Source: Candidatus Saccharimonadales bacterium (GTDB lineage: Bacteria; Patescibacteriota; Saccharimonadia; Saccharimonadales; UBA4665). From it: a stretch of 31,739 bases of DNA. The first letter of the stretch is position 1, and every line of letters starts with the position of its first letter. The DNA lies in the NCBI GenBank assembly GCA_050011495.1, contig JBEKIY010000002.1, positions 1 to 31,739 on the forward strand. Direction: 5' to 3'. Both the position numbers and the translations under genes were made by a program. The notes below the pieces were generated by a model. That model made no database searches and was not told the DNA's origin. It worked only from the letters and a program-made list of their open reading frames with translations. Below, piece after piece: positions 1-31,739 of the stretch.

Positions 1-1
1 T

Positions 2-670
2 AAAAGCGGTCGCGATAGTAAAACCCAGGCCATATTGCCGTTACGAGGCAAGGTATTAAATGTCGAACGAGCCAGACTAGATAAAATGCTGGCAAATAAC
101 GAGATATTAAGCCTTATAAAAGCACTTGGCGTAGGCATTGAAGAATCTTTCGATGTCAAAGGACTTCGCTATGACAAGATTGTAATCATGACCGATGCTG
201 ATGTTGATGGCTCGCACATTAGTACTCTACTGTTAACATTCTTCTTCCGCTTTATGCAACAGGTTATAGATGGTGGTCATCTTTATTTAGCTAAACCACC
301 GCTGTTTGAGCTTGTTAAACCGGGCAGGAAATCAAGTATCTTTATATATGATGAATCTCAACTCGATATCATTATCGACCAGGCTATTACCAAACGCGAG
401 AAAGAGGGTATAAAAATTGAATCAACTGAGGAAAGATTCCGTCAAGCTGGCTTTATCGAACAGAAACGCTATAAGGGTCTAGGTGAAATGGATGCTGAAC
501 AGTTATTCGAGACCACCATGAACCCAGATAAACGAGTATTAATACAAGTCAGGGTAGAAGATGCTGAAAAAGCCGATGCCATATTTAATAAACTTATGGG
601 CACTGAGGTAGAGCTCCGCAAGAACTTTATTCAAACGCATGCTAAGTTTGTGAAAGATTTGGATATATAA
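2..670 (+). CDS. gyrB: DNA gyrase subunit B, C-terminal part (5' truncated by window edge)
   Basis: Frame is open from base 2 (KSGRDSKTQAILPLRGK). TOPRIM motifs PLRGKVLN, IMTDADVDG and RYKGLGEM are present. Confidence 0.98.
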   Translation, partial: KSGRDSKTQAILPLRGKVLNVERARLDKMLANNEILSLIKALGVGIEESFDVKGLRYDKIVIMTDADVDGSHISTLLLTFFFRFMQQVIDGGHLYLAKPPLFELVKPGRKSSIFIYDESQLDIIIDQAITKREKEGIKIESTEERFRQAGFIEQKRYKGLGEMDAEQLFETTMNPDKRVLIQVRVEDAEKADAIFNKLMGTEVELRKNFIQTHAKFVKDLDI

Positions 671-674
671 AGTT

Positions 675-3200
675 ATGGAACCACAGACCAACAATCCAAT
701 AGACAAAACCAAGGATATCCAGCAACCAATTTATTCTGATCACACCCAGAGCGTAGAGCTTAGAACAATCGAAGATGTTATGGAGGATAATTACCTTCGT
801 TATTCAATGAGCGTGATTGTGGCTCGAGCTTTACCAGATGTTCGTGATGGCTTGAAGCCAGTACATCGGCGAATTCTTTATGCGATGAATGCCAATGGTT
901 GGCGCAGCAATTCTTCAACCGTTAAGAGTGCTCGAGTTACCGGTGAAGTTATGGGTAAATACCACCCTCATGGAAACTTAGCTATCTACGATGCCATGGC
1001 TAGAATGGCTCAGCCCTGGTCTATGCGCTACATGCTGATTAACGGTCAGGGTAACTTTGGTTCTATGGATGGCGACCCACCAGCCGCTGAACGATACACA
1101 GAAGCTAAAATGGCCCGTATAGCCGATGATTTATTGGTAGATATCGATAAAGACACTGTCGATTTTGTAGATACTTATGACGGTAGTCGACAAGAGCCCA
1201 CAGTATTACCAGCTAAGTTGCCTAATTTATTGCTAAATGGACAGCTTGGTATTGCGGTCGGGATGGCCACCAATATTCCACCACACAATCTTACAGAACT
1301 GGTTGATGCCACTATTTATCAAATAGAAAATCCTGATGCAACGCTAGACGATTTATTAAAGTATGTCAAAGGGCCGGATTTTCCAACTGGCGGTATCGTT
1401 TTCGGTAAAGATTCATTAAGGACTGCCTATGCCACAGGCAAGGGTGGTGTGATTATGCGCGGTGTAGCCGAGATAGTTGAATCTAACAAGGGCCGCCATC
1501 AAATTGTGATAACCGAAATACCTTATGGGCTTAACAAGGCCAGTTTACTAGAAAAGCTTGCCGAACTAGCCCGTGAAAAGAAAATAGCCGGGATAAGCGA
1601 TATCCGAGATGAAAGCGCCAGAGGCGATGTCCGAATAGTGGTAGATCTAAAAAAAGACGCTTATCCTAAAAAATTACTTAATCAGTTGTATAAACTAACT
1701 TCTCTTCAAACTCCATTTCATTTTAATATGCTAGCTTTAATAGATGGTATTCAACCGCGCATTCTAGGTCTTCAAGATATAATCATTGAGCATATCAAGC
1801 ACCGACAGATAGTTGTCAGGCGACGTACTGAATTTGAACTACGCAAAGCTAAAGAACGAGCCCACATACTAGAAGGTTTGAAAATAGCGCTTGATCATAT
1901 TGATGAAGTTATAAACACCATCCGTTCGAGCGAAACAACAGACGAAGCCCAGACTAATTTAATGAATAAATTCGCTTTAAGCGAAATCCAAGCCAAAGCC
2001 ATTTTAGCTATGCAATTACGAACGTTAGCTGGACTTGAAAGAAAGAAAATTGATGATGAGTTTACAGAATTACTCAAGTTGATTAAAGATTTAGAAGCTG
2101 TTTTAGCGGATGAAAGCAAAATCTTACATATTATAAAGGACGAATTAGAGCAAGTTAAAAAGCAATTTGGCGACAAACGACGGACTAAAATAATTGCTCA
2201 AGAATTAGGCAAAATGAATGACGAAGATCTAGTTCCTGAAGAGCAAGTAGTTGTAACTCTTACATCAGCTAACTATATAAAAAGAAGCCCAATAGCTGAT
2301 TATAAGAAGCAAGGTAGGGGCGGTAAAGGTCGACGTGGAATGGTTACGAGAGAAGAGGATGTTATTGAACATGTTGTAAATGCTAGTACACATGATTACT
2401 TGCTGTTCTTTACAAACAAGGGAAGAGTTTTCCGAATAAAGACTTATGAAGTCCCAACCACTAATTTAAATGCCAAGGGTGTAGCCATAGTAAACTTGCT
2501 TCAACTTCAGCCAGAAGAAAAAGTTAGTTCAGTTATTAATGTAAACAAACAAGACGGCGGTAATTTGTTTATGTGCACCGTAAAAGGCGTAGTTAAAAAG
2601 ACGCCATTTGAGCAATATAAAAATGTTCGAAGCTCTGGATTAATTGCTATAAATCTTGATGAAGGCGATGAACTCAAATGGATACGAATGACCAATGGTA
2701 ATAACGAAGTCTTGATTTCAACCGCTCAAGGTCAAGCAATTAGATTCCATGAAAAGAACGTCCGACCAATGGGTCGGGCTTCCAGGGGTGTCAGGGGTAT
2801 TCGATTACGCGCCGGCGACGAAGTTATCGGGATGGACGTAGTCCAAGAAGGATCAAGCATATTTGTAATAAGCCAACACGGTTACGGCAAACGTACAAAA
2901 GTCGCCCAATTTATGTCTCACGCTAGAGGTGGCGTTGGTATACGCTCTGCAATAGTAAATAAGAAAACTGGTCGTTTAGTAAGCGTTAAAACTCTCTTAG
3001 ATAATAACGATAATCAGGAAGTGATTATTATTACCTCTCAAGGTCAAGCCATACGTTTAGGCATGAAGAGCATTTCTCAGTTAGGTAGAGCTACTCAGGG
3101 AGTAAGAATTATGCGCTTGAACGATGGCGATGAAGTAGTGTCGTTGGCTTTAGTAGAAATAGATAATGATATAGCTAACGAAGAGCCCGTTAAATCATAG
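675..3200 (+). CDS. gyrA: DNA gyrase subunit A
   Basis: [22 protein letters not shown], active-site AAERYTE, GyrA-box QGRGGKG and C-terminal beta-pinwheel repeats; lies 4 nt after gyrB. Confidence 0.98.
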
Positions 3201-3231
3201 TATCCGTTTTACAATAATCATTATGATTAAC

Positions 3232-3261
3232 TTGACAGGGGGTATGTTAACAGGTTATGAT
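3232..3261 (+). promoter_or_regulatory. sigma70-type promoter for 16S rRNA (TTGACA-18-TATGAT)
   Basis: Perfect -35 at 3232-3237 and -10 at 3256-3261, about 110 nt upstream of the 16S. Confidence 0.75.
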
Positions 3262-3322
3262 GGTCTTATATTTTTCGGGGCTTGTATTTTGGTGTCCTTA
3301 AAAAATGGACCTTAAAAATTGG

Positions 3323-4993
<1,671 letters not shown>

Positions 4994-5008
4994 TTAGTTT
5001 TTAAGATT

Positions 5009-5036
5009 AAGGCGCTATGAAAGCGCCTTTTTATTT
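5009..5036 (+). terminator. Rho-independent terminator between 16S and the tRNAs
   Basis: 8-bp stem AAGGCGCT/AGCGCCTT with ATGAA loop, followed by TTTATTT, just after the 3' strand of the 16S processing stem. Confidence 0.7.
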
Positions 5037-5046
5037 CTTAAAAATA

Positions 5047-5075
5047 TTGCTTATACAAGAGAATATTCGTACAAT
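5047..5075 (+). promoter_or_regulatory. promoter for the tRNA-Ile/tRNA-Ala pair (TTGCTT-17-TACAAT)
   Basis: 17-nt spacing; -10 ends 12 nt before tRNA-Ile; follows the terminator directly. Confidence 0.65.
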
Positions 5076-5087
5076 AACGCAGTAATC

Positions 5088-5164
5088 GGGCTTGTAGCTC
5101 AGCTGGTTAGAGCGCGTCACTGATAATGACGAGGTCCCAGGTTCAAGTCCTGGCAAGCCCACCA
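5088..5164 (+). tRNA. tRNA-Ile(GAU), CCA encoded
   Basis: Acceptor GGGCTTG/CAAGCCC, anticodon loop CT-GAT-AA, T-loop GTTCAAG, A73, 3' CCA. Confidence 0.97.
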
Positions 5165-5180
5165 AAATACTGATTGAGAA

Positions 5181-5257
5181 GGGGATGTAGCTCAGCTGGC
5201 TAGAGTACCTGCTTTGCAAGCAGGGGGTCCGGGGTTCGAGTCCCCGCATCTCCACCA
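5181..5257 (+). tRNA. tRNA-Ala(UGC), CCA encoded
   Basis: Acceptor GGGGATG/CATCTCC with the G3-U70 Ala identity pair, anticodon TGC, T-loop GTTCGAG. Confidence 0.97.
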
Positions 5258-5376
5258 GAATTTATAGTTCAAATACATTTATAAAAAACTTAAAAATACT
5301 AATTTTTTAACACAATGTTGTGATTTTATGTTTTTTTGAAGTATAAAATTGTAGGAAGTTTTACATCGTTAATAGC

Positions 5377-5405
5377 TTGACTACCCCTGTTGATACTGTT
5401 ATGAT
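5377..5405 (+). promoter_or_regulatory. promoter upstream of 23S rRNA (TTGACT-17-TGtTATGAT, extended -10)
   Basis: -35 at 5377-5382, TG at 5397-5398, -10 at 5400-5405; context resembles the 16S promoter (cTTGAC...tTATGATg). Confidence 0.7.
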
Positions 5406-6199
5406 GTAGGTCGACGTTTGAGTTTAGGCAGCGAGACTATTTAGGGAGTAGTTTCTAGCATAAACTCAAGCTACCAGAATGTGCTAACGACTAATTGGGA
5501 TGCTCGGGCTTTGTAACTTAAAAATTTGGAAGTAAATAATTTTAAGACAAACGGCTAAATTATTGGTAATTACCAATAACTAGTCAATTGCACATCGTAA
5601 AAAGTTACTCAAGCGCACACAAAGGATGCCTTGACGTGAGATACCGATGAAGGACGTGAGGAGCTGCGATAAGCTTCGGGGAGTTGCTAACTAAACTTTG
5701 ATCCGAAGATGTCCGAATGGGGAAACCTTAATAGAGTCATGTCTATTAGCGCTTGTCTGAATACATAGGACGAGATAGCGGTAAGCGGGAGAACTGAAAC
5801 ATCTTAGTACCCCGAGGAATAGAAAGTAAATAACGATTCCGGTAGTAGTGGCGAGCGAATCCGGAACAGCCCAAACTTTTTAGGTTTCCGTTTGGCAACA
5901 AACGGATAAGTTGGTAGACGAATATCTAAAAGGGGTTGTGACACTACAAACAACCAGTACGGAGCCCTGAGCTTGCTCAGATTTCCGTATTGGAAGTACG
6001 ATCTACCATTATCGTACATAAGGTCTCAATTAATAGCGTTGCGAGCAGAAGCTTTTGGAAAGAAGCGCCAAAGACAGTGATAGCCTGGTATGCAAAGTTT
6101 CGCTAACCTTATATTTGTTTTTGTCGAGTAAATCGGGACACGTGAAACCCTGATTGAATCTGGGGGGTCCACCCTCCAAGGCTAAATATATCTTACGAT

Positions 6200-6230
<31 letters not shown>

Positions 6231-8315
6231 TAAAAGAACCCAGGAATGGGAGTGAAATAGATCCTGAAATTGTGTGCGTACAAGGAGTCGGAGCTAGATT
6301 TATCTAGTGACGGCGTGCTTTTTGTAGAACGATCCAGCGAGTTATTTGCATGCGCAAGCTTAAGTCATTTGACGGAGGCGTAGTGAAAGCGAGCCTGAAT
6401 AGGGCGTCCTAGTGCATGTGAATAGACCCGAAACCGAGTGATCTAACCATGGCCAGGCTGAAGCGCGGGTAAAACCGTGTGGAGGGCCGCACCAGTGTGA
6501 ATTGCAATACGCTTGGATGAGCTGTGGTTAGTGGTGAAATGCTAATCGAACTCGGAGATAGCTGGTTCTCCTCGAAATAGCTTTAGGGCTAGCGTTGCGT
6601 GGTAGCAGATAGGGGTAGAGCTCTGTTTCGGACTGGGGCTCGTAAGAGTACTCATCCTTGATAAACTACGAATACTATCTGTGGAATCGTGGCAGTCAGA
6701 ACGGCGGGGCTAAGCTCGTCGCTCAAAAGGGAAACAGCCCAGATCGCCATCTAAGGTCCCTAAATTTACACTAAGTGGGAAACGAGGTGAGATTTCTTAA
6801 ACAGCGAGGATGTTGGCTTAGAAGCAGCCATACATTTAAAGAGTGCGTAACAGCTCACTCGTCAAGAGATCTTGCGCGGAAAATGTAACGGGGCTCAAGT
6901 GTAATACCGAAGATGCGAACTTCTAGCTTGCTAGGAGTGGTAGAGGAGCGTTGATATCGCACTGAAGTCAGATTGTGAGATCTGGTGGAGCGTTATCAAG
7001 TGAGAATGCTGGAATGAGTAACTATAAGGCAGGTGAGAAACCTGCCCACCGAAAGAGCAAGGTTTCCTGGGCCACGGTAATCGTCCCAGGGTTAGTCGGT
7101 CCTAAGTCGAGGCGAGTAGCGTAGGCGATGGACAACGGGTTAATATTCCCGTACTAGTTTTACATTGTTTAAAAATGCGCGGCATATTAGTAGAATCGGA
7201 TTCATGGTTATATCCGTCTAACCTCGAGAAAAACGAGGGAATGAAACGACCTTACGGTTGGATTTCTATAACAGTGCTGACAAGAAAAGTTTTTAAACTT
7301 ATGTGTAAGGCTATCCGTACCGCAAACCGACACAGGTGCTCAGGTCGAGTAGACCAAGGTGTACGAGTGATTCTTCGTTAAGGAACTCGGCAAACAAGCG
7401 GCCGTAACTTCGGAATAAGGCCTGCCTCCATTAGGAGGCCGCAGCTAAAGAACCCATGCAACTGTTTACCAAAAACACAGGTCTCTGCTAACACGAAAGT
7501 GGATGTATAGGGGCTGACGCCTGCCCGGTGCTGGAAGGTTAAGGGGAGAAGTGTATGCTTTGAACTGAAGCCCCAGTGAACGGCGGCGGTAACTATAACC
7601 GTCCTAAGGTAGCGAAATTCCTTGTCAGGTAAGTTCTGACCCGCACGAATGGCGTAATGATATGGGTACTGTCTCAACGAAGAGCTCGGTGAAAGTGCAT
7701 TGACGGTAAAGATGCCGTCTGTCCGCAGCAGGACGGAAAGACCCCGTGCAGCTTTACTATAACTTGGCATTGAGCTGGGTTGTAACATGTGTAGAATAGG
7801 TGGGAGACTATGATGCTTAGGCGCTAGCTTAGGCGGAGTCAACAGTGAAATACCACTCTTGTTATGATCTTGTTCTAACCTGGTCCTCAAACTATCTATG
7901 ATAAATTTCGTAGCTAGTTTCAGGATCGGGGACCGTGTCTGGTGGATAGTTTAACTGGGGCGGTTGCCTCCTAAAAAGTATCGGAGGCGTTCAAAGGTTG
8001 GCTAGATTCGGATGGAAATCGAATCGATAGTGTATACGCATAAGCCAGCTTGACTGTGAGGGTGACAACCCGAGCAGGCACGAAAGTGGGAGTAAGTTTT
8101 CCGCTGTCCGTACATATTTGTACATGAGTGTGGTATCGGCAGCGCTTTCGGATAAAAGTTACGCCGGGGATAACAGGCTTATAGCGCCCAATAGTTCACA
8201 TAGACGGCGCTGTTTGGCACCTCGATGTCGGCTCATCTCATCCTGGGGCTGAAGCATGTCCCAAGGGTCCGGCTGTTCGCCGGTTAAAGAGGTACGCGAG
8301 CTGGGTTCAGAACGT

Positions 8316-9068
8316 AAGTTACATTGCGTTCTACTACTGAAAAGTAGTAAAATACGAGTGTACATCGCACTTTTCGTATTAATACCTGACTAATATCGGT
8401 GAAACCCTACAAAAATTCGAACATTTTTGAGGGTAATACCGAGGGAAGACATATATGTCTGACGAAGAAAAAGCCTACATAGCTGGATTTCTTGATGGCG
8501 ATGGATCAATAATGGCACAACTTATAAAACGAAAGGGATATAAGTTTGGGTACCAGATCCGTGTCAGTATAGTTTTCTATCAAAAGACTATACATCAAGA
8601 TCATCTTCTTTGGCTAAAGAAGCAGCTTGGCTATGGTTATGTTCGGATACGCAATGACGGTATGAGTGAATATACTATAGTTGGCTTAAGTGAAGTAGAA
8701 CATGTGTTATCTACTCTGAATTCCTTTCTTCGACTTAAAAAAGTTCTTGCACGTAAAGTATTGTTGCTCATAAAGCAGCATCCTTCTCAGCGTAAAGTTA
8801 ATGTTGCGCAATTTATTAGACTAAGTAAATTAGTTGATGAAACAGCTAAATTTAACTATACAAAGAAACGCAAAAACACTAGCACTGAAGTAATTGAATT
8901 TTTATTAAGTAAAAATATATATGTCCCCGTAGAGACTGAAGGATAGTGTAGCTACTAACCAGAGATAGAATTCTTAACTAAAGATCTATCATACGTCAGC
9001 CCCTCATTACACACATAGTAATAGGGTGAAGATATAGTCCGTGCCACTAGTAATAGTGGATTTACACG
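8316..9068 (+). mobile_element. Group I intron (753 nt) at 23S position equivalent to E. coli 2593, IA-like
   Basis: Exons rejoin as AGAACGT|CGTGAGACAG. 5' exon ends in U paired to G of IGS GCGTTCT (8326-8332); last base is G9068. P3 CTGAC/GTCAG, P4 TCGGT/ACCGA, P7 GAGACTG with AAGATATAGTCC, P9 CCACTA-GTAA-TAGTGG. Extra helices between P7 and P3' suggest subgroup IA. Confidence 0.95.
8455..8946 (+). CDS. Single-motif LAGLIDADG homing endonuclease (I-CreI/I-MsoI-like), 163 aa
   Basis: YIAGFLDGDGSI motif, FYQKT, GYGYVR and C-terminal KKRKNTS; lies in the intron P6 loop and its 3' end runs through P6'/P7. Confidence 0.93.
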   Translation: MSDEEKAYIAGFLDGDGSIMAQLIKRKGYKFGYQIRVSIVFYQKTIHQDHLLWLKKQLGYGYVRIRNDGMSEYTIVGLSEVEHVLSTLNSFLRLKKVLARKVLLLIKQHPSQRKVNVAQFIRLSKLVDETAKFNYTKKRKNTSTEVIEFLLSKNIYVPVETEG

Positions 9069-9505
9069 CGTGAGACAGTTCGGTTCATATCCGCTGTGGA
9101 CGATAGGAAATTTGAGAGGATTTATCCCTAGTACGAGAGGACCGGGATGAACGTACCGCTGGTGTACCAGTTGTTCTACCAAGGGCATGGCTGGGTAGCT
9201 ATGTGCGGACTAGATAAGCGCTGAAAGCATATTAAGCGCGAAGCTAACCTCAAGATTAGATTTCCCTATGAGACCCCTGAAAGACGATCAGGTTGATAGG
9301 CGCAAGGTGAAAGCACGGTAACGTGTGGAGCCAAAGCGTACTAATAGGTCCATTGACTTTTTATGATCTTCCACAACTACTATTTATAGTTTTTTGTGGA
9401 AGTAGCAATTGACTAGTTTTTGGTGTATTATCATCACACGTTTGCCTTAAAAATTTATTTATTACATGGACATCGATATCCGTCTTTAGTAACAATAGGA
9501 CGTCA

Positions 9506-9617
9506 TCGGTGCCCATGGCGCGAGGGAAACACCTGTTCCCATACCGAACACAGAAGTTAAGCCTCGCAGCGGTTACAATACTTGGGGTCCACCCCTGGGA
9601 AAATAGCACGGTGCCGA
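9506..9617 (+). rRNA. rrf: 5S rRNA
   Basis: TCGGTGC...GTGCCGA terminal helix; conserved CCCATACCGAACAC and GAAGTTAAGC. Confidence 0.95.
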
Positions 9618-9624
9618 ATTATAT

Positions 9625-9657
9625 AAAGTCCTTCCGAATAGGAAGGGCTTTATTCTT
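9625..9657 (+). terminator. terminator ending the rRNA locus
   Basis: 11-bp stem AAAGTCCTTCC/GGAAGGGCTTT (one G-U pair), then ATTCTT. Confidence 0.75.
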
Positions 9658-9688
9658 ATAACGCTAATGTTAATTATTTAAAATGCCA

Positions 9689-9717
9689 TTGACTTTAGCA
9701 CAATGGAATGTTATCAT
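9689..9717 (+). promoter_or_regulatory. promoter TTGACT-17-TGtTATCAT upstream of the KGG-type gene
   Basis: Near-consensus hexamers, 17-nt spacer, extended -10 TG. Confidence 0.65.
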
Positions 9718-9739
9718 AAGTGCATTGAACAGAAGTAGG

Positions 9740-9766
9740 AGGGTTCCGTAAGACGGGACTCTTTTT
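9740..9766 (+). terminator. terminator-like hairpin inside the leader of the KGG-type gene
   Basis: 10-bp stem AGGGTTCCGT/ACGGGACTCT (two G-U pairs), 3-nt loop, then TTTT. Confidence 0.5.
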
Positions 9767-9804
9767 AATTCGTTCGAGGAATAGATTAAATAAAGGAGAA
9801 CAAT

Positions 9805-10008
9805 ATGGCTGGAACACCGAATGGTGGAAAGTTAGCTGCTGCTACTAACATCAAGAAATATGGTGCAGATTTTTACGCCAAGATTGGTGCCAAAGGTGGT
9901 CTCAATGGTCACACTGGCGGTTTTTATGCCAATCGCGAATTAGCTCGTATTGCTGGTGCCAAAGGTGGTCGTATTAGCCGCCGACGCAGCACAAATAAAA
10001 CTGCTTAA
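9805..10008 (+). CDS. Small basic Gly-rich protein with KGG-type (stress-induced) repeats
   Basis: FYAKIGAKGG and LARIAGAKGG repeats; SD AAAGGAG upstream. Confidence 0.75.
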   Translation: MAGTPNGGKLAAATNIKKYGADFYAKIGAKGGLNGHTGGFYANRELARIAGAKGGRISRRRSTNKTA

Positions 10009-10034
10009 TTTTATATAACTAAGCAGAATTAGAG

Positions 10035-10067
10035 AAGATCGTCCATTAATAATAGGCGATCTTTTTT
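10035..10067 (+). terminator. terminator between the convergent KGG and HExxH genes
   Basis: AAGATCG/CGATCTT stem plus CC/GG, followed by TTTT; overlaps the stop codon of the minus-strand gene. Confidence 0.55.
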
Positions 10068-10519
10068 AGTTTATCGAGTTGTCGATACGGCCTACAGAAG
10101 CGGGAAGCAGTAACATGCCATATAGCATGACAATTAAAACAACGGTATAAAGTCGGCTGGTCTTGTATCCCTTGGCATTCACAGACAGGGCATTTACTTC
10201 TTTGGTGAAGCCAATCTTTATAAGTATCAAGGCAATTTTGAATATGTTCTTCATCAATAACTTCTTGATATTTAGGGGCGATTTTTCTTGCTTTTTCCCA
10301 AGCGTCTATCTCTAATTGGATTAGGTCGTAATCATACATATAACTGTTATGTCCCAATAAAGCATGGCTTAATTCATGCAACACTGACCATCTTCCAGAT
10401 TTATTGTTTTTATCTATAAATAATACTTCTTGAGTTCGTGGTGACCAGCTAAATTGATTAGCCGTACTAAATTTTAAATCAGGATAATCTTTAGCTAATT
10501 TACGGATGAACCGTTCCAT
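10046..10519 (-). CDS. HExxH protein (ImmA/IrrE-like metallopeptidase fold) with C-terminal Cys4 zinc ribbon
   Basis: LHELSHALLGH followed by LEIDAW (candidate third ligand Glu); CPVC...CFNC; overlaps the ROK gene by 20 nt. Confidence 0.65.
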   Translation of the reverse strand: MERFIRKLAKDYPDLKFSTANQFSWSPRTQEVLFIDKNNKSGRWSVLHELSHALLGHNSYMYDYDLIQLEIDAWEKARKIAPKYQEVIDEEHIQNCLDTYKDWLHQRSKCPVCECQGIQDQPTLYRCFNCHAIWHVTASRFCRPYRQLDKLKKIAYY

Positions 10520-11321
10520 AATGAGCCTTCGCTAAATCATAACAACCATATATAACAGCTTTTTCAGGTCTAGCCGCTACACGAATCGGCGGGATTGGCA
10601 TCATCGCATTCTCATAACGTTTAAGATTAGCGCGCAAAAAACGGCCATAGCGCGAGTAATATTGTCCCACACCACCACCAAGCACTATTACTTCAGGTTG
10701 CATTACAGCAATAAGATTAATTAAGCCGATGGCAATATTGGCTGCGACAATTCGCCATATTTTAACACTATGAATTTCACGGGCTTGCTGCCCGAATTGT
10801 TCGACAATAGCCTTACCTGAAGCGAAACTTTCCCATTTCATCATTTTGTCGCCATGCTGAAGGATCATATCGCCAGATTCCGAATCTACAAGTTCCGGAT
10901 CAATTTGTTGGTTAACAATCAAACCGCTATTAATACCTGTACTAATCGTGACATACAAAACTTTTTGATAGTTATCTTTTAACAACATAGCTTCGGATAA
11001 ACCGGCTAATTTAGTGTCATTTTCTATAACAACTGGCGTTTTAATTATGCTTTTTATGTCTTTTCGGATATTAACATTTTGCCAATTAAGATTCCCGAAA
11101 GCAATCGCTACGCCCTTTTCTCTATCTAGTCGACCAGGCACACCGACACCAGTTGCTGAAAAATCGTGTGTAGTTAATTTGGCAACATTATTTTCCAAAG
11201 AATCAAGGAACATTTTATAAGACCGTGGTGTCGGAAACTTAATTTCTTCCTGGATCACACCATTGTCGTCAAGACTTGCAATTAGGGTTTTTGTGCCCCC
11301 AATATCTATCCCCAGATACAT
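10500..11321 (-). CDS. ROK family sugar kinase
   Basis: GIDIGGTK, GVGVPG, ENDTKLAGLSE, TISTGIN, WESFASG and VLGGGV. Confidence 0.9.
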   Translation of the reverse strand: MYLGIDIGGTKTLIASLDDNGVIQEEIKFPTPRSYKMFLDSLENNVAKLTTHDFSATGVGVPGRLDREKGVAIAFGNLNWQNVNIRKDIKSIIKTPVVIENDTKLAGLSEAMLLKDNYQKVLYVTISTGINSGLIVNQQIDPELVDSESGDMILQHGDKMMKWESFASGKAIVEQFGQQAREIHSVKIWRIVAANIAIGLINLIAVMQPEVIVLGGGVGQYYSRYGRFLRANLKRYENAMMPIPPIRVAARPEKAVIYGCYDLAKAHYGTVHP

Positions 11322-11328
11322 TACTACC

Positions 11329-11337
11329 AGTTTATCA
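11329..11337 (-). promoter_or_regulatory. extended -10 (TGaTAAACT) 7 nt before the ROK start codon
   Basis: Minus strand reads TGATAAACT-ggtagta-ATG. Confidence 0.45.
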
Positions 11338-11366
11338 TAATTTATTGATCATCTTATCGGTATCTT

Positions 11367-11395
11367 TTGACCCGACAAGCAGAAACAGTTATAAT
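11367..11395 (+). promoter_or_regulatory. rpsA promoter (TTGACC-17-TATAAT)
   Basis: Near-perfect consensus about 100 nt upstream of rpsA. Confidence 0.75.
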
Positions 11396-11496
11396 AACAG
11401 GTAATCTTGCTGAGGAGTAACAGTAATAAGCCGGTCTACAATGAACGACGGCTGTTACATTAGCTAGAAAATACATTTTAAGGAGGCATGGAATAC

Positions 11497-12561
11497 ATGT
11501 CAAAACAAGCTATATCAATGGATGATTTGATGGCAAAGAACGACATCGCATCACTTCATACTGGCGATGTTGTTAGCGGAGTAATCACATCAGTTAAAAA
11601 GCACGAACTTTGGGTAGATTTAGGGCCCAACGGTATTGGTGTCGTGCTACGCCGAGAAATCGGTTATGGGCAAGAACTTAAGGTTGGGGAGAGCATCACT
11701 GTGAGTGTTGTTGATCCTGAGCTAGAGGATGGCTATGCTTTGTTGAGCATGAAACGCGCCGTAAAAGATCGAGGATGGGATGAGCTACAAAGAGTACATG
11801 ACGAACAAGAAATTATAGATGTAGTACCATATGATGCTAATCGTGGCGGTTTATTAATTGAATTAGAAGGGATCAGAGGATTCCTGCCGGTTTCTCAGTT
11901 GGCAGCAGGCCACTATCCAAGAGTTTCTGGCGCCGATAAAGATGAAATATTACAGAAGTTACACGCTTTGGTTAATAAATCTCTACGTGTACGAATTCTT
12001 GACTCCAGCCGCAAGGACAACAAACTTATCTTTTCTGAAAAGGAAGCTGTTCGGGATGATATGCAAGCACGTTTAAGCAATTTAAAGGTTGGCGATACAG
12101 TTGAAGGAGTTATTACTGGCGTAATTGACTTTGGGGCATTTGTAAACGTGGATGGCATCGAAGGATTGATTCATATATCAGAAATATCTTGGGAACGCGT
12201 AGAAGACCCAAGAAATTACCTTAAATTAGGCGAAACAGTTAAAGCAAAGATTATTGCAATAGATAAAGACCGACTTAGTCTAAGTCTTAAACAAATGACT
12301 GAGGACCCGTGGTTAAAGGAAGTTAAATCCTTTAAAAAGGATGAAGTAGTTGAAGGTAAAATAACTCGTATTACTCCGTTTGGCGCATTTGTCCAATTAA
12401 GCCCATCCGTTGAAGCTTTAGTCCATGTTTCTGAGATGAGTGATTCGGAGGCAGTTGATCCCGAAAAAATCTTTCAACTTAATGAAAAGAAGAAATTTAA
12501 AATTCTAGGTATCGATACCGAAACACGCAAAATAGCGCTAAGCCTAAAGGATACTAAATAG
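11497..12561 (+). CDS. rpsA: Ribosomal protein S1 (short, about 4 S1 domains)
   Basis: Repeated S1 motifs (NRGGLL..GIRGFLPVSQL, FGAFV..GLIHISEISW, FGAFV..LVHVSEM). SD AAGGAGG (11480-11486) is only 1 nt from ATG 11488, so ATG 11497 is preferred. Confidence 0.92.
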   Translation: MSKQAISMDDLMAKNDIASLHTGDVVSGVITSVKKHELWVDLGPNGIGVVLRREIGYGQELKVGESITVSVVDPELEDGYALLSMKRAVKDRGWDELQRVHDEQEIIDVVPYDANRGGLLIELEGIRGFLPVSQLAAGHYPRVSGADKDEILQKLHALVNKSLRVRILDSSRKDNKLIFSEKEAVRDDMQARLSNLKVGDTVEGVITGVIDFGAFVNVDGIEGLIHISEISWERVEDPRNYLKLGETVKAKIIAIDKDRLSLSLKQMTEDPWLKEVKSFKKDEVVEGKITRITPFGAFVQLSPSVEALVHVSEMSDSEAVDPEKIFQLNEKKKFKILGIDTETRKIALSLKDTK

Positions 12562-12600
12562 TCCTATGTAGTACGGCATAGACAAAGAAAGGAGTGCGAA

Positions 12601-14370
12601 ATGTCGCAAACAATTCAAATTGAAGACCATGTGACTGTCGGCACTCTAGCCGAAAAACTGTCTATACCTGTTAGCCGTTTAATTACCGAGTTAATGAAGA
12701 ACGGCATAATGGCTACTATAAATGAGCGGTTAGATTATGATACAGCTCAGATTATTGTAAATGAATTAGGGCTGGATATGGTGGTTACTAGACAAGAAGT
12801 AGCACCAAAAGAAATAGTTAGTACAAGAACTAAGCTTGACGTAAAATCCGACAAAGCCGTTCCACGTCCACCCGTGGTGGCATTTATGGGTCATGTCGAT
12901 CACGGTAAAACCAGTCTACTGGATGCCATAAAAAGCTCACAAGTAGCCAAAGAAGAAGCTGGAGGTATTACTCAGTATATTTCAGCTTATTACATCAAGC
13001 ATAACGGCCGTGCTATAACGTTTTTAGACACACCAGGCCATGAGGCTTTTTCAGCTATTCGCGAACATGGCGTACGCTTAACTGACATTGCGGTAATTGT
13101 TATCGCGGCCGATGATGGTATTAAACCGCAAACCATTGAAGCTATCCGGTTCGCCAAACAGGCTAAAGTTAAAATCATAGTCGCAATTAATAAGATTGAT
13201 AAAGAGGGAGCTGACTCTAACCGGGTTAAGCAGCAGTTAGCTGATCAGGATCTTCTAGTTGAAGAATGGGGCGGGAATATTGTCACTGTTGAGGTCTCAG
13301 CTAAAAACAAGCAGGGCATAGATAACTTGTTGGACATGATTTTGTTGGTCGCAGACGTTGAAGATCTTAGAGCTGAAGTGGATGTCCCAGCTAAAGGACT
13401 GATTATAGAGGCGCATACTGAGATTGGCCGCGGATCGGTAGCCCACGCCTTGGTTGAATGGGGAACTCTAAAAAAAGGTGATTATATTGTCGCAGGGACA
13501 ACCTATGCTAGAATAAAAAATCTTGAAACAACAGATGGACAGCCATTAGTTAGTGCCACGCCATCTATGCCAGTAGTAATAACTGGGTTTAAAACACTGC
13601 CTGAATTTGGCGATGAATTTGAAGCAGTTAGTAGTGAAAAAATTGCTAAGGTTCAGGTTCAAAAAGTTCTCAGCAGCCACCATGATACTAGTGGTCGTCT
13701 TGATTTAAGTAGCAGTGATCTAATCCGATTGATCAACCGGACCAACAAAGTCCAATTCTTCAATATAATTATTAAAGCCGATGTCCGCGGGTCACTAGCA
13801 TCTGTTGCGGACAGCCTTAAAGTTCTCGACACCGATGAAGTTGCTGTCTGTATTGTTGACTCTGGTATTGGCATGGTAACTGAGAATGATATATATATTG
13901 CCAAAACTAGCGGAGCAGTCATCTATAGTTTTAATGTTAATGTCCCTAATAACATCAAGCGTTTAGCTGCTCGGGATAAAGTTGTAATTCGTAGCTATAC
14001 AATTATTTATGAGTTAATCGACGATGTTAAAGCTGAGCTTAGTAAACTGCTATTACCGGAAATAGTTGAAACAGTGCAGGGCTTTTTAACTGTTAAGGCT
14101 ATATTTAAGACAACTAAGACCGAATTAATTTGTGGCGGCGAAGTAAGCAAAGGACCTCTGTCAATTCCGGCTCGAGGCCGCATAATCCGTGATAAAAAAG
14201 TTATCGCAGAAGGCGAAATAATTAATCTAAAACGTGGTCCCCAAGATGTGCAATCTGTCCAGGAAAAAGAATTATGCGGTGTCAGCGTTCGGACAGAAAA
14301 TCGTTTGGATTTACAAGTAGCTGATAGAATAGAATTTTTCACCCGACAAACCATTGAACGAAAACTATAA
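12601..14370 (+). CDS. infB: Translation initiation factor IF-2 (short N-terminus)
   Basis: GHVDHGKTSLLD, GITQ, DTPGHEAF and NKID; SD GAAAGGAG. Confidence 0.97.
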   Translation: MSQTIQIEDHVTVGTLAEKLSIPVSRLITELMKNGIMATINERLDYDTAQIIVNELGLDMVVTRQEVAPKEIVSTRTKLDVKSDKAVPRPPVVAFMGHVDHGKTSLLDAIKSSQVAKEEAGGITQYISAYYIKHNGRAITFLDTPGHEAFSAIREHGVRLTDIAVIVIAADDGIKPQTIEAIRFAKQAKVKIIVAINKIDKEGADSNRVKQQLADQDLLVEEWGGNIVTVEVSAKNKQGIDNLLDMILLVADVEDLRAEVDVPAKGLIIEAHTEIGRGSVAHALVEWGTLKKGDYIVAGTTYARIKNLETTDGQPLVSATPSMPVVITGFKTLPEFGDEFEAVSSEKIAKVQVQKVLSSHHDTSGRLDLSSSDLIRLINRTNKVQFFNIIIKADVRGSLASVADSLKVLDTDEVAVCIVDSGIGMVTENDIYIAKTSGAVIYSFNVNVPNNIKRLAARDKVVIRSYTIIYELIDDVKAELSKLLLPEIVETVQGFLTVKAIFKTTKTELICGGEVSKGPLSIPARGRIIRDKKVIAEGEIINLKRGPQDVQSVQEKELCGVSVRTENRLDLQVADRIEFFTRQTIERKL

Positions 14371-14376
14371 GTATAA

Positions 14377-14405
14377 TTGCCGTATTATCGTTGCAGCGAT
14401 ACAAT
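14377..14405 (+). promoter_or_regulatory. promoter TTGCCG-17-TACAAT for the downstream small protein
   Basis: 17-nt spacing in a 61-nt intergenic gap. Confidence 0.55.
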
Positions 14406-14431
14406 AGGTTTATTAATCAGGAATAATAATC

Positions 14432-14800
14432 ATGGCTTTCACACTAGACTTTACAACGCTTGATGAACTTGGACTTGGTTCACTACCAGTAGAAGAAAAG
14501 AAAAAAATGCTGGCACATATTCTAGAAACGCTGGAAATGAGAGTTGGAACAACCCTTGCCAGTCGGATGACAGATGAACAATTGGATGAGTTCGAGCGTT
14601 TAATGCCAACCGAACAGGACAATCCTGCTACTATCCAAGAGAAAGAGCAAGCTGCCTTAAAATGGCTGGAAGGTAATTTCCCAACCTATAAAGAAGTTGT
14701 GGCTGATGAACTTAGTAAATTGATGGCTGAAATAAAACAAGTTGCCCCGCAAATCCTAGCCGATACTGCTCAAGCCAATAACCAAGCTGCCACTTCTTAA
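14432..14800 (+). CDS. Acidic helical CPR-type conserved protein (DUF5663-like)
   Basis: L..LGL..LP.EEK..ML.HI.ETLE.RVG..LA..MTDEQL.EF pattern, recognised from memory of Patescibacteria proteins. Confidence 0.6.
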   Translation: MAFTLDFTTLDELGLGSLPVEEKKKMLAHILETLEMRVGTTLASRMTDEQLDEFERLMPTEQDNPATIQEKEQAALKWLEGNFPTYKEVVADELSKLMAEIKQVAPQILADTAQANNQAATS

Positions 14801-15714
14801 AAGATTAGTTTTTTACCATAGCCAGCTAAAAATGCTTCTGTAGACATTACTGGTTTACCAGCTGGTTTGAGTTTAGTAATTTCCAGCGCCTGCTGACCGC
14901 AATATACAAATAATTTTTTATGATCAATGTGTAGTTTACCTGGCTTTCCAGTTTGATCAAGAACTCGCCCGGCAATAATTGTCACGTTGATCCGATTAAA
15001 ACTACAGTAACTCTTGGGCCATTCAGCGTAGGCTCGGATTTCGCGCTCTAGCTGAACAGCTGGCTTAGTCCAGTCAATTAAACCATCCGCCTTAGTTAAT
15101 TTGCTTGAGTATGTTACTGGTACCTTGATGCTTTGCTCAATCGGGGTAATTTTTCTTAATACATAGCGCGGTAAAGTCGTGACCAGCAGCTTATGGCTTA
15201 ATTTAATTAAATCTTGGGTAAGAACTGGTGTGGTAATAGTTTTTGATAAAAGATATTTTTTCTGAGCAAGCAATGGGCCATCATCAACTCCAGTCCGGAT
15301 GAGCATTAAACTAACCCCGGTATATTGTTGGCCACTTAAAATTGCAAAACTAATCGGATCAGGCCCGCGCCATTGCGGCAGCAGAGAAAAATGGCTATTA
15401 ACAATACCTAGTGGGAAGGAATCAATTACTTTTTTCGGGAGAATAATGCCGTAATCGATAATAAGTCCAAACTCGCTGACAAACGGTAGAGAAGGACTAG
15501 AGAATAAATCTTCTACGGTGGATTTATCCGCTAACTCCAGCAGTTTAATACCGTGTTTTTTAGCTATGTCTGAAACAGATTGACGATTATTAAGCAGCAA
15601 ATTAGGTTTCGTAATAACCGCTTCAACTACAAAATCCTTAACAAGTAATTTTAAAGATTCCGCAGCGACCGGGCCACTACCGAAAAATATAAAGGGGTTT
15701 GATAACTTTTTCAT
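14797..15714 (-). CDS. fmt: Methionyl-tRNA formyltransferase
   Basis: FFGSG, NSHFSLLPQWRG, D.GP.L, TYSSKLTKADG.IDW; ATG at 15714 preferred to TTG at 15720. Confidence 0.93.
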   Translation of the reverse strand: MKKLSNPFIFFGSGPVAAESLKLLVKDFVVEAVITKPNLLLNNRQSVSDIAKKHGIKLLELADKSTVEDLFSSPSLPFVSEFGLIIDYGIILPKKVIDSFPLGIVNSHFSLLPQWRGPDPISFAILSGQQYTGVSLMLIRTGVDDGPLLAQKKYLLSKTITTPVLTQDLIKLSHKLLVTTLPRYVLRKITPIEQSIKVPVTYSSKLTKADGLIDWTKPAVQLEREIRAYAEWPKSYCSFNRINVTIIAGRVLDQTGKPGKLHIDHKKLFVYCGQQALEITKLKPAGKPVMSTEAFLAGYGKKLIF

Positions 15715-16255
15715 AGTCAACCTGTTCTAGCTTACCGTCGTTCTTAAGGCGATAAAATCCATTAACTTCATTTTGGATACGATCCACGAAGGTTAAACCG
15801 TGCGTATGATCGATTTCGTGTTGCAGCACACGGGCTAAAAATCCATCAATCGTCAGGCGAAATTCTTTTCCGTTAACATCCTGGGCTTTAATCCTGATTT
15901 TATTGTAACGCGGAACTTTTCCATAAATATCCTGAACACTTAAACAACCTTCAAAATCTTTATCAATACCACCTTCATATTTGGTAATTGTGGGATTTAT
16001 AAAAACACTGAACGTTTTATCGTCTTTATTCTCGTAATTATTGCGAACAACAATAATTCGTAATGGTTTACCGAGTTGGATAGCCGCCAGAGCTACGCCG
16101 ACTTCGTGCGGGCGACTATTTTCCCAATCAGTTACAGCGTCTTCCATTTCAGTAATAGTTGCTTTAATGTCGTCGGTAATTAACCCTACTTTTTGGGAAC
16201 GTTGATGCAATTGCTCATCTGGCAATAGCAGAATATTATCTTTTGGACTAGGCAT
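15677..16255 (-). CDS. def: Peptide deformylase
   Basis: EGCLSV, QHEIDH and GVALAAIQ; overlaps the fmt start. Confidence 0.95.
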   Translation of the reverse strand: MPSPKDNILLLPDEQLHQRSQKVGLITDDIKATITEMEDAVTDWENSRPHEVGVALAAIQLGKPLRIIVVRNNYENKDDKTFSVFINPTITKYEGGIDKDFEGCLSVQDIYGKVPRYNKIRIKAQDVNGKEFRLTIDGFLARVLQHEIDHTHGLTFVDRIQNEVNGFYRLKNDGKLEQVDYEKVIKPLYIFR

Positions 16256-16262
16256 TAGAATT

Positions 16263-16291
16263 AGTATATACGTTGTTCTTTCTATTGAGAA
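16263..16291 (-). promoter_or_regulatory. def promoter (TTCTCA-17-TATACT), -10 lies 7 nt before ATG
   Basis: Minus strand reads TATACT-aattcta-ATG; no SD upstream. Confidence 0.5.
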
Positions 16292-16296
16292 TGCTT

Positions 16297-18228
16297 TTAA
16301 AGTAAATTTATTGGGTCAATATCATACGACCAGCCGCTTGGTAGTAGTTTAATTACCTTTACGAGCTCATTCCGTTGCTTGGCTTTGATTATTAATTGCC
16401 ATTCGAATAACTTAGCAATTTTTTCACGAAAAGCCGGTGTAGGGCCATTAATTTGAATTTTTAATTCATGGTCCCTTAATAGCTCGGCTAAATTTGCTGT
16501 TGCAGTTTGGGCAGATTGACGGCTACGTCTTTTACAGGAAAGTTTTAATAAGTAGCAATATGGTGGGAAAGTAAATCTTTGTCGTTCGGCTAGCTCGGTC
16601 TTATAGAATTCGTCCCACTGCTTATTAATAGCTGCTTGTAACGTTGGGTTGGTTGGCAAATAGGTTTGAATAACAGCTTGGCCGTGCCGATAACCACGAC
16701 CGACCCGGCCAATAACCTGACTAATTAATTGGTAAAGTCTCTCCTGAGAAGTGTAATCCGGTGTATATAGACTGGTATCAGCAATAATTACGCCGACTAC
16801 AGCTAATTTCGGTAGATCTAATCCTTTAGCAAGAGTTTGAGTGCCGACCAGGATATCGACACCACCCTGGAAAACTTTTTTATATTGTTGCTCAAAACGG
16901 TCGGCTTTAAGATTGTCGTTATCAAATCTTTGTACCCGAACCCTTGGTAATAAGCGTTCGATTTCACTGACAATAGCTTTAGTGCCAATACTTTTGAAAA
17001 TAATATTGGTTTCTTTACATATGGGGCAACTGGAAATAGAGGGCATTTTATAACTACAGCTATGACAACGGAAGCTGTGACTATCACCGTGATAAACCAA
17101 CGCAATATCACAATTGGGGCAAAATGCTTGCCAACCGCAGTTTTGGCAAATTATCGACCGGGCCGTACCACGCCGATTGAGAAACAGTAATATCTGTTCT
17201 TTTTTAGCTAACGCTTCAGCTATGACGGCTAAAAGTTTATCTGATATAAATGCGGAATTAGTAAAGTTTGAACGTTCTTTTAAGTCCACAACAGTTATAT
17301 CAACTTGTCTTACACCGGCCGCTGATTGTTGCATTCTAAGTATCTGGAAATTTTTCTGCTGAGCGATGAAGTAATCAACGATCGAAGGCGTAGCCGTACC
17401 TAGTACTAAGATTGCTTTATGCAGCTGAGCTAATTTACTGGCTACTCTAACGGTCTGGTAATAAGGGCTTTGTTCTTGTTTGTAGGCTGGTTCATGAGCT
17501 TCATCGACAATAATTGCCCCTATATTTTTAACTGGGTAGAATATTGCTGATCGGGCGCCAATAATTATCAATGGTTCTGGACTCATAATAGTTTTTATCC
17601 AAGAATCGCGCCTATCCTTAGGTGTTAACTGGGAATGCACTAATATGACCTGAGACTTAAAATTATTGATAAAATTTTTACTCAATTGCGAGGTAAGACT
17701 TATTTCTGGAGTCAATATAATTACTGATTTACCAGCCTTAATGCAATTTCGGCTTAGTTCTTGGTAAATTCGTGTTTTACCGCTACCAGTTTCACCATGC
17801 AAAATATAGGGCCCGTGTCTTAAGGCCTGCATGACAGTTTTTTGCTCTTCATTAAGCTTTGGTAGTTTAATAGCGCTAACTTTCCGTGGTTTATGATCGG
17901 TAAATTCCACCACATCTTTTATGCGCAATGCTTTAGGTAAAAATAATTGGACAATTGCACCTAAGGGCGCAGGATAGTACTCGTTTAGCCAGTATATTGT
18001 TGTTAATATTTCAGCAGGTAAAACAGGAAACGGAAATATTTCTGAAATTTTCTTAGTGGCAAAATACGGTTTAATAACTTTTTTTTCTACAACCCCGAGT
18101 ACTATCCGATCGCGCATCGGAACACTGACTATGGCCCCAATCGATATTTTTTGATCTGAATAATAGGTCAATCCGGTTTGGCCGTGATACTGCATAGTAG
18201 CTACTAATATTGAGTAGTAATATTTCAT
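16297..18228 (-). CDS. priA: Primosomal protein N' (replication restart helicase)
   Basis: LHGETGSGKT, LTPEISLT, DEAHE, four CxxC motifs, GTQTLAKGLD and QVIGRVGR; ATG 18228 (MKYYYS) preferred. Confidence 0.95.
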   Translation of the reverse strand: MKYYYSILVATMQYHGQTGLTYYSDQKISIGAIVSVPMRDRIVLGVVEKKVIKPYFATKKISEIFPFPVLPAEILTTIYWLNEYYPAPLGAIVQLFLPKALRIKDVVEFTDHKPRKVSAIKLPKLNEEQKTVMQALRHGPYILHGETGSGKTRIYQELSRNCIKAGKSVIILTPEISLTSQLSKNFINNFKSQVILVHSQLTPKDRRDSWIKTIMSPEPLIIIGARSAIFYPVKNIGAIIVDEAHEPAYKQEQSPYYQTVRVASKLAQLHKAILVLGTATPSIVDYFIAQQKNFQILRMQQSAAGVRQVDITVVDLKERSNFTNSAFISDKLLAVIAEALAKKEQILLFLNRRGTARSIICQNCGWQAFCPNCDIALVYHGDSHSFRCHSCSYKMPSISSCPICKETNIIFKSIGTKAIVSEIERLLPRVRVQRFDNDNLKADRFEQQYKKVFQGGVDILVGTQTLAKGLDLPKLAVVGVIIADTSLYTPDYTSQERLYQLISQVIGRVGRGYRHGQAVIQTYLPTNPTLQAAINKQWDEFYKTELAERQRFTFPPYCYLLKLSCKRRSRQSAQTATANLAELLRDHELKIQINGPTPAFREKIAKLFEWQLIIKAKQRNELVKVIKLLPSGWSYDIDPINLL

Positions 18229-18255
18229 CGTACTTATATTTTCAAACAAAATAGC

Positions 18256-18284
18256 TTGAAATGCCAATTAGATACTATTATACT
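18256..18284 (+). promoter_or_regulatory. promoter TTGAAA-17-TATACT for the winged-helix gene
   Basis: Near-consensus hexamers with 17-nt spacer in the divergent intergenic region. Confidence 0.6.
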
Positions 18285-18324
18285 GTGTCTTAACGTTATT
18301 ACGTTGTCCTAATAACAATATCTT

Positions 18325-18615
18325 ATGTTAGATGTATTCATTACTTCAAGAGTTAGACGGAAAATCATAGTTATCTATGCAAAGTATCCGGATTTTAAAA
18401 CCCATGTTAGAGGTTTAGCAAAGCTAATTAAAGAAGATGCCGGTAATATCCAGCGCGAACTAAAACGTCTTGAAAAGGTTGGTTTTCTAATTTCTGAGAA
18501 ACAGGCGAATACCAAGGTCTACTTTACAAATAAGCAATTCCCAATTTTCAAAGAACTCCAAAGTATCGTGTTAAAGTCACAACGTAGCGCCCAAAAAACC
18601 CAGAATCGTATATAG
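18325..18615 (+). CDS. Stand-alone winged helix-turn-helix protein (ArsR-like)
   Basis: SRVRRKII...HVRGLAKLI..DAGNIQRELKRLE..GFL..EKQAN.KVY pattern. Confidence 0.7.
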   Translation: MLDVFITSRVRRKIIVIYAKYPDFKTHVRGLAKLIKEDAGNIQRELKRLEKVGFLISEKQANTKVYFTNKQFPIFKELQSIVLKSQRSAQKTQNRI

Positions 18616-18634
18616 TCATTAGAATAAATACTAC

Positions 18635-18663
18635 TTGCTAAGTAGGCATGCATTTTTTACAAT
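18635..18663 (+). promoter_or_regulatory. rpsU promoter (TTGCTA-17-TACAAT)
   Basis: -10 ends 10 nt before ATG 18674; the -35 lies within the inverted repeat CTACTT-gct-AAGTAG. Confidence 0.55.
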
Positions 18664-18673
18664 AGTAATAGTT

Positions 18674-18889
18674 ATGATTCAAGTTACAAGAAAAGACCCC
18701 AAAGAGCCGATGGAAAATCTACTGCGGAGATTTAATCGTAAGGTTCAACAATCCGGTTTGCTGGCAATTGCTAAGCAAGGCCAATATTTCGCCAAGCCGA
18801 TCAGTAAGTCTGAACGGCGCGTGAAAGCCATTGTTCGTCAAGAACGAAAAGCAATTAAACTACAGAAGATTAAACTAGGCCAACGGTGA
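18674..18889 (+). CDS. rpsU: Ribosomal protein S21
   Basis: E..ENLLRRFNRKVQQSG...YFAKP.SKSERR; sits upstream of yqeY as is common; the TTG start in the track is the promoter -35. Confidence 0.85.
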   Translation: MIQVTRKDPKEPMENLLRRFNRKVQQSGLLAIAKQGQYFAKPISKSERRVKAIVRQERKAIKLQKIKLGQR

Positions 18890-18892
18890 ATT

Positions 18893-19345
18893 ATGTCGCT
18901 AAAAGATTCGATCGAGCAGGATCTAAAAGCGGCGTTGCTAAGTAAAGACTCTTTAAAGGTTGACACCTTAAGAAGTATGAAAAATGCTTTGCTTTATGCT
19001 GAAGTTGGGCAAGGGCATGAGCGAAAGGACTTATCTGAGGAAGAAGTAATCAGCGTTTTGGTTAAAGAAGCTAAAAAACGTCAAGAAAGTGCTGACTTAT
19101 ACCAACAAGTTAATGAGTTAGATCGAGCCAAAAAAGAACTTGATGAAAAAAATATAATAGAGCAATATTTACCGAAAAGACTTTCTGATCCTGAAATTAA
19201 TCAGCTAATTGATCGGGCCCTACAACAGTTCAAAGAAGATCGTGAGCCGAATCTAGGACAAATTATAGCCTATGTTCGACAATCTGCTGATGGTATTGTC
19301 GACGGGGCAACAGTTGCCCGACTAGCTAAAGAGAAATTACGATAA
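18893..19345 (+). CDS. GatB/YqeY domain protein
   Basis: MSLKD.IEQDLK.A, KKRQESA..Y, E..II..YLP. Confidence 0.92.
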   Translation: MSLKDSIEQDLKAALLSKDSLKVDTLRSMKNALLYAEVGQGHERKDLSEEEVISVLVKEAKKRQESADLYQQVNELDRAKKELDEKNIIEQYLPKRLSDPEINQLIDRALQQFKEDREPNLGQIIAYVRQSADGIVDGATVARLAKEKLR

Positions 19346-19893
19346 TGATTATTCTTATGGGCGCTACCGGTAGCGGTAAAAGCTTACAGAGTCGGTTATT
19401 GGCAGATGAATGTGGTTACACCTGGATATCAACCGGTAAAATATTACGGTCTTTAATGACAAGTAAAAGCCGCCAAGAAATGCTAGCTGGAGAATTAGTT
19501 AGTGACCAGGAATTAATTCAAATGTTGTCCCAGAAATTCGAATCTATAAAACCAAAACAACTAGTTGTACTTGATGGTTTCCCACGAACTTTAGCGCAAG
19601 CTGAATGGTTAATTGAATGGGCGAAATCCAGCGATTTCGAAATAACTGCAATTTTTAATCTTGAGGTTGCGCACGCTGTTGTTCGCAACCGGCTAATTAA
19701 ACGAGGAAGATTCGACGATACCGAAACTGCTATTAAGCAACGATTTAAAGAATTCGAACTAGTTACCCAGCCAATTATTAAACTTCTAAAAGATGAAGGT
19801 TACCGAATATTTAATATTAACGCTGAGGGTAATCCTGAAACCATACACCAAGATATTATCAAGGCGATTAATGGTATATCAATTAATAATTAA
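19345..19893 (+). CDS. adk: Adenylate kinase-family NMP kinase, short LID
   Basis: GATGSGKS, STGKILR, GELVSD, LDGFPRT and RGRFDD. Confidence 0.85.
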   Translation: MIILMGATGSGKSLQSRLLADECGYTWISTGKILRSLMTSKSRQEMLAGELVSDQELIQMLSQKFESIKPKQLVVLDGFPRTLAQAEWLIEWAKSSDFEITAIFNLEVAHAVVRNRLIKRGRFDDTETAIKQRFKEFELVTQPIIKLLKDEGYRIFNINAEGNPETIHQDIIKAINGISINN

Positions 19894-19901
19894 TTCTCAA
19901 A

Positions 19902-20657
19902 ATGTCCAAACACCTTACTAAAACCCCATCTGAAATACATGCCATGCGTGAAAGTGGCCGGATGTTAGCCACGGTTCTCCAATTTTTAAAATCCAGAGCT
20001 ATTCCGGACATGTCGACTAAAGATTTAGCGGATTTAGCCGACAAAGAACTTAAAAAACTAGGAGGAGCGGCAACGTTTTTAGGTTACAACGGTTTTCCAG
20101 ACATAATTTGTATCTCGATCAACAATGAGGTGGTGCATGGTATACCTCGTGCTGATAAAATTATTGCTGACGGAGACATTGTTAGTCTAGATTTTGGAGT
20201 TACGTATAGAGGGATGGTTACTGATGCCGCGATAAGTTTCGTTATTGGAAAGGCGACGAGAGAACACCGGCAATTAGTCGATGTTACCGAACAATCCTTA
20301 TATGCTGGGCTAGAAGTTATTCACAGCGGGATTAGGACCGGTGATCTAGGATTTGCTATAGAGACAGTATTGAACAAACATCATTATGGAGTTGTTAGAG
20401 ACTTAGTTGGACATGGCGTTGGCTATAAATTACACGAAGACCCCAGTATACCCAATTATGGTCGTCCGGGTAGCGGGGTAATATTGTCAAAAAATATGAC
20501 AATTGCTGTCGAACCAATGGCAACACTGGGCACTTACAAAGTTTATTCCGCTCCTGATGGCTGGACAGTTTTAACTCAAGATGGATCATGGTCTGCTCAT
20601 TTTGAACACTCAGTATTAATAACCGAAAAAGGTTGTGAAATCCTTACAACCTTGTAG
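19902..20657 (+). CDS. map: Methionine aminopeptidase type I
   Basis: NNEVVHGIP, DIVSLDFG, GHGVG..LHEDP, AVEPM and SAHFEH. Confidence 0.96.
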   Translation: MSKHLTKTPSEIHAMRESGRMLATVLQFLKSRAIPDMSTKDLADLADKELKKLGGAATFLGYNGFPDIICISINNEVVHGIPRADKIIADGDIVSLDFGVTYRGMVTDAAISFVIGKATREHRQLVDVTEQSLYAGLEVIHSGIRTGDLGFAIETVLNKHHYGVVRDLVGHGVGYKLHEDPSIPNYGRPGSGVILSKNMTIAVEPMATLGTYKVYSAPDGWTVLTQDGSWSAHFEHSVLITEKGCEILTTL

Positions 20658-20684
20658 ATATTGTCATTTTTTACCTACAATTAC

Positions 20685-20714
20685 TTGCCGTCCATAGAGA
20701 ATAAGCGTTATACT
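20685..20714 (+). promoter_or_regulatory. ftsA promoter (TTGCCG-18-TATACT), -10 lies 6 nt before ATG
   Basis: TATACT-tcctgc-ATG; no SD. Confidence 0.55.
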
Positions 20715-20720
20715 TCCTGC

Positions 20721-21959
20721 ATGCACGACCAATCTATACCACATTATGTGGGAATTGACATTGGCACCAGTACAGTTAGATGTATCATCGGCGTACTTGA
20801 CCCCCATGATACATCAAGATTCTCGATTATCGGTTATGGAGCAGCCCCCAATGTCGGTATGCGGCGTGGTGTAGTGGTTTACGCTGATGATGTCTCAGAA
20901 GCAATTATCCAAGCCATTACTGAAGCCGAACGACTGGCTGGGGTGCGCATTCATCAAGCAACCGTTAATATTAATGGTTCACATATTAGTGGCATGAATT
21001 CCAAGGGCGTAATTGCGATTAGTACAGCTAATCGCGAAATTACAACTGAGGATCGATTAAGAGTTGAAGAAGCAGCAACAATTATTCAGCTACCATCTAA
21101 CAGGGAAATTGTCCAAGTCTTTGCGAAAAACTATCGCCTAGATGGTCAAGATAATATAAAAGACCCTGTTGGTATGAGAGGTGTTAGACTAGAAGTTGAA
21201 ACACACATTGTCACTGCCGCTTCACCAAGTTTGAGAAATCTAGATGCTGCTCTCCAAAAAGCTGAAGTAATTCCTAATCGGCATACATTATCTGGACTAG
21301 CAGCCGTGGAAACTGTTCTGAATCGCCAACAAAAGGAATCTGGCACTATCTTGCTCGATATTGGCGCCGGCACTACTAATATTGTAGTAATTGAAGATGG
21401 CGAGATTCAACATGTGGCAGTTATTCCAATGGGCGGTGTTCATATTACCAATGATTTAGCAATCGGCTTAAAAACTGACCTTGACATAGCTGAACTAGTA
21501 AAAATTAATCATGCTCATATTGGGGCAGAACCTAAAAAGGATAAAATCTCGGTTGATTATAATAAAAAAACTTATCACTTTGATGCTGCTGATGTAGTTA
21601 TGATAAGCGAAGCCCGGGTCGAAGAACTGTTAGATTATGTAGCCAAAGAGCTGCATCGCATTCAACGCTGGCGGAAATTACCCGGGGGAGTGGTATTGGT
21701 CGGAGGATCGGCTAAGTTACCGGGGTTACCGGATTTTGTCAGTGATAAATTAGAGTTAGCCGCCCGAGTTGGCGAACCCCAAATGATGACCGGTTTAATT
21801 GAAAAAGTAACCGATCCGGCAGCTTTTACGGCTGTAGGTTTAGCATTATTAGACATGCTTTTGCTTCCCATTGATGAAAACAGCCGACACTCAGTAAAGA
21901 ACATGAACACTAAAATTTTCACTTCATTATCAGGTTTGTGGCGGTCGTTTAAACGTTAA
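20721..21959 (+). CDS. ftsA: Cell division protein FtsA
   Basis: VGIDIGT, GVRLEV..HIV, DIGAGTT, MGG.HITND, VGGSAKL and a C-terminal amphipathic helix; ATG 20721 preferred. Confidence 0.95.
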   Translation: MHDQSIPHYVGIDIGTSTVRCIIGVLDPHDTSRFSIIGYGAAPNVGMRRGVVVYADDVSEAIIQAITEAERLAGVRIHQATVNINGSHISGMNSKGVIAISTANREITTEDRLRVEEAATIIQLPSNREIVQVFAKNYRLDGQDNIKDPVGMRGVRLEVETHIVTAASPSLRNLDAALQKAEVIPNRHTLSGLAAVETVLNRQQKESGTILLDIGAGTTNIVVIEDGEIQHVAVIPMGGVHITNDLAIGLKTDLDIAELVKINHAHIGAEPKKDKISVDYNKKTYHFDAADVVMISEARVEELLDYVAKELHRIQRWRKLPGGVVLVGGSAKLPGLPDFVSDKLELAARVGEPQMMTGLIEKVTDPAAFTAVGLALLDMLLLPIDENSRHSVKNMNTKIFTSLSGLWRSFKR

Positions 21960-22035
21960 AATAAAATCGAACCATTTAATATATTGTTATACCCATGGTG
22001 GATAATTAAATATTCATAATTGAACAAATGAATTG

Positions 22036-22064
22036 TTGAACTGGTCTCTGGTATAGGGTATACT
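22036..22064 (+). promoter_or_regulatory. ftsZ promoter (TTGAAC-17-TATACT)
   Basis: 17-nt spacer; -10 ends 30 nt before the ATG. Confidence 0.6.
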
Positions 22065-22094
22065 CGCCTATATAACTAAATATGAGAGTGAGTT

Positions 22095-23462
22095 ATGCCA
22101 CAAGTATCGCCGCCAATTGAAACTTTTGCACGTATTAAGGTCGTAGGTGTAGGTGGCGCCGGTGGAGCCGCCATCAATCGTATGGTGGAAGCTGGCGTTG
22201 AGGGAGTTGAATTTATCGCAGTTAATGCCGATGCCCAAGCCATTCATAATTCCAAGGCCCAAGTAAAACTTCACATTGGCAAAGATACTACCAAAGGATT
22301 AGGCGCTGGCGCCGATCCAGTTATTGGTCAGCGCGCAGCCGAAGAATCTAGGGATGACATTGTTAAGGCTCTAGAAGGGGCCGATATGGTTTTTGTAACT
22401 TTGGGGGCTGGTGGTGGTACTGGCAGTGGCGCCGGTCCGATAGTGGCTCAGCTGGCTAAAGACCTAGGAATATTAGTAGTCGGTTTCGCAACTAAACCAT
22501 TTGCTTTTGAAGGTGAAAAACGCCGCCGTAATGCCGAAACGGCCATTAATAGTTTACGAAAATCAGTAGATACGCTGATTGTTGTACCTAATGACCGATT
22601 ACTGCAAACTATTGACCGACAAACTCCATTACTAGAAGCATTTAAAGTTGCTGATGATGTTTTACGTCAAGGTGTGCAGGGTATATCTGATCTAATAACA
22701 GTTCACGGATTAATTAATTTGGATTTTGCCGATGTAAAAACGGTTATGAGCAATGCTGGCTCAGCGTTAATGGGCATTGGTCGAGCGAGCGGCGAGAACC
22801 GTGCCATTCAGGCAGCACAGCAAGCAATTGAATCGCCACTTTTGGAAATATCCATTGATGGGGCCAGAGGGATTCTGTTTAACGTGATCGGCGGCAACGA
22901 CCTAACTATGCATGAAATTAACACTGCGGCTGAAGCAATTACGTCAGCTGCTGACCCAGAAGCAAACATAATTTTCGGAGCTACAATTAACCCAGACCTC
23001 GATGGAGAGATAATAATCACGGTTGTCGCCACCGGATTTGACGATTCATACTTTACTAATCGTAAAATAACTACTGGCATACCAAGCAGATCCACTAAAA
23101 CGCAGCTGACTGACAAAGAAACTGATAAAAAAGCCATGACCAATAAATCAGAAGATAGCGTAATGGGGAACTTGGACATGGATTTGGATGATACTGATGC
23201 CGAAAGTGATTTTCATAATGAAGATGACGGACCTAATATGTGGACGATAGACGATAAAGATGAAGGTGATGCAGAAACCGACAAATCAGAAATAGACCAG
23301 GCCGAGCTTAAAGAGGAAAATCAAGATACTCCTCGGGTTATAAATGGCGCGTTAGAAGATAACGATGAGGATGAAGTTGAAAAACAACCTTCGTTTTTAC
23401 GACGATTGAAAAATCGCCGGAAGAATAATCCGGATGACGAAAATCAAGAACAACAAAATTGA
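22095..23462 (+). CDS. ftsZ: Cell division protein FtsZ
   Basis: VGVGGAGG, tubulin signature GGGTGSG, NLDFADV and C-terminal PSFLRR peptide. Confidence 0.98.
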
Positions 23463-23501
23463 TTGTTGTCGTTAAAATTACTTTGTTAATATTATTGCCA
23501 A

Positions 23502-23550
23502 ACACTATTTATAGAGTTACCATAATTAGTATAGGCACTATATATAGGAT
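23502..23550 (+). promoter_or_regulatory. Tandem NrdR boxes (23502-23517 and 23535-23550) overlapping promoter TTGCCA-17-TACCAT (23495-23523)
   Basis: acaCTATTTATAGagt and gcaCTATATATAGgat match the acaCwAtATaTwGtgt consensus; starts are 33 bp apart. Confidence 0.8.
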
Positions 23551-23600
23551 GTTAGCTATAAGTGTCGGCACATTTAGATTGAATAAAGGAGGTGTGCATT

Positions 23601-24089
23601 ATGAAGTGCAACCAATGTCAACAAGCTGATACTAAAGTTATTGAATCACGCGATGTTGCTGAGGGTGAATCTGTTAGACGCCGCCGTGTTTGCATGAATT
23701 GCCATTATCGTTTTACAACGTATGAGCGTATTGAACGACCGCAATTAATCGTAGTTAAGAATAGTGGCAAACGCGAATTGTTTCATCGGGAAAAATTGTT
23801 GTCAGGACTATTTAAAGCTTGCGAGAAAACAGCTGTCACCAGTCTGCAGCTTGAGTATCTAGTTAACGACGTTGAAAACGAACTGCAAGCTTGTGGTGAG
23901 ACAGAAATTCATTCAGCGGTTATTGGTGATTTAGTGATGGATCGTCTGGCAAATATCAACGAAGTAGCTTATGTAAGATTTGCTAGCGTCTATCGTCATT
24001 TCAAAGACATCGATGGTTTCGAAAAGGAACTAGTCGATATTAAAAAACGTCGGGCAAATGATCCTTTGAAAACCACAGTTAAGGCTTAA
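23601..24089 (+). CDS. nrdR: Transcriptional repressor NrdR
   Basis: CNQC...RRRRVCMNC..RFTTYE, ATP cone and YVRFASVYR; SD AAAGGAGG 8 nt before ATG 23601. Confidence 0.97.
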   Translation: MKCNQCQQADTKVIESRDVAEGESVRRRRVCMNCHYRFTTYERIERPQLIVVKNSGKRELFHREKLLSGLFKACEKTAVTSLQLEYLVNDVENELQACGETEIHSAVIGDLVMDRLANINEVAYVRFASVYRHFKDIDGFEKELVDIKKRRANDPLKTTVKA

Positions 24090-24244
24090 GTAATTTATTT
24101 AGTTGGCTTGAATAAATAAAATATATAAGTTATAACCTATTATTAGCGAGTAGAGACGCTCGGGTGGGTTAAGGTTTCTGGGGCTTTATCACACCGGAAC
24201 ACCAGAAATAAAAATTTAATAACATAACAATAAGTGAGGGAATT

Positions 24245-27013
24245 ATGGGACAAACAACCGATTTACGGGTTGGGAGGTTATTTACTCAACCAAAAAAGAA
24301 GGCTTACGATCAATTAAATTGGATATTAAGCGATTCAATCATCATTAATCCACAAAGTAAAACGCCAGTTTTTGAGCAGAAAGGCGTTGAATTTCCAGAG
24401 GGCTGGTCACTTAATGCAATTAATATTGTAGCCCAGAAATATTTCACCGGCACACCAGGTACAGCAACTCGAGAAAAATCATTAAAACAACTTATTGACA
24501 GAGTAGTAGATACTATTACGCGTGAGGGAGTACAGAACGGTTATTTTGATACCGAAACTGAAGCCGAAGATTTCCGCGAAGAACTTAAGTATATTCTGGC
24601 AACCCAACGGGCATCGTTTAATTCACCAGTATGGTTTAACATAGGCGCCAACGAACGTTCCCAACAAGCCAGTGCTTGTTTTATTTTAGGTATTGAAGAC
24701 ACCATGCCATCGATATTGAATTGGTATGTTGAAGAGGGGATGATTTTCAAAGGCGGATCAGGATCAGGCATTAATCTAAGTCCCATCAGATCGTCAATCG
24801 AACCGCTTGGGAAGAGTGCTGGCACAGCATCGGGACCACTAAGTTTTATGCGTGGGGCCGATTCGTCAGCCGGAGCAATTAAGAGTGGTGGCAAAACTCG
24901 CCGAGCTGCCAAGATGGTTATATTGAATATTGACCACCCAGATATAGAGGCGTTTATATGGAGCAAGGCGATTGAAGAGCGCAAAGCAAGAGTGCTCCAA
25001 GAAGCCGGTTTTGATATGAATCTTGACGGTAAAGATGCGTTTTCAGTTCAATATCAGAATGCCAATATTTCAGTAAGAGTAACTGATGAATTTATGGAAG
25101 CTGTGGAAAATGATGAAGACTGGGAGTTGAAAGCGGTTAGAACCGGGAAAACAGTTAAAAAGCTAAAAGCCCGATACCTATACCGTCAATTTGCTGAAGC
25201 GGCCTGGGAATGTGCCGATCCAGGTATGCAGTTTGATACAACCATTAATCGTTGGCACACTACACCAAACGCCGGCCGTATAGAAGCCAGTAATCCTTGT
25301 AGTGAATATATGCATTTAAATAATTCAGCCTGCAACCTTGCTAGCATTAATCTATTGAAGTATTTGAATGACGATGGTACTTTCGATATCCCATCGTTTG
25401 AGCATACTATAGACGCCATATTTACGGCTCAGGAGATATTAGTCGGCTATAGTGAGTATCCAACCGAAAAGATAACTAAAAACGCCAGAGCATACCGAGA
25501 ATTAGGTCTAGGCTATGCTAATTTGGGGGCACTCTTAATGGCCCAAGGGTTACCATATGATTCTGATGAAGGTCGAGCTCAGGCTGCAGCTATTACTGCA
25601 CTAATGACTGGCCGTGCCTACGCCATTAGTGCAAAATTAGCTTGTAAGGTTGGACCATTTGCCGGCTACCATAAAGATAAAGAAGCAATGCTACAGGTCA
25701 TAAAAATGCATCGGGCTGAAATCTCGCAAATTGATGCCAGTCTGGTATCAGAAGAACTGCTTAATGCCGCCGTAGCCGCTTGGGATGAAGCTGTTGAGCT
25801 TAGTACGCTATATGGAGTTAGAAATTCACAAGCTAGCTTATTGGCTCCGACCGGCACGATTGGTTTAATGATGGATTGTGATACAACTGGTATTGAACCG
25901 GATTTAGGGTTAGTAAAAGTTAAAAAACTAGTTGGCGGTGGTACGATGAGTATCGTCAATCAAACTGTTCCGCGAGCTCTTAAATCATTGGGCTATAATG
26001 ACTCTGAAATTGACGATATCGTCAGATATATTGACGAAGAGAAGACGATTATCGGGGCGCCGCATTTGAAGAAACAGCATAAAAATGTTTTTGCCTGTTC
26101 GATGGGCGATAACGCGATTGAATACAAGGGCCATGTAAATATGATGGCTGCAGTTCAGCCGTTTTTATCCGGAGCTATAAGTAAAACAGTTAATATGCCA
26201 GAAACTATTAGTGTTGAAGACATTGAGCAACTGCATATTGATGCTTGGAAAATGGGGTTAAAATCAATAGCTATTTATAGGGATAATTGTAAGGTAGGGC
26301 AACCTTTAAGTATGGCCAAAAAAGAATCCGATAATGCTAAAATTTCAGTCTCGCCAATGACCAGTGATCGTATCGTAATTAAAGGTCCAGTTCGCCGCCA
26401 ACTGCCTAAAATACGTAATTCTAAGACCATTTCTTTTAAAGTAGCTGGTAGCCATGGATATATAACGGCAGGTGAATATGACGATGGTATGCCTGGAGAA
26501 ATATTTATGAGAATAGCTAAACAGGGTTCAACTCTGGCTGGTTTTATGGATGCCTTAGCCATTAGTGTCAGCCACGGCTTACAATATGGCGTTCCTCTCA
26601 AGGATTATGTTCGGTCGTTCACTAGCATGGCCTTTGCACCGTCAGGTTTAACAGATGACCCCGAAATAAGAACTGCTTCGAGTATTGTTGACTATATATT
26701 TCGTCGTTTAGCTTTGAGCTATCTTTCATTTGACGATCGATTGGAGCTTGGGTTGGCTTCAATCGACGACATAACCAGCGACCAGATTGTCTTTCCAGAA
26801 ATGGATAAAACATCAACTGAAATAGATAATACTGGGCCACAAATGATCGAAAGTGTTGAAGAACTAAAGGAAGATTCAGATACTGACATTAAAGAATTAA
26901 AAACATTTAGTAGCGACGTGTCGCCAATTTGTTACAATTGCGGAAATCAAACCCAAAGAGCTGGCAATTGCTTTGTCTGTACCAGCTGCGGGTCAACGAC
27001 CGGATGTTCATAG
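24245..27013 (+). CDS. nrdJ: Class II (adenosylcobalamin-dependent) ribonucleotide reductase with C-terminal TSCPD-type region and Zn ribbon
   Basis: FNSPVWFN, SACFI, RRAAKM, NPCSEY, CNLASIN, APTGTI, GAISKTVN and C-terminal CYNC...CTSC; no intein seen. Confidence 0.93.
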   Translation: MGQTTDLRVGRLFTQPKKKAYDQLNWILSDSIIINPQSKTPVFEQKGVEFPEGWSLNAINIVAQKYFTGTPGTATREKSLKQLIDRVVDTITREGVQNGYFDTETEAEDFREELKYILATQRASFNSPVWFNIGANERSQQASACFILGIEDTMPSILNWYVEEGMIFKGGSGSGINLSPIRSSIEPLGKSAGTASGPLSFMRGADSSAGAIKSGGKTRRAAKMVILNIDHPDIEAFIWSKAIEERKARVLQEAGFDMNLDGKDAFSVQYQNANISVRVTDEFMEAVENDEDWELKAVRTGKTVKKLKARYLYRQFAEAAWECADPGMQFDTTINRWHTTPNAGRIEASNPCSEYMHLNNSACNLASINLLKYLNDDGTFDIPSFEHTIDAIFTAQEILVGYSEYPTEKITKNARAYRELGLGYANLGALLMAQGLPYDSDEGRAQAAAITALMTGRAYAISAKLACKVGPFAGYHKDKEAMLQVIKMHRAEISQIDASLVSEELLNAAVAAWDEAVELSTLYGVRNSQASLLAPTGTIGLMMDCDTTGIEPDLGLVKVKKLVGGGTMSIVNQTVPRALKSLGYNDSEIDDIVRYIDEEKTIIGAPHLKKQHKNVFACSMGDNAIEYKGHVNMMAAVQPFLSGAISKTVNMPETISVEDIEQLHIDAWKMGLKSIAIYRDNCKVGQPLSMAKKESDNAKISVSPMTSDRIVIKGPVRRQLPKIRNSKTISFKVAGSHGYITAGEYDDGMPGEIFMRIAKQGSTLAGFMDALAISVSHGLQYGVPLKDYVRSFTSMAFAPSGLTDDPEIRTASSIVDYIFRRLALSYLSFDDRLELGLASIDDITSDQIVFPEMDKTSTEIDNTGPQMIESVEELKEDSDTDIKELKTFSSDVSPICYNCGNQTQRAGNCFVCTSCGSTTGCS

Positions 27014-27076
27014 ACCATACTATGTAGAGCAATAACAAAACCAAGTTATAATGATGTATATAATAGTTGGTAGATC

Positions 27077-27343
27077 ATGAAACTGGTAATTCTTTATAGA
27101 CCGAAATCTGAGCATGCAACACTAGTCGAATCTTTTAGCGAGAGAGTTCTCAGTGCCATGCCCAATGCTTCAATTGAGAATATTGACGTTGATAGCCCAG
27201 AGGGGATCGCTAAACTTGAAGTTTATGGCATACTGCAATTCCCGGCAGTGTTAATAGTAGCTGATAATGGTTCGTTGGTTGATATCTGGCTGGGGGATGC
27301 ATTGCCATCTGTTGATCAAGTAGTTGATAGCTTAAGACGATAA
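27077..27343 (+). CDS. Small thioredoxin/glutaredoxin-fold-like protein lacking cysteines
   Basis: beta-alpha-beta pattern, IDVDS.EG...YGILQFPAVLIV (cis-Pro-like FP); no CxxC. Confidence 0.55.
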   Translation: MKLVILYRPKSEHATLVESFSERVLSAMPNASIENIDVDSPEGIAKLEVYGILQFPAVLIVADNGSLVDIWLGDALPSVDQVVDSLRR

Positions 27344-27421
27344 TAGGATTGTTGTAAAACATAAAATGCTTTATAGTTACATCTTGTAACAACTTAAGAA
27401 ATGCGCTTTATCTTGAGAAAA

Positions 27422-27616
27422 GGATAAATTAGCGGTAATCAACCGTGAAGCAGCGAGAAGAAAAGTTTTTCTAAACTTAGTAGAACTCGACGGAAGCCCG
27501 TATAACGTTGAAAGTAAGCGCTTATTGAGATCATCTCTCAAAGGAAGTTGGATGGTACCGTCCTAAAAATAATATAATAGGATTCCAACAGATAATAGAG
27601 ATGATTTTTTATTTTT
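27422..27616 (+). ncRNA. T-box riboswitch (Ile, AUC specifier) in the ileS leader
   Basis: Antiterminator GTTGGA-TGGTACC-GTCCTA...TAGGAT-TCCAAC; Stem II with AGUA/GAA S-turn; Stem III TTGAGA/TCTCAA; AAUCA loop. Confidence 0.9.
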
Positions 27617-27633
27617 AGAATAAGAGGAGAAAT

Positions 27634-30444
27634 ATGAAATTTTATAAAGGCCAGCGACGATCCTTTAACCAATATGAACCAGATCTTGTAAATTATTGGC
27701 GCGAAAATAAGATATTTGAAAAATCAGTTAATCAAAGACCAGCTGATAATAGTTTTGTATTTTATGATGGTCCACCATTTATTACAGGGGTTCCGCATTA
27801 CGGAACTTTGTTAAGCAGTATTGTTAAAGATGCTGTACCGCGTTACTGGACAATGAAAGGGAAAAGAGTTGAAAGGGTATGGGGTTGGGATTGCCATGGG
27901 TTGCCGGCAGAAGTATATACCGAGCAAAAATTAGGCATAAAAGATAAGCGTGAAGTATATAAAATTGGACTTGAAAAGTATGTTATCGCCTGCCGAGAAA
28001 ATATGGTCCAAACAGGTTCAGTCTGGGAAAAAACTGTTGATCAAATTGGTCGTTGGGTCAATTTTAAGGGCGCCTATAAGACTATGGACAATAACTATAT
28101 GGAATCAGTCTGGTGGGCATTCAAAAAGTTATATGACGACGGTAAAATCTACGAAGGCGAGCGGGTTTTACTATATTGTACACGCGATGCTACGCCGTTA
28201 TCTAAAGCGGAAATAGCCCAAGATAATTCATACCAAGAAGTTACGGACCCGTCAGTCTATGTCAAATTTAAACTGGTTAATCGTCCCAATACCTATATGC
28301 TGGCTTGGACCACTACACCGTGGACGCTATTGGCAAATACCGCATTGGCGATAAATGAAAAGTTAGAATACGCTGAAGTTAAAATCAACGATGAAGTGTT
28401 TATTGTGGCGGCAGATTTAGTTGAAAAAGTACTCTCCAACAACAATAATAACGTAGTACCTTTTACTATAATAAAAAAATATAGTGGCAAAGTACTTCTT
28501 AAATTACACTATGAACCATTGTTTGAAAATCGTGGTAAAAATGCACACATAATTTATAATGCCGACTATGTTAGCCTAGAAGAAGGAACTGGAATCGTCC
28601 ATATCGCGCCAGCTTACGGCGAGGAAGACTATGAATTAGCAAAAAAGTATGAAATACCGGTTGTATCGGATGTTGATGACAATGGTTTTTATAATGAAGG
28701 TGAATGGAAGGACCAGAATATCTGGGAAGTTAATAAACTAATCGCAAAAACTCTACATGAGCGTAACATTGTTTGGAAGATTGATTATGTACAACACAGC
28801 TATCCTCACTGTTATCGTTGTGGTACTAGGTTGATGTATCGGGCCCACCCGAGTTGGTTTGTAAACATCAATCAACAACGCGAACTAATGTTAGAGCAAA
28901 ACAGTAAAATTAATTGGTTCCCAACGCATTTTAAAGAAGGCAGATTTACTAGTACATTGCTAACAGCACCTGATTGGAATATTTCTCGAGATCGTTTTTG
29001 GGCGACGCCATTACCAGTTTGGAGGGGAACAGATGAAAACGGTAAAGAGATTATTAAAGTTATAGGCAGTTATGATGAACTAGAACAGTTGCATCGGATA
29101 GATAAAGTTATGGACTGTTGGTTTGAATCAGGATCCATGCCATTCGCCCAATTTCATTATCCATTTGAGAATCAACAGAAATTCGAGGAAAATTTTCCTG
29201 GTGACTTTATAGCTGAACACGTTGGTCAAATAAGGGGATGGTTCTATTCATTACATGCAATATCAGTAGGGTTATTTGCCAAACCGGCATTTCACAACGT
29301 AATTGTTACCGGAACGATAATGGGCAACGATGGTCGAAAAATGAGTAAGTCATATGGGAACTTTACAGATCCTGAAAAGATAATAGGTCTTTACGGGGCT
29401 GATTCGTTGCGATATTTACTACTTTCTTCGCCAGTAATGAATGGTGAAGATTTTATAGTGCTTGATAAGGATGTCATTGATGTTTCGCGTCGGCTCAATA
29501 TGATCTGGAATATGTATGATTTCTTTACACTCTATGCATCGGTTGATAATTGGGAGACGGATAAAGTATTGTCTGACCCCTATGATAAAGTCACCAATTT
29601 ACTAGACAGATGGATAATTTCAAGGTTACATCAACTTATCCAAGATATTGATGGCGCAATGCAGAGGTATGACTTTCCTCAAGCGTTAAAGCCGGTCATG
29701 CTATTTATTGACGATGCCTCAAACTGGTATGTTAGACGAAGCCGCAAACGTTTTTGGAAAAGCACTAATGACACCGATAAGGACGATGCCTACATGACCC
29801 TATATTACGTGCTAGTACAATTAGCGGTTGTAATGGCGCCATTTACGCCATTCCTCTCAGAAGAACTTTATCGCCTGCTAACTGGATCGGAATCTGTCCA
29901 TCTGTGTAATTGGCCACAAGCAGGGCATATAAATGACACATTAATCAGTGAAATGGCTATGACGCGAGAACTAATTACTCAAGGTCTTGCTCAAAGAGCC
30001 GATAAACAGATAAAGGTCCGCCAGCCACTATCCAAGGCAACAATTACAATTCCATCGCAGTTTGTTGAGTTTAAAAAGAATGAATTATCCTCGGTAATAG
30101 CAGACGAATTAAACATAAAAGAAATAGCCACTAAGATCGGTAAAAATGCTTCAATTTCAATTGACACTAAATTAACAGATGCTTTGGTTAGCGAAGGGCT
30201 AGCCAGAGAAATTATCAGACATGTTCAACAAACCCGTAAAGAAGCTGGTTTTAATGTAGAAGATAGAATTACACTAATGATCGACAGCAACAATGCTAAA
30301 ATAATGGATTCTCTAGCTGAATATAGAGATCTAATCATGCAAGAAACCCTAGCAGCAACTATAAGTAACAAAAAATCAGACGAAATGTTTAGTAAATCAG
30401 TAGAAATTAACAGTAGTAACGTTAACATTAATATTACTAAATAA
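27634..30444 (+). CDS. ileS: Isoleucyl-tRNA synthetase, type 2 (IleRS2)
   Basis: FYDGPPF, GWDCHGLP, WTTTPWTL, GTGIVH, DWNISRDRFW, DCWFESGSMP, QIRGWFY and KMSKS; no C-terminal Zn finger; SD GAGGAG. Confidence 0.96.
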   Translation: MKFYKGQRRSFNQYEPDLVNYWRENKIFEKSVNQRPADNSFVFYDGPPFITGVPHYGTLLSSIVKDAVPRYWTMKGKRVERVWGWDCHGLPAEVYTEQKLGIKDKREVYKIGLEKYVIACRENMVQTGSVWEKTVDQIGRWVNFKGAYKTMDNNYMESVWWAFKKLYDDGKIYEGERVLLYCTRDATPLSKAEIAQDNSYQEVTDPSVYVKFKLVNRPNTYMLAWTTTPWTLLANTALAINEKLEYAEVKINDEVFIVAADLVEKVLSNNNNNVVPFTIIKKYSGKVLLKLHYEPLFENRGKNAHIIYNADYVSLEEGTGIVHIAPAYGEEDYELAKKYEIPVVSDVDDNGFYNEGEWKDQNIWEVNKLIAKTLHERNIVWKIDYVQHSYPHCYRCGTRLMYRAHPSWFVNINQQRELMLEQNSKINWFPTHFKEGRFTSTLLTAPDWNISRDRFWATPLPVWRGTDENGKEIIKVIGSYDELEQLHRIDKVMDCWFESGSMPFAQFHYPFENQQKFEENFPGDFIAEHVGQIRGWFYSLHAISVGLFAKPAFHNVIVTGTIMGNDGRKMSKSYGNFTDPEKIIGLYGADSLRYLLLSSPVMNGEDFIVLDKDVIDVSRRLNMIWNMYDFFTLYASVDNWETDKVLSDPYDKVTNLLDRWIISRLHQLIQDIDGAMQRYDFPQALKPVMLFIDDASNWYVRRSRKRFWKSTNDTDKDDAYMTLYYVLVQLAVVMAPFTPFLSEELYRLLTGSESVHLCNWPQAGHINDTLISEMAMTRELITQGLAQRADKQIKVRQPLSKATITIPSQFVEFKKNELSSVIADELNIKEIATKIGKNASISIDTKLTDALVSEGLAREIIRHVQQTRKEAGFNVEDRITLMIDSNNAKIMDSLAEYRDLIMQETLAATISNKKSDEMFSKSVEINSSNVNINITK

Positions 30445-30606
30445 TAGAATTGGAAAAGACCAATATAACTACTTGAAACCAGACTAATAATTAATTAAAC
30501 ATTGAATTAGTATTCTTAATTAAACTATATGTGTTTTACAGATAAGATTTATTGTGTTAACATAACAGATGACAATAAAATTTAGAGTTATAATTGGTAA
30601 AAATAT

Positions 30607-30933
30607 ATGAAAAAAGCTGTGTTGGCCATTGGCGGAAAACAATACCTCGTTACAGAAAATCAAATTCTAGAAATAGAATTATTAAAAGTTATTAATAGTA
30701 AAACAGATAAGAAAGTAGATTTTCAACCTTTGTTAGTTATTGATGAAAAAAATAATTTTATTGGTAAACCTACTTTAGGCACCTATAAAGTTAATGCTGA
30801 AATAGTAGACTCAAATATATTATCTGATAAAGTAACATCTATAAGATATAAAGCTAAAAAACGAGTACATAAAGTACACGGCCATCGTCAGAATTTAACT
30901 CGAATAAAAATAACTGAAATAATTAAGAGCTAA
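30607..30933 (+). CDS. rplU: Ribosomal protein L21
   Basis: GGKQYLV, GKPTL, RYKAKKR..K..GHRQ.LT..KI. Confidence 0.93.
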   Translation: MKKAVLAIGGKQYLVTENQILEIELLKVINSKTDKKVDFQPLLVIDEKNNFIGKPTLGTYKVNAEIVDSNILSDKVTSIRYKAKKRVHKVHGHRQNLTRIKITEIIKS

Positions 30934-31251
30934 CTTTTAAATTTAATTGTGGATAAATCATATAAAATTTATTCACTAATAAATAATCTGGGTAATTAAA
31001 ACAACGTAGTTCTATCCCATAAAATACTAAAAGAATTTAATATTTGATAGCATTGTATCTGTTATATAAAATTAGTCGTTGTATATTACACAATTAAATA
31101 GGTAATTATATATTGGTTTTAGTGAGTAAAATTCGAAACAAAATCTTGTTCTATTTATCCTTGTCAACTCTGTTGGCATAAAGGATAATATTAATCAGGT
31201 TTACAAAATAGTCTGAGCATAAGACTAAAAACCAAAACAAAACAAATTTTA

Positions 31252-31739
31252 ATGCACAAAAATACACCGTTGAAACGAGTACTGTTAAGTTACGTGGTAA
31301 AACCACTATTTTTTGTTTTTCTAGGAATATTATTCTTCGTTTCAACAAATGATTTACAGCCGATTACGCTTGTAAATGCCACGCCCCCTAATACGACTCT
31401 GAATTTTCAGGCTAGATTAATGACTATAGCTGGCGCGATAGTTCCAGATGGCAACTATAATGTAGAGTTTAAAATTTATAATGCTGCCACTAGTACTGGT
31501 TCGTCGCAAGGGACATGTTCTGGAGATAGCAATTGTTTGTGGGTAGAAACGCGAACAGGAGCTAATGTTGTGCGGGTATATAACGGTTATTTATCAGTTA
31601 GTCTAGGCAGCGTAAATAATACACTTGCAAGTTTAAACTGGGATCAACAATTGTGGTTAGGGGTTAATATCGGAGGTACCGGAACGCCGAGTTGGGATGG
31701 AGAAATGACGCCACGGATACAGTTAACTACTTCACCCTA
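31252..31739 (+). CDS. N-terminus of a secreted/surface protein (3' truncated; absent from ORF track)
   Basis: Open frame MHKNTPLKRVLLSYVVKPLFFVFLGILFFVS (basic + hydrophobic), then TTLNFQARL..G..VPDGNYNVEFKIY...LW.ET...NGYLSV.LGS...LWLGVNI...GEMTPRIQLT to the window end, with no stop codon. Confidence 0.8.
   Translation, partial: MHKNTPLKRVLLSYVVKPLFFVFLGILFFVSTNDLQPITLVNATPPNTTLNFQARLMTIAGAIVPDGNYNVEFKIYNAATSTGSSQGTCSGDSNCLWVETRTGANVVRVYNGYLSVSLGSVNNTLASLNWDQQLWLGVNIGGTGTPSWDGEMTPRIQLTTSP

Follow-up and report, generated by a model that had tools for sequence, protein, structure and literature searches.

T-boxes are the textbook case of an RNA-RNA riboswitch and a target for antibiotics. 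In the classical members of the class (RF00230; tyrS and glyQS of B. subtilis, glyQ of G. kaustophilus) a long Stem I with a K-turn, a specifier internal loop, an AG bulge and a distal loop precedes an antiterminator whose 3' half is contested by the terminator, and the discriminator that reads the tRNA end comprises the RRRxG string, Stem III, the AA motif and a G-U pair at the base of helix A2 (PMC7583486). In reviews, PMC7583486 among them, the ultrashort Stem I is a feature of translational ileS leaders found mostly in Actinobacteria, whose ultrashort and short forms were reported by Sherwood, Grundy and Henkin in 2015 (as cited in PMC7583486), and transcriptional T-boxes are held generally to need a long Stem I (PMC7583486). 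[quoted passage not shown] The leader analyzed here, which precedes ileS in a saccharibacterial genome, shares this layout with the actinobacterial leaders, its S-turn and IIB pseudoknot being candidates. It carries the published discriminator motif and has in common with the classical T-boxes the 7-nt bulge and an apparent intrinsic terminator ending in a U-tract as well as, by inference, the logic of tRNA-dependent antitermination. It differs from the actinobacterial type in that its putative terminator, which ends in a T-run, takes its 5' strand from Stem III, helix A1 would never be unpaired and the Shine-Dalgarno (SD) sequence is left free, and it differs from the classical type in that this terminator would enclose the antiterminator instead of competing with its 3' half and in that Stem I measures 15 nt. 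The organism also belongs to another phylum and its IleRS does not appear to be of actinobacterial descent. A literature search returned no paper on T-boxes in Saccharibacteria, the candidate phyla radiation (CPR) or Patescibacteria, the original articles of 2008 and 2015 being the place where they might be mentioned, and as far as we could find such terminator wiring is undescribed for T-boxes. We consider it probable that the element is an ileS T-box for tRNA-Ile(GAU) acting through attenuation by a nested terminator switched at Stem III, and that it is ancestral in Saccharibacteria within a compact family spread throughout the CPR.

The regulated gene lies on the plus strand at 27634-30444 of the window, by which we mean the whole stretch of 31,739 nucleotides analyzed, and is preceded by the SD AAGAGGAG at 27622-29 (plus strand). 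It encodes a protein of 936 amino acids with the Pfam domains tRNA-synt_1, Anticodon_1 and DUF5915. Comparison with PDB proteins gave 590-667 bits for the bacterial entries of 1032 amino acids (8C8U and relatives), for T. thermophilus 1ILE and for eukaryotic cytoplasmic IleRS, all of which we take to belong to type 2, and 240-308 bits for IleRS of the S. aureus type. These scores and the DUF5915 C-terminus confirm a type-2 enzyme, the preliminary description of this DNA having named the gene as IleRS2. The gene for the presumed ligand, tRNA-Ile(GAU), is located in the rRNA operon (5088-5164, plus strand; ARAGORN and Rfam) and has A73 and a DNA-encoded CCA. Further on, the 23S rRNA match shows inserted stretches of tens to about 100 nt around 5885-6030, and an open reading frame (ORF) for a protein of 163 amino acids with a LAGLIDADG homing-endonuclease domain (8455-8946, plus strand; Pfam E-value 8.6e-10) lies within the 1.1 kb that separate the 23S match, ending at 8378, from the 5S rRNA (9505).

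The leader lies in the 290 bp that separate ileS from a small ORF (27077-27343); as a whole it spans 27385-27616 on the plus strand, the strand of every element given below. Reading of the sequence identifies the full set of T-box parts between 27432 and 27589. Stem I consists of 4 bp, GCGG/CCGU (27432-35/27443-46), closed by the 7-nt loop UAAUCAA, where the specifier AUC (27438-27440) occupies the apex and is followed by the purine A27441. Stem II (27454-27489) has a proximal helix CGAG/CUCG and a distal hairpin AGUUU/AAACU, and the strands AAGAAA (27458-63) and AGUAGAA (27479-85) match the S-turn by sequence motif. Next come Stem IIA, ACGG/CCGU (27490-27501), with an F-box-like CCGUAU, the feature extending in all over 27490-27509, and a candidate IIB pseudoknot in which AGC (27495-97) would pair with GUU (27507-09), amounting to only 3 bp in the window. 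The 5' half of the discriminator is the purine string AAGCG (27516-20, an RRRxG motif); it is followed by Stem III (27521-27544), with a core of UUGAGA/UCUCAA (27525-41), and by the AA motif 3' of it (27545-46). Helix A1, GUUGGA/UCCAAC (27547-52/27584-89), and helix A2, GUCCUA/UAGGAU (27560-65/27578-83), flank the T-box bulge UGGUACC (27553-59), and the base pair of A2 is G27560-U27583. The UGGU of the bulge complements the terminal ACCA of tRNA-Ile(GAU), and AUC matches its anticodon GAU. Each part named in the preliminary description is accordingly present where it had been placed, and only its end of the element at 27590 has to be moved, the expression platform continuing to 27616.

A BLASTN search with the leader returned copies from 14 of 60 relatives, and these lie upstream of ileS in every case where the contig shows the neighborhood. 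A covariance model (R1) built from 14 leader copies of relatives matched 129 of the 151 sampled genomes of the order, representing at least 71 families, and at 43 of 45 relatives' loci the leader stands upstream of ileS. When 45 leaders were realigned, 94.7% of the pair cells held standard pairs compared with 34-45% when the partners were slid, and compensatory changes were seen in 29 of the 33 pairs; the alignments used for pair counting were fitted to the model structures, so that the counts lean toward them, and the slid controls and the raw sequences agree with the result. This is far more than chance would produce, and judging from sequence comparison we regard the leader as a genuine T-box riboswitch of a stripped-down type.

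The individual helices contribute unequally to this picture. In Stem I all four pairs covary and every cell is paired; its loop has 7 nt in every leader, most commonly CUAUCAA, which resembles an anticodon loop, and ATC is invariant at loop positions 3-5 (45/45). The proximal helix of Stem II likewise covaries in 4/4 pairs (98.9% paired), and the letters of the S-turn motif are invariant or nearly so in the leader alignment. Two of the four pairs of Stem IIA are invariant and its outermost pair forms in only 15 of 45 leaders. Across the 45 leaders, pairing between the IIB loop and the sequence downstream came to 3.76 against 3.13 for permuted partners, a value that none of 500 permutations reached, and it is weak in the genus of the window. 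After realignment with a second model Stem III showed compensatory changes in 7 of 9 pairs, with 88-93% of cells paired, and its hairpin is predicted in 43 of the 45 leaders. A1 is paired in 99.6% and A2 in 93.3% of cells, 10 of their 12 pairs covarying, and the bulge reads TGGTACC in 41/45 leaders. At its base A2 has G-U in 26 of the 45 leaders and G-C in 8, and 8 more have some other standard pair. An ultrashort Stem I displaying an apical AUC, and a set of downstream helices with a UGGU bulge fitted to tRNA-Ile(GAU), had both been proposed from the sequence of the window; the 4-bp stem and the constant ATC confirm the former, and the covarying helices and the ACCA end of the tRNA the latter. 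Covariation between the bulge and the discriminator base of the tRNA was uninformative or mildly contrary: one relative has UGGCACC, and its assembly yielded no tRNA-Ile(GAU) for comparison. In the actinobacterium Ferrithrix thermotolerans the ileS bulge is UGGC, yet its tRNA-Ile(GAU) has A73, a mismatch at a position that usually covaries.

There is no apparent room for a long Stem I in this leader. A promoter-like site at 27349-27377, composed of TTGTTG (27349-54), a 17-nt spacer and TATAGT (27372-77), would place the start of transcription near 27384. A consensus promoter scanner run on the window did not include this site in its output, and both boxes are conserved in the two genomes of the same genus. 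In 28 relatives, similar sigma-70-like boxes (a TTG-type -35, 17 nt, then a -10 of TATAGT, TATAAT or TACAAT) end 15-66 nt before Stem I, the median being about 35. Because the boxes are so near to Stem I, the specifier would lie only some 30-55 nt into the transcript, which is too near for an arm with distal T-loops; a longer classical Stem I folding from upstream sequence, a finding that the preliminary description had named as refuting its reading, is thus not in evidence. Minimum free energy (MFE) folds of the upstream sequence are noisy with regard to this question, and we relied on promoter positions and covariation instead. Directly 5' of Stem I the MFE fold contains a hairpin, UUUAUCUU/AGGAUAAA (27407-27428), with compensatory variants in the genomes of the same genus and in several relatives; it is absent from many other relatives, which carry AAAUCCGUUA at that place.

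The expression platform departs from those of both kinds of described T-box. The sequence AUCAUCUCU (27530-38), which is the loop of Stem III together with its 3' strand, can pair with AGAGAUGAU (27597-27605), enclosing A1 and A2, and the helix is followed by a T-run (T6 at 27605-10, A, T5 at 27612-16), the whole nested element covering 27530-27616. Since 27530-38 is common to both structures, the nested helix and Stem III are mutually exclusive. The nested hairpin is the MFE structure of the full leader, with A1, the bulge and A2 intact inside it. All nine pairs of the nested helix covary among the 45 leaders (93.1% paired), and in every one of them at least four consecutive T come directly after it. 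An RNA cut off just short of the 3' strand folds into Stem III and A1/A2, and on addition of that strand it flips to the nested hairpin, the energy gained being 4.3 kcal/mol in the window and 7.6 kcal/mol as the family median. A crude classifier assigned the nested layout to 39 of 45 leaders of the order and to 21 of 51 other CPR leaders. One relative has the classical layout in its place, and a few leaders, such as L052 and, from elsewhere in the CPR, L051, possess the nested helix and no obvious Stem III hairpin. The only helix adjoining the T-run uses nucleotides of Stem III and leaves A1/A2 untouched; reading of the window leader downstream of A1 revealed no complement of its 3' strand, so that neither a terminator nor a sequestrator exclusive with A1 was found there, and the SD at 27622-29 is outside every conserved helix and is not sequestered. 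On these comparisons and folding predictions the nested helix with its T-run seems to be a transcription terminator, of a form unlike textbook ones, because its base helix is AU-rich (3 G-C of 9 pairs) and closes a structured insert of 58 nt. A simple terminator scan, which permits loops of 3-8 nt only, found no terminator.

The exclusion of Stem III by the nested helix, the covariation, the T-run, the flip of the fold and the free SD are the reasons why we read the output as attenuation of transcription. Under the mechanism that we propose, the anticodon of tRNA-Ile(GAU) would pair with AUC, displayed in the manner of an anticodon loop on the 4-bp Stem I, and the contact would be buttressed by the S-turn of Stem II and by Stem IIA/B, a platform for the tRNA elbow being absent; the uncharged ACCA end would then pair with UGGU of the A1/A2 bulge. 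Stem III would fold first during transcription. With uncharged tRNA-Ile docked, Stem III could stay stacked in the discriminator, 27530-38 would be unavailable to invasion by the downstream strand, and polymerase would continue into ileS. If the tRNA were missing or charged, a loose Stem III would give way to the more stable nested helix, and transcription would end at the T-run. Stem III is reported to be essential if the 3' end of the tRNA is to be bound, and to stack in the discriminator, an antiterminator lacking it binding tRNA poorly (PMC7583486), and with charged tRNA it shifts away from the antisequestrator (PMC12647780). It is because of these findings that uncharged tRNA would be expected to keep Stem III closed in the leader of the window, and they support the inferred step by which bound tRNA would bring about antitermination.

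Two other readings of the output deserve consideration. The nested hairpin could terminate transcription with Stem III playing no part as the switch, uncharged tRNA bound to the bulge either distorting the hairpin or hindering closure of the base helix or the action of polymerase. A1, the bulge and A2 are indeed intact in both folds and persist in the OFF form, the sequence giving no proof that tRNA cannot bind it, and leaders such as L052 and L051 do without an obvious Stem III hairpin. We nevertheless find this version unlikely, given that 43/45 leaders preserve a covarying Stem III, which overlaps the terminator strand in each of them, and that the antiterminator by itself binds tRNA poorly once Stem III is missing (PMC7583486). 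It is more improbable still that the T-box is real but its helix and T-run are no efficient terminator, the control being exerted on translation or on the stability of the mRNA, for instance if the long hairpin influenced the loading of ribosomes at the SD 17 nt downstream or the access of RNase, or through a Rho-like factor. What lends this some plausibility is the weak AU-rich base helix with its long insert, the negative terminator scan and the use of SD sequestration by some CPR lineages (family f106 and L059), to which one must oppose a covarying helix that is immediately abutted by a T-run in 45 out of 45 leaders, the position of the SD outside all conserved pairings, and the presence in three relatives of an extra ORF between leader and ileS, an arrangement suited to transcriptional control and not to control at the level of the SD. 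These three ORFs, which lie between the terminator and ileS, are about 130-280 codons long, and one of them is methyltransferase-like by eye; the leader there would govern a two-gene operon. Attenuation switched at Stem III remains the reading that we prefer.

The compact design extends well beyond the order. R1 matched 46 of 145 genomes from the rest of the phylum, where leaders of this design stand upstream of ileS, valS, aspS and thrS and of a few hydrolase genes. In the CPR loci that were fetched, the specifiers in the apical loop fit the synthetase downstream (AUC for ileS, GUC for valS, AAC or GAC for aspS), and leaders with AUC also precede a second, divergent type of ileS. These compact CPR T-boxes are like the window leader in their matches to R1, in their apical-loop specifiers and in the many nested terminators among them; they differ from it in that other members have other amino acid specificities and in that, outside the order, some use classical terminators and a few (f106, L059) sequester the SD. 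The f106 and L059 leaders, four in number, are high-GC ileS leaders that combine an ultrashort Stem I with the absence of a T-run, and in them the SD, GCGAGG, is complementary to the A1 3' strand, CCUCGC, as in the translational layout of Actinobacteria. Five aspS leaders carry AAC (Asn) in place of GAC, as might be expected if a non-discriminating AspRS system were to sense tRNA-Asn. Within the order itself, five genomes have a leader like that of the window (R1 score, 89-140 bits) in front of an IleRS that is about 38-40% identical to that of the window and belongs to a separate deep clade. At these loci it seems that the synthetase was replaced behind a leader that was kept, or else that two old paralogues were sorted differently.

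The preliminary description had taken the element for a T-box class not expected in the CPR and possibly taken over with IleRS2 from the lineage of an actinobacterial host, and among its checks had named a survey of CPR ileS leaders and a joint phylogeny of leader and IleRS. The survey of leaders and trees of IleRS now speak against the import of a Mycobacterium-like ileS T-box working in the same way. The occurrence of the leader in 129/151 genomes of the order and of the compact design in 46/145 others of the phylum, before several aminoacyl-tRNA synthetase (aaRS) genes, is hard to reconcile with a class foreign to these bacteria. When named genomes were scanned with an alignment of CPR IleRS, 80 type-2 IleRS loci from many phyla were obtained, and several CPR genomes as well as Acidimicrobiia, for instance Ferrithrix thermotolerans, proved to have leaders of the same architecture before ileS. 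Trees were inferred from the N-terminal 500 residues, half of the protein, using FastTree (126 rows) and IQ-TREE in quick mode (67 rows), the Actinomycetota rows being mostly Acidimicrobiia plus four other genomes. The IleRS of the window fell in a clade of Saccharibacteria, nested together with seven CPR/DPANN rows (SH-aLRT 99), while Actinomycetota were placed elsewhere. An AU test, in which the IleRS group had been defined after the first tree was seen, rejected a clade of Saccharibacteria plus Actinomycetota (delta lnL 255; p-AU 2.9e-5), so that a descent of leader and gene shared with actinobacterial ileS was not recovered. Identity between the IleRS of the window and those of Actinomycetota was 36-44%, no higher than with other phyla.

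What made a transfer attractive is that reviews place the ultrashort Stem I mostly in Actinobacteria, that the gene is a type-2 IleRS and that five Actinomycetota ileS leaders, that of Ferrithrix among them, share the whole architecture (21-41 bits with R1). The fetched Acidimicrobiia leaders have the layout of the window leader, although, being translational, they lack a T-run and sequester the SD by pairing it with the 3' strand of A1. The source of the DNA also fits poorly with the scenario: it is peat, and the DNA is present in peat and wetland metagenomes. A survey of Actinomycetota with R1 matched 9 of 151 genomes, a figure that gives no estimate of prevalence because R1 is AT-rich and includes the terminator. 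Taking all this together, we regard acquisition from an actinobacterial host lineage as very improbable, and within the limits of the tree it is not supported. By these comparisons the compact architecture is homologous to that of the actinobacterial ileS leaders, not by recent transfer, and the compact T-box looks old in the CPR.

If the reading given here is right, the leader joins an ultrashort decoding arm to a terminator and the switch has moved from helix A1 to Stem III, which would constitute a second route by which the sensing of aminoacylation is coupled to termination. It would also offer a natural minimal system in which to test how fast recruitment through the anticodon alone can be, tiny genomes in which Rfam annotation reports no riboswitch would turn out to control aaRS genes by one, and a supposed case of gene transfer from host to epibiont would be removed. 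On a wider scale, and with slightly less than even confidence, we suggest that minimal T-boxes form a large family in the CPR that has escaped annotation, whose members sense tRNA co-transcriptionally with no elbow platform, use Stem III as the switch and build the terminator around an A1/bulge/A2 unit that is always folded, a platform logic that is, as far as we could find, undescribed and goes against the rule of the long Stem I; the compact form might then be ancestral in the CPR and Actinomycetota, as opposed to a reduction that arose late in Actinobacteria.

At the gathering threshold (93 bits) the Rfam scan gave no T-box match in the window. With a relaxed threshold RF00230 scored 13.3 bits (E-value about 1) in an alignment that runs from the first to the last position of the model, with 86 Stem I positions deleted and 9 nt in their place. 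A short-stem leader from Acidimicrobiia is likewise under the cut-off (49.3 bits against 93), and for this reason we ascribe the low score to a limit of the model: RF00230 is one that requires a long Stem I. Scanning the window's own genome for the discriminator motif returned the ileS leader as the only strong-scoring match. Upstream of thrS in the same genome, on a contig outside the window (C31, about 1400-1708), we observed a second compact T-box-like leader, located through its gene only, the motif scan having given no strong score there; it shows a bulge UGGAACC between helices of the CCGG/CCCGA type, followed by GACGCGU...ACGCGUC and T6.

Follow-up and report, generated by a model that had tools for sequence, protein, structure and literature searches.

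T-boxes are the standard example of one RNA reading another, and to our knowledge every T-box described so far switches by dismantling its A1/A2 helix. Stem III was recognised as a part of the aminoacylation sensor only in 2019. How the docking of Stem III is converted into a genetic decision is still under single-molecule study (PMC12647780). The leader in front of ileS in the window (the whole 31,739-nt stretch of DNA that was analysed) raises the question of whether a T-box can switch through Stem III and leave A1/A2 intact: a sequence-only reading had proposed a new OFF state formed by capturing Stem III, either a terminator with a large structured loop or occlusion of the edge of the Shine-Dalgarno (SD) sequence.

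The gene at 27634-30444 (+ strand) is ileS, which encodes an isoleucine--tRNA ligase of 936 aa (TIGR00392, 816 bits against a cut-off of 621). IleS relatives are from Candidatus Saccharimonadales/Saccharibacteria MAGs, and the source genome is 0.71 Mb. At the gathering threshold, Rfam gave no T-box match in the window. In an Rfam search at an E-value threshold, RF00230 scored 13.3 bits (E ~0.4-1) against a gathering score of 93, and this match was lost entirely when a narrower slice of sequence was used. Hence, with a score below gathering, standard annotation would miss the leader. We found that the ileS leader is a genuine but divergent T-box, with a specifier that matches the ileS amino acid and the cognate anticodon and with a UGGN bulge that matches the NCCA end. 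Its architecture is likely that of the actinobacterial ileS type, with an ultrashort Stem I, Stem II, a IIA/B region, Stem III and an A1-bulge-A2 hairpin. The parts of the leader and its presumed ligand are as follows.

27432..27446, + strand: ultrashort Stem I, GCGGU / ACCGU, with terminal loop AAUCA
27438-27440, + strand: specifier AUC, then A, in the 7-nt anticodon-loop-like loop of Stem I
27450..27509, + strand: Stem II region, from conserved alignment columns
27455-62 and 27479-84, + strand: S-turn motifs of Stem II, GAGAAGAA and AGUAGA, from conserved alignment columns
27490-27501, + strand: Stem IIA hairpin ACGG/CCGU, with F-box-like CCCGUAUAAC
27516..27520, + strand: purine string AAGCG, the 5' half of the RRRxG-Stem III-AA motif
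27521..27544, + strand: Stem III, from the fold of 27516-27590, C27521-G27544 down to A27530-U27536
27547..27589, + strand: antiterminator-type hairpin, from folds and covariation
27547-52 / 27584-89, + strand: A1, GUUGGA / UCCAAC, from the fold
27553-59, + strand: bulge UGGUACC, from the sequence, set against the A-CCA of tRNA-Ile
27560-65 / 27578-83, + strand: A2, GUCCUA / UAGGAU, with loop 27566-77, from the fold
27624..27629, + strand: SD sequence GAGGAG, not sequestered beyond chance
5088..5164, + strand: tRNA-Ile(GAU), the presumed ligand (ARAGORN), with a gene-encoded A73-CCA end

The ileS start codon is at 27634, and the numbering of the hairpin is the corrected one (A2 3' strand TAGGAT at 27578-27583, A1 3' strand TCCAAC at 27584-27589). 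In a 15-genome alignment, the specifier ATC is invariant and Stem I covaries (GCGG/CCGY, GUGG/CCAY, GCAG/CUGY). The Stem IIA pairs are invariant in a 13-leader alignment and so provide no covariation evidence for IIA. The discriminator-domain motif RRRxG-Stem III-AA, as defined in PMC7583486, is present as AAGCG, Stem III at 27521-44 and AA at 27545-46, and the A, G and G of the purine string are invariant in 45 leaders. The anticodon GAU of the tRNA-Ile fits the AUC specifier, and its ACCA end fits the UGGU bulge. Covariation of the fourth bulge base with the discriminator base of tRNA-Ile was not seen: two genomes have a UGGA bulge yet a tRNA-Ile(GAU) with A73 (G112, with leaders L068/L120, and G169, with leaders L051/L121), so the usual pairing of the fourth bulge base with base 73 is not kept there. 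No tRNA-Ile was recovered from G023, G031 and G142.

The surroundings of the leader hold some further features. Upstream of Stem I is a hairpin, UUAUCUU-GAGAAA-AGGAUAA (27408-27427), which recurs with different sequences in relatives, for example in GCTT..AGC and GCAT..GCG forms. A promoter candidate, TTGTTG-17-TATAGT (27349-77), was read by eye and is absent from the list produced by the scan. Between nrdJ (24245-27013) and the T-box lies an 88-aa ORF (27077-27343) with no NCBIfam match. Elsewhere in the window, the 23S rRNA match in 5598-9619 carries large insertions relative to the Rfam model; it ends at 8378 and the 5S starts at 9505, a gap of ~1.1 kb.

Between the antiterminator hairpin and the SD sequence, we found a segment whose partner lies inside Stem III: ATCATCTCT (27530-27538) and AGAGATGAT (27597-27605) are exact reverse complements, and the coordinates and the perfect complementarity claimed for this pair by the sequence-only reading were all correct. 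The elements of this long helix are given here.

27530..27538, + strand: 5' strand of the long (terminator) helix, ATCATCTCT, from sequence, fold and covariation
27590..27596, + strand: linker AGAUAAU, which joins A1 to the 3' strand of the terminator; its sequence and its length vary among relatives
27597..27605, + strand: 3' strand of the long (terminator) helix, AGAGATGAT (= AGAGAUGAU), from sequence, shuffles and covariation
27606..27616, + strand: U-tract U5-A-U5 (TTTTT-A-TTTTT), which directly abuts the helix

The long helix draws its 5' strand from Stem III, namely from the final base of that stem's 5' strand, from its loop and from the upper part of its 3' strand. Hence, the long helix and Stem III cannot coexist, because the 3' strand of Stem III is common to both. 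The long helix has -12.7 kcal/mol against -5.3 ± 2.0 for shuffles of the window sequence, and its energy was reached in 5/2000 of these shuffles. In the MFE fold of 27400-27640, the long helix is used with the antiterminator nested inside, and the energies for the window are -16.5 for the truncated fold vs -22.0 for the full fold. Opposite CAAAGGAA (27539-46), the linker AGAUAAU forms an internal loop in the OFF state. As in an intrinsic terminator, a helix of 9-10 bp ends at 27605 and the U-tract follows directly; instead of a compact short loop, the helix encloses 58 nt (27539-27596) folded as A1-bulge-A2. A simple terminator scan found no short-loop hairpin with a U-run in 27000-27800. Such hairpin and U-run sites are not commoner in the window than in shuffles (15 vs 14.7), so the window scan gives no support for intrinsic terminators in this organism generally.

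A DNA search of 40 relatives yielded homologous leaders in many genera, and by eye these relatives repeat the layout with different helix sequences (ATCACCTCAA/TTGAGGTGAT, TACACCTCA/TGAGGTGTA and ATCATTTCTT/AAGAAATGAT). In the 13-leader MAFFT alignment, pairing at the 8 common long-helix pairs is 92-100%, and 5/8 changed on both sides; sliding the partner columns lowered the paired cells to 35-51%. A second MAFFT alignment, of 45 compact leaders and fitted to no structure, gave 9/9 long-helix pairs changed on both sides with 96.2% of cells paired, vs 38-47% in slid controls, these covariation counts being from related genomes and not formal probabilities. Hence, the check that the sequence-only reading had named, covariation of 27530-38 with 27597-605 in orthologues, came out in its favour, since the pairing is conserved with compensatory changes. 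The bases of the Stem III loop, which are free of the constraint of Stem III, covary with the 3' segment as well (e.g. GUCGUUAC/GUAACGGC in L049).

We also compared, free of any alignment, the 45 nt upstream of A1 with the segment between A1 and the U-run in 98 leaders, and found that the best duplex has a mean of -13.4 kcal/mol vs -6.9 kcal/mol for shuffles (median z -3.1). In leaders of the Stem III type, Stem III has -5 to -9 kcal/mol and the long helix -12 to -23 kcal/mol, and the genus of the window has the weakest long helix of the family (-11 to -14 kcal/mol). Of the 5 nt that follow the helix, 4 or more are U in 92/98 leaders, against 2.5% of background 5-nt windows, with U frequencies of 0.98, 0.96, 0.94 and 0.89 at positions +1 to +4. 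Because A-U pairs can prolong the helix into the U-tract, this count was anchored on the model, which includes part of the U-run and so leans slightly towards it. The start codon comes 20-30 nt further downstream. In most relatives, the freed A-rich 5' strand of Stem III can also pair with the U-tract.

Stem III is conserved in its own right. In the window, A27524 is bulged and the loop is UCAUC (27531-35). The hairpin is found in 45/45 leaders, with a mean of -5.7 kcal/mol vs -1.65 kcal/mol for dinucleotide shuffles (z -3.1), and its base-anchored pairs change from A-U in some leaders to U-A or G-C in others. This test used per-sequence folds and base-anchored pair tables, since the MAFFT alignment holds two sequence groups in different registers. 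Similarly, in the 45-leader alignment A1 is 98.9% paired with 4/6 pairs changing on both sides, and A2 is 89.4% paired with 5/6 pairs changing on both sides.

The two helices appear in turn as the RNA is lengthened in the computer. In RNA ending at A1, Stem III and A1/A2 fold in 64/67 leaders; in RNA extended to the first U, the long helix forms with A1 intact in 63/67 and Stem III is gone in 64/67 (mean ddG of the extended fold, -9.7 kcal/mol). The A1-bulge-A2 hairpin is thus predicted to persist in both states, in line with the earlier proposal that the long helix excludes Stem III and spares the antiterminator. Two mutually exclusive helices that are both conserved are the classical signature of a switch.

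The canonical platform was searched for with the same approach. In the window, the antiterminator 3' strand (27578-27590) pairs with the next 77 nt at -6.2 kcal/mol, a value reached by 766/2000 shuffles and therefore at chance, and across the 98 leaders the A2/A1 3' strands pair with the next 76 nt at a mean of -8.5 vs -7.6 kcal/mol for shuffles (median z -0.2). These results bear out the earlier statement that no downstream strand is complementary to the 3' side of the antiterminator. In leaders of the Stem III type, a canonical terminator abutting the U-run would have only 0 to -6 kcal/mol. The test is sensitive, as it recovers textbook terminators in L112 and L113 and a CUCCUG/CAGGAG SD sequestrator in L097. 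We reject the canonical terminator or sequestrator for the leader of the window, where the duplex is at chance; such elements are real in L112, L113, L097, L134 and L144. Hence, both Stem III and the long helix exist, exclude each other and are under selection, with a precisely placed U-tract and without a canonical partner.

For the spread of this design, we built a covariance model from the 13-leader alignment and found that it matches 126/151 sampled Saccharimonadales genomes, usually once per genome. We retrieved 90 of the matches from this order sample, aligned 100 matches and examined 98 leaders. About 60/98 leaders have the Stem III-type layout (59/89 of those from the order sample), in a set in which leaders with the best model scores are over-represented. 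Across the phylum as a whole, 31/151 sampled genomes match the model; outside the order the matches are weaker and their designs are mixed, with a terminator or sequestrators of the canonical kind, a closing helix where Stem III is lacking, or stand-alone terminators. The stand-alone form is seen in four leaders of other orders (L142, L149, L151, L154) as an ACACC...GGUGU hairpin right after the A1 3' strand; unlike under the canonical rule, this terminator hairpin shares no visible strand with A1/A2 or Stem III. The model also matches the antisense strand of the L038 leader with 32 bits, which is an artefact, because the nested-helix layout is nearly palindromic.

The gene order downstream varies among relatives. 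In many of them (L011, L012, L015, L021 and many of L030-L119, e.g. L032, L036 and L038, as well as L042, L050 and L084), the first ORF after the T-box is not ileS and does not start with MKFK..., and ileS lies 0.4-0.9 kb further downstream. Hence, in those relatives the T-box controls a small operon. In six leaders (L055, L034, L056, L094, L119, L084), the antiterminator 3' strand is complementary over 9-11 bp to codons ~4-8 of the downstream ORF, 50-60 nt apart, and the sequences involved differ from genome to genome; either the chance tail of 98 tests or a second, translational layer could account for it.

The best reading of the leader, which we put at a probability of roughly 0.7, is a transcription terminator that would compete with Stem III in a T-box sensing tRNA-Ile. 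Stem III (27521-44) and the antiterminator-type hairpin (27547-89) would be the first to fold as the RNA is transcribed. On emerging, AGAGAUGAU (27597-605) would use the loop of Stem III as its toehold and push out the 5' strand of that stem. The product would be a helix of 9-10 bp that ends where the U-tract (27606-16) begins; A1-bulge-A2 would remain folded at the far end of a single long hairpin with interruptions, and RNA polymerase would terminate ~20 nt before the SD sequence. Uncharged tRNA-Ile, with its anticodon paired to AUC and its ACCA end to the UGGU bulge, would keep Stem III and the purines locked to the duplex of tRNA and T-box, and termination would ensue when this lock is missing. 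We infer the termination, its dependence on tRNA and the action of the tRNA through stabilisation of Stem III; a look-up of public RNA runs on the locus for mapping transcript ends listed none. To hold the tRNA end, the antiterminator needs Stem III (PMC7583486), and with a mimic of charged tRNA, Stem III moves away from the antisequestrator (PMC12647780). Joined with the anatomy found here, this requirement and this movement make the tRNA-lock model the most economical one.

The same terminator helix may be coupled to the tRNA in another way, in which bound tRNA blocks closure of the base sterically or through the purine string and Stem III is passive, so that the switch is between the tRNA complex and the closing helix instead of between Stem III and the closing helix. 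We found 14 leaders without a Stem III hairpin, and 10/14 keep a closing helix of -10 kcal/mol or stronger that abuts the U-run and takes the purine string as its 5' strand (UAAGUCCCA / AGGGACUU); 2/14 also have a canonical terminator. Outside the order, L133, L135 and L136 have the same closing helix with different sequences. Hence, competition with Stem III cannot be the whole mechanism of the family, and what its members have in common may be a terminator whose 5' strand belongs to the 5' module of the discriminator, coupled to the tRNA by steric exclusion. However, ~60 leaders place the 5' strand of the helix exactly on the loop and 3' strand of Stem III, Stem III covaries, and its loop bases covary with the 3' segment, as expected if direct competition had been selected. 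For the leader of the window we consider a passive Stem III unlikely, and the two models are not mutually exclusive.

The long helix could also be a constitutive clamp or an element for processing or stability, such as an RNase III-type substrate, and not a terminator controlled by tRNA. The hairpin of the OFF state is long (~9-16 bp plus A1 plus A2), and RNase III is reported to cleave a T-box leader of S. aureus (PMC7913692). However, a permanent clamp would abolish Stem III, which is conserved by compensatory changes together with the RRRxG...AA motif for binding the tRNA 3' end, and the tightly placed U-tract is a hallmark of intrinsic termination, not of cleavage. We consider this improbable.

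Translational control, with an OFF state that occludes the ribosome-binding site and a U-run that is incidental, would agree with the closest known relatives, the actinobacterial ileS T-boxes, which are translational (PMC1262725). The sequence-only reading had offered such an OFF state as its second option: CTTATT (27521-27526) could pair with AATAAG (27619-27624), which reaches the SD sequence with its final G, the first SD base, and this 6-bp complementarity is kept in the congeners G001 and G002. It is unchanged there and so gives no covariation signal. In the window, this region pairs at -4.4 kcal/mol, a value reached by 813/2000 shuffles and thus at chance. Among 67 leaders, the Stem III 5' strand pairs with the region after the U-run no better than expected (mean z 0.02; -5.33 kcal/mol with its own sequence vs -5.22 kcal/mol across sequences), and this pairing overlaps the SD sequence in 21/67 leaders only. 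Control by translation would also leave unexplained the U-run that is fixed to the helix end in 92/98 leaders. We therefore reject occlusion of the SD edge as a conserved mechanism and regard a translational OFF state here as highly improbable; from the earlier proposal, the terminator that captures Stem III and has a large structured insert is the part that survives, on the covariation, the U-run and the folds.

Chance complementarity, which an AT-rich leader and a helix of only 9-10 bp might suggest, is refuted by the 5/2000 shuffles, the 9/9 pairs changed on both sides in 45 genomes and the collapse of the slid controls.

The reading of a terminator that competes with Stem III sets the leader apart from known systems. 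With the actinobacterial ileS T-box (Mycobacterium tuberculosis/M. smegmatis type; 'class II', translational, in TBDB), it shares ileS, the AUC specifier, its place in a short terminal anticodon-loop-like loop, the S-turn motifs of Stem II, the IIA/B region, the Stem III flanked by RRRxG...AA and the A1-UGGNACC-A2 hairpin. The actinobacterial leaders sequester the SD sequence, with the antisequestrator 3' strand as the 5' strand of the sequestering helix (PMC7583486, PMC12647780, PMC1262725), whereas here the antiterminator 3' strand is partnerless, SD pairing is at chance and the helix abutting the U-tract takes the loop and 3' strand of Stem III. In common with canonical transcriptional T-boxes (B. 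subtilis glyQS/tyrS type; RF00230), the leader has a two-fold choice upstream of a U-tract (which would be tRNA-dependent here), a bulge that pairs with NCCA and a Stem III within the discriminator. By the canonical rule, the A1 and A2 3' strands become the 5' strand of the terminator and the antiterminator is destroyed (PMC7583486, section 6.1; PMC10907184); here, A1/A2 is predicted to persist and Stem III to be destroyed, and Stem I is ultrashort. Strand invasion of the pbuE adenine riboswitch type, in which a helix stabilised by the ligand is invaded by a downstream terminator strand (PMC10907184 and general knowledge), offers the nearest equivalent: the invaded P1, the helix shared with the terminator, corresponds to Stem III, and a loop or toehold aids nucleation. 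Unlike in pbuE, the ligand here would be the end of a tRNA, bound by an adjacent hairpin which the terminator in turn encloses, and the invaded helix is not the element that pairs with the ligand.

In the T-box literature searched in full text, we found only the canonical rule, and in the literature searched we found no mention of T-boxes together with CPR, Patescibacteria or Saccharibacteria; both searches were incomplete, and absence from them is no proof. The leader carries a real, conserved and probably unreported variant of the T-box expression platform.

A large natural family thus appears to switch Stem III and to leave the tRNA-end-binding helix alone, so the T-box expression platform would be more plastic than assumed, and the family would give a direct experimental handle on the role of Stem III. 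We give even odds to the further view that in this class of T-boxes the antiterminator acts constitutively as a receptor of the tRNA 3' end and that the whole decision lies in whether Stem III and the purine string are docked or not. If this is true, nature has separated tRNA-end binding from switching, Stem III docking is the energy-transducing step of aminoacylation sensing, and these leaders are a natural system in which the docking step would be directly measurable. Current covariance models and databases would miss T-boxes of the Candidate Phyla Radiation (13 bits on Rfam here), and this leader would document one of the few cis-regulatory RNAs known from the reduced genomes of episymbionts.
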